This document shows positions 1 through 54,807 of a DNA stretch of 54,807 bases, piece by piece; position 1 is the stretch's first letter; every line of letters begins with the position of its first letter. The translations under genes and the position numbers were made by a program. The DNA lies in sequence record SRR22947725_419; one strand, written 5' to 3'. The notes beneath the pieces were generated by a model that was not told the DNA's origin, did no database searches, and saw only the letters and a list, made by a program, of their open reading frames with translations.

Positions 1-1
1 A

Positions 2-2614
2 CCTGATGTTGATAAAATTGATGGATTATCCCCTGTAATTGCTATAGAGCAAAAAACAACAGGAAAAAGTCCACGCTCAACCGTTGGAACGATAACGGAA
101 GTTTATGATTTTCTTCGTCTATTATTTGCACGTGCTTCAGATGCGTACAGCTACCAAACCAATGAGAAAATGGTGCAGTATACGGATGCTGAAATACAAG
201 AAACAATTTCAAAAAACTACCTAAATAAAAAAATTGTAATTCTAGCTCCTGTAGTTCAGTCTAGAAAAGGACATTATCGCGAACTATTTGCTTCTATTGC
301 CAAGCAAGGGTTTACTCGAGTAAGAACAGATGGCGATTTTGTAGAACTTACTCCAAACTTTAAAGTAGACCGATACAAAAACCATGACATTGAAATTGTA
401 ATTGACAGACTCGTTGTGAAAACGTCGAAAAGCGACAGCAAACGTCTTTCTGAAAGCATTGCTACGGCTATGTATCATGGCAATGACATGCTTATGGTAT
501 TTGATTATGAAAGCGAAGAAGTGCGCTTCTTTAGCCGTAAACTCATGTGTCCTACGTCAGGTGTATCATATGCAACACCCGAGCCAAATACATTTTCATT
601 TAATTCTCCAAAGGGAATGTGTCCGGCCTGCAATGGTCTGGGTCTTAAGCATGTGGTAAATCATCAAAAGCTTATACCTAACGATGCAATTTCCATAAAA
701 TCAGGAGGAATTATCCCTATAGGTACAGAGAAAAATAATTGGACCTTTAAGCAAATGGACAGTATCGCTCAACGGTATTCCTTTGCCTTAACTGACCCCA
801 TAAATAAGGTTCCTAAGGAAGCTATGGAGATTATTCTACATGGAGGTAAAGAACGCTTTTCAGTAGCGTCTAAAACGCTGGGGATTACCCGAGATTATAA
901 TATTGATTACGACGGAGTAATACCTTTTTTAGAGCATCAATACAACGAAGGACATACTAGTGCGCTTAAACGCTGGGCAAAAGGCTTTATGGACGAAATA
1001 TTATGTCCTGAATGCACAGGATCACGCCTTCGTAAAGAAGCGCAATTTTTTAAAATTGATTCAAAAAACATTGGTGAGCTTTCCGCACTTGATATTGCAC
1101 AATTGCATGAATGGATTAAAGCCGTACCAAGTAAATTAACAGAGAAGCAACATACCATTGCACACGAAGTACTCCTAGAAATAGAAAAAAGACTGCAATT
1201 CCTTCTAGATGTCGGCCTTGAGTATTTATCATTAAATCGCAAGGCTAAATCACTTTCGGGTGGAGAGGCACAACGTATTCGACTAGCCACACAAATTGGA
1301 GCGCAATTAGTAGGTGTGCTGTATGTTTTAGACGAACCAAGTATCGGATTACACCAACGTGATAATGAAAAACTCATTGAGTCTCTTTTGCAATTACGTG
1401 ATTTAGGGAATTCAGTTATTGTTGTAGAGCATGATAAAGACATTATGCAAAAAGCAGATTACTTAATTGATATGGGGCCTGGCGCTGGATGGCATGGAGG
1501 AACCGTAGTAGCCGCAGCAACTCCTGAAAAAATTAAAAAACTCAACTCCGATACTGCAAAGTATTTGACAGGTGAAAAACAAATTGAAATTCCTGAAAAA
1601 AGAAGAAAAGGAAACGGAGACACCTTACTTTTAAAAGGATGCACAGGAAACAATCTACAAAACCTTAGCCTTAAACTCCCTTTGGGTTCTATGATTGGCA
1701 TTACTGGGGTTTCGGGCAGTGGTAAATCTTCTCTTATAAGTGAAACGCTATATCCAATATTAAACCAGTACTTTTTTAAATCTGTAAATAAGCCACTCCC
1801 CTATGATTCCATTAAAGGATTAGAACACATTGATAAGGTAATCGACATTAACCAGTCACCTATTGGACGTACGCCGCGAAGTAACCCTGTAACCTATACA
1901 GGGGTTTTCAGCGAAATACGACAGCTTTTCACAAAGACGCCTGAGGCCATGATCCGAGGTTATAAACCTGGAAGATTTAGTTTTAACGTTAAAGGAGGCC
2001 GTTGTGAAACCTGTCAAGGAGCGGGTGTTAAAACCATCGAAATGAATTTTCTCCCCGATGTATATGTACAATGTGATGATTGCTATGGAAAGCGATTTAA
2101 TCGGGAAACACTCGAAATAAGGTATCGGAACAAAAGCATTAATGATGTCCTTGAAATGACGATCAATGATGCATGTAGATTCTTTGAACCCTACCCAAAA
2201 ATTTTTAGAAAGCTAAAAACCATTCAAGATGTAGGTTTGGGATACATTACACTAGGTCAACAGTCTACAACGTTATCTGGTGGCGAAGCACAACGAATTA
2301 AGCTTGCTACAGAGTTATCTAAACGCGATACAGGAAAAACTCTTTACATCTTAGATGAGCCTACCACAGGGCTCCATTTTGAAGATATCCGCGTGCTTAT
2401 GGGAGTATTAAACTCCTTAGTTGATAAAGGAAATACCATGATTGTTATTGAACATAACTTGGACGTAATCAAACAAATGGATTATATTGTAGACTTAGGA
2501 CCTGAAGGTGGCAACAAAGGGGGTACAATCTGTTGTACAGGAACTCCTGAAAAAATCGCTAAAAACAAGCAAAGCCACACAGCCCGTTTTTTACGTAAAG
2601 AATTAAATATATAA
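2..2614 (+). CDS. uvrA: Excinuclease ABC subunit A (5' end lies before the window)
   Basis: Frame is open from nt 2 (PDVDKIDGLSPVIAIEQK...PRSTVGTITEVYDFLRLLFAR). Zn-finger CxxC pairs, LSGGEAQRI twice, Walker A GVSGSGKS, LDEPS/LDEPT. Confidence 0.98.
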   Translation, partial: PDVDKIDGLSPVIAIEQKTTGKSPRSTVGTITEVYDFLRLLFARASDAYSYQTNEKMVQYTDAEIQETISKNYLNKKIVILAPVVQSRKGHYRELFASIAKQGFTRVRTDGDFVELTPNFKVDRYKNHDIEIVIDRLVVKTSKSDSKRLSESIATAMYHGNDMLMVFDYESEEVRFFSRKLMCPTSGVSYATPEPNTFSFNSPKGMCPACNGLGLKHVVNHQKLIPNDAISIKSGGIIPIGTEKNNWTFKQMDSIAQRYSFALTDPINKVPKEAMEIILHGGKERFSVASKTLGITRDYNIDYDGVIPFLEHQYNEGHTSALKRWAKGFMDEILCPECTGSRLRKEAQFFKIDSKNIGELSALDIAQLHEWIKAVPSKLTEKQHTIAHEVLLEIEKRLQFLLDVGLEYLSLNRKAKSLSGGEAQRIRLATQIGAQLVGVLYVLDEPSIGLHQRDNEKLIESLLQLRDLGNSVIVVEHDKDIMQKADYLIDMGPGAGWHGGTVVAAATPEKIKKLNSDTAKYLTGEKQIEIPEKRRKGNGDTLLLKGCTGNNLQNLSLKLPLGSMIGITGVSGSGKSSLISETLYPILNQYFFKSVNKPLPYDSIKGLEHIDKVIDINQSPIGRTPRSNPVTYTGVFSEIRQLFTKTPEAMIRGYKPGRFSFNVKGGRCETCQGAGVKTIEMNFLPDVYVQCDDCYGKRFNRETLEIRYRNKSINDVLEMTINDACRFFEPYPKIFRKLKTIQDVGLGYITLGQQSTTLSGGEAQRIKLATELSKRDTGKTLYILDEPTTGLHFEDIRVLMGVLNSLVDKGNTMIVIEHNLDVIKQMDYIVDLGPEGGNKGGTICCTGTPEKIAKNKQSHTARFLRKELNI

Positions 2615-2617
2615 ACT

Positions 2618-3292
2618 ATGGAGAAAAATTGGACAGAAATGAAATCGAGTAGCTCATGGTTACTTTTTAAAATCATGGGAGAGTTTGTAAATGGATTTGA
2701 GCAAATGGGCTTAATTGAACCCTGTGTTTCGATTTTCGGATCAGCACGTACCAAGCCGCATGAGCGCTACTATAAAGAGACAGTTGAAATTGCAGAAAAA
2801 ATCGTCAAACAAGGGTTTGGCGTTATAACAGGTGGAGGCCCTGGCCTTATGGAAGCAGCCAATAAAGGGGCGCAACAAGGAGGTGGTACATCTGTTGGGT
2901 TAAACATTCAATTGCCTTTTGAGCAAAAAGAAAATCCTTATATCGATAGCGATAAGCTTATCAACTTCGATTACTTTTTTGTGCGTAAAGTAATGTTTAT
3001 GAAGTATGCGCAGGCTTTTGTTGTTATGCCTGGTGGATTTGGTACACTCGATGAACTTTTTGAAGCATTAACATTAATTCAAACTGAAAAAATCACAAAG
3101 TTTCCCATTGTCTTATTTGGAACAGATTTTTGGTCTGGTATGATCGACTGGATTAAAAACACCTTGCTGAGTGACTATGCAAACATTAGTCCTGAAGACT
3201 TGGATTTAATTAAAATTGTAGACTCCGTAGATGAAGCTGTAGAACACGTACTTCAGTTTCACACCAATAATACGTTTTCGCCAAACTTCTAA
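2618..3292 (+). CDS. LOG family protein (TIGR00730 Rossmann-fold, nucleotide phosphoribohydrolase-like)
   Basis: TGGGPGLMEAAN, YFFVRKVMF and PGGFGTLDE motifs. Confidence 0.93.
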   Translation: MEKNWTEMKSSSSWLLFKIMGEFVNGFEQMGLIEPCVSIFGSARTKPHERYYKETVEIAEKIVKQGFGVITGGGPGLMEAANKGAQQGGGTSVGLNIQLPFEQKENPYIDSDKLINFDYFFVRKVMFMKYAQAFVVMPGGFGTLDELFEALTLIQTEKITKFPIVLFGTDFWSGMIDWIKNTLLSDYANISPEDLDLIKIVDSVDEAVEHVLQFHTNNTFSPNF

Positions 3293-6034
3293 ATGCAGCG
3301 ACTCCTTTCCTTCTTTTTTACTGTATTTACGTACTCCGTTATTGCTCAAAACGAGTACACTATTGATTTGCAATGGGATAAGGAAGAAAACCCCATGCAA
3401 ATTAGTCAGTCCGTTACATGGACAAATAATAGCACAAAATCCCAATCGAAAATATACCTGTTGGATTGGAACCACGCCTATTCATCTGAAAAGAGTCCTT
3501 TAGGGCTTTTCCTGGCAAATGAGTTTGATTATAAAATCATACGAGCAAATAAAAAAATGCGGGGATCAACACAACTCACGAGTATAGCGCACAATAATCG
3601 TGCGTTATCATGGAAACGCATGACCAACCAATTGGATGTCATTGAAATATCCTTCCCTAAAGCCATCGTCCCAAATGCTTCTGTATCTTTTTCTATTGAA
3701 TATGCCGTAAACCTCCCCGATGCAGCGATCTTTAATTATGGAAAAGGAAATAATAGTGTTCATGCGCAACAATGGCATCTAATTCTTGCTACACTTAATA
3801 GAGATGGCAGTTGGAATCTTGATAGTAATTTAGGTGTTGACCCTCCAAGGACTCCCCAAGTAAAAACCACATACACCATTTCACTGCCAAAAACGTATAG
3901 TCTGGTTTCACCAGGCATTAAAACTGAATCTGTTGCTCCTTTAATTGCAGAAAAAGATAAAAAGTTCACGAGTGTTCCCTTTGGTGATGGGACGCTGATT
4001 ACTGATATGCTACCCAAAGAAAAACCAACTCCAGAACTTGAAATAACTTTGGATGAAATGGCTGAATTTATCAGCAGTTATTTTCCGTCTATATCCAATA
4101 CGCTGCTTCTAGCTTCTGAAAAAGACTACGCGCAAAGGCCTATTCTGGGATTGGAAACACTTCCTACATTCGTAGGTGCCTTTAGTTCGATTCAACGTAC
4201 AGAACTTCCATTGCTAAAAATCCTTCTTGACCAGTGTGTTCTTAATTTTCATCAAACCCAAAAAGAGGGGTCTTCATGGGTTTTAGAGGGTATTTCTATA
4301 TACTTATGGAATCAATATGTTAATGCTAAATACCCAAATTTAAAAATGACGGGGAGGCTTAACGAGTGGCCTATTATCAAGAATTACAATTTTACGCAAG
4401 CACCTTTTTATCGTCTATGGGAAATTTCAGCAAATATTTCAGCAAACAAAAATAGAGGTCAAGAATTATCTCAACCAAATAATAAACTAACACGGTACAA
4501 CAGAAAAGTAGCAAATCCTAGTAGAGCAGGCCTTGCCCTACTCTATTTAGATGCCTATTTAGAAGTTGGGGTACTCAACCAAGTTATAAAAACCCTACCG
4601 CAAAGCGAACGTATTGACATGGTGTTAAGGGAAAAACTTTCAGAAAGCACAGACAAACCTATAGATTGGTTTTTTGAGCATTACATTAAGCAACGAAACA
4701 ATGGTGACTTGGTGGTAACTGGAAAGAAAATTGATGCGCAAACCCATCAAATTGCTGTCAAAAGCTCGTTTTCAAATACGGCAATACCAATCAGTCAAAC
4801 AGATTATTCAGGAAATGTTGATACCCAATGGATCTCTTCAAATCAACTGCCATATACCATAGAACTTAATAGTGAAAATATTAAGGCAGTAACCATAAAT
4901 CAAAACCATTTGATTCCTGAGCAAAGTTTAAGTAACAATACCTGCCGACTTGATAGACAGTTGTTTCGTAACAACTTGCGCTTACGGTTATTCCAAGATA
5001 TTGCAAAGAGCGGAACCGCTATTCTTCTAGTAACACCGGAATTTAGTTACAATCTTTACGATGGTTTGCTGGGAGGAATTTCAGTTGGTAACAGCAGTAT
5101 TTTAGGAAACACTTTTTTGTTTAAAATAAGTCCAAAATACGGCATTAAAAGTGGTAAAATGAATGGGAACGCAACATTAATTGCAAACGTATTTCACTAT
5201 AAAAAATCACATTATCTTACCCGATTTACACTCTCTGGGCATTCGTATCATTTTGCGCCAAAGAAACGATACACTTCGTTTACACCATCAGTACAATTTT
5301 TTTATCGACCAAAAGGGATTTTCAACAAGCACCGTTCATATTTTTTATTGCGTCACGTGTCTGTAGGACTTCAAAGCCTTGAAGAAAATGAAAATATACG
5401 AAGTTATGGTGTCAGTTTGGCCTCGTTTCAATCCAGAATGGGTAATGCGCTTAGTAACACATATTATAAAACAGAAATCCAACGTGCTAAAAACTTTGCC
5501 AAAGCAAGTATCGAAGCACAATATATTGCGTATTACCTTCCCAACAGACGTTGGACCATGCGTCTTTTCGCAGGTGGTTTTTTAATAAATAATTTAAAGT
5601 CAGACTCCTATTTTGACATTAATGCCTCTCGGGTAAATGATTACCTCTTTCAGTATGATTTATATGGCCGTTCTGAAATTGAAGGCCTCTTTAGCCAACA
5701 ATACATAAAGGCTGAGGGCGGATTGCGAACAACAGGGTCAGTTACAAGTGCTAATCAATGGTTAGCTACCGCACAAGCGTCCACAACCATCTGGAGATGG
5801 TTTGAAGGATACGCTGAATTAGGTTATATAAAAAACAGGGATCAGCGTGCAGCTACGCATTGGGGAACAGGCGTAACCCTAAATATAGTACCAGATTTTT
5901 TTGAAATACACTTTCCGTTCTATGATTCTACTGGAAACCTTCTTAAAAACAATGCATATCCAAGTCAAATTCGATTTCAATTATCGCTAAGCCCAACTAC
6001 TCTTTTTCGACTATTCTCTAGAAGTTGGTTTTAA
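3293..6034 (+). CDS. Secreted M1-aminopeptidase-like protein with probable C-terminal beta-barrel; HExxH absent
   Basis: Signal peptide (VIA|Q). WVLEGISIY resembles M1 WLNEGFATY; IDWFFEHYI resembles the M1 C-terminal helix. Aromatic, strand-like C-terminal half. Confidence 0.6.
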   Translation: MQRLLSFFFTVFTYSVIAQNEYTIDLQWDKEENPMQISQSVTWTNNSTKSQSKIYLLDWNHAYSSEKSPLGLFLANEFDYKIIRANKKMRGSTQLTSIAHNNRALSWKRMTNQLDVIEISFPKAIVPNASVSFSIEYAVNLPDAAIFNYGKGNNSVHAQQWHLILATLNRDGSWNLDSNLGVDPPRTPQVKTTYTISLPKTYSLVSPGIKTESVAPLIAEKDKKFTSVPFGDGTLITDMLPKEKPTPELEITLDEMAEFISSYFPSISNTLLLASEKDYAQRPILGLETLPTFVGAFSSIQRTELPLLKILLDQCVLNFHQTQKEGSSWVLEGISIYLWNQYVNAKYPNLKMTGRLNEWPIIKNYNFTQAPFYRLWEISANISANKNRGQELSQPNNKLTRYNRKVANPSRAGLALLYLDAYLEVGVLNQVIKTLPQSERIDMVLREKLSESTDKPIDWFFEHYIKQRNNGDLVVTGKKIDAQTHQIAVKSSFSNTAIPISQTDYSGNVDTQWISSNQLPYTIELNSENIKAVTINQNHLIPEQSLSNNTCRLDRQLFRNNLRLRLFQDIAKSGTAILLVTPEFSYNLYDGLLGGISVGNSSILGNTFLFKISPKYGIKSGKMNGNATLIANVFHYKKSHYLTRFTLSGHSYHFAPKKRYTSFTPSVQFFYRPKGIFNKHRSYFLLRHVSVGLQSLEENENIRSYGVSLASFQSRMGNALSNTYYKTEIQRAKNFAKASIEAQYIAYYLPNRRWTMRLFAGGFLINNLKSDSYFDINASRVNDYLFQYDLYGRSEIEGLFSQQYIKAEGGLRTTGSVTSANQWLATAQASTTIWRWFEGYAELGYIKNRDQRAATHWGTGVTLNIVPDFFEIHFPFYDSTGNLLKNNAYPSQIRFQLSLSPTTLFRLFSRSWF

Positions 6035-6059
6035 CAAAACTCCTTACGTTGGTTTTTTG

Positions 6060-6067
6060 TAAATTTG
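6060..6067 (+). promoter_or_regulatory. Bacteroidota -7 promoter element TAAATTTG
   Basis: Exact TAnnTTTG, 9 nt before ATG 6077. Confidence 0.6.
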
Positions 6068-6076
6068 CAAGGCTTT

Positions 6077-8482
6077 ATGAAAAACGTTAACCTCGCCTCT
6101 TCCAAAGGCACCTTTGAAGATTTTAAACGAGACGTTCTCAACGATTTTCACGTTGCTTCACTTAGCCGTCAGGTAAGTATTTTGGGACGTAAGGAAGTTC
6201 TCTCTGGAAAAGGAAAATTTGGCATTTTTGGTGATGGGAAAGAATTGGCGCAAATTGCGATGGCCAAAGTTTTTCAAAATGGTGATTTTCGTTCGGGTTA
6301 CTACCGCGACCAAACCTTTATGATGGCCATTGGAGCACTAAAGCCAAAACATGTTTTTGCTAGTGTTTATGGACATGCAGATCCCATTGCGGAGCCCATG
6401 TCATCTGGAAGACAGATGGTAGGCCATTTTAATACCGATACACTTGATGCGGATGGAAATTTAATTTCGTTGACGAAAACTAAAAATTCATATTCTGATG
6501 TGTCGTCTACAGCTGCTCAAATGCCACGATTATTAGGACTGGCACATGCCTCAAAACTATTCAGAAAAGTAGACACCATGCAAGATGATCGCCTTTCCGA
6601 GAATGGAAACGAAGTAGCATGGGGCACGATAGGAAACGCAAGTACCAGTGAAGGTCATTTCTTTGAAACACTAAATGCAGCCGGCGTATTACAGGTTCCT
6701 CTTGTAGTGAGTGTTTGGGATGATGGCTATGGAATATCTGTTGACAATAGCTTCCAAACGGTTAAAGAAAGTATTTCTGAAGCCATGTCGGGAATGCAAC
6801 GTGATGCAAACACCAAAGGGATCGAAATCATGACGGTTAACGGATGGAATTACTCAGAACTAATAGCAACTTACACCCAAGCTAGTGCATTGGCTCGTAC
6901 CCAACATGTCCCTGTGCTAATCCATGTAAAAGAACTTACGCAACCCCTTGGACATTCTACCTCAGGTTCACACGAAAGATATAAATCGGAAGAACGCCTA
7001 AGCTGGGAGCAAGAATATGACTGTAATCGAACATTTCGAAAATGGATCATTGAACAGCAAATCGCAACAGAAAAAGAGTTAGTAGCGCTTGAAGAAAAAG
7101 CTGCTGAGAAAGCAAAAGAGGCGAAAAGCGCTGCATGGACAGCTTATCTGGCTCCAATAAAGAACGAGCAACAAGAAGCTAAGGCTCTTGTTGATGCATT
7201 GGCAGAAGCACATACAGACATTTCCTTTTCAAAGCTTCAAACATCTTTAGCCAAACCAAGCAATGCATACCGTAAGTATGTGTATGTAGCCGTTCGAAAA
7301 GCCCTTATGCTTACTAGAGGCAGCACCTCCAATTCACGTAAAACACTTTCGGATTGGTGGGACGAAAAATTTAAAAGCACGGGGAAATTATACAGCGATT
7401 CACTGTATAACGAATCCGAAAACTCTTCCTTAAACATAGCTACTGTTCCTGCAAAATTCAATACCGAGCCCGCTCTTGTGGATGGTCGTGTGGTGTTGCG
7501 AAATAATTTTAAGGCACTGCTAGAAAAACATCCAAAAATGCTTGTCTTTGGAGAAGATAGTGGAAAAATTGGCGATGTCAATCAAGGGCTGGAAGGGTTA
7601 CAAGAAGTTTTTGGATCAGACCGAGTCGCTGACCGTGGTATTCGAGAGGCTACCATCATTGGCGAAGGAATTGGCATGGCTTTTCGTGGATTGCGTCCGA
7701 TTGCTGAAATACAATACCTCGATTATGTCTTGTATGCCTTGCAACTCATGAGTGATGATTTGGCATCCTTACATTACCGTACAAGAGGAAAACAACGCGC
7801 ACCGCTAATTATCAGAACTCGAGGACACCGTTTAGAGGGCATCTGGCATTCAGGCTCTCCCATGGGTGGTTTGGTCAGTCTATTACGAGGGATGTTTATT
7901 TTGGTACCGCGAAACCTTACACAAGCAGCCGGGATGTATAACACCTTGTTGCAAGGGCAAGACCCTGCACTGGTTATTGAACCCCTAAACGGCTACCGAT
8001 TAAAAGAAAAACTTCCAGAAAATCTTGGAACATTTACCATTCCACTCGGAGTTGCCGAGCAACTAACTACGGGAACGGATATTACTGTTGTTTCGTACGG
8101 CTCTACCCTACGCTTGGCACAAACAGCAGCAGAAACGTTGCTTACATTGGGGATAAGTGCAGAGATTATTGATGTGCAATCGCTTATTCCATTTGATAGC
8201 ACCAAGGTTATTGGTGCAAGTGTTCAAAAAACAAACCGTTTGCTTGTTGTTGATGAGGATGTTCCTGGAGGTGGCTCTGGATATATCCTTAGTCAGTTGT
8301 TGGAACACCAAGATTTGTATCAATACCTAGACAGTAAACCAAGTTTGTTAACAGCAAAAGCACATCGTCCTGCTTATGGTACAGATGGTGATTACTTCTC
8401 TAAACCTTCTGTTGAAGATATCGTAGAACGTGTATATGGTATTATGCACGAGGCAAAACCCAACCAGTTTCCAGCGCTTTAA
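6077..8482 (+). CDS. 2-oxoacid (probably branched-chain) dehydrogenase E1, fused alpha/beta subunit
   Basis: SGYYRDQ, TPP site GNASTSEG...WDD, GHSTS, FGEDSG, PIAEIQYLDY, transketolase C-terminal domain. ATG 6077 preferred over TTG 6065 because the TTG lies inside the promoter motif. Confidence 0.88.
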   Translation: MKNVNLASSKGTFEDFKRDVLNDFHVASLSRQVSILGRKEVLSGKGKFGIFGDGKELAQIAMAKVFQNGDFRSGYYRDQTFMMAIGALKPKHVFASVYGHADPIAEPMSSGRQMVGHFNTDTLDADGNLISLTKTKNSYSDVSSTAAQMPRLLGLAHASKLFRKVDTMQDDRLSENGNEVAWGTIGNASTSEGHFFETLNAAGVLQVPLVVSVWDDGYGISVDNSFQTVKESISEAMSGMQRDANTKGIEIMTVNGWNYSELIATYTQASALARTQHVPVLIHVKELTQPLGHSTSGSHERYKSEERLSWEQEYDCNRTFRKWIIEQQIATEKELVALEEKAAEKAKEAKSAAWTAYLAPIKNEQQEAKALVDALAEAHTDISFSKLQTSLAKPSNAYRKYVYVAVRKALMLTRGSTSNSRKTLSDWWDEKFKSTGKLYSDSLYNESENSSLNIATVPAKFNTEPALVDGRVVLRNNFKALLEKHPKMLVFGEDSGKIGDVNQGLEGLQEVFGSDRVADRGIREATIIGEGIGMAFRGLRPIAEIQYLDYVLYALQLMSDDLASLHYRTRGKQRAPLIIRTRGHRLEGIWHSGSPMGGLVSLLRGMFILVPRNLTQAAGMYNTLLQGQDPALVIEPLNGYRLKEKLPENLGTFTIPLGVAEQLTTGTDITVVSYGSTLRLAQTAAETLLTLGISAEIIDVQSLIPFDSTKVIGASVQKTNRLLVVDEDVPGGGSGYILSQLLEHQDLYQYLDSKPSLLTAKAHRPAYGTDGDYFSKPSVEDIVERVYGIMHEAKPNQFPAL

Positions 8483-9480
8483 GTAATCTTACTTAGGAGT
8501 TGCTGTAGCGCTTCACTTTCAGACATCGGAACGGCATTTACCCCTTTGGCAGCCAGATCAGCTTCTTTAATGGTCCCTAGTATTGGCACAATTGCTTTAA
8601 GTGGATAGCGTCTTGCTGCTTGTTCAATTTCACGAACAAAAAACGGATTAATTCCTAACGCCTTTGCTACGGCATCGGGGTTTTGAGAAGGTAATCCATG
8701 ATAGGTTAGCAACTGCATAAAAAACTTGTACAAGCTATTAATTGTTCCCAAAAGAGGATGTTGTTTTGGATGCAAACCAAAGAAATGCACAATTTTAAAG
8801 GCCTGTGCAGTATTCCCAACTCCCAAAGCCTTGCGTAATTCAAAGTTATTGTACTCCTTACTGATACCCACATGCATTTCTACATGATCTGGCGAAATAG
8901 AAGCCCCTTCGGGCACTATAAGGCACAATTTGGTGAGTTGGTTGTGTAGTGCGCCTAAATCTGCCCCTACGCTCTCTGCCAGTACCGCAGCTGCCTTGTA
9001 GTCGATACTACGCTGCATCCCGCGCACTTGTTCTTCAATCCAAGCGGGTAGTTTATTGTCGTAAAGTTTTTTGTTTTCTACAATGATGCCACTTTTTTGA
9101 ATGGCTTTATAGAGCTTCTTTCGCTTGTCTAACTTCTTATTTTTATAACACAACGCCAAGATGGTGGTGGGTTGCAGTTGCTCGGCATAAGCGGTAAGCT
9201 GATCGAGTGTTCTGCTTAGTTCATGGGCTTCGCGCACTACTACAAGTTGGTAGTCGGCCATCATCGGGAAACGCTTACATACCGATACAATTTCATCGAT
9301 TGAGGTGTCTTTGCCGTACAGGATGGTTTGATTAAAATCACGTTGGTCTTCGGGAAGGACAGTTTCGATCAATAACTTGCTTAATGCATCGATAAAAAAC
9401 GGCTCATCACCCATAAAAAAATAGATGGGAGAAAACTTTCGTTGCGAAATGGACGCCTTTACGGCAGCAAATGTGTTCAA
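8479..9480 (-). CDS. holA: DNA polymerase III subunit delta
   Basis: PIYFFMGDEPFFID, DFNQTILYGKD, RFPMMADYQLVVVREA, GISKEYNNFEL. Probable start is TTG at 9480; the ORF-track extension overlaps the divergent gene. Confidence 0.92.
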   Translation of the reverse strand: MNTFAAVKASISQRKFSPIYFFMGDEPFFIDALSKLLIETVLPEDQRDFNQTILYGKDTSIDEIVSVCKRFPMMADYQLVVVREAHELSRTLDQLTAYAEQLQPTTILALCYKNKKLDKRKKLYKAIQKSGIIVENKKLYDNKLPAWIEEQVRGMQRSIDYKAAAVLAESVGADLGALHNQLTKLCLIVPEGASISPDHVEMHVGISKEYNNFELRKALGVGNTAQAFKIVHFFGLHPKQHPLLGTINSLYKFFMQLLTYHGLPSQNPDAVAKALGINPFFVREIEQAARRYPLKAIVPILGTIKEADLAAKGVNAVPMSESEALQQLLSKIT

Positions 9481-9508
9481 TGAAAAATAATTTAGCACTT
9501 TTGTGGTT

Positions 9509-9958
9509 ATGCAAGCATTGGCATTTCCACCGTTTGGCTTTAAAACCAAAAGTAGCGAAAACAAACGCTATATTTTTGACGTAATACGAAAAAAGTTTGT
9601 GTTGCTTACCCCCGAGGAATGGGTGCGCCAACATGTGCTAAGCGACTTGATAGATAAAGGAATTAGTAAAACACGGCTAAGTGTTGAAAAACAATTTGAG
9701 GTAATGGGGCAGAAAAAGCGCTTTGATGTGGTGGTGGCAGGAAAAAATGCTAGTATTGCACTACTTGTAGAATGCAAAGCACCAACAGTACCCATCACCC
9801 AAGCGACCTTTGATCAAATTGCACGCTATCAATTGGCACTTAATGCTACCTATTTAATGCTTACCAACGGCATGCAGCATTTCTATTGCCAAATAGATCG
9901 TGAAAAGAAAGCGTATCAGTTTATTGAGCACCTTCCCCTAAAAGAACTGGAACTGTGA
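9509..9958 (+). CDS. Stand-alone type I restriction enzyme HsdR N-terminal domain protein (HSDR_N_2-like)
   Basis: IFDVIRKKFVLLTPEEWVRQ, RFDVVV, VECKAP, QIARY, LTNG (PD-(D/E)xK fold). Confidence 0.85.
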   Translation: MQALAFPPFGFKTKSSENKRYIFDVIRKKFVLLTPEEWVRQHVLSDLIDKGISKTRLSVEKQFEVMGQKKRFDVVVAGKNASIALLVECKAPTVPITQATFDQIARYQLALNATYLMLTNGMQHFYCQIDREKKAYQFIEHLPLKELEL

Positions 9959-10902
9959 CCCTAGCCATTGCCATATTGAATTATAACGGGGCTTCGCTGT
10001 TAGAACGCTTTTTACCAAGTGTTATCGCACATACACCCAATTCACAACTTGTTGTTATTGATAACGGCTCTACAGACAATTCCATAGAAATACTTAAGCA
10101 GTTCCCGAGTGTGCGCTGTATTGCATTGGAGCATAATATGGGCTACTCCAAAGGATATAATGAAGGGATTGCACAAATTGATGCTGAGCTTATTTGCTTG
10201 CTTAATTCCGATGTAGAAGTGGGTCCCAATTGGGCGACTACCATGGTCGACTTCTTTAAATTCCATCCGTTAGCGGCTTTTGCACAACCTAAAATTAAAG
10301 ATTTAAACAATCCTGAATATTTTGAATATGCAGGGGCAGCCGGAGGCTTTGTCGATTTTATGGGACTCCCCTATTGCCGCGGACGTGTTGGCAGGCATTG
10401 CGACAAGGATGTGGGGCAGTTTAACGACACCGTCCCTGTAACTTGGGCTAGCGGTGCTTGTTTGTTTGTACGCAAACCCGTGTTTGAAGCCCTTGGAGGC
10501 TTTGATGCATCGTTCTTTATGCACTTTGAAGAAATTGATTTGTGTCTGCGCGCACAGGCCGTTGGTCATCAGGTTTGGGCGGTTGGTACGAGTGAAGTCT
10601 TGCATTTGGGTGGCGGTAGCTTGGCAACCGATAACCCAAAGAAACTCTTTTACAACATTCGCAACTCACTGATTACTTATACCAAAACCCTACCCTTGCT
10701 TCCCTTGCTGGGGGTGTATGTCGCACGTGCTACCTTTGACACTTCGCTGGTACTGTTTTATATGGTACAACTTAAGTTTGACCATGTCCGTGCTATTATG
10801 GGCGCTTACGATTCATTTCTAAATCGATTTAGTACCATTTACAAAAGCCGTACTTCACTTCGTAATCCCTTACGATTCTTTAGTGTGTTGTTTAAGGGGT
10901 AA
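9955..10902 (+). CDS. Glycosyltransferase family 2 (rhamnosyltransferase-like)
   Basis: ILNYNG, IDNGSTD, LLNSD, WASGACL, FFMHFEEIDLC, VLHLGG. Confidence 0.92.
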   Translation: MTLAIAILNYNGASLLERFLPSVIAHTPNSQLVVIDNGSTDNSIEILKQFPSVRCIALEHNMGYSKGYNEGIAQIDAELICLLNSDVEVGPNWATTMVDFFKFHPLAAFAQPKIKDLNNPEYFEYAGAAGGFVDFMGLPYCRGRVGRHCDKDVGQFNDTVPVTWASGACLFVRKPVFEALGGFDASFFMHFEEIDLCLRAQAVGHQVWAVGTSEVLHLGGGSLATDNPKKLFYNIRNSLITYTKTLPLLPLLGVYVARATFDTSLVLFYMVQLKFDHVRAIMGAYDSFLNRFSTIYKSRTSLRNPLRFFSVLFKG

Positions 10903-10997
10903 CAGACATTGATAGCCACTCTTTTTTTTAAAACTTATTTTAAATAAAAAGTGAGGTTGTTTTAAATTTCATACCTTTAAATCAACCTACTTACATT

Positions 10998-11228
10998 ATG
11001 GGAACCCTAATTATTTTATTTATCCTTATTGGAGTATACTTTGCTGTCGTGTTTGTTGGCGGTGTTGTGATAGATTGGCTTTTTGGTAAAGAAGATGATT
11101 ATACAACTGACCGCTATATAGACCGTTCTACGCATACCCACACGCACTATCACATACACACAGATAAAAAATCAAAAGAAATGAAAGAACTCGAGGATTT
11201 TATAAATTCAGATGAAGATGCGTATTAA
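10998..11228 (+). CDS. Small single-pass membrane protein with His-rich cytoplasmic or periplasmic tail, function unknown
   Basis: Hydrophobic N-terminal ~29 aa followed by a charged tail containing THTHTHYHIH. TACCTTTA promoter-like motif at 10972-10979. Confidence 0.7.
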   Translation: MGTLIILFILIGVYFAVVFVGGVVIDWLFGKEDDYTTDRYIDRSTHTHTHYHIHTDKKSKEMKELEDFINSDEDAY

Positions 11229-11787
11229 AACCTTACTTATGTTGCATCACAATCCCAATATTTCTTTTTTAAACCAATGTGGTCTAGTGTTAGGCAAGAG
11301 ACACAGCCTCGCGCCAGCATGGGGGAAATCAATAATTCTAATTGCAAGCATGCTGTTATCACTGTCTAGTTGTAGCGGTGATGACGCTTTTAAAACTACC
11401 TCTATCACTTTTACTGAAATTGGAAAAGGAAGTTTAGGTCCTCCTTTTCTGAATAATGGTAATAGTGTTAATCGAGTAATCGATAATTTAGATGAGTGGA
11501 GGAACTTAATTAGCACAATAGACTATGACCCACTAATTAGATATATAATAAACTTTACTGAAATTGACATTGATTTTTCTAAATCTCAAATAATTGTAGT
11601 TTTTGACAACGAAGAGATGCCACCTAGTACAACTGACATAAAAACTGTCACTGAATATGAAAATGAAATTATAGTAACCTATGCTGCAATTGGTTCTACC
11701 GCTCTGGTAGCACATCATGGACAATCTTTTCATTTAGTTAAAATACCTAGATCAAAAAAAATAATAAAATTTCAAGAGGTTTTATGA
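11212..11787 (+). CDS. PrcB C-terminal-domain-like lipoprotein; true start uncertain (signal peptide begins at 11326)
   Basis: KSIILIASMLLSLSSC lipobox. FTEIGKG..NRVI..EW, IDFSKSQIIVVF, TVTEYENEIIV and FHLVKIPR match my recollection of the PrcB_C pattern. AT-rich. Confidence 0.65.
   Translation: MKMRIKTLLMLHHNPNISFLNQCGLVLGKRHSLAPAWGKSIILIASMLLSLSSCSGDDAFKTTSITFTEIGKGSLGPPFLNNGNSVNRVIDNLDEWRNLISTIDYDPLIRYIINFTEIDIDFSKSQIIVVFDNEEMPPSTTDIKTVTEYENEIIVTYAAIGSTALVAHHGQSFHLVKIPRSKKIIKFQEVL
11293..11325 (+). repeat. REP-like imperfect palindrome, left copy (L)
   Basis: GGCAAGAGACACAGCCTCGCGCCAGCATGGGGG; same family as the three inverted copies at 11794-11912. Confidence 0.8.
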
Positions 11788-11793
11788 TTAAAA

Positions 11794-11912
11794 CCCCCTC
11801 TGGCGCGCGTCTGTGTCTCTCCCCCGCTGGCGCGAGCTTGCCTGTAGCAAACAGGGCTGTGTCTCGTGCCAATAAAAAGTAAAAAAAAACCGCTGGCGCG
11901 CCTGCGTGTCTA
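11794..11912 (-). repeat. Cluster of three REP-like copies (R1 11794-11820, R2 11821-11870, R3 11890-11912)
   Basis: Minus-strand reads: AGAGACACAGACGCGCGCCAGAGGGGG; GGCACGAGACACAGCC[19 nt]TCGCGCCAGCGGGGG; TAGACACGCAGGCGCGCCAGCGG. Confidence 0.85.
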
Positions 11913-12071
11913 TCTTAAAAAAGTGTATAATTAAACATTCAAATCCTACATACACAGCATCACAGTTCAACCGCATTTATCGCAGTAGCGTTAATTTTTT
12001 TATAAAATCGTATACCAAACACGGTTAATCGGCGTTTTTCTAGTAATTTTACATCTTATAAATATCATATA

Positions 12072-12935
12072 ATGAACAAATCCCTTATAATGCTACTCGC
12101 AATTCCGCTTATTCTTTCTTCTTGTGTATCACAAAAGAAGTATTCCGAACTCGAATCAACGCAAAAAGAAACCAAAGACCTGCTAAACTCAGCAACGGTT
12201 CGGTTAAACTCCTGTATTGATGAAAAGGCCACTAGCGATGCAAACCTAGCAGCGCTTCAGGGTCAAATCGGATTTTTAAAAGCAAACAACCAAGAACTCA
12301 TAAACAATATGGGCAACCTAACCACACTCTCACAAAAGGGTGCTGAAAACTTGGAGCGTTCGCTAGAATCATTAAAAGAAAAAGACATGCGTATTACACG
12401 TATGCAAGATGCTGTAACCCGCCGCGACTCGGTAACCCTTGCGTTAGTAACTAGCCTTAAAGGGGCGCTTGTAGACATTAACGATTCAGACATCGAAGTA
12501 AATGTTGAAAAAGGTGTGGTGTTTATTTCCATCTCCGACAAGCTGTTGTTTAAAAGCGGTAGCTATTATGTAACTACTCGTGCTAAAGAGGTATTGGGTA
12601 AAGTTGCTCGTGTAATCAACGACAAAACAGACTTGGAATTTATGGTTGAAGGACACACCGATAACGTACCGGTTAAAAAGGACAGTAATGTGCTTGTAGA
12701 CAACTGGGACTTAAGTGTTAAACGAGCTACTGCCGTAGTGCGTATTCTTCAAAACGATTTCTTGGTAGATCCAGCCCGTATGACGGCTGCAGGACGTAGC
12801 CACTACGTACCGCTCGATGATAATACAACCCTAAGTGGACGTTCACGCAACAGACGTACACGCATTGTAGTACTTCCAAAACTCGATCAGTTCTTTGAAT
12901 TGTTGGAGCAAGGCATGGAAGCTGCTTCTAAATAG
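12072..12935 (+). CDS. OmpA/MotB-family peptidoglycan-binding lipoprotein with coiled-coil stalk
   Basis: Lipobox LSSC, coiled coil, LLFKSGS, VEGHTD, NWDLSVKRA, NRRTRIV. Confidence 0.92.
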   Translation: MNKSLIMLLAIPLILSSCVSQKKYSELESTQKETKDLLNSATVRLNSCIDEKATSDANLAALQGQIGFLKANNQELINNMGNLTTLSQKGAENLERSLESLKEKDMRITRMQDAVTRRDSVTLALVTSLKGALVDINDSDIEVNVEKGVVFISISDKLLFKSGSYYVTTRAKEVLGKVARVINDKTDLEFMVEGHTDNVPVKKDSNVLVDNWDLSVKRATAVVRILQNDFLVDPARMTAAGRSHYVPLDDNTTLSGRSRNRRTRIVVLPKLDQFFELLEQGMEAASK

Positions 12936-12957
12936 TCTAGGAATATATCAAGCGTAT

Positions 12958-12982
12958 AAAGCTGCTTTCGGGCAGCTTTTTT
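12958..12982. terminator. Intrinsic terminator, probably bidirectional, between the convergent ompA-like and uvrD genes
   Basis: AAAGCTGCT-TTCG-GGCAGCTTT followed by T run. Confidence 0.85.
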
Positions 12983-15291
12983 TATTCAATAAGTTTAAGC
13001 TTTGCAAAGCGCAACAGCAGGTTCTTCTCCCCCGACTGGTCAAAACGAATCAATGCCTTGGCATCATTCCCCGTTCCCTCTAGCTTAGCCACTGTACCAA
13101 AACCAAAACGGCTATGCGATACACGTGCGCCTTGTTTGATGTCGGTCAGTGCCAGTGTTTCGCCCGAAGCTGCTTTTGAAACAGCCTTCATACGCGCCTT
13201 GGGAGGCACCGAAGCTGCAGGAGTGGGCTTTTTCTTTGGAAGTGCTTTAAAACGCACCCGATTGGGATCTGGCGCATCAAAAACCGAAGTGTCTATCATC
13301 GGTTTAAACATATAGGAGTCATTCACAACCTGATTGTCCACACAAGACGCATCGAGTTCCGTTAAAAACCGACTGGGTTCAGCATCGATAATTTTTCCCC
13401 ATCTGAAACGGGATAAGGTATACGTGAGGGTTACACGCTTCTCTGCACGGGTTAGAGCCACATAAAACAGGCGACGTTCTTCTTCCAATTCCGCACGGGT
13501 GTTTACGCTCATCGCCGATGGAAATAAATCTTCCTCCAACCCAACAATATAAACGTTTGGAAACTCCAAACCTTTGGCCAAATGAATCGTCATTAACGAT
13601 ACTGCCTTTTGATCCTTTACCTCATTATCGAAATCGGTAGCAAGGGCAACGTCTTCCAAAAACTCCGCCAACGAGCCTGTGGCGTCAACAAGTTCCTTTT
13701 GCCCTTCTACAAAATCCTTGATACCGTTAAGCAGCTCTTCAATGTTCTCAATTCGTGTGACGGCTTCAGGTGTACCCTCTTTTTTTAGTTCTGATACCAG
13801 CCCTGCTTTTTTGGTAACCAAATCTGCCAACTCAAAGGCGTCAAGTGTCGTTAACTGAATCCGAAAGGATTCCATCATCGTATAAAAATTCTGAAGCTTG
13901 GTGCGTGTGCCGGCATTGATATTGAGTGGTAATTCCTGTACTTTTTCCAATACTTGAAATAAGGTACAGTCATGCGCTTTGGTTGCAACGATAAGTTTGT
14001 CTAAAGTCGTTTGTCCAATCCCACGCATGGGGTAGTTGATAATGCGTTTTAGACTTTCCTCATCACTCGGATTGATAAGCACCCGCAAATAGGCCAATAC
14101 ATCCTTAATCTCTTTACGCTGATAAAACGAAACCCCTCCGTACACACGATACGGGATATTGCGTTTTCGAAGCGAATCTTCCATTGCCCTAGACTGGGCA
14201 TTGGTGCGGTACAGAATTGCAAATTCCTCATAACCGAGTTGGGTTTGCATGGCACGTTCAAAAATATCTCCTGCTACATAGCGCCCCTCTTCCCCATCTG
14301 TTGGGCTACGATGAATAATGATTTTGTGTCCTTCTGCATTGGCAGTCCACACATTTTTTTCCAACCGATTTTGGTTGTGTGCAATCACCGCATTTGCAGC
14401 TTGTACAATGGTTCCCGAAGAGCGGTAGTTTTGTTCCAAGCGATATACTTTAACATCGCCATAGTCTCGTTGGAAATTCAGAATGTTTTGAATATTAGCA
14501 CCACGAAATGCATAAATACTCTGCGCATCATCGCCAACAACACAAATGTTTTGGTATTTATCGGCAAGCGCACGGACAATAAGGTACTGGGAGTGGTTGG
14601 TATCTTGGTACTCATCAACCAATATATAGCGAAAACGCTCTTGGTATTTGGCAAGTACATCAGGAAAACGGTTTAACAACTCATTGGTTTTAAGCAATAG
14701 GTCATCAAAATCCATAGCGCCAGCCTTAAAGCACCTGTCTACATATTCCTTATAAATGGTTCCCATTTCTGGGCGTTTGGATTCTCTGTCGGCCTCTAGA
14801 AGTTCTGAGTTGTTGTAATACGCACGAACGGTAATAAGGCTATTTTTAAAGGAAGAAATCCGAGAACGAATCTGTTTTACTTTATATAAGTCCTTATCGA
14901 GGTTTAATTCTTTGATAATCGAAGCGAGTAAACGTTCAGAATCTTGGGTGTCGTATATGGTAAAGCTAGACGGATAGCCCAAGCGATCTGCCTCAGAACG
15001 AAGGATACGTGCAAAAACCGAGTGAAAGGTTCCCATCCACAAGTTTTTGGCTTCACTCTCTCCAACGATCTCCGCAATACGTGCTTTCATTTCACGCGCA
15101 GCCTTATTGGTAAACGTAAGGGCTAAGATGGAAAAAGAATCCACACCCTGCTGCATCAAATAGGCCATTCGATAGGTCAAAACCCGAGTTTTACCCGAGC
15201 CTGCACCCGCAATAACCATAAGGGGTCCTTCCTTGTGAACGGTTGGTTTCTGCTGTGCCTCGTTAAGTAATTTTAAATAGTCTTCCAACAC
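12982..15291 (-). CDS. uvrD: ATP-dependent DNA helicase UvrD/PcrA
   Basis: AGAGSGKT, LTFTNKAA, VDEYQD, VGDDAQSIY, LEQNYRS, TIHLAKGLEF, YVALTRA, C-terminal Tudor-like domain. Probable start is GTG 15291 or TTG 15288. Confidence 0.96.
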   Translation of the reverse strand: MLEDYLKLLNEAQQKPTVHKEGPLMVIAGAGSGKTRVLTYRMAYLMQQGVDSFSILALTFTNKAAREMKARIAEIVGESEAKNLWMGTFHSVFARILRSEADRLGYPSSFTIYDTQDSERLLASIIKELNLDKDLYKVKQIRSRISSFKNSLITVRAYYNNSELLEADRESKRPEMGTIYKEYVDRCFKAGAMDFDDLLLKTNELLNRFPDVLAKYQERFRYILVDEYQDTNHSQYLIVRALADKYQNICVVGDDAQSIYAFRGANIQNILNFQRDYGDVKVYRLEQNYRSSGTIVQAANAVIAHNQNRLEKNVWTANAEGHKIIIHRSPTDGEEGRYVAGDIFERAMQTQLGYEEFAILYRTNAQSRAMEDSLRKRNIPYRVYGGVSFYQRKEIKDVLAYLRVLINPSDEESLKRIINYPMRGIGQTTLDKLIVATKAHDCTLFQVLEKVQELPLNINAGTRTKLQNFYTMMESFRIQLTTLDAFELADLVTKKAGLVSELKKEGTPEAVTRIENIEELLNGIKDFVEGQKELVDATGSLAEFLEDVALATDFDNEVKDQKAVSLMTIHLAKGLEFPNVYIVGLEEDLFPSAMSVNTRAELEEERRLFYVALTRAEKRVTLTYTLSRFRWGKIIDAEPSRFLTELDASCVDNQVVNDSYMFKPMIDTSVFDAPDPNRVRFKALPKKKPTPAASVPPKARMKAVSKAASGETLALTDIKQGARVSHSRFGFGTVAKLEGTGNDAKALIRFDQSGEKNLLLRFAKLKLIE

Positions 15292-15383
15292 GGATAATAA
15301 GTAGTGAAAATAACCAAACACAAACGCTTGGTAAAGTAGCAACACAAATAGTTATTAACAGGAAACTACTATCTTCGTTTTTC

Positions 15384-17483
15384 ATGTCAGATGTCCTACA
15401 AAAACCGATTGACTACCTGAAAGGCGTTGGGCCAAACCGTGCGCAATTGCTCCGAAAAGACTTGGGCATTCATACGGTACAGGACTTATTGTACTTTTTT
15501 CCGCACCGCTATATCGATAGAAGCCAATATTACACCCCGTCTGACATTCCCAATACAACGGCCGAAGTACAGGTTAAAGGATCCATCATTGACTTGGAAA
15601 TTATTAAGCAAAAACGAGGAAGTCGTTTGGTTGCCACATTTAGTGACGGACAAAATACCATGGAGTTGGTTTGGTTTAGAGGCCATCAATGGATTCAAAA
15701 ATCGCTTCAAAGCAACACACCCTATGTAGCCTTTGGCAGATTAAATTGGTTTGGGAAAAAATGCTCTATTGCACATCCAGAGCTTGAATTGCTTGAAGAC
15801 CATGAACAACGAAAAGGAAATTTCCAGCCGGTATATCCATCTACAGAAAGCTTGCTTAAAAGCGGGATTTCGCAACGGGTAGTCCGACAAATAATGATAC
15901 ACCTTTTTGAGGAGCTACAAGGCAGCTTCCAAGAAGTGCTTCCCCCTGAAATCCTTAAACAATACGCGCTTATTGATAAAAACAGTGCGCTTACACGTAT
16001 CCACTTTCCAAGCACCCAAGAAGAACTCGCAAAAGCGCAGTACCGCTTAAAGTTTGAGGAATTATTCTTTCTACAATTGCAATTAGCGCTGAAAAAACGG
16101 AACCACAAGCAAAAGATTCGAGGAATTCCTTTCCCAACCTTAGGCACGTATTTCAATGATTTTTACAACAACCACCTTCCCTTTCCACTTACCGAAGCAC
16201 AAAAGCGTGTGATTCGAGAAATCCGAACGGACTTAAAAGGCGAAGCCCAAATGAATCGCTTGCTACAGGGTGATGTGGGTTCTGGAAAAACCATCGTTGC
16301 TGTGTTAAGCATGTTAATGGCTGTAGACAACAACATGCAGGCCACGCTAGTAGCACCAACCGAGATTCTAGCACAACAGCATTACAAAAGCATACAAGAG
16401 TTCTTAAAACCCCTAGGCGTTACAGTTGGCTTACTAACTGGATCGGTGACAAAAAGCGCACGTGTGCCCTTATTGGATCAATTGGCAAACGGAGACTTAC
16501 ATATCCTAATCGGCACACATGCTGTCCTAGAACAACCCGTTACATTCCATCAATTGGGCTTGGCAATTGTCGATGAGCAACATCGATTTGGTGTAGCGCA
16601 GCGTGCAAAATTATGGCGAAAAAACAAACGTCCACCCAATGTTTTGGTGATGACGGCAACTCCTATTCCACGCACTCTGGCCATGACAGCCTATGGAGAT
16701 TTGGACGTGTCGGTAATCGACGAACTCCCCCCAGGACGTAAACCCATTACCACCTTACACGGTTACGACAGCAAACGCCTTGCGATATTTCAGTTTATGC
16801 GTGAAGAAATAGCAAAAGGACGTCAGGTATATGTGGTGTATCCGTTAATTCAGGAATCTAAGGTGTTGGACTACAAAGACCTTATGGATGGATATGAAAG
16901 TATTGTTAGGGAGTTTCCATTGCCCGATTTTCAGGTTAGCATTGTTCATGGGAAAATGAAAGCGGAAGATAAGGCCTATGAGATGGAGCGTTTTGTTTCT
17001 GGGAAAACACAAATCATGGTTGCCACAACAGTGATTGAGGTTGGTGTTGATGTACCCAACGCCAGTATTATGATTATTGAAAGTGCGGAACGTTTTGGTT
17101 TATCGCAATTGCATCAGTTACGAGGACGCGTTGGTCGTGGAGCCAACAAAAGCTATTGTGTATTGATGACAGGAAATAAGCTCAGTCAAGATGCACAAAC
17201 ACGGATTCAAACCATGGTGCGCTCACAAGATGGCTTTGAGCTTGCAGAAGTAGATTTGCAACTCCGTGGCCCTGGTGATCTTATGGGAACCCAACAAAGT
17301 GGGATCCTTCAGTTTATCATTGCGGATTTAAAAAAGGATGCCGACTTACTTAAAACCGTCCGTTATGCCGTAGATAAACTCGTGTTAAATGACCCAACAT
17401 TTGACCGTGTAGAGAATCAGGCATTGCGTCAAGCATTGGCCTTAACACAACAAGGAAAAAGTATTTGGAAGTACATCGGATAA
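15384..17483 (+). CDS. recG: ATP-dependent DNA helicase RecG
   Basis: LKGVGP, QGDVGSGKT, DEQHRFG, MTATPIPRT, QLHQLRGRVGRG, RGPGDLMG. Confidence 0.98.
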   Translation: MSDVLQKPIDYLKGVGPNRAQLLRKDLGIHTVQDLLYFFPHRYIDRSQYYTPSDIPNTTAEVQVKGSIIDLEIIKQKRGSRLVATFSDGQNTMELVWFRGHQWIQKSLQSNTPYVAFGRLNWFGKKCSIAHPELELLEDHEQRKGNFQPVYPSTESLLKSGISQRVVRQIMIHLFEELQGSFQEVLPPEILKQYALIDKNSALTRIHFPSTQEELAKAQYRLKFEELFFLQLQLALKKRNHKQKIRGIPFPTLGTYFNDFYNNHLPFPLTEAQKRVIREIRTDLKGEAQMNRLLQGDVGSGKTIVAVLSMLMAVDNNMQATLVAPTEILAQQHYKSIQEFLKPLGVTVGLLTGSVTKSARVPLLDQLANGDLHILIGTHAVLEQPVTFHQLGLAIVDEQHRFGVAQRAKLWRKNKRPPNVLVMTATPIPRTLAMTAYGDLDVSVIDELPPGRKPITTLHGYDSKRLAIFQFMREEIAKGRQVYVVYPLIQESKVLDYKDLMDGYESIVREFPLPDFQVSIVHGKMKAEDKAYEMERFVSGKTQIMVATTVIEVGVDVPNASIMIIESAERFGLSQLHQLRGRVGRGANKSYCVLMTGNKLSQDAQTRIQTMVRSQDGFELAEVDLQLRGPGDLMGTQQSGILQFIIADLKKDADLLKTVRYAVDKLVLNDPTFDRVENQALRQALALTQQGKSIWKYIG

Positions 17484-17510
17484 GGAATTAAAAAAAATAC
17501 ATCTTAATTG

Positions 17511-17518
17511 TATCTTTG
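17511..17518 (+). promoter_or_regulatory. -7 promoter element TATCTTTG for pheT
   Basis: Exact TAnnTTTG, 17 nt before the ATG. Confidence 0.65.
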
Positions 17519-17535
17519 CCATATAAATAACAATC

Positions 17536-19941
17536 ATGCATATTTCGTTTAATTGGCTTCAGGATTTTATTCAACCTAATTTGGATGCCACTGCTATGAG
17601 TACGATTCTAACCGATTTGGGCTTAGAAGTAGAAGGAGTAACTCATTACCATTCCATAAAAGGAGGGCTAGAAGGTGTTGTTATTGGCAAAGTTATTAGC
17701 TGTGAGAAACATCAAAATGCAGATAAACTTAAGGTTACCCAAGTTGATATCGGACTAGATGAACCCGTGCAGATTGTTTGTGGCGCACCAAATGTTGCCG
17801 CCGGACAAACCGTCCCTGTAGCAACGATAGGCACTACCCTATTCACAGAATCTGGGGAGTCTTTTGAAATCAAAAAAAGTAAAATCCGTGGAGAACTTAG
17901 CCAAGGAATGATTTGTGCTGAAGATGAATTGAGCTTAGGAACTGGACATGATGGTATTATGGTATTGGAAAACCATCACAAAGCAGGTACACCCTGTAAA
18001 GATGTATTTTCTATCGTCGATGACAAAGTATTTGAAATTGGACTTACTCCCAATCGTTCTGATGCAATGAGTCACTTTGGCGTTGCACGTGATTTACGTG
18101 CTGCACTACTGCAAAAGCAAGAAACGCCGGCACTCATTACACCGTCTACTAGCTCGTTTCATATTGATAGCAATAAGACTCCGTTGCAAGTTGATGTAAA
18201 AGACAATCAGGCAGCACCACGCTATTGTGGCTTACGAATTTCAGATGTTGAAGTGAAGCCATCACCCGAATATATTCAACACCGCCTTAAGGCCATTGGG
18301 TTAAAACCAATTAACAATATTGTTGATGCCACCAACTATGTGTTGCATGAGCTTGGTCAACCGCTCCATGCCTTTGATGCATCAAAAATTAAAACTGGTG
18401 TTGTGCGTGTTCAAAAGCTAAAAGCAGGTACAGCATTTGTAACCCTAGATGGTGTAGAACGAAAACTCAGTAATGAAGACTTGGTTATTTGTGATGGAGA
18501 TACACCCATGTGTTTGGCAGGGGTTTTTGGTGGGCTTGATTCGGGGGTTTCAGAAAACACAACTGAAATTTTTCTAGAAAGCGCCTATTTTGACCCAATT
18601 AGTATTCGTAAAACTGCCAAGCGCCACGGCCTTAGTACCGACGCATCCTTTCGCTACGAACGCAGCATAGACATTAACCTTGTTAAGTACGCATTAAAGC
18701 GTGCTGCCTTATTAATCAAAGAAGTTGCTGGTGGATCTATATCCTCTGAAATTACGGACGAATACCTTGTAAAGCATGAGCCCAATCAGTTGATTTTGAA
18801 GTATGAGTACATGAATAAACTTATTGGTTTTGAAATTCCTAGAGAATCGATAAAACAAATTCTACATGGTCTGGACATTAAAATTACACACGTAACCGAA
18901 ACGAGTGTTGGACTCGAAGTTCCAACATACCGTAGCGATGTTACGCGTCCTGCAGATATCGTTGAAGAAGTATTACGGGTTTATGGCTACAACAACATTC
19001 CATCTGGAACGAAGCTTAACAGCTCTATTCCTGACTTTAATTCACAAACATCAAATGAGAATTACAAACGCATTACGCAACAATTTGTAGCGCAAGGATT
19101 TTATGAGTTGTATAACAATTCGTTAACCACACCAAAGCATGGTGGTTTAGAAAACGAAATGGTGAAAATTCTTAACCCGTTGAGTAGTGAGTTATCTGTT
19201 ATGCGCACCAACATACTATATGGAATGTTAGAAGCGGTTGCGTTTAACAGCAATAGGCAGCAACAGAATCTTCGCTTTTTTGAATTTGGAAACACCTACC
19301 ACAAAACAGATGATGGGGTTATCCAAGAAGAAACCTTAGGCGTTGTAGTTACAGGAGAGCAAACACCAGTTCACTGGCGCTCTAATAACCAAAAGGCGGA
19401 TTTCTTTTATCTAAAAGGAGTTATTGGATCGCTTTTAAACCGGCTAGGAATTGTAGTTGTTGAAACTCCAGCAAATCACCCATTTTTTAAAGAGGGAATC
19501 CAATTAGTCCATAACAATAAAGTTCTTGGTGTATTAGGGGTTCTAGCAACCGATAAATTCGAAGGAATTCGTATTGAACAAGATGTGTTTGGTTGTACCC
19601 TATCGCTTAAGGGGTTAACTGAAGCGGCACAAGAGCAAATGCAAGTGGTCTCGTTATCTAAATTTCCATCGGTTCAACGCGATTTAGCGCTGTTGGTAGA
19701 TCAAAACGTAAGCTTTGAAGCGCTTCACGAAATTGCGCTAAAAACAGAAAAACAGCTATTAAAAGAGGTTCGATTATTTGATGTATTTACTGGAAAAGGC
19801 GTTCCAGACGGTAAGAAATCGTATGCACTAAGTTTCACGCTTGTCGATAACACCTCGACACTTACCGATAAACAAATTGACAAAGTAATCCAAAAAATTG
19901 CAGCTCAGTATGAAAAACAGCTTGGAGCATCACTCCGATAA
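17536..19941 (+). CDS. pheT: Phenylalanine--tRNA ligase beta subunit
   Basis: QIVCGAPNV, LTPNRSD, ELGQPLHAFD, TDASFRYER, DIVEEVLRVYGY, FDX-ACB domain FPSVQRDLAL. Confidence 0.98.
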   Translation: MHISFNWLQDFIQPNLDATAMSTILTDLGLEVEGVTHYHSIKGGLEGVVIGKVISCEKHQNADKLKVTQVDIGLDEPVQIVCGAPNVAAGQTVPVATIGTTLFTESGESFEIKKSKIRGELSQGMICAEDELSLGTGHDGIMVLENHHKAGTPCKDVFSIVDDKVFEIGLTPNRSDAMSHFGVARDLRAALLQKQETPALITPSTSSFHIDSNKTPLQVDVKDNQAAPRYCGLRISDVEVKPSPEYIQHRLKAIGLKPINNIVDATNYVLHELGQPLHAFDASKIKTGVVRVQKLKAGTAFVTLDGVERKLSNEDLVICDGDTPMCLAGVFGGLDSGVSENTTEIFLESAYFDPISIRKTAKRHGLSTDASFRYERSIDINLVKYALKRAALLIKEVAGGSISSEITDEYLVKHEPNQLILKYEYMNKLIGFEIPRESIKQILHGLDIKITHVTETSVGLEVPTYRSDVTRPADIVEEVLRVYGYNNIPSGTKLNSSIPDFNSQTSNENYKRITQQFVAQGFYELYNNSLTTPKHGGLENEMVKILNPLSSELSVMRTNILYGMLEAVAFNSNRQQQNLRFFEFGNTYHKTDDGVIQEETLGVVVTGEQTPVHWRSNNQKADFFYLKGVIGSLLNRLGIVVVETPANHPFFKEGIQLVHNNKVLGVLGVLATDKFEGIRIEQDVFGCTLSLKGLTEAAQEQMQVVSLSKFPSVQRDLALLVDQNVSFEALHEIALKTEKQLLKEVRLFDVFTGKGVPDGKKSYALSFTLVDNTSTLTDKQIDKVIQKIAAQYEKQLGASLR

Positions 19942-20017
19942 AGGTTTTGTCGATCAACACTTAAACAGTTGATTATTTGATTGTTATGCGTATATTAGTA
20001 GGGCTAAAAAGAAAAAT

Positions 20018-20649
20018 ATGATTTCATCTACCAATATTAGAACGGAGTTAGATTCCATTAAACGCGTTGAAAAAACTATTGAATTATTTGATAAAAATAC
20101 TTTTGATATTGATTCCGTTGAGTCCTCGCGTATTTATCACATTAGTCAAATCAAACAAATTTGCATTGATTACCGCTTACGCTTTTTAAATGCCAAACTT
20201 TTTAAGGGGAGTTTTCCTATTGAGGCGGTGGAGCAAATCAAGATGATTCAGGAGCAACACCAAACGGAATTAACAGATTTAAGGATCATGGCGCCTTCAA
20301 AGCTATTTAAACTAGAAAACGCCGATGACCCATTACTCTTCGCTCCTATGGGAAATGGTTATTATTACCTTATTCATCAATGGGGAAACGACTTACATCC
20401 ACTTCGAAAATGGTTGGTTTGGCCGTTTAAAAACTTAATTAACATGTGCCTTGCTACCTTAGTAGCAAGTTTTTTTCTTTCGTTATTGGTTCCCATTTCT
20501 TTATTTACACCAAACCCGACCATTAGTGACTTTATGCTGATTTATTTTTTCATGTTTAAATCTCTTGCAGCTATTGTCATTTATTACACGTTTGCTCGGG
20601 GGAAAAATGTAAATCAGGCTATTTGGAACAGCAAATACCACAACAGCTA

Positions 20650-20650
<1 letters not shown>
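20018..20650 (+). CDS. Hypothetical membrane protein with two C-terminal TM helices
   Basis: 210-aa ORF; DDPLLFAPMGNGYYYLIHQWGND followed by two hydrophobic segments. Confidence 0.8.
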
Positions 20651-22525
<1,875 letters not shown>

Positions 22526-22544
22526 ACAAAATGTATTTTTTTAT

Positions 22545-23198
22545 TTAGTTTCCTTTCTTATAATCTGCTAAAAACGTTGCCAATCCACTATCAGTTAAAG
22601 GGTGTTTTGCAAGTCCTTGAATAGCACTTAGAGGACCAGTCATCACGTCTGCACCAATATGCGCGCAATCAATCACGTGCATGGTATGACGTACCGATGC
22701 CGCTAAGATCTGTGTTCCAAAATCATAATTGTCAAAAATATTTCTGATGTCTTCAATCAGCTTTAATCCGTCTGTTGAAATATCATCAAGTCGTCCAATA
22801 AATGGAGATACATATGTAGCGCCAGCTTTGGCAGCAAGTAATGCTTGTCCAACGGAAAATATTAATGTACAGTTTGTTCTAATTCCTTTATCAGAGAAAT
22901 ATTTAATGGCTTTAATCCCTTCCAAGATCATAGGAACTTTTACTACAATTTGGGGGTGAAGCGCAGCAAGTGCTTCTCCTTCCGCAATTATTCCATCAAA
23001 ATCCGTTGAAATCACTTCTGCAGATACATCACCTTCTACAATATCACATATAGCTTTGTAATGGGCAATTATATTGTCTTGACCTGTTATGCCTTCTTTG
23101 GCCATTAGGGAAGGGTTTGTTGTTACTCCGTCCAAGATCCCAAGAGCTTGGGCTTCTTTAATTTGATTTAAGTTGGCTGTGTCGATAAAAAACTTCAT
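22545..23198 (-). CDS. fsa: Transaldolase / fructose-6-phosphate aldolase (short type)
   Basis: [45 protein letters not shown]. Confidence 0.93.
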
Positions 23199-23203
23199 GT
23201 GGA

Positions 23204-24016
23204 TTATTTTAGATTATAAAAAGATGCTAGTATATTTTCATACATACGTTGAGGCATGAAAAATTTTAAAACTGGTGAAAAAACTTCGAGCCATGGACCT
23301 ACACTGTAGTGAGGTTTTAGGCGCTTTACATAAATAAGTTGTTCTATTTTTTTGGCTACTTCAATAGGTTTTAAGCCATTGGAAACATGTTCATCCATAT
23401 CTAAAAGAGCATGCTTGTATTGTTTGTGATAGACTGAATCTTCCTGTAAAGGAGCGTAATATCTATTGGCTGCTATTGGAGTTTTAATTGAACCAGGGGA
23501 TAATACGGTACATTGAATTGCGGTATGACGAAGTTCTAAACGAAGACTTTCTGTTATTCTAGCGATAGCTGCTTTTGAAGCAGAGTAGATACTTCTAAAC
23601 GGCAAGCCATTATCCGCAGCCAGCGACGCTACATTTATGATACGTCCTGTACCCTGCTTATGCATAAATGGAAGAACTTGCTGCATGATACGAATAGGCC
23701 CTTTTACGTTGGTGTCCATAACATTATCAATAGGTTCCATTGCCAATTCCTGAACTGGACCAGCCATACCCATACCAGCATTGTTTATTAACACATCTAT
23801 ACGTCCATATTTTTCAATCACTGATGCAAGTGCCGCTTCAACTGAAGAATCATCAAGAACATCCATTGCTATAAGCGGAAAAGGATGATTTGGATAATTT
23901 GAAGGAGTCCTACTCGTTCCTAACACATGATGTCCTAAAGCATTAAGGTGCTTTCCAGTAGAAAGACCAATCCCTGTGGAAGCGCCTGTAATGAGGATAA
24001 TGATAGGGTTTTTCAT
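23204..24016 (-). CDS. SDR family oxidoreductase
   Basis: [18 protein letters not shown]. Confidence 0.93.
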
Positions 24017-24024
24017 AAAAAAAA

Positions 24025-24120
24025 GGCAGGCTACCTACAGCACACCGCTACGACTACTTACCCTTGCTGTGTTTCCACCCTGGGGGGATTCAGCAGGAGC
24101 TGGTTGTGTAGAACCTGCCC
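24025..24120 (-). ncRNA. ffs: Signal recognition particle RNA, small bacterial type (4.5S)
   Basis: Terminal stem GGCAGG...CCTGCC; helix-8 core CCAGGGTG-GAAA-CACAGCAAGG with GNRA loop; ~96 nt; followed by U8; TATATTTG promoter upstream. Confidence 0.93.
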
Positions 24121-24124
24121 AGCG

Positions 24125-24132
24125 CAAATATA
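24125..24132 (-). promoter_or_regulatory. -7 promoter element TATATTTG for ffs
   Basis: Exact motif, 4 nt before the first G of the SRP RNA. Confidence 0.8.
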
Positions 24133-24194
24133 AATCCTTTCATCATTTTTTATTACCAAGATTATAGATATTTTTAAACTTTATTTGACAAGCC

Positions 24195-25217
24195 ATGAAT
24201 AAGTTTCTGTATCGTGTATTAATTGGGTGTTTGCTTATAGGTAGTGCTTGTTCATCTAGACAGGCTATTTCGTATAAAATAAAAACGCAAACCAATTCAA
24301 AAAACATAAAACCAGCCGACACAATTCGTGTGTCACTAAACACCTTGGAAAACACAAAAAAACACATCTTTTACTGGAATGAACAGGAAGTCAATGCAGA
24401 TTATATCATTGCTAATAAAACTGGTGAACACTACATAAAAGCCGTAATTGAAACTGAAAAAGGCATTAAAGAAATCACTAAAAGTATTCGTGTTTTTGCT
24501 CCTAACAAACCTAAAGTTTATACATATAAACTTGTAAACACTTACCCGCATGACATTAACGCATACACCCAAGGATTGGAGTTTGTTGGAGAAACATTGT
24601 ATGAAAGCACTGGGCAGTATGGTGCCTCTTCACTACGTAAGGTTAATGTGAAAACAGGGGAAGTCATTCAAAACCTGCCTCTTGACAATGCTTATTTTGC
24701 TGAGGGAATCACACATTTTGACGGCAAGATTATTCAACTAACATGGAAAAAGAAGCTTGGTTTTGTTTACAATGCAAACGATCTAACACTAGAAAAGTCC
24801 TTTAGTTATGTCAAAAGTCCTGAGGGATGGGGGCTTTGTAATGACGGTGCTGTGTTATTTAAAACTGATGGTAGTGAAAAACTATGGACGCTAGATCCAA
24901 AAACTTTTAAAGAGCTTGACAGTAAGGATATCGTCACGCATAACACCTTTTTATCTAAAGTTAATGAATTGGAATATGTTGATGGACTAATTTATGCCAA
25001 CACCTACCAATTTAATAAGGATGTTGTCGTTATCATAGTACCAGAAACTGGAATTGTGACAGGTGTTGTCGATTTTTCGGGTTTAAAAAATCGTGTAACC
25101 CAGCATAATCGACTGGATGTTTTTAATGGAATTGCCTATCATCCAAAACGAAAGACGTTCTTTGTAACTGGAAAATATTGGGATAAAATCTTTGAAGTTG
25201 AAATATTTGAAAAATAG
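24195..25217 (+). CDS. Glutaminyl-peptide cyclotransferase (type I, beta-propeller), lipoprotein
   Basis: YPHD..AYTQGLEF, YESTGQYG, FAEGIT, QLTW, EGWGL, NELEY, FNGIAY, VTGKYW. Confidence 0.93.
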   Translation: MNKFLYRVLIGCLLIGSACSSRQAISYKIKTQTNSKNIKPADTIRVSLNTLENTKKHIFYWNEQEVNADYIIANKTGEHYIKAVIETEKGIKEITKSIRVFAPNKPKVYTYKLVNTYPHDINAYTQGLEFVGETLYESTGQYGASSLRKVNVKTGEVIQNLPLDNAYFAEGITHFDGKIIQLTWKKKLGFVYNANDLTLEKSFSYVKSPEGWGLCNDGAVLFKTDGSEKLWTLDPKTFKELDSKDIVTHNTFLSKVNELEYVDGLIYANTYQFNKDVVVIIVPETGIVTGVVDFSGLKNRVTQHNRLDVFNGIAYHPKRKTFFVTGKYWDKIFEVEIFEK

Positions 25218-26763
25218 TTCGTACCAAATACGTACAATCGGATTGCTAGTATTCATACTCATTACGAGTCTTTACAGCAGTTGTCGTACTGAGTTTACAT
25301 TTCGTCCTGCTCAAGCTGGAGAACTTCGCTTTAGCCGTGATACGGTATACCTCGATACGGTGTTTACAAAAATTAGCTCTGCTACGTATACACTTAAAGT
25401 ATATAATACATCTGATGAGTCCATCGCTATTCCATCCATCCAACTTGGAAAAGGCGATACATCAAACTTCAGATTAAACGTAGATGGGATGAGTGGAAAA
25501 ACATTTATGAATGTTGAATTACTGCCCAAAGACAGCATGTATGTTTATGTAGAAACAACAGCCGACATCACTAAGCTTACAGCAAATAATACCCAATTCC
25601 TGTATGAAGACAAATTGCATTTCTCAGATATAGGAGCCGTTACGCTGATGACTCTGGTGCAAGATGCTGTTTTTTTATATCCAGAAAAAGATGACAAAGG
25701 GATTAAGGAAAATATTCCCATTGGCATTGACAACCAAGGGGGAACTTTTGGTTTAGAGGGTTTTTATTTAGAAGATGATGAACTAATATTCACCAATGAA
25801 AAACCTTATGTAGTGTATGGCTACATGGGTGTTCCATCTGGAAAAACAGCTGTTTTTGAAGCAGGCGCTCGGATACATTTTCATGAAAATTCTGGAATTA
25901 TTGTCGGTGAAGGTGGGACTATACAAAGTAACGGTGTGTTAAGTCTTGACCCTGATGCATTAGAAGGGGAAGTTATTTTTGAAGGAGATCGCCTTGAACC
26001 GTTATATGACAATATTCCAGGACAATGGGGCGCTATATGGCTCACAACAGGGAGTACGCAGCATCAATTCAATCATACGACTATAAAAAATGCTACCGTT
26101 GGAATTTTAATGGATTATAACGATGAAACTGGATCACCGACACTTGATATAAAAAATACGCAAATCCATAACAGCGCTACTATAAACCTTTGGGGCAAAA
26201 CAGCTCATATCTATGCTGAAAACAGCGTATTTGGTAATGCCGGTCAAGCCTCGTTTTTTGGTAATATAGGAGGGGATTACAACTTTATTCATTGCACCTT
26301 TGCCAACTACTGGAACAATAGTTTTCGTTCTACCCCTACGGTACTTTTAAACGATTACACCCCTATTGACAATTCTACAAATTTTATCCGACCCCTTACA
26401 AATGCAAGATTTGATAACTGTATTATTGATGGAAATCAATTTGTAGAGTTTTTTGTGGAACAAGCAGGGGATGATCCGTTTAGATTTTTCTTAAATCATA
26501 CAGCGCTTCAATTTGATAGCTCTAACAATGTCATCCTTGAAAACCCATTTTTTGATTTTAACAGTTCCACATATTACAATCAAATTTTACAAAACAAAGA
26601 AGCTGCTTTTGTCATGCCGCAAGAAAGTGACATGCGTATTTCTCAACTAAGTGAATTTATAGGTCTTGGAGACGCTTCAATACAAATCACAACAGATCTC
26701 TTAGGCAAATCTAGAACATCACCTCCCGATTTAGGGGCATACCAGCATGTGATTATAGATTAA
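25192..26763 (+). CDS. Hypothetical lipoprotein with probable beta-helix region and choice-of-anchor-Q-like C-terminus (start may be TTG 25207)
   Basis: Lipobox [24 protein letters not shown], Asn-rich repeats, DLLGKSR..PDLGAYQ. Confidence 0.7.
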
Positions 26764-28040
26764 GGATTGAATAATGGGCGGTGCGCCATCATTGCATGAA
26801 CCTGCTCTCCTACTCCACTAAGTAATTTTTCATTTTCAGGTTGTTTAATTACTTCGTCAATTAAAGCAACGATCGGTTCCATATCAGATGCACCCAAACC
26901 ACGTGTGGTAATGGCTGCAGTTCCAAAACGAATTCCAGAAGTAACAAATGGTGATTTGTCGTCAAACGGAACCATGTTTTTATTCGCTGTTATTTCAGCT
27001 TTAACCAAGGCTTGCTCTGCTTGCTTTCCAGAAATATTCTTATTTCGAAGGTCTACAAGCATCATGTGGTTGTCTGTACCCCCTGAAATTAGATTATATC
27101 CCCTGTCTACAAACGCTTTTGCCATTGCCTGGGCATTCTCACGTACTTTTAAAATATAGTGTAAGAAATCGTCTGTAAGTGCCTCTCCAAATGCAATTGC
27201 TTTTGCACCAATGACATGTTCTAATGGACCTCCTTGATTTCCAGGAAAAACAGCCATGTCAAGCAAAGAGGACATCATACGCAAGTTTCCATTTTTTAGT
27301 TTTAAACCAAAGGGGTTTTCAAAGTCTTGCCCCATCATCATTAAACCACCTCTTGGACCCCGCAGGGTTTTATGCGTTGTGGTAGTAATAACATGACAGT
27401 GCGGTATGGGGTCATTTAAAATTCCTTTAGCAATAAGCCCAGATGGGTGTGAAATATCGGCAAGTAAAAAAGCGCCTACACTATCAGCAATTTCTCTAAA
27501 GCGTTCAAAATCAATATCTCTAGAATATGCTGAAGCACCTGCAATAATCATATTGGGTTTTTCACGTGCTGCAATTTCAGCAATCACATCATAATCCAAG
27601 CGACCCGTTTCTTTGTCAACGCCATAGAATACGGCATTGTACAAACGACCAGAAAAGTTGACAGGCGATCCATGAGTAAGATGTCCTCCATGAGACAAAT
27701 CAAAGCCCATGATTTTATCACCTGGCTTTATGAATGCATGATACACTGCTGTATTTGCTTGAGAACCAGAGTGTGGTTGTACGTTTGCATAGGAGGCTCC
27801 AAAAAGTGCTTTTGCCCTATCAATAGCAATTGTTTCAATTTCATCGACAACCTCACAACCACCGTAATAACGTTTTCCAGGATATCCCTCGGCATACTTG
27901 TTGGTAAGTATAGATCCCGTAGCCTCCATAACCTGAGGGCTTGTAAAGTTTTCAGAAGCAATTAACTCAACCCCGCTTAGTTGGCGTTGGTGTTCAGCAT
28001 CAATTAGCTCAAATATCTGTTCGTCACGTTGAATTTTCAT
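26760..28040 (-). CDS. glyA: Serine hydroxymethyltransferase
   Basis: [46 protein letters not shown] 28040 lies downstream of TATTTTTG (28057-28064). Confidence 0.98.
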
Positions 28041-28137
28041 AGCATATAATAAAGGACAAAAATAGTTAATCCCCAAGATTCAAGCTTCTAAATAAAACAG
28101 TTTTATTAAAAATAAATGAACATAAAAACAGAAGCTA

Positions 28138-28145
28138 TACTTTTG
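28138..28145 (+). promoter_or_regulatory. -7 promoter element TACTTTTG for smpB
   Basis: Exact motif, 4 nt before GTG 28150. Confidence 0.65.
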
Positions 28146-28149
28146 TATC

Positions 28150-28611
28150 GTGCAAAAAGCAATTAACATAAAAAACAAGCGTGCCCGTTTTGAGTATGAA
28201 CTCATGGATCAATACACAGCGGGTATCGTGCTAACAGGAACGGAAATCAAATCGATTCGATCTGGGAAGGCCTCTATATCCGAAAGTTTTTGTGAGTTTA
28301 ATGAAAATGCAGAACTCTTTATCATCAACATGCATATTGATGAGTACAGTCATGGCGGTTATGTAAATCATCGTACAAAAGGAGATCGAAAGCTATTGCT
28401 ACAACGCAAAGAATTGCGAAAGCTTTACAAAGAAGTACAGAATGTAGGTTTGACCATAGTTCCTCTACGGGTTTTTTTAAACGATAGAGGTCTTGCCAAA
28501 GTGCTTATTTCACTTGCAAAAGGGAAGAAAATCCACGATAAACGCGAAACAATAAAAGATCGTGACAATAAACGCAACCTAGATCGCATTAAAAAAAGCT
28601 TCAGAAATTAG
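28150..28611 (+). CDS. smpB: SsrA-binding protein
   Basis: [38 protein letters not shown]. Confidence 0.98.
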
Positions 28612-29252
28612 TTTTTATCTCCAAGTAAAGGAACAAAACGAAAGTCTCCCAAAATCAACTTCTCAAAAACAGTTTCAGAAGTTCGAGTAACGACTGTCAT
28701 TTTTTGAGATTCATCGCCAACAGGAATAACCATCTTGCCATTTATTTTTAACTGAGCCAACAAATTCTCAGGGATATAAGGGGCTCCAGCAGTGACAATA
28801 ATTCTATCATAAGGAGCTTTTTCTGGAAATCCTTTGTAACCGTCTCCAAAAATAAGTTTCTTAGGCGCATACCCTAAAGCAGGCAAACGTTTTAGACTAG
28901 TACGAAACAATTCATGTTGTCGTTCAATGGAATATACTACAGCACCAACATGGCAAAGGACCGCTGTTTGATAACCCGATCCAGTTCCGATTTCTAATAC
29001 ATGCATTCCAGGTTTCACATCGAGTTGTTCCGTTTGAAATGCTACAGTGTAAGGTTGCGAAATAGTTTGTTCAGCGCCAATTGGAAACGCTTTGTCTTGA
29101 TAGGCATGTTCATCAAAGCTGCTATCCAAAAACAAGTGTCGAGGTATGGATCCAATAGCTTTTAAGACCGCAGGATTTGTAATACCCTTAGTTTCTAAAA
29201 CTCCCACCAACTGGCGTCTTTTTCCTTGATGCTTTGTTGTATCGCCCTTCAT
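28608..29252 (-). CDS. pcm: Protein-L-isoaspartate O-methyltransferase
   Basis: [33 protein letters not shown]. Confidence 0.96.
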
Positions 29253-29257
29253 TTGTT

Positions 29258-29307
29258 CAAAAATACAAAATCAACCGCCCATAGGCTTGCTAATCTTATT
29301 ACATTTG
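29258..29307. promoter_or_regulatory. Divergent -7 elements: TATTTTTG (-, 29258-29265, pcm) and TACATTTG (+, 29300-29307, oxidoreductase operon)
   Basis: Both are exact TAnnTTTG motifs, 5 and 4 nt before their ATGs. Confidence 0.65.
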
Positions 29308-29311
29308 TAGT

Positions 29312-30295
29312 ATGAGTGTGAAATTAAAAGCAGGAGTACTAGGAGCAGGACATTTAGGTAAGATTCACCTTCGTCTATTGCATCAGTCTGAAAAATATGA
29401 ATTGGTAGGTTTTTTTGATGAAAGCTTAGAAGTTCAACAGCAAATTACTGCAGCGTTTGGCTTTTGGGCCTTTCCAACTGCTCAAGCCCTTATTGAAGCC
29501 GTTGATGTAGTCGATATTGTTACTCCCACTCTTTATCATTATGATTTGGCAAAACTGGCCATATCGAGTGGTAAACACGTTTTTTTAGAAAAGCCCATAA
29601 CCAAAACTGTAGCACAAGCGCAAGAGCTTATCGACTTAGCCAACAAACACAAGGTACTAGGGCAAGTAGGTCATGTAGAACGCTTTAATCCAGCATTTTT
29701 AGCGGTAAAAGATCATATAAATAAAAGTATGTTTATCGAAACGCATCGATTGGCTGAATTTAATCCTCGTGGTACTGATGTTCCCGTTGTATTGGATTTG
29801 ATGATTCACGACATCGATACCGTATTGAGTGTTGTTGATGCTCCTGTGTCAAATGTTTCTGCAAGCGGTGTGGCTATCATTAGTGATACACCCGATATTG
29901 CCAATGCACGAATTGAATTTGAAAATGGATGTGTTGCCAATTTAACAGCGAGTAGAATCTCTTTAAAAAACATGCGCAAAGCACGTTTTTTCCAAAAAGA
30001 CGCGTACATATCGGTTGATTATTTGAATAAAAAGGTAGAGGTTGTAAAAATGCACGATGCTCCAGAAGATGTTGGGGCTTTTGATATGGTACTTGAAAAT
30101 GCCCAAGGAAAAAAGAAACGCATTTATTTTGACAATCCTGAAATTCCTGAAGTCAATGCTATCCTTATGGAACTTGAATGCTTTGCAGATGCGATAACAA
30201 ATCATACCCCAGTGATTGTTTCCTTACAACATGGATTAGATGCTCTCGAAGTAGCCTTGAAAATAACGGAGCTTGTAGAAAAGTCTTCCCAATGA
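29312..30295 (+). CDS. Gfo/Idh/MocA family oxidoreductase (GnnA-like)
   Basis: GAGHLG, VFLEKP, VGHVERFNP, VVLDLMIHDID, ANLTASRIS. Confidence 0.9.
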   Translation: MSVKLKAGVLGAGHLGKIHLRLLHQSEKYELVGFFDESLEVQQQITAAFGFWAFPTAQALIEAVDVVDIVTPTLYHYDLAKLAISSGKHVFLEKPITKTVAQAQELIDLANKHKVLGQVGHVERFNPAFLAVKDHINKSMFIETHRLAEFNPRGTDVPVVLDLMIHDIDTVLSVVDAPVSNVSASGVAIISDTPDIANARIEFENGCVANLTASRISLKNMRKARFFQKDAYISVDYLNKKVEVVKMHDAPEDVGAFDMVLENAQGKKKRIYFDNPEIPEVNAILMELECFADAITNHTPVIVSLQHGLDALEVALKITELVEKSSQ

Positions 30296-30933
30296 TTGCG
30301 GCTCAGATAAAAACGTTTTCCGATGAATTACCTAAACAGGTTACGCTGGTAGCTGTTTCAAAAACCAAACCCAACGCAGATCTTATCGTTGCTTACGAAG
30401 CAGGGCAACGTGATTTTGGAGAAAATAAAGTGCAAGAGCTTTGCGAAAAAGCTGCGAGCCTACCAAATGACATTCGCTGGCATATGATTGGGCATTTACA
30501 ACGAAATAAGGTCAAATATATCGCCCCTTTTGTTCATCTTATCCACGGTGTAGATAGCGAACGGTTACTTATTGAAATAAATAAGCAAGGAGCAAAAAAC
30601 AATCGTGTTATTGATGTGCTCATTCAGATTCATATTGCTGAAGAAGCAACAAAATTTGGGTTTTCGTATGATGAGGCGGCGAAACTTTTCGCACAAAATA
30701 ATGCGTTTGAGCATGTGAATATTATTGGTCTTATGGCTATGGCCTCTTTTACTGAGGATGAAAACCAGATAAAACGTGAATTCAGCACCCTTTCCGAGTT
30801 TTTTGATCAGTGGAAAGAAAAGAGTTCTCTTGATGTTCTTTCTATGGGAATGAGTAATGATTATCCCCTTGCCATAGCTGAAGGAAGTACAATGATTCGT
30901 ATAGGAAGTCTAATTTTTGGCAGTAGAAATTAA
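30292..30933 (+). CDS. yggS: YggS family PLP homeostasis protein
   Basis: LVAVSKT, FGENKVQE, WHMIGHLQRNK, LSMGMSND, IRIGSLIFG. ATG 30292 overlaps the upstream stop (ATGA). Confidence 0.96.
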   Translation: MIAAQIKTFSDELPKQVTLVAVSKTKPNADLIVAYEAGQRDFGENKVQELCEKAASLPNDIRWHMIGHLQRNKVKYIAPFVHLIHGVDSERLLIEINKQGAKNNRVIDVLIQIHIAEEATKFGFSYDEAAKLFAQNNAFEHVNIIGLMAMASFTEDENQIKREFSTLSEFFDQWKEKSSLDVLSMGMSNDYPLAIAEGSTMIRIGSLIFGSRN

Positions 30934-30936
30934 TCT

Positions 30937-32310
30937 ATGTACGCAGTTGTAGATGTAGAAACTACTGGTGGTAAATACAACGAAGAAGGTATTACCGAAA
31001 TAGCTATTTTTAAATACGATGGTAATAAAATTGTTGACCAATTTATAAGTTTAATCAATCCCGAACGACCTATACAGCCATTTGTAGTTCAGCTCACAGG
31101 TATTAATGAAAACATGTTGCGCAATGCGCCAAAGTTTTACGAAGTAGCAAAGCGTATTGTTGAAATAACAGAGGACTGTACACTTGTTGCACATAACGCA
31201 AGTTTTGATTATCGCATGCTATCAACTGAGTTCAATAGGCTTGGATTTACTTTCGAGCGAGCAACCCTGTGTACCGTAGCTTTTGCAAAAAAATTAATTC
31301 CAGAGCAAGCCTCCTACAAACTAGGTCGATTGGTTCGTTCACTTGGCATTCCACTTAGTGATCGGCACCGTGCCGCTGGTGATGCACGCGCCACAGTAAA
31401 ACTCCTTAAATTATTACTGGATAAGGACGTAGAAAAAGAAATTATCAAAGAGGTGCTACGAAGTAAAGAAGCTGATCAGGTAAAGCGTAAGTTTCAACAT
31501 TTAGTCGATACTGTAAAGCCTGTAACAGGTGTGTATTACCTTCACAATCAAAAAGGTGATGTTATTTATATTGGAAAAAGTACAAACATGCGAAAGCGTG
31601 TTAATCAACATTTTACCGGTACAAGCAGAAAGGCGTTAAAGATTCAACTTGAAACACACAGTGTAAGCACAGAAGAAACGGGAAGTGAACTAATTGCATT
31701 GCTCAAAGAAATTAATGAAATTCAACTTCATAAACCTAAACACAACAGAGTTCATAAATCGGATCAAATTCAATTTGGCCTAGAAGAAGGTATAAGTGCA
31801 TCAGGATATCGTTTTTTACGCATCGTACACGCTGAAGACGGGATTTCATATGTCACAACATTTAAAAACTTAAATAGCGCGAGAAAAACCTTGTTCTTTT
31901 ATGCTCAGAAATATACGCTGTGTTTGAAGTTTGTAGGATTGGAGTCTCCCAATGAACAATGCTCAAACGCAACAACAAATACCTGCTTGGGAGCATGCAC
32001 AGGATTGGAATCTTTAGATGACTATAATACCCGTGTGCAGCAATGTGTTGACTCATTGAGTTTTAGTACGCCCAACTTACTACTTATTGATAAAGGACGT
32101 ACGCATGATGAGCGAAGTATAATATTAATACAAGACAATGATTATAAAGGATTTGGATATGCTAGTTTAAACTATCAGATTACAAATATAGACGTAGTTA
32201 AAACCATTATCACGCCCATGAAAAATTCGCGTGCTGCACGTCATTTAATCCAACAATTCATTCGAAAAAATAAAGTTAAACAACTTATAAATTTAGATGA
32301 ACAGGCCTAA
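30937..32310 (+). CDS. DEDDh 3'-5' exonuclease (DnaQ-like) fused to GIY-YIG (UvrC/Cho-like) domain
   Basis: DVETTG, VAHNASFD, HRAAGDA; GVYY...YIGKS..R, E..ALLKE, Cys cluster C...C..CLGAC. Confidence 0.9.
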   Translation: MYAVVDVETTGGKYNEEGITEIAIFKYDGNKIVDQFISLINPERPIQPFVVQLTGINENMLRNAPKFYEVAKRIVEITEDCTLVAHNASFDYRMLSTEFNRLGFTFERATLCTVAFAKKLIPEQASYKLGRLVRSLGIPLSDRHRAAGDARATVKLLKLLLDKDVEKEIIKEVLRSKEADQVKRKFQHLVDTVKPVTGVYYLHNQKGDVIYIGKSTNMRKRVNQHFTGTSRKALKIQLETHSVSTEETGSELIALLKEINEIQLHKPKHNRVHKSDQIQFGLEEGISASGYRFLRIVHAEDGISYVTTFKNLNSARKTLFFYAQKYTLCLKFVGLESPNEQCSNATTNTCLGACTGLESLDDYNTRVQQCVDSLSFSTPNLLLIDKGRTHDERSIILIQDNDYKGFGYASLNYQITNIDVVKTIITPMKNSRAARHLIQQFIRKNKVKQLINLDEQA

Positions 32311-33211
32311 GCTAGTTACCGTTTCTGGCCCTACTGCTGTTGGCAAAACTGCCTTTGCTATTGCATTGGCAAAAGCTTTAAACTGTCCTATTTTATCAAG
32401 TGACTCCAGGCAGTTTTACAAGGAAATGAGCATCGGCACTGCTGTTCCTAGTGAAGAAGAACTCAATCAAGCTCCTCATTACTTTATTCAGCACAAAAGC
32501 ATTCACGACACATACACTGTTGCAGACTTTGAAACAGAGGCGTTAGCAGTACTTGATTCCCTATTTGCAAGAACTAAAATAGCAATACTGGTTGGTGGGT
32601 CTAATCTTTATACTGATGCTGTTATTCAGGGTTTGGACACGTTTCCAGAAGTTTCAAAAGATATTACAGCCTATTGGAAAGATGCGTTTTCAACCAAAGG
32701 AATTGATTTTTTACAGGAGTCACTAAAAGAGTTAGATCCTGAGTATTACAAGGTCGTAGACCTACAAAATCATGTCCGTTTATTACGCGCGCTAGGCGTT
32801 TGTAAAGCTGCTGACAAACCCTATTCTTCATTTTTAGGACAAACCAAAAAATCAAGAAGCTTTGATGTGATTTCTTTAACACTGAACATGCAGCGTGAGC
32901 AACTTTATGATCGCATCAATACTCGAGTTGACATGATGATTACTGCTGGTTTGATCGATGAAGTACAATCGCTCATTTCTGGTAAGCACTTAAATGCACT
33001 ACAAACCGTCGGTTACAAAGAACTTTTCCCTTACATCGCAGGAGAAATCAGTTTAGACGAAAGTATTGAAAACATAAAGATGAATACTAGAAGGTTTGCC
33101 AAACGTCAACTCACATGGTTAAGAAATCATCCAAGCACACATACCCTAGCGCATAACACAAAAGTAGATACGGCACTAATGGCCACATTAGGCATTGAAA
33201 TAAGCACTTAA
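32297..33211 (+). CDS. miaA: tRNA dimethylallyltransferase
   Basis: [42 protein letters not shown]. Confidence 0.97.
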
Positions 33212-34135
33212 ATTCTTTTGTATTCGACTAGAAACATCTGAAACATCCGCTTTTACAAAGGTTTTCCCTGTAATATGCTCGTAAAGTTCAATATACCGCT
33301 CCGAAACAGACTCAATGTAAGCATCTGACATTTCTGGGAGTTCTTGCCCTGGCTTTCCCTGAAAATTATGATCAATCAACCACCTACGTACAAATTCTTT
33401 TGATAATTGGCGCTGAGATTCACCCAAAGCCTGACGTTCTTCATAGCCCTCGGCATAGAAGTATCGCGATGAATCTGGCGTATGTATTTCATCGATTAAA
33501 ACGATAGCACCATCTTTATCTTTTCCAAATTCATATTTGGTATCTACCAAAATCAAGCCTTGGGCTTTTGCCATAGCAGTACCACGAGCAAATAATGCAC
33601 GCGTATACGCTGCGATTTTTTGGTATTCTTCATCTGTTACTATACCACGTCCAATCAAATCTTCAGGGGAAATATCCTCATCATGATCGCCTTGATCTGC
33701 TTTAGTTGCTGGAGTGATAATTGGCTCAGGAAAAGGATCATTTTCTTGCATACCATCGGGCATTGATGCCCCACAAAGGGTTCGTTTTCCCGAGGAATAC
33801 TCACGTGCTGCATGACCGGCCAAATAACCGCGAATAACCATTTCTACTTTTAGCGGGGTACATGCCTTTCCAACTGCAACATTTGGATCAGGTGTTGCAA
33901 TAAGCCAATTCGGAACTATATCGGCGGTTGCCTCAAGCATATGTGCCGCAATTTGATTTAAAATCTGACCTTTAAAGGGAATCCCTTTGGGCATAACAAC
34001 ATCAAAAGCCGACAGGCGATCTGTGGCAACCATAATCAAGGTTTGATTCGGCAACGTGTATACCTCGCGAACTTTTCCATTGTATTTCTCGATCACATCA
34101 TTTAGATGCAAGTCTGAATTCATTAGTGTTTGCAT
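33188..34135 (-). CDS. purC: SAICAR synthetase
   Basis: [47 protein letters not shown]. Confidence 0.97.
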
Positions 34136-34140
34136 AAGTA

Positions 34141-35097
34141 TTAATTATGATGTTCAGTTTGCTTATAGGCTTCTATAACTTGTTTTACAAGGCGGTGGCG
34201 TATAACATCTTTATCATCCAAATAAATTAACCCGATTCCTTTAACGTTATTTAATACTAGAATAGCCTCTTTTAACCCTGAGATTACCCGTCGTGGAAGA
34301 TCGATTTGCCCTGGGTCTCCAGTAATCATGAATTTGGCATTTTTACCCATTCGAGTTAAAAACATTTTCATTTGATTGTGGGTGGTGTTTTGAGCTTCAT
34401 CAAGAATGACAAATGCATTATCCAGGGTGCGACCACGCATAAACGCCATAGGAGCGATTTGAATAACTCCCGTCTCAATATAATGTTCCAATTTTTCTGC
34501 AGGAATCATATCACGTAAAGAATCATACAAGGGCTGCATGTATGGATCCAATTTTTCTTTTAGGTCTCCAGGTAAAAAACCTAAGTTCTCCCCTGCTTCT
34601 ACCGCAGGACGCGTAAGTATAATACGCTTTACTTGTTTTGTTTTTAAGGCTTTAACAGCTAAAGCTACTCCAGTGTAGGTCTTTCCAGTTCCTGCAGGTC
34701 CTACAGCAAAAACCATATCATTTTTTGACATGGCCTCAACGAGTTTGGCTTGGTTTAAGGTCTGTGCTTTAATTAGCTTACCTCCTACTCCATGTAGAAT
34801 AACTTTATGATCGGCTGGATCAAGTCCAAAATTATCGGCTTCATCACTTTCTAGAATCTGTTGAACGGTATCGTCATCTAATGCATTAAACTTTCCGTAA
34901 TGCGTCACCAACCGATCCACTTGCTTTTCAAAGACTTCAAGTATTTCTTCTTCTCCGTAAGCTGAAATCTTATTGCCACGTACAACAATTTTAATTTTTG
35001 GGAAATATTTTTTTAAAAGCTCAACATTTTTACTGTTCTTACCCCCGTAAAATTCTGTTGGATTTTCCTGTGCAAGTTCAATTGTGATTTCGTTCAA
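34141..35097 (-). CDS. phoH: PhoH family ATPase (YbeZ-like)
   Basis: [42 protein letters not shown]. Probable start is TTG 35097. Confidence 0.93.
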
Positions 35098-35141
35098 ATG
35101 ATTGTGTTTAAAGAATGTAGCCTTATGGGCTTGTTTTTTGA

Positions 35142-35149
35142 TAACTTTG
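35142..35149 (+). promoter_or_regulatory. -7 promoter element TAACTTTG for the DUF62 gene
   Basis: Exact motif in the phoH/DUF62 intergenic region. Confidence 0.55.
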
Positions 35150-35195
35150 TAATCAAAATTACACAATTTTTGGTTTTTTAAATTAAGATAAAGCT

Positions 35196-36029
35196 ATTAG
35201 TTACTCACCAATTATAACGCTTACTACAGATTTTGGTCTTCAAGATGCATACGTTGCCTCTTTGAAGGCTAAGTTGTATCAACAATTGGATAAACCAACG
35301 ATTGTTGACATCAGTCATTTAATTGATCCATTTCACATTGGGCAAGCAGCCTACGTCCTCCATTCTGTTTATCGCGATTTTCCTGAGGGCAGTATCCATT
35401 TTGTTGGAGTTGACTTTAATCAAACACCAGAACAAGAACCAATTGTTGCATTATTGAATGGACATTATTTTGTTTGCGCTGACAATGGATTTCTTTCTCT
35501 TCTAGAACCTGGAATCCAACCATCAGAATGCATTGTGTTGAACACCCCGCAAAGCACTCTTATCGACAAGGGAATGGATGCCATCGCGCATTTACATCGT
35601 GGGGGGGCACTTAGCATTATTGGAACAATTGCTCAATCCTTAAAACAGTTATCACAGCACACGCCCTCTGTGAGTGATAAAAAGGATGAAATTCACGGTC
35701 ATGTATTGCATATTGACCGCTTTGGAAATGTTGTTACAACCATTACACAAAAATTATTTGATCAAGTAGGACAAAAACGTCCGTTTGTAATTCATGCTCG
35801 AAATCATCGTTTTGAAACTGTTTTTCAAAATTACCATGAGGTTGTCCGTTTTGACATCCCAAAAGATCGTCGCGAAGAAGCAGGGAAAAAGCTTGCGTTA
35901 TTTAACCAGCAGGGACATTTAGAACTTGCTATTTATAAAGGAAACCCCACTTATGGTGGGGGCGCTAACACCCTTTTTGGCTTGTCATTCCTTGATCCCG
36001 TTAGAATAGCGTTCATAAATGAGGCCTAG
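35196..36029 (+). CDS. SAM hydroxide adenosyltransferase / chlorinase-fluorinase family (DUF62); start codon non-canonical or missing
   Basis: In-frame IITLTTDFGLQDAYV lies upstream of the ORF-track start. IVDISH, FPEGSIH, ADNG, HIDRFGNVVT, LELAI. Confidence 0.85.
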   Translation: MSYSPIITLTTDFGLQDAYVASLKAKLYQQLDKPTIVDISHLIDPFHIGQAAYVLHSVYRDFPEGSIHFVGVDFNQTPEQEPIVALLNGHYFVCADNGFLSLLEPGIQPSECIVLNTPQSTLIDKGMDAIAHLHRGGALSIIGTIAQSLKQLSQHTPSVSDKKDEIHGHVLHIDRFGNVVTTITQKLFDQVGQKRPFVIHARNHRFETVFQNYHEVVRFDIPKDRREEAGKKLALFNQQGHLELAIYKGNPTYGGGANTLFGLSFLDPVRIAFINEA

Positions 36030-36068
36030 CTGTTAATAAAATTGTTTTCGGTTAGCAGCACGAAACAA

Positions 36069-36076
36069 TATATTTG
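36069..36076 (+). promoter_or_regulatory. -7 promoter element TATATTTG for dnaN
   Basis: Exact motif, 18 nt before the ATG. Confidence 0.6.
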
Positions 36077-36094
36077 TAGGTAAAGACATATACT

Positions 36095-37213
36095 ATGAAT
36101 TTTATTGTATCAAGTACGCAGCTACTTCGCCAACTACAAACACTCAGTGGAGTTTTGAATAGCAGTAATACCCTTCCTATCTTGGATCACGTGTTATTTG
36201 AGCTTTCTCCTGGGCAGCTCCAAGTTACCGCTACTGATTTGGAAACAACCATTAGTGGAACAATAAACGTTGAGTCGCAACAAGAGGGACGTTTGGCTGT
36301 TCCAGCACGGTTGCTATTGGATACACTTAAAACATTCCCAGAACAACCCCTTACTTTCACATTAGCCGATAATAACACGTTAGAGATTAGCTCTGAACAA
36401 GGCAAGTATGCACTCGCCTATGCCAACGCTGATGAATTCCCGCAAGCAGCAGACGTAATTGATGCTTCATCCGTGACAATAACTGCAGACACTTTAGCAA
36501 CTGCTATCACTAACACCATTTTTGCCAGTGGTAACGATGACTTACGACCTGTTATGAGCGGTGTGTTTTTTCAGCTGACTTCAAGTGGGCTTACGTTTGT
36601 TGCTACCGATGCGCATAAACTTGTGAAGTACGAACGTACTGATTTAGTTGCTCCCGACACAGCGGAATTTATTATGCCTAAAAAACCCTTAAATTTATTA
36701 AAATCAGTACTCCTTGGCAGTGATTCAGAAGTCAAAATCGATTACAATGAAAGCAATGTTCAATTTGTTTTTGATGACACCGTATTAATTTGTCGTTTAA
36801 TTGATGGGAAATACCCTAATTACGAAGCTGTAATTCCAAAAGAGAATCCAAATGTGATGACTATAAATCGCTTACAGATTCTTAATACAGTAAAACGTGT
36901 TAGTATCTTCTCAAATAAAACAACGCATCAAATTCGGCTGCGTATTGCCGGTGCAGAATTACATATTTCTGCAGAAGACATCGATTACAGCAATAAAGCT
37001 GAAGAGCGCTTAAGTTGTTCGTACCAAGGCGATGATATGCAAATTGGATTTAATGCACGGTTCCTTACAGAAATGCTTAATAATTTAAATTCAGATGAAA
37101 TTCAATTGGAACTTTCACTTCCTAACAGAGCAGGAATTATTACTCCAGTGGATGGACTCGATGAAGGCGAAAAAGTAACCATGCTAGTTATGCCAGTAAT
37201 GCTTAACAACTAA
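36095..37213 (+). CDS. dnaN: DNA polymerase III subunit beta (sliding clamp)
   Basis: TLPIL, TATDLE, RPVMSGV, VATDAHKL, RLIDGKYPNY, IGFNARFL, LVMPV. Confidence 0.98.
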   Translation: MNFIVSSTQLLRQLQTLSGVLNSSNTLPILDHVLFELSPGQLQVTATDLETTISGTINVESQQEGRLAVPARLLLDTLKTFPEQPLTFTLADNNTLEISSEQGKYALAYANADEFPQAADVIDASSVTITADTLATAITNTIFASGNDDLRPVMSGVFFQLTSSGLTFVATDAHKLVKYERTDLVAPDTAEFIMPKKPLNLLKSVLLGSDSEVKIDYNESNVQFVFDDTVLICRLIDGKYPNYEAVIPKENPNVMTINRLQILNTVKRVSIFSNKTTHQIRLRIAGAELHISAEDIDYSNKAEERLSCSYQGDDMQIGFNARFLTEMLNNLNSDEIQLELSLPNRAGIITPVDGLDEGEKVTMLVMPVMLNN

Positions 37214-37219
37214 GCTATA

Positions 37220-38803
37220 CTAAAGCATATAATCTGTACTAATAAATTTAGACTTATTTGATTCTAGTAGATTTCGTAAAATCTCTTTATTTCCCTCATT
37301 GTCTTTTGTTGCTACAAACGTTCTAATAGAGAATGAACGAAGTGCATCCCGTACACTAAGTGTGCTTACAGCTGAATCTTTTCGGCCTGTAAAAGGATAT
37401 ACATCTGGGCCACGCTGACAGGAACTATTCAAGTTGACACGACAAACCAAATTGGCAAGCGTATCGATAAGTGGTCCAAGCGTATTAACATCTTTACCAA
37501 ACAAACTTACTTGTTGACCATATGAAGATGCAGCCATATCATCTAGTGGGGTATCGATGTCCGTAAACGACATTATAGGAATCACAGGTCCAAACTGCTC
37601 CTCCTCATATACACGCATATCATGAGAAACCGGGTACAATATTGCAGGAAAAATGAAATTTTCTGTACGTTCTCCACCTCGTGGATTCATCACTGATGCT
37701 CCTTTCCCTACAGCATCATCAATAAGCTCTTGTATGTAAGCAGGTTTTTTAGGCTCAGGAAGTGGCGTAAGTAGCGTGTTTTCCCAAGGCATCCCTAATT
37801 GCAATGTATCAACAGCTTTAGTGAATTTAGCGAGAAATGCATCCTTAATAGTCTCATGAACATACAAAATCTTCAAAGCAGTACACCGTTGACCATTAAA
37901 TGAAAGTGTACCTGCAACGCATTCTTGTACGGTCTTGTCCAAGTCCGCATCAGGAAGAATAATAGCTGGGTTTTTTGCTTCAAGACCCAAAACTAATCGA
38001 AGTCGGTTTTTCTTTGGGTGTAAATCTTGTAAAGATAATGCTGATGAGCTGTGACCAATCAATGCTAAAACATCAACAAGCCCTGTTTCCATAATTGGTG
38101 TTGCGATGGTTCTACCACGGCCAAATACAATATTTACAACACCAGGTGGAAAACTCTCCTTAAATGCTTCAAGTAATGGAGCAATAAGTAAAACACCATG
38201 TTTAGCTGGTTTAAAAATCGCCGTATTTCCCATGATAATAGCCGGGATTAACAGCGAAAAAGTTTCATTAAGCGGGTAATTGTAAGGGCCTAAACACAAC
38301 ACTACACCAATTGGCCCACGACGAATATGTGCGAAAACACCTCCGTGGTTATGAAATTTGGCACTATCTCGATCAATATCTTTATACTCATTTATTGTAT
38401 CAACAATATAATCTATTGTTCGATCAAACTCTTTTTCGGAATCATTTAGGTTTTTACCAATTTCCCACATCAGAAGCTTTACAATGACATCACGTTGCAG
38501 CTTCATTAACGAAACAAAACGCTCCATACATGCAATTCTTTCGGATACTTTCATGGTGGGCCAAGCTCCTTTACCTTTATTAAAAGCACCGTTAGCGGCT
38601 TTTAACGCTTCAAGGGCATGTGCCTCGTCCATTTCTGGAACAGAACCTAGCAATGTAGGCTTAAGGTTGCCATTGGAGTCTGGTGTTGCAATGGTGGAAT
38701 GAACATTGGATGCCGGTCCGTCCCATAGGGATAATTCACCATTGATTAAAAAACTATTGTAATGATAAGGAGTTTCAATTAAAAATTGAGAAGGTATTTG
38801 CAT
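37220..38803 (-). CDS. gapN: Non-phosphorylating NADP-dependent glyceraldehyde-3-phosphate dehydrogenase
   Basis: ALDH fold with [49 protein letters not shown]. Confidence 0.82.
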
Positions 38804-38830
38804 AATTTAAATTTTCATAGCTTAACAAAG

Positions 38831-40081
38831 CTAAATCAAAAATTGAAATAAATCGGGCTTATTGTTTATATAATCACCAAAAAACCCCTTTTCTTTCATT
38901 CGTTTTATTAATGGTTCAAAATCGTTCGCTGACTTAATTTGAATACCAACCACTGCCGGACCTTGTTCACGTGCACTTTTTTTTGAGTACTCAAAATAAG
39001 TAATATCATCAGTTGGCCCTAAAATATCTTGAACGAATTCCTTCAATGCACCAGCGCGTTGAGGAAAACGAACAATAAAGTAATGTTTTAACTCACTAAA
39101 CAACAATGCACGTTCCTTAATTTCAGCCATGCGTGTGATATCATTATTACCGCCACACACCAAGCAAACAACATTTTTTCCTTTAATTTGATCAGCTAAC
39201 TGTGGTAAGGCCGACACGGACATCGCTCCTGCTGGTTCCACGATAATTGCATCGCGTGTATACATGGACAAAATGTTTTGACAAATTTCACCTTCGCTAA
39301 CTAAAAGCAAATCGTCCATATATTGGTTACAATAGTCATAACTTATTTCACCAATTGTTTTTACAGCTGCGCCATCAACAAATACGTCAATGGTATCTAG
39401 CGTAATGCGTTTTTGTTGCTTTAGCGATTCGTACATACTGGGTGCTCCAAAAGGCTCGACACCAATAATTTTAGTTTGCGGTGACTTGTGTTTAAAAACA
39501 TTAATAATACCAGAAATAAGGCCACCTCCACCAATAGGTACTATAATATAATCAATAGGTGCAGTAGCCTGTTCTATTATTTCAAGTGCCATAGTCGCTT
39601 GACCTTCAATAACATTAACATCATCAAAAGGATGGACAAAAGTTTTTCCTGTTTCCTTAGCAAAAGAAGTAGCAGCTTCATAACAATCGTCATAGGTGTC
39701 ACCCACAAGCTTGATTGTTACGTGCTCACCTCCAAACATATCAACTTGCGACAGTTTCTGTTGTGGCGTTGGAGAAGGCATATAAATGGTACCATGAGTG
39801 TTATGGTGCTTACATGCATAAGCAACTCCTTGTGCATGATTACCGGCACTTGAACAGACAACACCTTTAGCAAGTTGTTCTTTGGTCAGTAAAGAAATCT
39901 TGTTGTATGCCCCTCGTATTTTAAACGAGCGTACGGCCTGTAAATCTTCACGTTTAACAGCGATATTTGCCCCAAAATCTTCACTTAGCCGCTTGTGAAA
40001 ATCAAGTGGCGAGACAATAGAAACTTCCTTTACTCGTTCCCAAGCAGCTTCAATAATTGATAAGTCTAAAAGCGGCCTCAC
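38831..40081 (-). CDS. ilvA: Threonine ammonia-lyase, biosynthetic
   Basis: KREDLQ.VRSFKIRGA, SAGNHAQG, GGGGL, EPAGA, ACT domain FPQRAGAL. Confidence 0.97.
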   Translation of the reverse strand: MRPLLDLSIIEAAWERVKEVSIVSPLDFHKRLSEDFGANIAVKREDLQAVRSFKIRGAYNKISLLTKEQLAKGVVCSSAGNHAQGVAYACKHHNTHGTIYMPSPTPQQKLSQVDMFGGEHVTIKLVGDTYDDCYEAATSFAKETGKTFVHPFDDVNVIEGQATMALEIIEQATAPIDYIIVPIGGGGLISGIINVFKHKSPQTKIIGVEPFGAPSMYESLKQQKRITLDTIDVFVDGAAVKTIGEISYDYCNQYMDDLLLVSEGEICQNILSMYTRDAIIVEPAGAMSVSALPQLADQIKGKNVVCLVCGGNNDITRMAEIKERALLFSELKHYFIVRFPQRAGALKEFVQDILGPTDDITYFEYSKKSAREQGPAVVGIQIKSANDFEPLIKRMKEKGFFGDYINNKPDLFQFLI

Positions 40082-41554
40082 TTAAACGATGCGCTTCATC
40101 GCGGTCATGGACGCACGAAGTGTTTTACCAACATGTTCTACGGGGTGATTTCGAATTTGGTCATTAATAGTAATAAGCCGTTGATTATCTACACCATTAC
40201 TTCCTGTACCATATGAAGTTCCAATTACAGAAGTGTCAATTCCTTTCATAAAGGTTGACAATAATGGCTTACAAGCGTGGTCAAACAAATAACAACCATA
40301 TTCTGCAGTATCTGATATAACACGGTTCATTTCGAATAATTTCTTACGTGCAATTGTATTGGCAATAAGTGGAGTTTCGTGTAACGACTCATAATAAGCA
40401 GAAGCGTCTTTAATTCCTGCAGCTACCATGGCATCAAAAGCGAGTTCAACTCCAGCACGAACAAAAGCAACCATAAGAACTCCTTGATCAAAATAGGTTT
40501 GCTCATCAATAGGATCAGATGTCGGCGTTGTTTTCTCAAATGCTGTTTCTCCAGTTGCTGCACGCCAAGTATGCAAATTTTTATCATCATTTGCCCAATC
40601 TTCCATCATGGTTTTGGAGAAATGTCCAGATATAATATCATCCATATGTTTATGAAACAAGGGCTGCATGATTTCCTTTAATTCTTCAGAAAGATCAAAT
40701 GCTTTGATTTTAGCAGGATTGGACAGACGATCCATCATATTTGTAATCCCACCATGTTTTAACGCTTCAGTAATGGTTTCCCATCCATACTGAATAAGCT
40801 TTGCTGCATACGCAGGATCAATCCCCTCAGCGACCATTTTTTCAAAACTTAAAATAGAACCCGTTTGAAGCACACCACATAAAATGGTTTGTTCACCCAT
40901 AAGATCAGATTTTACTTCTGCAATAAATGAAGATTGTAAAACACCTGCACGGTCTCCACCAGTACCTACACAATATGCTTTAGCTTGTGCCCATCCCTTT
41001 CCTTCAGGATCATTAGCATCATGAACAGCAATTAGTGTTGGTACACCAAATCCTCGCAAATATTCTTCACGAACTTCCGATCCAGGACTTTTTGGTGCAA
41101 CCATAATTACCGTTAGATCTTCTCTGATTTGAGTTCCCTCTTCAACAATGTTAAATCCATGAGAATAAGAAAGCGTTGCTCCTTTTTTCATTAATGGCAT
41201 CACAGCATTAACAACTGACGTGTGATTCTTATCTGGAGTCAGGTTGATAACCAAATCTGCAGAAGGAATCATTTCATCATACGTGCCAACAGCAAAATCA
41301 TTTGAGGTTGCATTTACATATGACGCACGTTTTTGAGCAATTGCACCATCACGTAATGCGTAGGAAATTTGAAGCCCCGAGTCACGCATATTCAATCCTT
41401 GATTCAATCCTTGTGCACCACAACCAACAATGACAATTTTCTTGCCTTCAAGCGCAGAAATACCATCTGAAAACTCAGAAGAATCCATAAAGCGGCATTG
41501 CGCCAATTGGTGTAATTGATCGCGTAGTGGTAGTGTGTTAAAATAGTTACTCAT
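40082..41554 (-). CDS. ilvC: Ketol-acid reductoisomerase, long (class II) form
   Basis: [54 protein letters not shown]; 490 aa. Confidence 0.97.
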
Positions 41555-41565
41555 TTTTTTGGTGT

Positions 41566-42087
41566 TTAATCGTTAAATTTTGTTAGTATTGCTTTTATAT
41601 TCATCGGGTCCTTAGTGACAGAAATACGACCAGAACGCACAAACTGCAATAGGCCATAAGGAGCTAAGTCATTGTAGAGTTGCTCTGTCTCGTGTCTAAA
41701 TCCTGTTTTTTCAATCACAAAAAAGTCTGTGTTTACAGTCACAATATTTGCATGGCTATTTTTAATGATATTTTGAATATGTCTTTCCTCAAAAAGAGAT
41801 TTAGAAGCTACTTTATATAATGCTGATTCCTGGAAAATTGTTTCTTCATCCGTGTGATAAAATGCTTTTATCACTTCTATTTGCTTTTCAATCTGCCCTA
41901 CAATTTTTTTAACTGCTGTTTCTGAAAGACTAACAACAATAATAAAGCGCGAAACCTGTTCAATTTCAGAAACAGAGGAGGTAATGCTAATAATATTAAT
42001 GTGTCTACGTTGAAAGATAGCAGAGACACGATTAAGTAATCCAACGCTATTTTCAGTGTAAATTGATATGGTGTAATTTTTTTCCAT
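41566..42087 (-). CDS. ilvN: Acetolactate synthase small subunit
   Basis: [20 protein letters not shown] domain, VRSG; operon context. Confidence 0.94.
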
Positions 42088-42089
42088 AG

Positions 42090-43787
42090 TTATGACAATC
42101 GAATATCAGAAACCGAAGCCCCAGAAGGGATCATCGGAAATACATTATGCTCTTTTTCAACACATACTTCTAAAAAGTATGGTTTATCAGAAGCCATCAT
42201 TTCATCAACAGCTGGACCCAATTCATCACGTTTAGTAACGCGTTTCGCATCAATAAAATAACCTTCTGCAATTTTAACAAAATCAGGGTTGACCATTTCG
42301 GTAGAAGCGTAGCGTTTATCAAAAAACAACTGCTGCCACTGACGCACCATTCCTAGAAAATCGTTATTTAAAACAACCACTTTTACTGCAGCTTGTGTTT
42401 GAAATATAGTTCCTAGTTCTTGAATTGTCATTTGGAATCCACCATCACCAATAATAGCAACCACTTCACGTTCAGGAGCTCCCATTTTTGCACCAATTGC
42501 TGCAGGAAGGGCAAAACCCATAGTACCAAGTCCGCCTGAAGTAATATTGCTCTTAGAGTGATTGAATGTCGCATAGCGGCAAGCTATCATTTGATGTTGT
42601 CCAACATCTGAAACAACAACAGCATCACTGTTTGAAGCACGATTAATTTCTTTTAAAACCTCACCCATAGACAATCCGTCTTTGGTTGGGTGTAAATCAC
42701 CCTTAATGACTTTATCATACTCAATGTCATGGTGCTTTTTAAAAGCAGCATACCATTCGGTGTATGGTTTTGAAACAACACGATCAGTCAACAATGGCAA
42801 TGTTTGCTTTACATCACCCAAGACAGCGACATCAGCGTCTACATTTTTATTGATTTCCGCAGGATCAATCTCTAAGTGAATAATTTTGGCTTGCTTCGCA
42901 TAGGTATTTAAACTTCCTGTTACTCGATCATCAAAACGCATCCCAATAGCAATAAGAACATCACATTCATTAGTTAGCATATTGGGGCCGTAATTTCCAT
43001 GCATTCCTACCATACCTACATTTTGAGGGTGATCGGTTGGAATAGCAGAAACCCCTAGAATAGTCCATGCGGCAGGGATATTTGATTTTTCAACGAAGTT
43101 TTTAAACTCTTCTTCAGCCTTACCAAGGATAACTCCTTGACCCCAAACAATTAATGGCTTTTTGGCATTGGCAAGTAAGCTTGCAGCCTCATCAATAGAA
43201 GCGGTATTTATGTTAGGAATGGGTTTATAACTCCTTACACCTGTACAATGTTTATAGCTAAAATCAAATGAATCGAACTGCGCATCCTTCGTTACATCTA
43301 TCAAGACTGGACCTGGTCGACCCGAACGTGCGATATAAAAAGCTTTTGCCATTACTTCTGGAATCTCGGCAGCATTGGTGATTTGATAATTCCATTTGGT
43401 CACTGGTGTGGAAATACCGATAATATCTGTTTCTTGAAACGCATCTGATCCCAATAAATGTGAAGGTACTTGACCTGTTAGGCATACCATGGGTGTAGAA
43501 TCGATCATTGCATCGGCTATCCCAGTAACAAGATTTGTTGCCCCTGGTCCAGAAGTAGCCACACAAACACCAACACGTCCACTAACACGGGCATATCCCT
43601 GAGCAGCATGCGTAGCTCCTTGTTCATGACGGTTAAGCACATGTTGTAATTTGTCTTGAAACTTATAAAGTTCATCATAGAAAGGCATTATAGCCCCACC
43701 GGGATAGCCATAGATTAAATCTACACCTTCTTCAAGTAAACAATGAATTAATGCCTCAGAACCAGTAATATTTTTCTTAGTTATCAT
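42090..43787 (-). CDS. ilvB: Acetolactate synthase large subunit
   Basis: GYPGGA, RHEQGA, TSGPGATN, RFDDRVTG, DVGQHQM, GLGTMG, GDGGFQM, LGMVRQWQ. Confidence 0.97.
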   Translation of the reverse strand: MITKKNITGSEALIHCLLEEGVDLIYGYPGGAIMPFYDELYKFQDKLQHVLNRHEQGATHAAQGYARVSGRVGVCVATSGPGATNLVTGIADAMIDSTPMVCLTGQVPSHLLGSDAFQETDIIGISTPVTKWNYQITNAAEIPEVMAKAFYIARSGRPGPVLIDVTKDAQFDSFDFSYKHCTGVRSYKPIPNINTASIDEAASLLANAKKPLIVWGQGVILGKAEEEFKNFVEKSNIPAAWTILGVSAIPTDHPQNVGMVGMHGNYGPNMLTNECDVLIAIGMRFDDRVTGSLNTYAKQAKIIHLEIDPAEINKNVDADVAVLGDVKQTLPLLTDRVVSKPYTEWYAAFKKHHDIEYDKVIKGDLHPTKDGLSMGEVLKEINRASNSDAVVVSDVGQHQMIACRYATFNHSKSNITSGGLGTMGFALPAAIGAKMGAPEREVVAIIGDGGFQMTIQELGTIFQTQAAVKVVVLNNDFLGMVRQWQQLFFDKRYASTEMVNPDFVKIAEGYFIDAKRVTKRDELGPAVDEMMASDKPYFLEVCVEKEHNVFPMIPSGASVSDIRLS

Positions 43788-43790
43788 GTG

Positions 43791-45464
43791 TTATTCATCA
43801 GTTACACATCCGTTAGAAGCCGAAGCAACAAAACGAGCGTATTTGTAGAGCACTCCCTTAGTAACTTTTAATTCTGGTGCAACCCATTCTTTTCGACGTG
43901 CAGCCAGAGTCTCATCACTTAATTTAACATATAATTCGTTTGTTTCAGCATCGATTCGAATGATATCGCCATTTTGAAGAAGCCCTAGTGTCCCTCCAAG
44001 CTGTGCTTCTGGAGTTATATGACCAACAACAAAACCATGCGTACCGCCTGAAAAACGACCGTCTGTGATTAATGCAACATCTTTACCAAGACCAGCTCCC
44101 ATTATTGCAGCTGTTGGCTTTAACATTTCTGGCATTCCCGGACCTCCTTTAGGTCCTTCGTAGCGAATAACAACGACATCCCCTTTTTGAACCTCACCTG
44201 TTTTAATACCAGCATTAGCGGCAAATTCACCATCATAAACGCGGGCGGGGCCTTCAAAAGACAAACCCTCTTTTCCAGTAATTTTAGCTACCGAACCTTC
44301 TGATGCTAGATTTCCAAATAAAATCCTGATATGACCCGTCGCTTTTATTGGGTTGTCAAGCGGGCGAATTACATTTTGATTTTCGATTAGTGAAGGAACA
44401 TTTGCCATGTTTTCAGCTAAGGTTTTACCAGTAACTGTCATACAATCACCATGAAGCATGTCATTTTCAAGCATAAATTTAACAACAGCTGGGATTCCAC
44501 CTACACGGTGTACATCTTCCATAAGGTACTTTCCACTTGGTTTAAGATCAGCCAAGAAAGGAGTTGTGTCACTGATTCGTTGAAAATCTGCAAGGGTAAA
44601 TTCAACTTCTGCAGCCTTAGCAATAGCCAAAAAGTGAAGTACTGCATTTGTAGAGCCTCCCAAAACAGTTACTAAACGAATAGCGTTTTCAAGCGACTTC
44701 TTAGTAACAATATCTTTAGGCTTAATATCTTTTTCAATAAGCAATCGCATGGCTTTTCCAGCTTCTACACACTCATCAATTTTTTCTGTACTTACAGCAG
44801 GGTTTGAAGAATTATAGGGCAACGAAAGCCCCATTACCTCAATAGCAGAAGCCATTGTGTTTGCGGTATACATGCCTCCACATGCTCCTGCACCTGGACA
44901 CGCATTCTGAATTACTTCTTTGTACTGTGCCTCATCTATCTGACCAGAAACCCTTTCACCCCAAGCCTCAAAAGCAGATACTACATCAAGTTTCTTATCG
45001 GCAACACAACCTGAAGCAATCGTACCACCATACACCATAATACTTGGTCGATTAAGACGAAGCATGGCCATTACTGAGCCTGGCATATTTTTATCACAAC
45101 CCACTACAGCAACCATACCATCATACGACATACCGCCCATGACTGTTTCCATAGAATCGGCAATTAAATCACGAGATGGCAATGAAAATCGCATCCCAGG
45201 AGTTCCCATAGATATACCATCACTAACACCAATCGTATTGAAAATAAGCCCCACTAAATCAGACGCTTGAGTCCCTTTTTTAATTTCTAAGGCCAAATCG
45301 TTTAGGTGCATATTACAAGGGTTTCCTTCGTACCCAGTACTTGCGATACCAACAAGCGGTTTGTCAAAATCTGCATCGGTGAGACCAATGGCATGCAACA
45401 TGGCCTGTGCAGCCGGTTGGCTTGAATCTTGCGTTACTACTTTAGAATATTTTTTATGCGCCAT
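43791..45464 (-). CDS. ilvD: Dihydroxy-acid dehydratase
   Basis: [56 protein letters not shown]. Confidence 0.98.
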
Positions 45465-45472
45465 ATTGGTGT

Positions 45473-45496
45473 TTAATACAGAATTATGAGTATCAT
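45473..45496 (-). other. Candidate 7-aa leader ORF MILIILY upstream of ilvD
   Basis: ATG ATA CTC ATA ATT CTG TAT TAA; starts 4 nt after a promoter-like CATCTTCG and ends 8 nt before the ilvD ATG. Confidence 0.45.
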
Positions 45497-45500
45497 TTAA

Positions 45501-45531
45501 CGAAGATGCTAAAAAAGAATACGATACTCAA
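45501..45531 (-). promoter_or_regulatory. Putative ilv promoter TTG-N20-CATCTTCG
   Basis: Degenerate -7 element (45508-45501) with TTG (45531-45529) at Bacteroidota spacing. Confidence 0.45.
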
Positions 45532-45695
45532 GAATTTATGCTGAATTTTATTGTCTTTATTTAAAATTTGAGGCTGAAATGAATAAAATTCACAGCTTAT
45601 TAAAATGAATTATCAAATTTAAAAAAAGTCCATCGTTTAATGAGTGAAAACTCTATTTTTACATTATCGATAAAATAAGCAGTGAATCAATTGAT

Positions 45696-47084
45696 ATGGT
45701 TGTAAAAAACACATTAAAGCAAGTGAAAAATAATCAAAATGACTTTTTTTCAGCTAAAAATACCTTCCCTTTACAAGTTCGTATAACGTATTTAAAGAAT
45801 CTTCGTAAAACCATAAAAGGATATGAATCAGAAATAACTGCGGCGCTCAAAAAAGACCTTAATAAACCAGAGACTGAAATTTGGCTAGCTGAGATACACG
45901 TAACAATTGATGAACTAAATACCGTAATTAAAAACCTTAGCCATTGGGCAAAACCCAAACGGGTGCCTTCAAAGTGGATCAATTTTCCTAGCAAAGACTG
46001 GATTATTCCCGAACCCTATGGAGTTACCCTGCATATAGCCCCATGGAATTACCCATTTCAATTGGCGTTAAACCCCATTATTGGAGCCGTTGCAGCAGGA
46101 AATACCGCGGTGCTAAAACCTTCTGAATATGCTCCTAAAACAGCAGAAATACTAGAGAAAATAATTACTGAGGTATTTCCTCCCGAGTGGGTTTATGTTG
46201 CACAGGGAGGGCCAGAAATTGCACAAGAATTATTAGGGATGCGTTGGGATTATATTTTTTTTACTGGAGGCACACGAATTGCTAAACTTGTTGCAAAAGC
46301 TGCAGCCGTTCACCTGACACCAACCACATTTGAACTTGGAGGAAAAAACCCATGTATCGTAGATCAAACAGCTAATATTAAAGTTAGCGCTAGGCGTATT
46401 GTTTGGGGGAAATTCATGAATTGTGGACAGGTGTGTATGTCACCCGACTACGTACTGGTACACAAAAGCAAGTATCCCCAACTTGTAAGTGCTATGAAAC
46501 TCGAAATCGAGCGCATGTATGGTAAAAATCCACAAACATCTCCCGACTATGCCCGCTTGGTGCACAAAGGGCATACCCAACACATTATGGATTTAATGGA
46601 AGGACAAACCATTTTACATGGTGGAGATTCTGATCTAAATGATTGTTATGTTGCTCCAACAATAATTGAACTAACATCGCTGGACACGAAAATAATGGAG
46701 GATGAAATTTTCGGTCCCCTCCTTCCTATTATAAGCTACGAAAATGAAAATGAAATAGCCACTACCATACATCGTTTTGAAAAACCATTATCGTTTTATG
46801 TGTTTTCGGAACGTAAAAAGTGGGCACGAAAAATGATGCGAAAACACAGTTATGGCGGGGGTATGATAAACGATGTGATTGTATATTTCACAAACGAAAA
46901 ACTTCCTTTTGGTGGTGTTGGACACAGCGGGACAGGTAGTTATCATGGAAAACATTCATTTGACACTTTTACACACTACAAATCCTATGTTGAACGCCCT
47001 ACCTGGTTTGATCCAAAACAGCGGTATGCTCCTTATGCTAAGACCTTCCCATTAGTGAAGAAAATCTTGCAGATTTTTAGTTAA
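45696..47084 (+). CDS. Aldehyde dehydrogenase (ALDH3-like, NAD(P)-dependent)
   Basis: PWNYP, KPSE, FFTGG, ELGGKNP, NCGQVCMSPDY, DEIFGP, PFGGVGHSG. Confidence 0.94.
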   Translation: MVVKNTLKQVKNNQNDFFSAKNTFPLQVRITYLKNLRKTIKGYESEITAALKKDLNKPETEIWLAEIHVTIDELNTVIKNLSHWAKPKRVPSKWINFPSKDWIIPEPYGVTLHIAPWNYPFQLALNPIIGAVAAGNTAVLKPSEYAPKTAEILEKIITEVFPPEWVYVAQGGPEIAQELLGMRWDYIFFTGGTRIAKLVAKAAAVHLTPTTFELGGKNPCIVDQTANIKVSARRIVWGKFMNCGQVCMSPDYVLVHKSKYPQLVSAMKLEIERMYGKNPQTSPDYARLVHKGHTQHIMDLMEGQTILHGGDSDLNDCYVAPTIIELTSLDTKIMEDEIFGPLLPIISYENENEIATTIHRFEKPLSFYVFSERKKWARKMMRKHSYGGGMINDVIVYFTNEKLPFGGVGHSGTGSYHGKHSFDTFTHYKSYVERPTWFDPKQRYAPYAKTFPLVKKILQIFS

Positions 47085-48613
47085 CCCAACCAGCCCTCAC
47101 GATCTAAACTTCGGTATTGAATCGCTTCAGCAATATGCGAATCCGCAATACTTTCACTAGCATCAAGGTCAGCAATAGTACGTGCTACTTTTAATATTCT
47201 GTCATAGGCTCTTGCTGATAATCGCAATTTATCCATCGCTGTTTTTAACAGCTTTAATGAGGGTTCTGACAGTGTACAAAATGTTCGGATTTGTTTTGAA
47301 TTCATTTCGGCATTGTGATGTATATGAGGCATTGCAGCAAAGCGTTTGGCTTGTTGCTTTCGAGCAGCAATCACTCGTTTTCGTATGGATTCGCTCGATT
47401 CCGCCAAGGGTGTTTGTGCAAGTTTTTCAAAAGGAACAGGTTGCACCTCAATATGCAAATCAATGCGATCCAATAGCGGCCCTGATATTTTACCCAAATA
47501 GCGTTGCATTTCAGCACCTGAATGTCCATATGAACCTGCATCTTCTTGAAAGTAACCTGAAGGTGTAGGGTTCATACTTGCCACCAACATAAACGAAGCT
47601 GGGTAGGTAATAGTAAACTTTGCACGAGCAATCGTAACTTCCCGATCCTCTAAGGGTTGTCGCATAACTTCCAAAACACCTCGTTTAAACTCTGGGAGTT
47701 CATCCAAAAATAGAACCCCATGATGTGCTAATGATATTTCACCTGGCTGGGGATACGTACCACCACCCACCAAGGCAACATCTGATATGGTATGATGTGG
47801 TGACCTAAGCGGCCGCCTGTGGATGATACCACTACCCTTCATTTTACCCGCCACAGAATGTATTTTAGTTGTTTCCAACGCCTCATTGGTAGTCATTGGA
47901 GGAAGGATACTTGGCAAGCGCTTTGCCAACATAGTTTTTCCCGATCCAGGAGGGCCAATTAAAATAATGTTATGTCCACCTGCTGCTGCAACTTCCATAC
48001 ATCGTTTAATTGACTCTTGTCCTTTTACATCTTCAAAATTCAAAAGACTTTTTGGTTGTTCCTTTAGCTGTGACGATAAGTCATAGTTTACTAGATTGTC
48101 GGAATGATAGGTTTTTAAAAATGATATCAACGCATTTAGATGCGAAAAGGCATGGACTTCTATTCCGTCAACAATAGCCGCCTCTTGGCCATTTTCTACT
48201 GGAAGCAATACTCCTTTAAAGTTATCAGCTTTTGCTTGTAGTGCCATAGGCAAAGCCCCTCGAACAGGACGTAAGCTACCGTCAAGCGATAGTTCGCCCA
48301 TAATCAACCATTGATCCAAATGCTCTGGTTTTACCTGGCCTGAAGCGACAAGTATACCTAGGGCAATAGGAACATCGTAAGCGGATCCTTCTTTGCGTAA
48401 GTCGGCAGGTGCCATATTAATGGTAATGCGCTTGCCTGGTAGTTTATACCCACACTCCATAAGCGCAGCTGCAATGCGGTGGTTACTTTCTTTAACGGCA
48501 TTGTCGGGCAATCCAACCAAATGATACCCAACTCCAGGGTGTATATGAACTTCTATGGTGATACATTGAGCTTCGATGCCAAAGACAGCACTGCCAAATA
48601 TTTGGGTAAGCAT
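47081..48613 (-). CDS. comM: YifB/ComM family Mg-chelatase-like AAA+ ATPase
   Basis: VGLPDNAVKES, INMAPADLRKEGS, GPPGSGKT, GEISLAH.GVLFLDE, GPLLDRID, SARAYDRILKVARTIADL. Confidence 0.93.
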   Translation of the reverse strand: MLTQIFGSAVFGIEAQCITIEVHIHPGVGYHLVGLPDNAVKESNHRIAAALMECGYKLPGKRITINMAPADLRKEGSAYDVPIALGILVASGQVKPEHLDQWLIMGELSLDGSLRPVRGALPMALQAKADNFKGVLLPVENGQEAAIVDGIEVHAFSHLNALISFLKTYHSDNLVNYDLSSQLKEQPKSLLNFEDVKGQESIKRCMEVAAAGGHNIILIGPPGSGKTMLAKRLPSILPPMTTNEALETTKIHSVAGKMKGSGIIHRRPLRSPHHTISDVALVGGGTYPQPGEISLAHHGVLFLDELPEFKRGVLEVMRQPLEDREVTIARAKFTITYPASFMLVASMNPTPSGYFQEDAGSYGHSGAEMQRYLGKISGPLLDRIDLHIEVQPVPFEKLAQTPLAESSESIRKRVIAARKQQAKRFAAMPHIHHNAEMNSKQIRTFCTLSEPSLKLLKTAMDKLRLSARAYDRILKVARTIADLDASESIADSHIAEAIQYRSLDREGWLG

Positions 48614-48663
48614 AACAGTAGGTTTGTATAAACTTACAAAAAATATTTACGTTCTTTGCCCTC

Positions 48664-49131
48664 ATGGATAAACAAGATTTTCGTGCCGTTTGCGGACAAT
48701 TTGCTACTGGAGTAACTGTAATTACTACCAAGCACAACAATTCACCTTTTGGATTTACAGCAAATTCATTTACTTCTGTTTCCTTAGACCCACCAATAGT
48801 TTTGTTTTGTTTAAAAACCGCATCGGAAACAAACAAAGCGTTTCAAGAAAGTAAAATCTTTGCAATCAATATACTCTCCGAAGATCAAGAAACAATATCA
48901 AATGCTTTCGCAAATCCAAACAACAGCCAAGAATCACGATTTAGAGAAGTTACTCTGACGCAAAATACGGCACCAGTTATAAAAGACAGTTTAGGATATT
49001 TAACAGGAACCATTATACAATCCCATGAAGTTGGTGATCACATTGTGTACTACGGACAAGTGGTTGAAGGGGTTAAAAATGAAGGTAATCCCCTACTCTA
49101 TGCCAAAGGCGGGTACCAACGCTTGGGTTGA
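48664..49131 (+). CDS. Flavin reductase family protein
   Basis: FATGVTVIT, TANSFTSVSLDPP, FAINIL, GDH, PLLY..G.Y. Confidence 0.94.
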   Translation: MDKQDFRAVCGQFATGVTVITTKHNNSPFGFTANSFTSVSLDPPIVLFCLKTASETNKAFQESKIFAINILSEDQETISNAFANPNNSQESRFREVTLTQNTAPVIKDSLGYLTGTIIQSHEVGDHIVYYGQVVEGVKNEGNPLLYAKGGYQRLG

Positions 49132-51045
49132 TTTACTAGCCGCAATTCCCTCTTTAAGCCACGCCAAATACGTAGCTGCATTCGTGTATTGCATAGGTGG
49201 GTTTAAAATGGTGCCATCTGGAAGCATCAATACATAATAGGGTTGAGAAACTGATTTAAAATTTAATGCTTGAAAGGTAGACCACTTCTGTCCTACCGTA
49301 GTCAGTTTTCGTGTACTGCCGTCATCGTAGGTTATGGTTTGCTGGTCGGAAATATCCAATAGCTTTCTATCATCTACATACAATGAAATAAGCACCACCT
49401 CATCACGCAACAACGCATACACTTCGGGCTGAGTCCATATATTTTCCTCTACTTTTCTACAGTTAACACAAGCCCAACCCGTAAAATCGAGTAATATGGG
49501 TTTTTGTTGTGCGATCGCAGCAGCCTTTCCTGTTTCAAAATCTTTGTAGCAGTCCAAGTTTAGAGGGCAATCTGAATCTGTTTTATAGATAGAATAAAAA
49601 GTAGGTGGCGGGAAACCACTAAGCGCACGTAATGGCGTTTGCTGGTTTGGAACAACTCCTTGCCCTAAATAAACTACAAAAAGAACAATTAGGACGGCCA
49701 CTCCTTTTTGAGGTAATGATGTTTTCTTGGTGTTGTGGTGTAAAAAACGAAGTCCTCCAAATAAATATACCGCCCATAAAAGAAGTATCAGCATCCATAT
49801 TGCTATAAACACTTCTCTTGGAAACATGCCAAAGTTTTGAACCATATCGGCATTGGATAGAAACTTGAGTGCCAAGGCCAATTCCACAAACCCCAATGAC
49901 ACTTTTACATGATGTAGCCATCCTCCGGATTTTGGTAGTTTATTTAACACGCTAGGGAAAAACGATAACACACCAAAGGGTAAGGCTAAAGCTGTTCCAA
50001 AGCCGAGCATACCAGCAGTAAGCTGGAGCGCACCTCCATCAGCAGTAAGAGATCCTACCAATAAGGAGCCTAAAATTGGACCTGTACACGAGAATGAAAC
50101 AACTGCTAGAGTAAGTGCCATAAAAAAGATACCCAAATAAGAAGAACGTGTAGATGCTGAATCAGATTTTGAGGACCAAGAAGCAGGTAATGTCAAGTCA
50201 AATAAACCAAAGAATGATAATGCAAAGGCTAAGAAAACAGCAAAGAAAATCAGGTTTAGAACAACATTTGTAGCGATGGTATTGAGTACTTCTGGACGTA
50301 ACTGGTCTAAAAAATGAAAAGGCAAACTCAATAGTGCATAAATAGCAATAATAGAAAACGCATAGGCTAAAGAACGTCGAATGCCTACACCACGGCTCAC
50401 GCTACTTTTTGAAAAATAAGAAACGGTAAGTGGAATTAAAGGAAACACACATGGAGTCAATAAAGCTATAAAACCACCAAATAAACCCAAAATAAATATA
50501 CGCCACCAGGACGCATTTGATGCTGAAACGGAAGCATCTAAAAATGATGTGTTATGCAACTCAAGCTGTAAATTATTGTTTGTTATTGCTATCGCCGTAA
50601 GATCGCGATTCGATGCATTTATCAGACTTCCATTGGTAGGAATTATCAGGGTTTCATCTCGAAATATACATACCGCATCATCACAAGCTTGATATTCAAT
50701 GGTAAGTGAAATCGTTTCATCTTCGGCTTGAACTGATTGGACCCAAGAAAGCTCATTGACATGATAGGATAAATCCATTTCAAAAATAGGATCAAATCCT
50801 GTTTTTGGCGTTGAGGCTTTAAGCATCCCTAATGGTGTAGCGTTATTCCAGACTAATATGGTGGGTAGAGGGCCGCCATCGGGTAAACTAACATCATACA
50901 GTTTCCAGTTTTCTTGAATGGTAGCTTTTAGAAGAACATCGTAAGTGTTTTCTTTAGTTTGTTTGGCTTGAGCACTCCATTGTATGGGATTGACTTGTGC
51001 ACATAAACTTTGAACGACTAGTATAAATAATAGTAGGTGTCTCAT
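49093..51045 (-). CDS. dsbD: Thiol:disulfide interchange protein DsbD
   Basis: N-terminal ACDDAVC, TM domain TPCVFP and SFSCTGP, thioredoxin DFTGWACVNCR. Confidence 0.92.
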   Translation of the reverse strand: MRHLLLFILVVQSLCAQVNPIQWSAQAKQTKENTYDVLLKATIQENWKLYDVSLPDGGPLPTILVWNNATPLGMLKASTPKTGFDPIFEMDLSYHVNELSWVQSVQAEDETISLTIEYQACDDAVCIFRDETLIIPTNGSLINASNRDLTAIAITNNNLQLELHNTSFLDASVSASNASWWRIFILGLFGGFIALLTPCVFPLIPLTVSYFSKSSVSRGVGIRRSLAYAFSIIAIYALLSLPFHFLDQLRPEVLNTIATNVVLNLIFFAVFLAFALSFFGLFDLTLPASWSSKSDSASTRSSYLGIFFMALTLAVVSFSCTGPILGSLLVGSLTADGGALQLTAGMLGFGTALALPFGVLSFFPSVLNKLPKSGGWLHHVKVSLGFVELALALKFLSNADMVQNFGMFPREVFIAIWMLILLLWAVYLFGGLRFLHHNTKKTSLPQKGVAVLIVLFVVYLGQGVVPNQQTPLRALSGFPPPTFYSIYKTDSDCPLNLDCYKDFETGKAAAIAQQKPILLDFTGWACVNCRKVEENIWTQPEVYALLRDEVVLISLYVDDRKLLDISDQQTITYDDGSTRKLTTVGQKWSTFQALNFKSVSQPYYVLMLPDGTILNPPMQYTNAATYLAWLKEGIAASKSTQALVPAFGIE

Positions 51046-52328
51046 TGCAATTTTATTTGAAGGGAGGACATTGGGCTTGTAGCTTCGAATTTACGATTAA
51101 TTCGTTTACCCACTACCCAAACAATAGCTGATCCAGAGCACAACAACCATTGCTCTTGCTTTTCCCTAGATGACAGTTTCTCATCTTTAAAAAATTTTGA
51201 GAGTTTTTTCTTTCCTGACATTCCAGAAGGATAAAACGCATCCCCCATTTTCCATCGTCGTAAAACCAATGGGAAATCCAATTTATCAGCATCCAATAAA
51301 ACGCAAGAATTGGATGGTTTATCATCAAATCCTTTAGTTGCAATCTCTAACTTAATTGGGGTATTGATTCCTGTTATGGGTACTAAATACTGGTCTTGAG
51401 TAGCTGTCGGTTTAGAAGGACACTTATGTAGGACTAAATGATGACGCTCGCGTAGGAGTTCGTGACTCTTACTCAAAGATTTCTTACCCGAATGGGTTTG
51501 CAATAGTTTGAGTACTTCTTCATGGTCAAAGCCATAGGGGGAAAACAGATGATGCAACCAAAACGATTGTGGAACTAGGGCTTCAATTGAGTAAATCGGT
51601 ATTTCAGCTGAACCATCAATTTCTTTCCAATGCCCCTTAATTTCAGTCAGCTGCTCAGAAATTGCATCAAAACTTTCTGCTATGTAACGTATAGATTCTA
51701 AGGTATTTGTTGCTGCTTGAGGTGAACTACTCAAAAAAGCTGGCATTACATTGTGCCGAATGGCGTTACGTAAATACTTAGTAGAACTATTAGACATGTC
51801 TTCCCGCCATTGTAGCTTGTTTTCTTTGGCGTAGTTCAAAAGCATCTCTTTAGAAAAAGGTAATAATGGACGAATTAGAAATCCATTACGTTCGCGAATC
51901 CCTCCTAAACCTGCTAACCCACTCCCACGACTGAGACGCAAGAAAAATGTTTCTAATTGATCGTCGGAATGATGGGCTGTAAGCACCGCATCAAACCCAT
52001 GGTTATTTTTAACCTTCTCAAAAAAAGCATAGCGCAACTCCCTAGCTTTTTCTTGGATTCCCGAAGCGTCAGGTTTAATTGGTTCGGATTCTGAATAGCA
52101 ATGAACCTTTAGTGTTTGAGCAAGTTCTTCTACGAATTCTTGATCTAAATCACTGTCTACCTCTCTAAGTTTATAATTTACATGGGCTAGTGCAAAAGTA
52201 TATCCACAAGCCTCTAACATATGTGCCAGAACGACGCTATCCATACCCCCACTTACAGCCACCAAAAATCGGTGCGTGGCCGGAGGTCCTAAAGAACCGA
52301 GTAAATGCGTATTAAACTTTGGATCCAT
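51042..52328 (-). CDS. tilS: tRNA(Ile)-lysidine synthetase
   Basis: AVSGGMDS, ARELRY, TAHHSDDQLET, IRPLL, EDMSN, RNAIRH, C-terminal domain. Confidence 0.96.
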   Translation of the reverse strand: MDPKFNTHLLGSLGPPATHRFLVAVSGGMDSVVLAHMLEACGYTFALAHVNYKLREVDSDLDQEFVEELAQTLKVHCYSESEPIKPDASGIQEKARELRYAFFEKVKNNHGFDAVLTAHHSDDQLETFFLRLSRGSGLAGLGGIRERNGFLIRPLLPFSKEMLLNYAKENKLQWREDMSNSSTKYLRNAIRHNVMPAFLSSSPQAATNTLESIRYIAESFDAISEQLTEIKGHWKEIDGSAEIPIYSIEALVPQSFWLHHLFSPYGFDHEEVLKLLQTHSGKKSLSKSHELLRERHHLVLHKCPSKPTATQDQYLVPITGINTPIKLEIATKGFDDKPSNSCVLLDADKLDFPLVLRRWKMGDAFYPSGMSGKKKLSKFFKDEKLSSREKQEQWLLCSGSAIVWVVGKRINRKFEATSPMSSLQIKLQ

Positions 52329-53625
52329 AACGTACCGGGCTAACAGGTTGATTTGCCAATAGTTGCTTAATCGCTTTTACTTTAAGCTGACATTCTTCAT
52401 ATTCTTTTTCCACATCTGCTGCTGCGGTAAGGGCACTTCCCACATGCGCAGAAATGTACCGTTGATCAGCATCATACACCAAGCTACGTATAACGACATT
52501 AAAATCAAAGTCACCATTAGGAGCGAAATAACCAACAGCCCCGCTATACAATCCGCGCTGACTATTTTCATATTGATTAATCAACTCCATGGCACGTTGT
52601 TTTGGCGCACCAGTCATGCTTCCCATCGGAAAACAGGCATTGATAATATCAAGTGAAGAAGTGTTTGTGTCACAAGTAGCGGTAATGGTGGAAATCATTT
52701 GATGTACCTGAGCAAAAGGATAAACAACACATTGCTCTTCAACAGTTACTGACCCCTTTTGGGCTACTCGAGAAAGATCATTGCGGACTAAATCTGTAAT
52801 CATGATGTTTTCCGAGCGTTCTTTACTGTCCTCTTTTAAATTTTGTGCGGCAGCGGCATCCAATATTGGATCAAGATGTCGAGCTGCTGTTCCTTTTATA
52901 GGTTGTGACTTTAATGCATTTCCACGACGTTGTAAAAAGCGTTCAGGGGAAGCGCACATCAAATGAATATCATCAATGTTTACATAGGCTGCATAGGGTG
53001 TTTTTGCAATTTCATTAAGTGCTAAAAACAACGATGAAGGTTGAATATCAATATTTTCAGCATACCATTCTACACAGTAATTAATTTCATATATGTCTCC
53101 GCGAAGAATATGCTCTTGTAGCGCTTGAGCTTTTTCTACATACTGATGTCTAGAGACGCGTGGGGATAAATCAATTGATTGGCTTTGAGGGTGAGTTTTA
53201 AGGATAGAATTTTTCAACTGGATGAAATCTACAGCTGGATCATCAACTCCGCTATAAAGCGCTGTAAGGGTTGATCCTTTTAAAAGCCAAATCTTCTCTG
53301 GAACAAAAAATTGAAGTGTCGGGATTTTTAAATATACAGGATTCGTGGGAGAAACACATTCCCAGTCCTGAGCATATTCATAACTAAAAAAACCAAATAG
53401 CCAATCCTTACCCAGAAACTGAACAAGTTCTTTTTGGGTAGAAAGTTGTGCGTTTTCATGTGCTAAACCAATACCCAAAATTGCATCATATTCTCGCCGT
53501 TGGTGTGGGTATTCATTAGAATCATGCCAAGACACAGGAGAAGTATCCTTTGCCCAAGAAAACAAGCGTTGTTTGATATCAGGAATATCTTGAACGTTAA
53601 ATACTTTTTTAGTGCGATGTACCAA
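52312..53625 (-). CDS. pabB: Aminodeoxychorismate synthase component I
   Basis: ASPERFL, QPIKGT, ENIMITDLVRNDL, PMGSMTGAPK, RGLYSG, VVIRS. TAATTTTG promoter motif at 53652-53645. Confidence 0.88.
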   Translation of the reverse strand: MVHRTKKVFNVQDIPDIKQRLFSWAKDTSPVSWHDSNEYPHQRREYDAILGIGLAHENAQLSTQKELVQFLGKDWLFGFFSYEYAQDWECVSPTNPVYLKIPTLQFFVPEKIWLLKGSTLTALYSGVDDPAVDFIQLKNSILKTHPQSQSIDLSPRVSRHQYVEKAQALQEHILRGDIYEINYCVEWYAENIDIQPSSLFLALNEIAKTPYAAYVNIDDIHLMCASPERFLQRRGNALKSQPIKGTAARHLDPILDAAAAQNLKEDSKERSENIMITDLVRNDLSRVAQKGSVTVEEQCVVYPFAQVHQMISTITATCDTNTSSLDIINACFPMGSMTGAPKQRAMELINQYENSQRGLYSGAVGYFAPNGDFDFNVVIRSLVYDADQRYISAHVGSALTAAADVEKEYEECQLKVKAIKQLLANQPVSPVRYGSKV

Positions 53626-53670
53626 AGAGAATGTTCGTTTGAAACAAAATTAGTCAAATGAGTAAGGAAA

Positions 53671-53702
53671 TTGTCATAACAGTGAAAAAAAATATATATT
53701 TG
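53671..53702 (+). promoter_or_regulatory. arg operon promoter TTG-N21-TATATTTG
   Basis: Exact -7 element at 53695-53702 and TTG at 53671-53673. Confidence 0.7.
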
Positions 53703-53706
53703 CATC

Positions 53707-53769
53707 ATGACTGTAAGTAATATTTTACCGTTTTCAAACACACCGCGTTTCCGTCGCCCCTTGGGGTGA
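53707..53769 (+). other. Candidate Arg-rich leader peptide ORF, 20 aa (MTVSNILPFSNTPRFRRPLG)
   Basis: ATG 4 nt after the -7 element; three Arg codons within four codons near the 3' end; lies upstream of the arg genes. Confidence 0.6.
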
Positions 53770-53846
53770 TCGCTTCTTCTATGAAACCAAGGTGTGTCCG
53801 GTTTCCTCCCTCGTCATTTATCAGTCCAATTTTTTTTTAATTTATC

Positions 53847-54437
53847 ATGGAAATTCAAGTTGCTAAACGCATTCACGTAAAGTATGCATCCATTATTTCA
53901 GAAACGATTTCTTCTTCTGCACAAGTACGAGGAACAGGAATTGCTCGCCGTACACCTGAATATATTCAGAAAAAAATAGAATCAGGTGATGCCATAATAG
54001 CTCTTGATGGCGAAACCTTTGCCGGTTTTTGTTACATAGAAGCATGGGGGCATGAAAAATATGTTGCGCATTCAGGATTAATTGTCGCTCCAGTTTATAG
54101 AGGAATAGGATTAGCGAAAAAAATCAAGACCCAAATTTTTGCTTACACAAAAGAAAAATACCCAAATGCCAAAATATTTGGGATAACAACTGGTTTGCCA
54201 GTAATGAAAATTAATTATGATCTAGGCTATAAGCCCGTCACTTTTTCACAGCTTACCGATGACCCATCCTTTTGGAAAGGGTGTCAAACCTGTAAAAATT
54301 ACGATGTGCTTACCCGAACCAACCAAACCATGTGCTTGTGTACTGGAATGCTTTACGATCCTGCTGTCAAAAACAGCAATGGCATTGTTGGTAGAATTCA
54401 ATCTTTTAAAAAAGCTTTTAAACGAGAAAAAAAATGA
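53847..54437 (+). CDS. GNAT acetyltransferase, probable Bacteroidota-type N-acetylglutamate synthase (ArgA function)
   Basis: RGTGIARR, GFCYIE.W, SGLIV...RGIGLA, FGITT, FWKGC..C..C.C; translationally coupled to argG. Confidence 0.8.
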   Translation: MEIQVAKRIHVKYASIISETISSSAQVRGTGIARRTPEYIQKKIESGDAIIALDGETFAGFCYIEAWGHEKYVAHSGLIVAPVYRGIGLAKKIKTQIFAYTKEKYPNAKIFGITTGLPVMKINYDLGYKPVTFSQLTDDPSFWKGCQTCKNYDVLTRTNQTMCLCTGMLYDPAVKNSNGIVGRIQSFKKAFKREKK

Positions 54438-54807
54438 AGAAAAAATTAGTTTTAGCCTATAGCGGAGGCCTAGACACCTCGTATTGTGTAAAGTCACTTA
54501 GCCAGCAAGGCTATGAAGTACATGCCGTAAGTGTTAACACCGGGGGATTTGATGCTAAAGAAGTAACAGCGCTTGAAACAAAAGCACTTTCTTTAGGAGC
54601 ACACTCCTATAAAAGCATTGAAGCTGTAGAAACATTTTACCAAGACATTGTGAAATATTTAGTGTTTGGAAATGTGTTAAAAAACAGCACCTATCCATTA
54701 TCGGTAAGTGCAGAACGCGTTACGCAGGCGGTAGCCATTGTAAACTACGCAAAGGAAATTAATGCGACATCTATTGCTCATGGAAGTACAGGTGCAGGAA
54801 ATGATCA
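54434..54807 (+). CDS. argG: Argininosuccinate synthase (3'-truncated by the window; absent from the ORF track)
   Basis: MKKKLVLAYSGGLDTS...YPLSVSAER...IAHGSTGAGND. ATG overlaps the GNAT stop (ATGA). Confidence 0.96.
   Translation, partial: MKKKLVLAYSGGLDTSYCVKSLSQQGYEVHAVSVNTGGFDAKEVTALETKALSLGAHSYKSIEAVETFYQDIVKYLVFGNVLKNSTYPLSVSAERVTQAVAIVNYAKEINATSIAHGSTGAGND

Follow-up and report, generated by a model that had tools for sequence, protein, structure and literature searches.

An arginine-codon leader peptide is predicted at the 5′ end of the arginine operon mRNA in Flavobacteriaceae

We found that the 5′ leader of the GNAT–argG–argC operon in Flavobacteriaceae carries a short open reading frame (ORF) ending in arginine codons, and the core of this leader appears to be a translated mini-gene. 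We consider it reasonably likely that a ribosome stalled in the mini-gene permits expression of the operon, with Rho-dependent termination as the preferred read-out. Comparison among relatives gives good support to the core of this reading, namely that the arg-operon mRNA of carriers in which ArgR was not found is predicted to begin with an Arg-codon leader ORF. The leader probably lets ribosomes report the supply of arginine where ArgR was not found, and we infer from its sequence both that it responds to arginine and the sign of this response. About six in every ten Flavobacteriaceae species sampled have the Arg leader joined to the arg operon; among sampled species with the operon, nearly every one has it.

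Locus and predicted transcript start

The leader lies on the plus strand of a stretch of 54,807 nucleotides, referred to here as the window, between a pabB-like gene on the minus strand (52312–53625) and the first gene of the operon on the plus strand (53847–54437). The latter encodes a GNAT-type acyltransferase of 196 amino acids, which we take to be the first enzyme of the arginine pathway and whose homologues in relatives carry the Pfam domain PF00583. It is followed on the plus strand by argG (argininosuccinate synthase; 54434–54807), which is truncated at the window end; at another locus (L080), the gene order is GNAT, argG, argC. The available portion of the GapMind preprint makes no mention of the GNAT-type acyltransferase. 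The host is described as a marine flavobacterium. All of the features that a preliminary description of this DNA had listed are present in the window, at the positions given for them here. A permissive Rfam scan of 53400–54100 returned chance-level matches only, far below gathering scores, and a T-box-like or tRNA-binding reading of the leader was dropped because there was no Rfam signal.

The promoter −7 box TATATTTG (53695–53702, plus strand) is of the Bacteroidota sigma-A type TAnnTTTG, and four nucleotides (CATC) separate it from an ATG at 53707, the predicted start. In the part of the Flavobacterium psychrophilum transcriptome study on which we drew, the TAnnTTTG box is placed at −12 to −5 and leaderless mRNAs make up 5.5% (PMC9723704). 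A box at −12 to −5 puts +1 on the A of ATG 53707, and the leader ORF is thus predicted to be leaderless. Judging from this box geometry, transcription should begin at the ATG or within about 3 nt of it. Among 80 leaders, 65 have a −7-type box that ends 3–9 nt 5′ of the chosen start codon, the gap being 4 nt in the window clade and about 7 nt in the main group. In three close relatives, GTG opens the leader frame at the predicted 5′ end, and these cases were counted against the leader reading.

A 152-nt contig from an RNA library matches 53780–53931 with 100% identity. It spans the second of the two hairpins described below, the T9 run and the GNAT start, so the RNA, if it is RNA, extends from hairpin 2 into the GNAT gene. 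This is consistent with a transcript that begins upstream of 53780 and is a weak hint at most, as the RNA runs consist of short contigs only, which cannot show ends and in which DNA carry-over is possible.

A short ORF with a constant Arg–Pro end

The leader ORF, MTVSNILPFSNTPRFRRPLG, occupies 53707–53769 on the plus strand and comprises 20 codons and a TGA stop (53767–53769). Three of its last seven codons specify Arg (CGT at 53746–53748, CGT at 53752–53754 and CGC at 53755–53757), and the last of these is followed by a Pro codon at 53758–53760. For comparison, 21 GNAT homologues were aligned (A1) and the best 80 of 597 confirmed genome loci were taken, all of them Flavobacteriaceae by title; strains of Zobellia, Maribacter, Cellulophaga and Flagellimonas are among those with the main-group form. 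The ORF counts refer to the window and 78 loci (79 usable leaders); L004 and L011 were left out because they have too little upstream DNA.

All 79 usable leaders contain a short ORF with an Arg-rich C terminus that ends shortly 5′ of hairpin 2. This bears out the proposal in the preliminary description that an Arg-rich upstream ORF is conserved where the mRNA of the arg operon is predicted to start. The commonest form has 25–29 codons and ends in RRRP or RRRRP with the stop immediately after, and the window and its closest relatives have a 20-codon ORF with the end PR.RRPLG. RRP, the motif to which that description had drawn attention, is conserved as the commonest ending (57 of 79), followed by PRP (7), PLG (5) and others (10). 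The last eight residues include at least three Arg in 69 of the 79 leaders (three in 40, four in 25 and five in 4); 8 of the remaining leaders have two Arg there and 2 have a single one. The Arg codons of the leader ORFs are CGC (160), CGT (137) and AGR (3); across the long ORFs of the window, CGT and CGC together account for 58% of Arg codons.

The reading frame was examined with start codons chosen blind to frame, taking in each case the first start codon within 12 nt of the last −7-like box. The start was in frame with the Arg–Pro anchor in 61 of 69 distinct leaders, 60 of them without a stop. Start-to-anchor distances are mainly 45, 48, 69, 72, 75, 78 and 81 nt, and the ORF lengths thus differ by multiples of 3. 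The eight misses come mostly from the loose box pattern matching inside the ORF, and ten more leaders gave no call. A frame that is kept despite changes in length is expected of a translated frame, and we infer that the leader ORF is translated. Across the aligned leaders, the constant part of the peptide is the Arg–Pro end alone. The Arg and Pro codons also make up the C-rich arm of hairpin 1, and some of their conservation could therefore reflect the RNA structure. Of 24 further regions, 12 have a tandem form, with a second Arg-rich mini-ORF upstream of the one that ends at hairpin 1.

Two conserved hairpins follow the Arg codons

In hairpin 1 (TCGCCC/CTTG/GGGTGA; 53754–53769, plus strand), the 5′ arm consists of the final Arg codon together with the Pro codon, and in most relatives the stop codon lies within the four-base loop. 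Its five pairs reach 92.5% pairing and hardly vary, a single compensatory change being seen; hairpin 1 is thus conserved, yet hardly tested by covariation. A pyrimidine-rich spacer (53770–53782, plus strand) leads to hairpin 2 (GAAACC, AA bulge, GG/TGTGT/CC, GGTTTC; 53783–53805, plus strand). The core of hairpin 2, GGTG.G.CC, is invariant in all 77 distinct leaders and its stem covaries: compensatory changes occur in five of the six outer pairs, and we counted 50 doubly changed cells against 13.8 in shuffles, a number reached by none of 500 shuffles. Among relatives, the distances from hairpin 1 and the stop to hairpin 2, and from there to the GNAT start, hardly vary.

From 76 sequences we built a covariance model, R1, that comprises the Arg codons, hairpin 1 and hairpin 2. 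It found a single match each in 80 of 81 sources, and its sole match in the 54.8-kb window is at 53733–53812 on the plus strand (51.1 bits, E 6.2e-14). In the alignment fitted to R1, which by virtue of this fitting somewhat favours structure, 94.3% of cells pair, compared with 27–67% in slid controls. Covariation of the helices had been suggested in the preliminary description as a means of judging them, and the outcome was divided. GAAACC:GGTTTC is conserved with compensatory changes and hairpin 1 is conserved, whereas the helices drawn as enclosing hairpin 1, and the alternative helix CCTTGG:CCAAGG, pair at the level of shuffles, as detailed below.

A second ORF, opening from ATG or TTG at the 5′ base of hairpin 2, stays open for at least 12 codons in most main-group loci. 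We rejected it as a coding sequence, given that the changes in it are the compensatory ones of the stem, its tail is unconserved, and in divergent loci it is absent or has 3–4 codons.

Linkage to the arginine operon and search for ArgR

We searched an even sample of 151 Flavobacteriaceae species genomes for R1 and for GNAT. R1 matched 93 genomes and GNAT was present in 98; 92 had both, one had R1 alone and six had GNAT alone. R1 lay 38–46 nt upstream of GNAT, on the same strand, in all ten row pairs compared, and one weak R1 match (G240) was located elsewhere. These searches show that the element occurs once per genome and is tied to the GNAT–argG–argC operon.

In a class-wide sample of 151 genomes, GNAT was present in 57 and R1 matched two, one of which (G004) is a source of the model and the other (L129) a false match within a coding region. 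A short ORF with an Arg-rich C terminus was present at most 300 nt upstream in 17 of the 29 best non-family loci, from other Bacteroidia, and the same filter passed 4 of 29 reverse-complement controls and 3 of 29 far-upstream controls. The ORF principle thus extends outside the family and the hairpin sequences do not, which suggests that translated Arg codons, rather than a particular RNA motif, are the core of the device.

The preliminary description had raised the question of whether the host genome encodes argR. Put to the genomes of relatives, the question was answered in the negative: the ArgR domains PF02863 and PF01316 were found in none of five carrier genomes (those of L001, L002, L005, L012 and L080), three of which are small incomplete assemblies, which weakens the negative, and two of which have 5.0 and 3.7 Mb. 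The controls of this search were positive, including Bacteroides thetaiotaomicron. The Rho RNA-binding domain was present in all five carrier genomes.

Proposed mechanism and read-out

We propose that a ribosome would load at the 5′ end of the mRNA and read the 20-codon frame, which ends in CGY Arg codons followed by Pro. The Arg codons constitute the 5′ arm of hairpin 1. Hairpin 1 would therefore be kept open by a ribosome awaiting charged tRNA-Arg, and the same ribosome would cover the most C-rich part of the leader. With ample Arg-tRNA, the ribosome would reach the stop and depart, after which the leader RNA would be naked and folded. Expression of the operon would thus be permitted by a stalled ribosome and not by a released one, and the result would be arginine feedback in organisms in which ArgR was not found.

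The preferred read-out would be Rho-dependent termination in a G-poor, unstructured 41-nt tract 5′ of the GNAT start (53806–53846, plus strand), which contains CAGTC (53822–53826) and the T9 run (53830–53838) and is a candidate zone for Rho entry and termination as well as the translation-start region of GNAT. The C-rich entry site would be masked by the stalled ribosome, and hairpin 2 might serve as a pause or as a rut-organizing element. A fold switch directed against hairpin 2, of the kind drawn in the preliminary description, may contribute in the window.

The tract in the window has 10 C and 2 G in 41 nt and a fold energy of 0, its T9 run begins 24 nt 3′ of hairpin 2, and a terminator scan found no hairpin abutting T9. 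The earlier picture of a C-rich, G-poor tract and a U9 run with no strong hairpin abutting it was therefore accurate. Across 78 leaders, the corresponding spacer has a mean length of 47 nt, 6.8% G and 19.6% C, with more C than G in 77 of the 78 and a mean fold z of +0.5; the leader ORF has 28.6% C and 17.7% G. Start sites of Bacteroidota are said to need G-poor, unstructured 5′ regions. The tract may reflect merely this need and is thus not specific evidence for Rho: its composition fits Rho entry, and it fits the unstructured start regions of Bacteroidota equally well.

The sole terminator-like element flagged by the scan was hairpin 1 with the pyrimidine-rich spacer as its tail. We rejected hairpin 1 as a terminator despite this tail, on logic, because a stalled and a passing ribosome alike would melt it. 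A U-rich tail immediately 3′ of hairpin 2, as a canonical terminator would have, was found in only 6 of 78 leaders and was lacking in the other 72. Ordinary hairpin-plus-U terminators are reported for the his and ilv leaders of F. psychrophilum, and no arg leader appears in the portion of the table consulted (supplement file 8, PMC9723704). Among the possible read-outs, we favour Rho-dependent attenuation, followed by intrinsic termination with a lineage-specific switch and then by nascent-peptide arrest at R-R-P.

It is possible, although we think it rather unlikely, that the module of hairpin 1 and hairpin 2 is a read-out device of an undescribed kind, in which a ribosome held at R-R-P, at the end of a leaderless mini-gene and within a hairpin, controls the operon without an antiterminator RNA. 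What holds the ribosome would be either a shortage of Arg-tRNA or arginine that is bound jointly with the nascent R-R-P chain. The held ribosome might then act as a gate for Rho or for an RNase, or be handed on via the invariant GGTG.G.CC hairpin. If this is true, a large marine bacterial family would control its arginine biosynthesis through ribosomes and not through ArgR.

Folding of the leader and classical attenuation

Another way to read the leader is as a classical attenuator with an intrinsic terminator (hairpin 2 or, in the window clade, a long-range helix before T9) and an antiterminator, such as ACACACC:GGTGTGT with GTTTC:GAAAC, set by the position of the ribosome. We regard this as unlikely, although the window itself speaks for it. 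The window RNA (53707–53846) folds with −30.2 kcal/mol, whereas dinucleotide shuffles average −20.98 (z −2.83; 1 of 200 shuffles as stable). Its minimum-energy fold is the nested structure drawn in the preliminary description, in which ACACACC (53738–53744) and GTTTC (53747–53751) pair with GAAAC...GGTGTGT (53783–53797, plus strand) to form the enclosing helices; CCTTGG (53759–53764) with CCAAGG (53787–53792) had been drawn as an alternative, also on the plus strand. The pairing against hairpin 2 has −15.5 kcal/mol (z −3.4), compared with −6.9 for hairpin 2 itself.

Intrinsic termination would also find partners in some relatives. ORF codons 4–8 pair with the 5′ arm of hairpin 2 in four leaders (L001, L005, L146 and L147), and a U-rich tail directly follows hairpin 2 in six divergent loci. 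In the window clade, GACUG at the 5′ end pairs with CAGUC just before the U run. This candidate long-range helix (5′ strand 53709–53718, pairing with 53815–53826, plus strand) would close the whole leader just before T9 and is tentative; it recurs in most of the window clade without compensatory change, with a z of −2.26 in the window and a mean of −0.98 over the 13 leaders.

By contrast, the pairings that would make up a switch are not conserved. The helices drawn for the window are strong there and are weak or sited elsewhere in its 12 closest relatives. Across 77 distinct leaders, the enclosing helices pair in 52.8% of cells against 51.9% in shuffled columns, and CCTTGG:CCAAGG pairs in 52.4% of cells both before and after shuffling. 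Mutually exclusive helices, as the preliminary description had them, thus do not hold as a general mechanism. The window clade comprises 13 distinct leaders, of which metagenome contigs supplied nine; within it, the extended pairing against hairpin 2 has a mean z of just −0.78 (n = 13) and its partner segment shifts place. Family-wide, the complementarity of the hairpin-2 arms to the upstream ORF equals that of dinucleotide shuffles (mean z −0.30 and +0.10; n = 79), which leaves no conserved antiterminator. A comparison of duplex energies with shuffles for the classical 1:2, 2:3 and 3:4 scheme gave no signal family-wide, and a column-pair scan of a 56-sequence alignment found, besides hairpin 2, only short, mostly invariant 4-bp matches. 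The rarity of U tracts after hairpin 2 weighs in the same direction. In addition, the proposed 5′ strand precedes the Arg codons in relatives, which would place a ribosome stalled on these codons between the two strands.

We also folded 14 leaders with a simulated ribosome footprint covering either the first or the last of the Arg codons, or else the stop. Hairpin 2 formed at every simulated position in 11 of the 14, the exceptions being the window, L001 and L058, and hairpin 1 was the sole structure that was always affected. In the window, hairpin 2 formed only with the ribosome on the Arg codons, and the free fold and the stop-codon fold kept the enclosing helices. As hairpin 2 forms regardless of ribosome position in 11 of the 14 leaders, there is no obvious RNA switch. 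These data suggest that a fold switch may operate in the window clade; the conserved mechanism is not a fold switch.

Peptide-sensing and ligand-binding alternatives

The constancy of the Arg–Pro end could also mean that the nascent peptide senses free arginine. With arginine bound, its P-x-R-R-(R)-P end would then halt the ribosome at the stop or close to it, shutting off downstream expression. This would account for RRP standing immediately before the stop in 57 of 79 leaders, for the Pro that is kept after the Arg run even where the stop has moved 2–8 codons downstream (the window, L006, L072, L075 and L079), and for the parts of the peptide that are kept with synonymous changes in the tandem-ORF lineage. 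We nevertheless find arrest by the peptide improbable: two to five cognate codons in a run are the hallmark of tRNA-charge sensing, the Pro codon also belongs to the arm of hairpin 1, and both the number of Arg residues and the remainder of the peptide are highly variable.

An invariant core, a covarying stem and nearly constant spacings are likewise what one would see if the GGTG.G.CC hairpins bound a protein or small molecule, as in a riboswitch-like or protein-mediated attenuator in which the ORF is secondary. Such binding appears very improbable. There was no Rfam match, the ORF is under coding constraints, and outside the family the hairpins are unrecognizable while Arg-rich upstream ORFs persist (17 of 29), which makes the ORF the more widely conserved part. 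Finally, that the ORF has no regulatory role, being a small protein gene of other function or a product of chance, is hardly credible for a single-copy element that always lies upstream of the arg operon and encodes a peptide in which only the Arg–Pro end is constant.

Comparison with known systems

To our knowledge, arginine operons are absent from the list of amino-acid operons under leader-peptide control. A full-text search of literature available without subscription found no account of a leader peptide for arginine biosynthesis, whether in Bacteroidota or in other organisms. The author of the preliminary description knew of no arg attenuator of this kind in Flavobacteriaceae, and our searches of Rfam and of the literature likewise produced none. 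The architecture is unusual in that it combines a predicted leaderless mRNA and regulatory codons that double as a hairpin arm with neither a conserved antiterminator nor a canonical terminator. It offers a tractable case for attenuation in bacteria that do not use Shine–Dalgarno pairing. There is also a gain for annotation, as the ORF and the RNA have been unannotated so far and a working covariance model now exists.

Textbook control of arginine operons is by ArgR, a repressor protein that acts on DNA. The presumed purpose of the leader, arginine feedback on arg genes, is the same, but the ArgR domains were found in none of the five carrier genomes.

Leader-peptide attenuators are well known from enterobacteria, where they include trpL, hisL, leuL, thrL, pheL and ilvL. 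Similar to these, and to the his and ilv leaders as given in the part of the F. psychrophilum study consulted (PMC9723704), the arg leader has a short ORF with codons for the end product inside an RNA structure, in one copy directly before the first gene. It differs from them in that the amino acid is arginine and the predicted mRNA has either nothing or about 3 nt ahead of the ORF. The regulatory codons here stand at the very end of the ORF, where they form an arm of hairpin 1. No conserved antiterminator was found, and 72 of 78 leaders lack a U tract 3′ of the conserved hairpin.

A second parallel is orf34 of Salmonella, whose E. coli counterpart is reportedly speFL (bioRxiv 10.1101/604074). 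In the portion of the orf34 study consulted, two consecutive Arg codons, Rho and RNase G set the fate of the speF mRNA; pausing in this upstream ORF when arginine is lacking alters that fate, and translation of orf34 counteracts Rho (PMC6386406). The arg leader shares with it an upstream ORF with consecutive Arg codons. However, orf34 and speFL control ornithine decarboxylase, are proteobacterial and lie in a long leader, and they have no likeness in sequence or structure to the leader described here, for which Rho dependence is a proposal.

In tnaC of E. coli, which acts through Rho in response to tryptophan, and in the fungal arginine attenuator peptide, the nascent chain senses a free amino acid. 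These systems resemble the arg leader in having a short peptide with Pro at or near the stop and a ribosome near the stop that decides downstream expression, as is proposed here, but they have no run of cognate codons. Taken together, these comparisons suggest that the leader is a variation on leader-peptide attenuation that is widely distributed and has an unusual architecture.

Tandem arginine leaders in Flavobacteriaceae

Among 24 further Flavobacteriaceae leaders, 12 carry an extra mini-ORF upstream of the ORF that runs into hairpin 1, the hairpin whose 5' arm holds the last arginine and proline codons (53754-53769 in the window). At these loci (L113, L114, L116-L120, L122, L123, L125, L127 and L134), the upstream mini-ORF encodes a peptide that in many cases reads M..KNKIR... 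and that has RRR or RR.. as its final residues. It is followed by a structure of its own and then by a long U-rich tract, directly after which lies the GTG start of the hairpin-1 ORF. The two-mini-ORF arrangement in these 12 loci is one of tandem arginine leaders.

Additional structure and frames within the leader

Within the leader ORF (53707-53769 in the window) of main-group loci such as L009, L014, L017, L050 and L077, codons 2-5 pair with the stretch immediately 5' of the arginine run and enclose a small hairpin. This pairing is retained across genera despite differing sequences, and the intra-ORF fold had a mean z of -1.0 over 79 leaders. The structure is missing from the window's clade (z about 0).

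The 5' base of hairpin 2 (53783-53805) carries an ATG or TTG that opens another frame, located within 53781-53840 in the window and at the same place in relatives. It often extends to about 30 nt before the GNAT start, and at five loci it is fused in frame with GNAT. This frame appears to be non-coding, but it could possibly serve for ribosome hand-over.

Two Flavobacteriaceae loci, L130 (genome G185) and L132 (genome G244), have GNAT, but neither a leader ORF nor the hairpins can be recognised in the upstream DNA, which is extremely AT-rich.

Flanking genes

The 81 nt between the start of a pabB-like gene, encoded on the minus strand, and the leader ATG (53626-53706) therefore form a short divergent promoter region that the two genes have in common.

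The GNAT protein (53847-54437, plus strand) matched no NCBIfam model. The window's copy matched no Pfam model at E 1e-5, although relatives match PF00583. Four cysteines in the protein are invariant (C146, C149, C163 and C165) and suggest a metal site.
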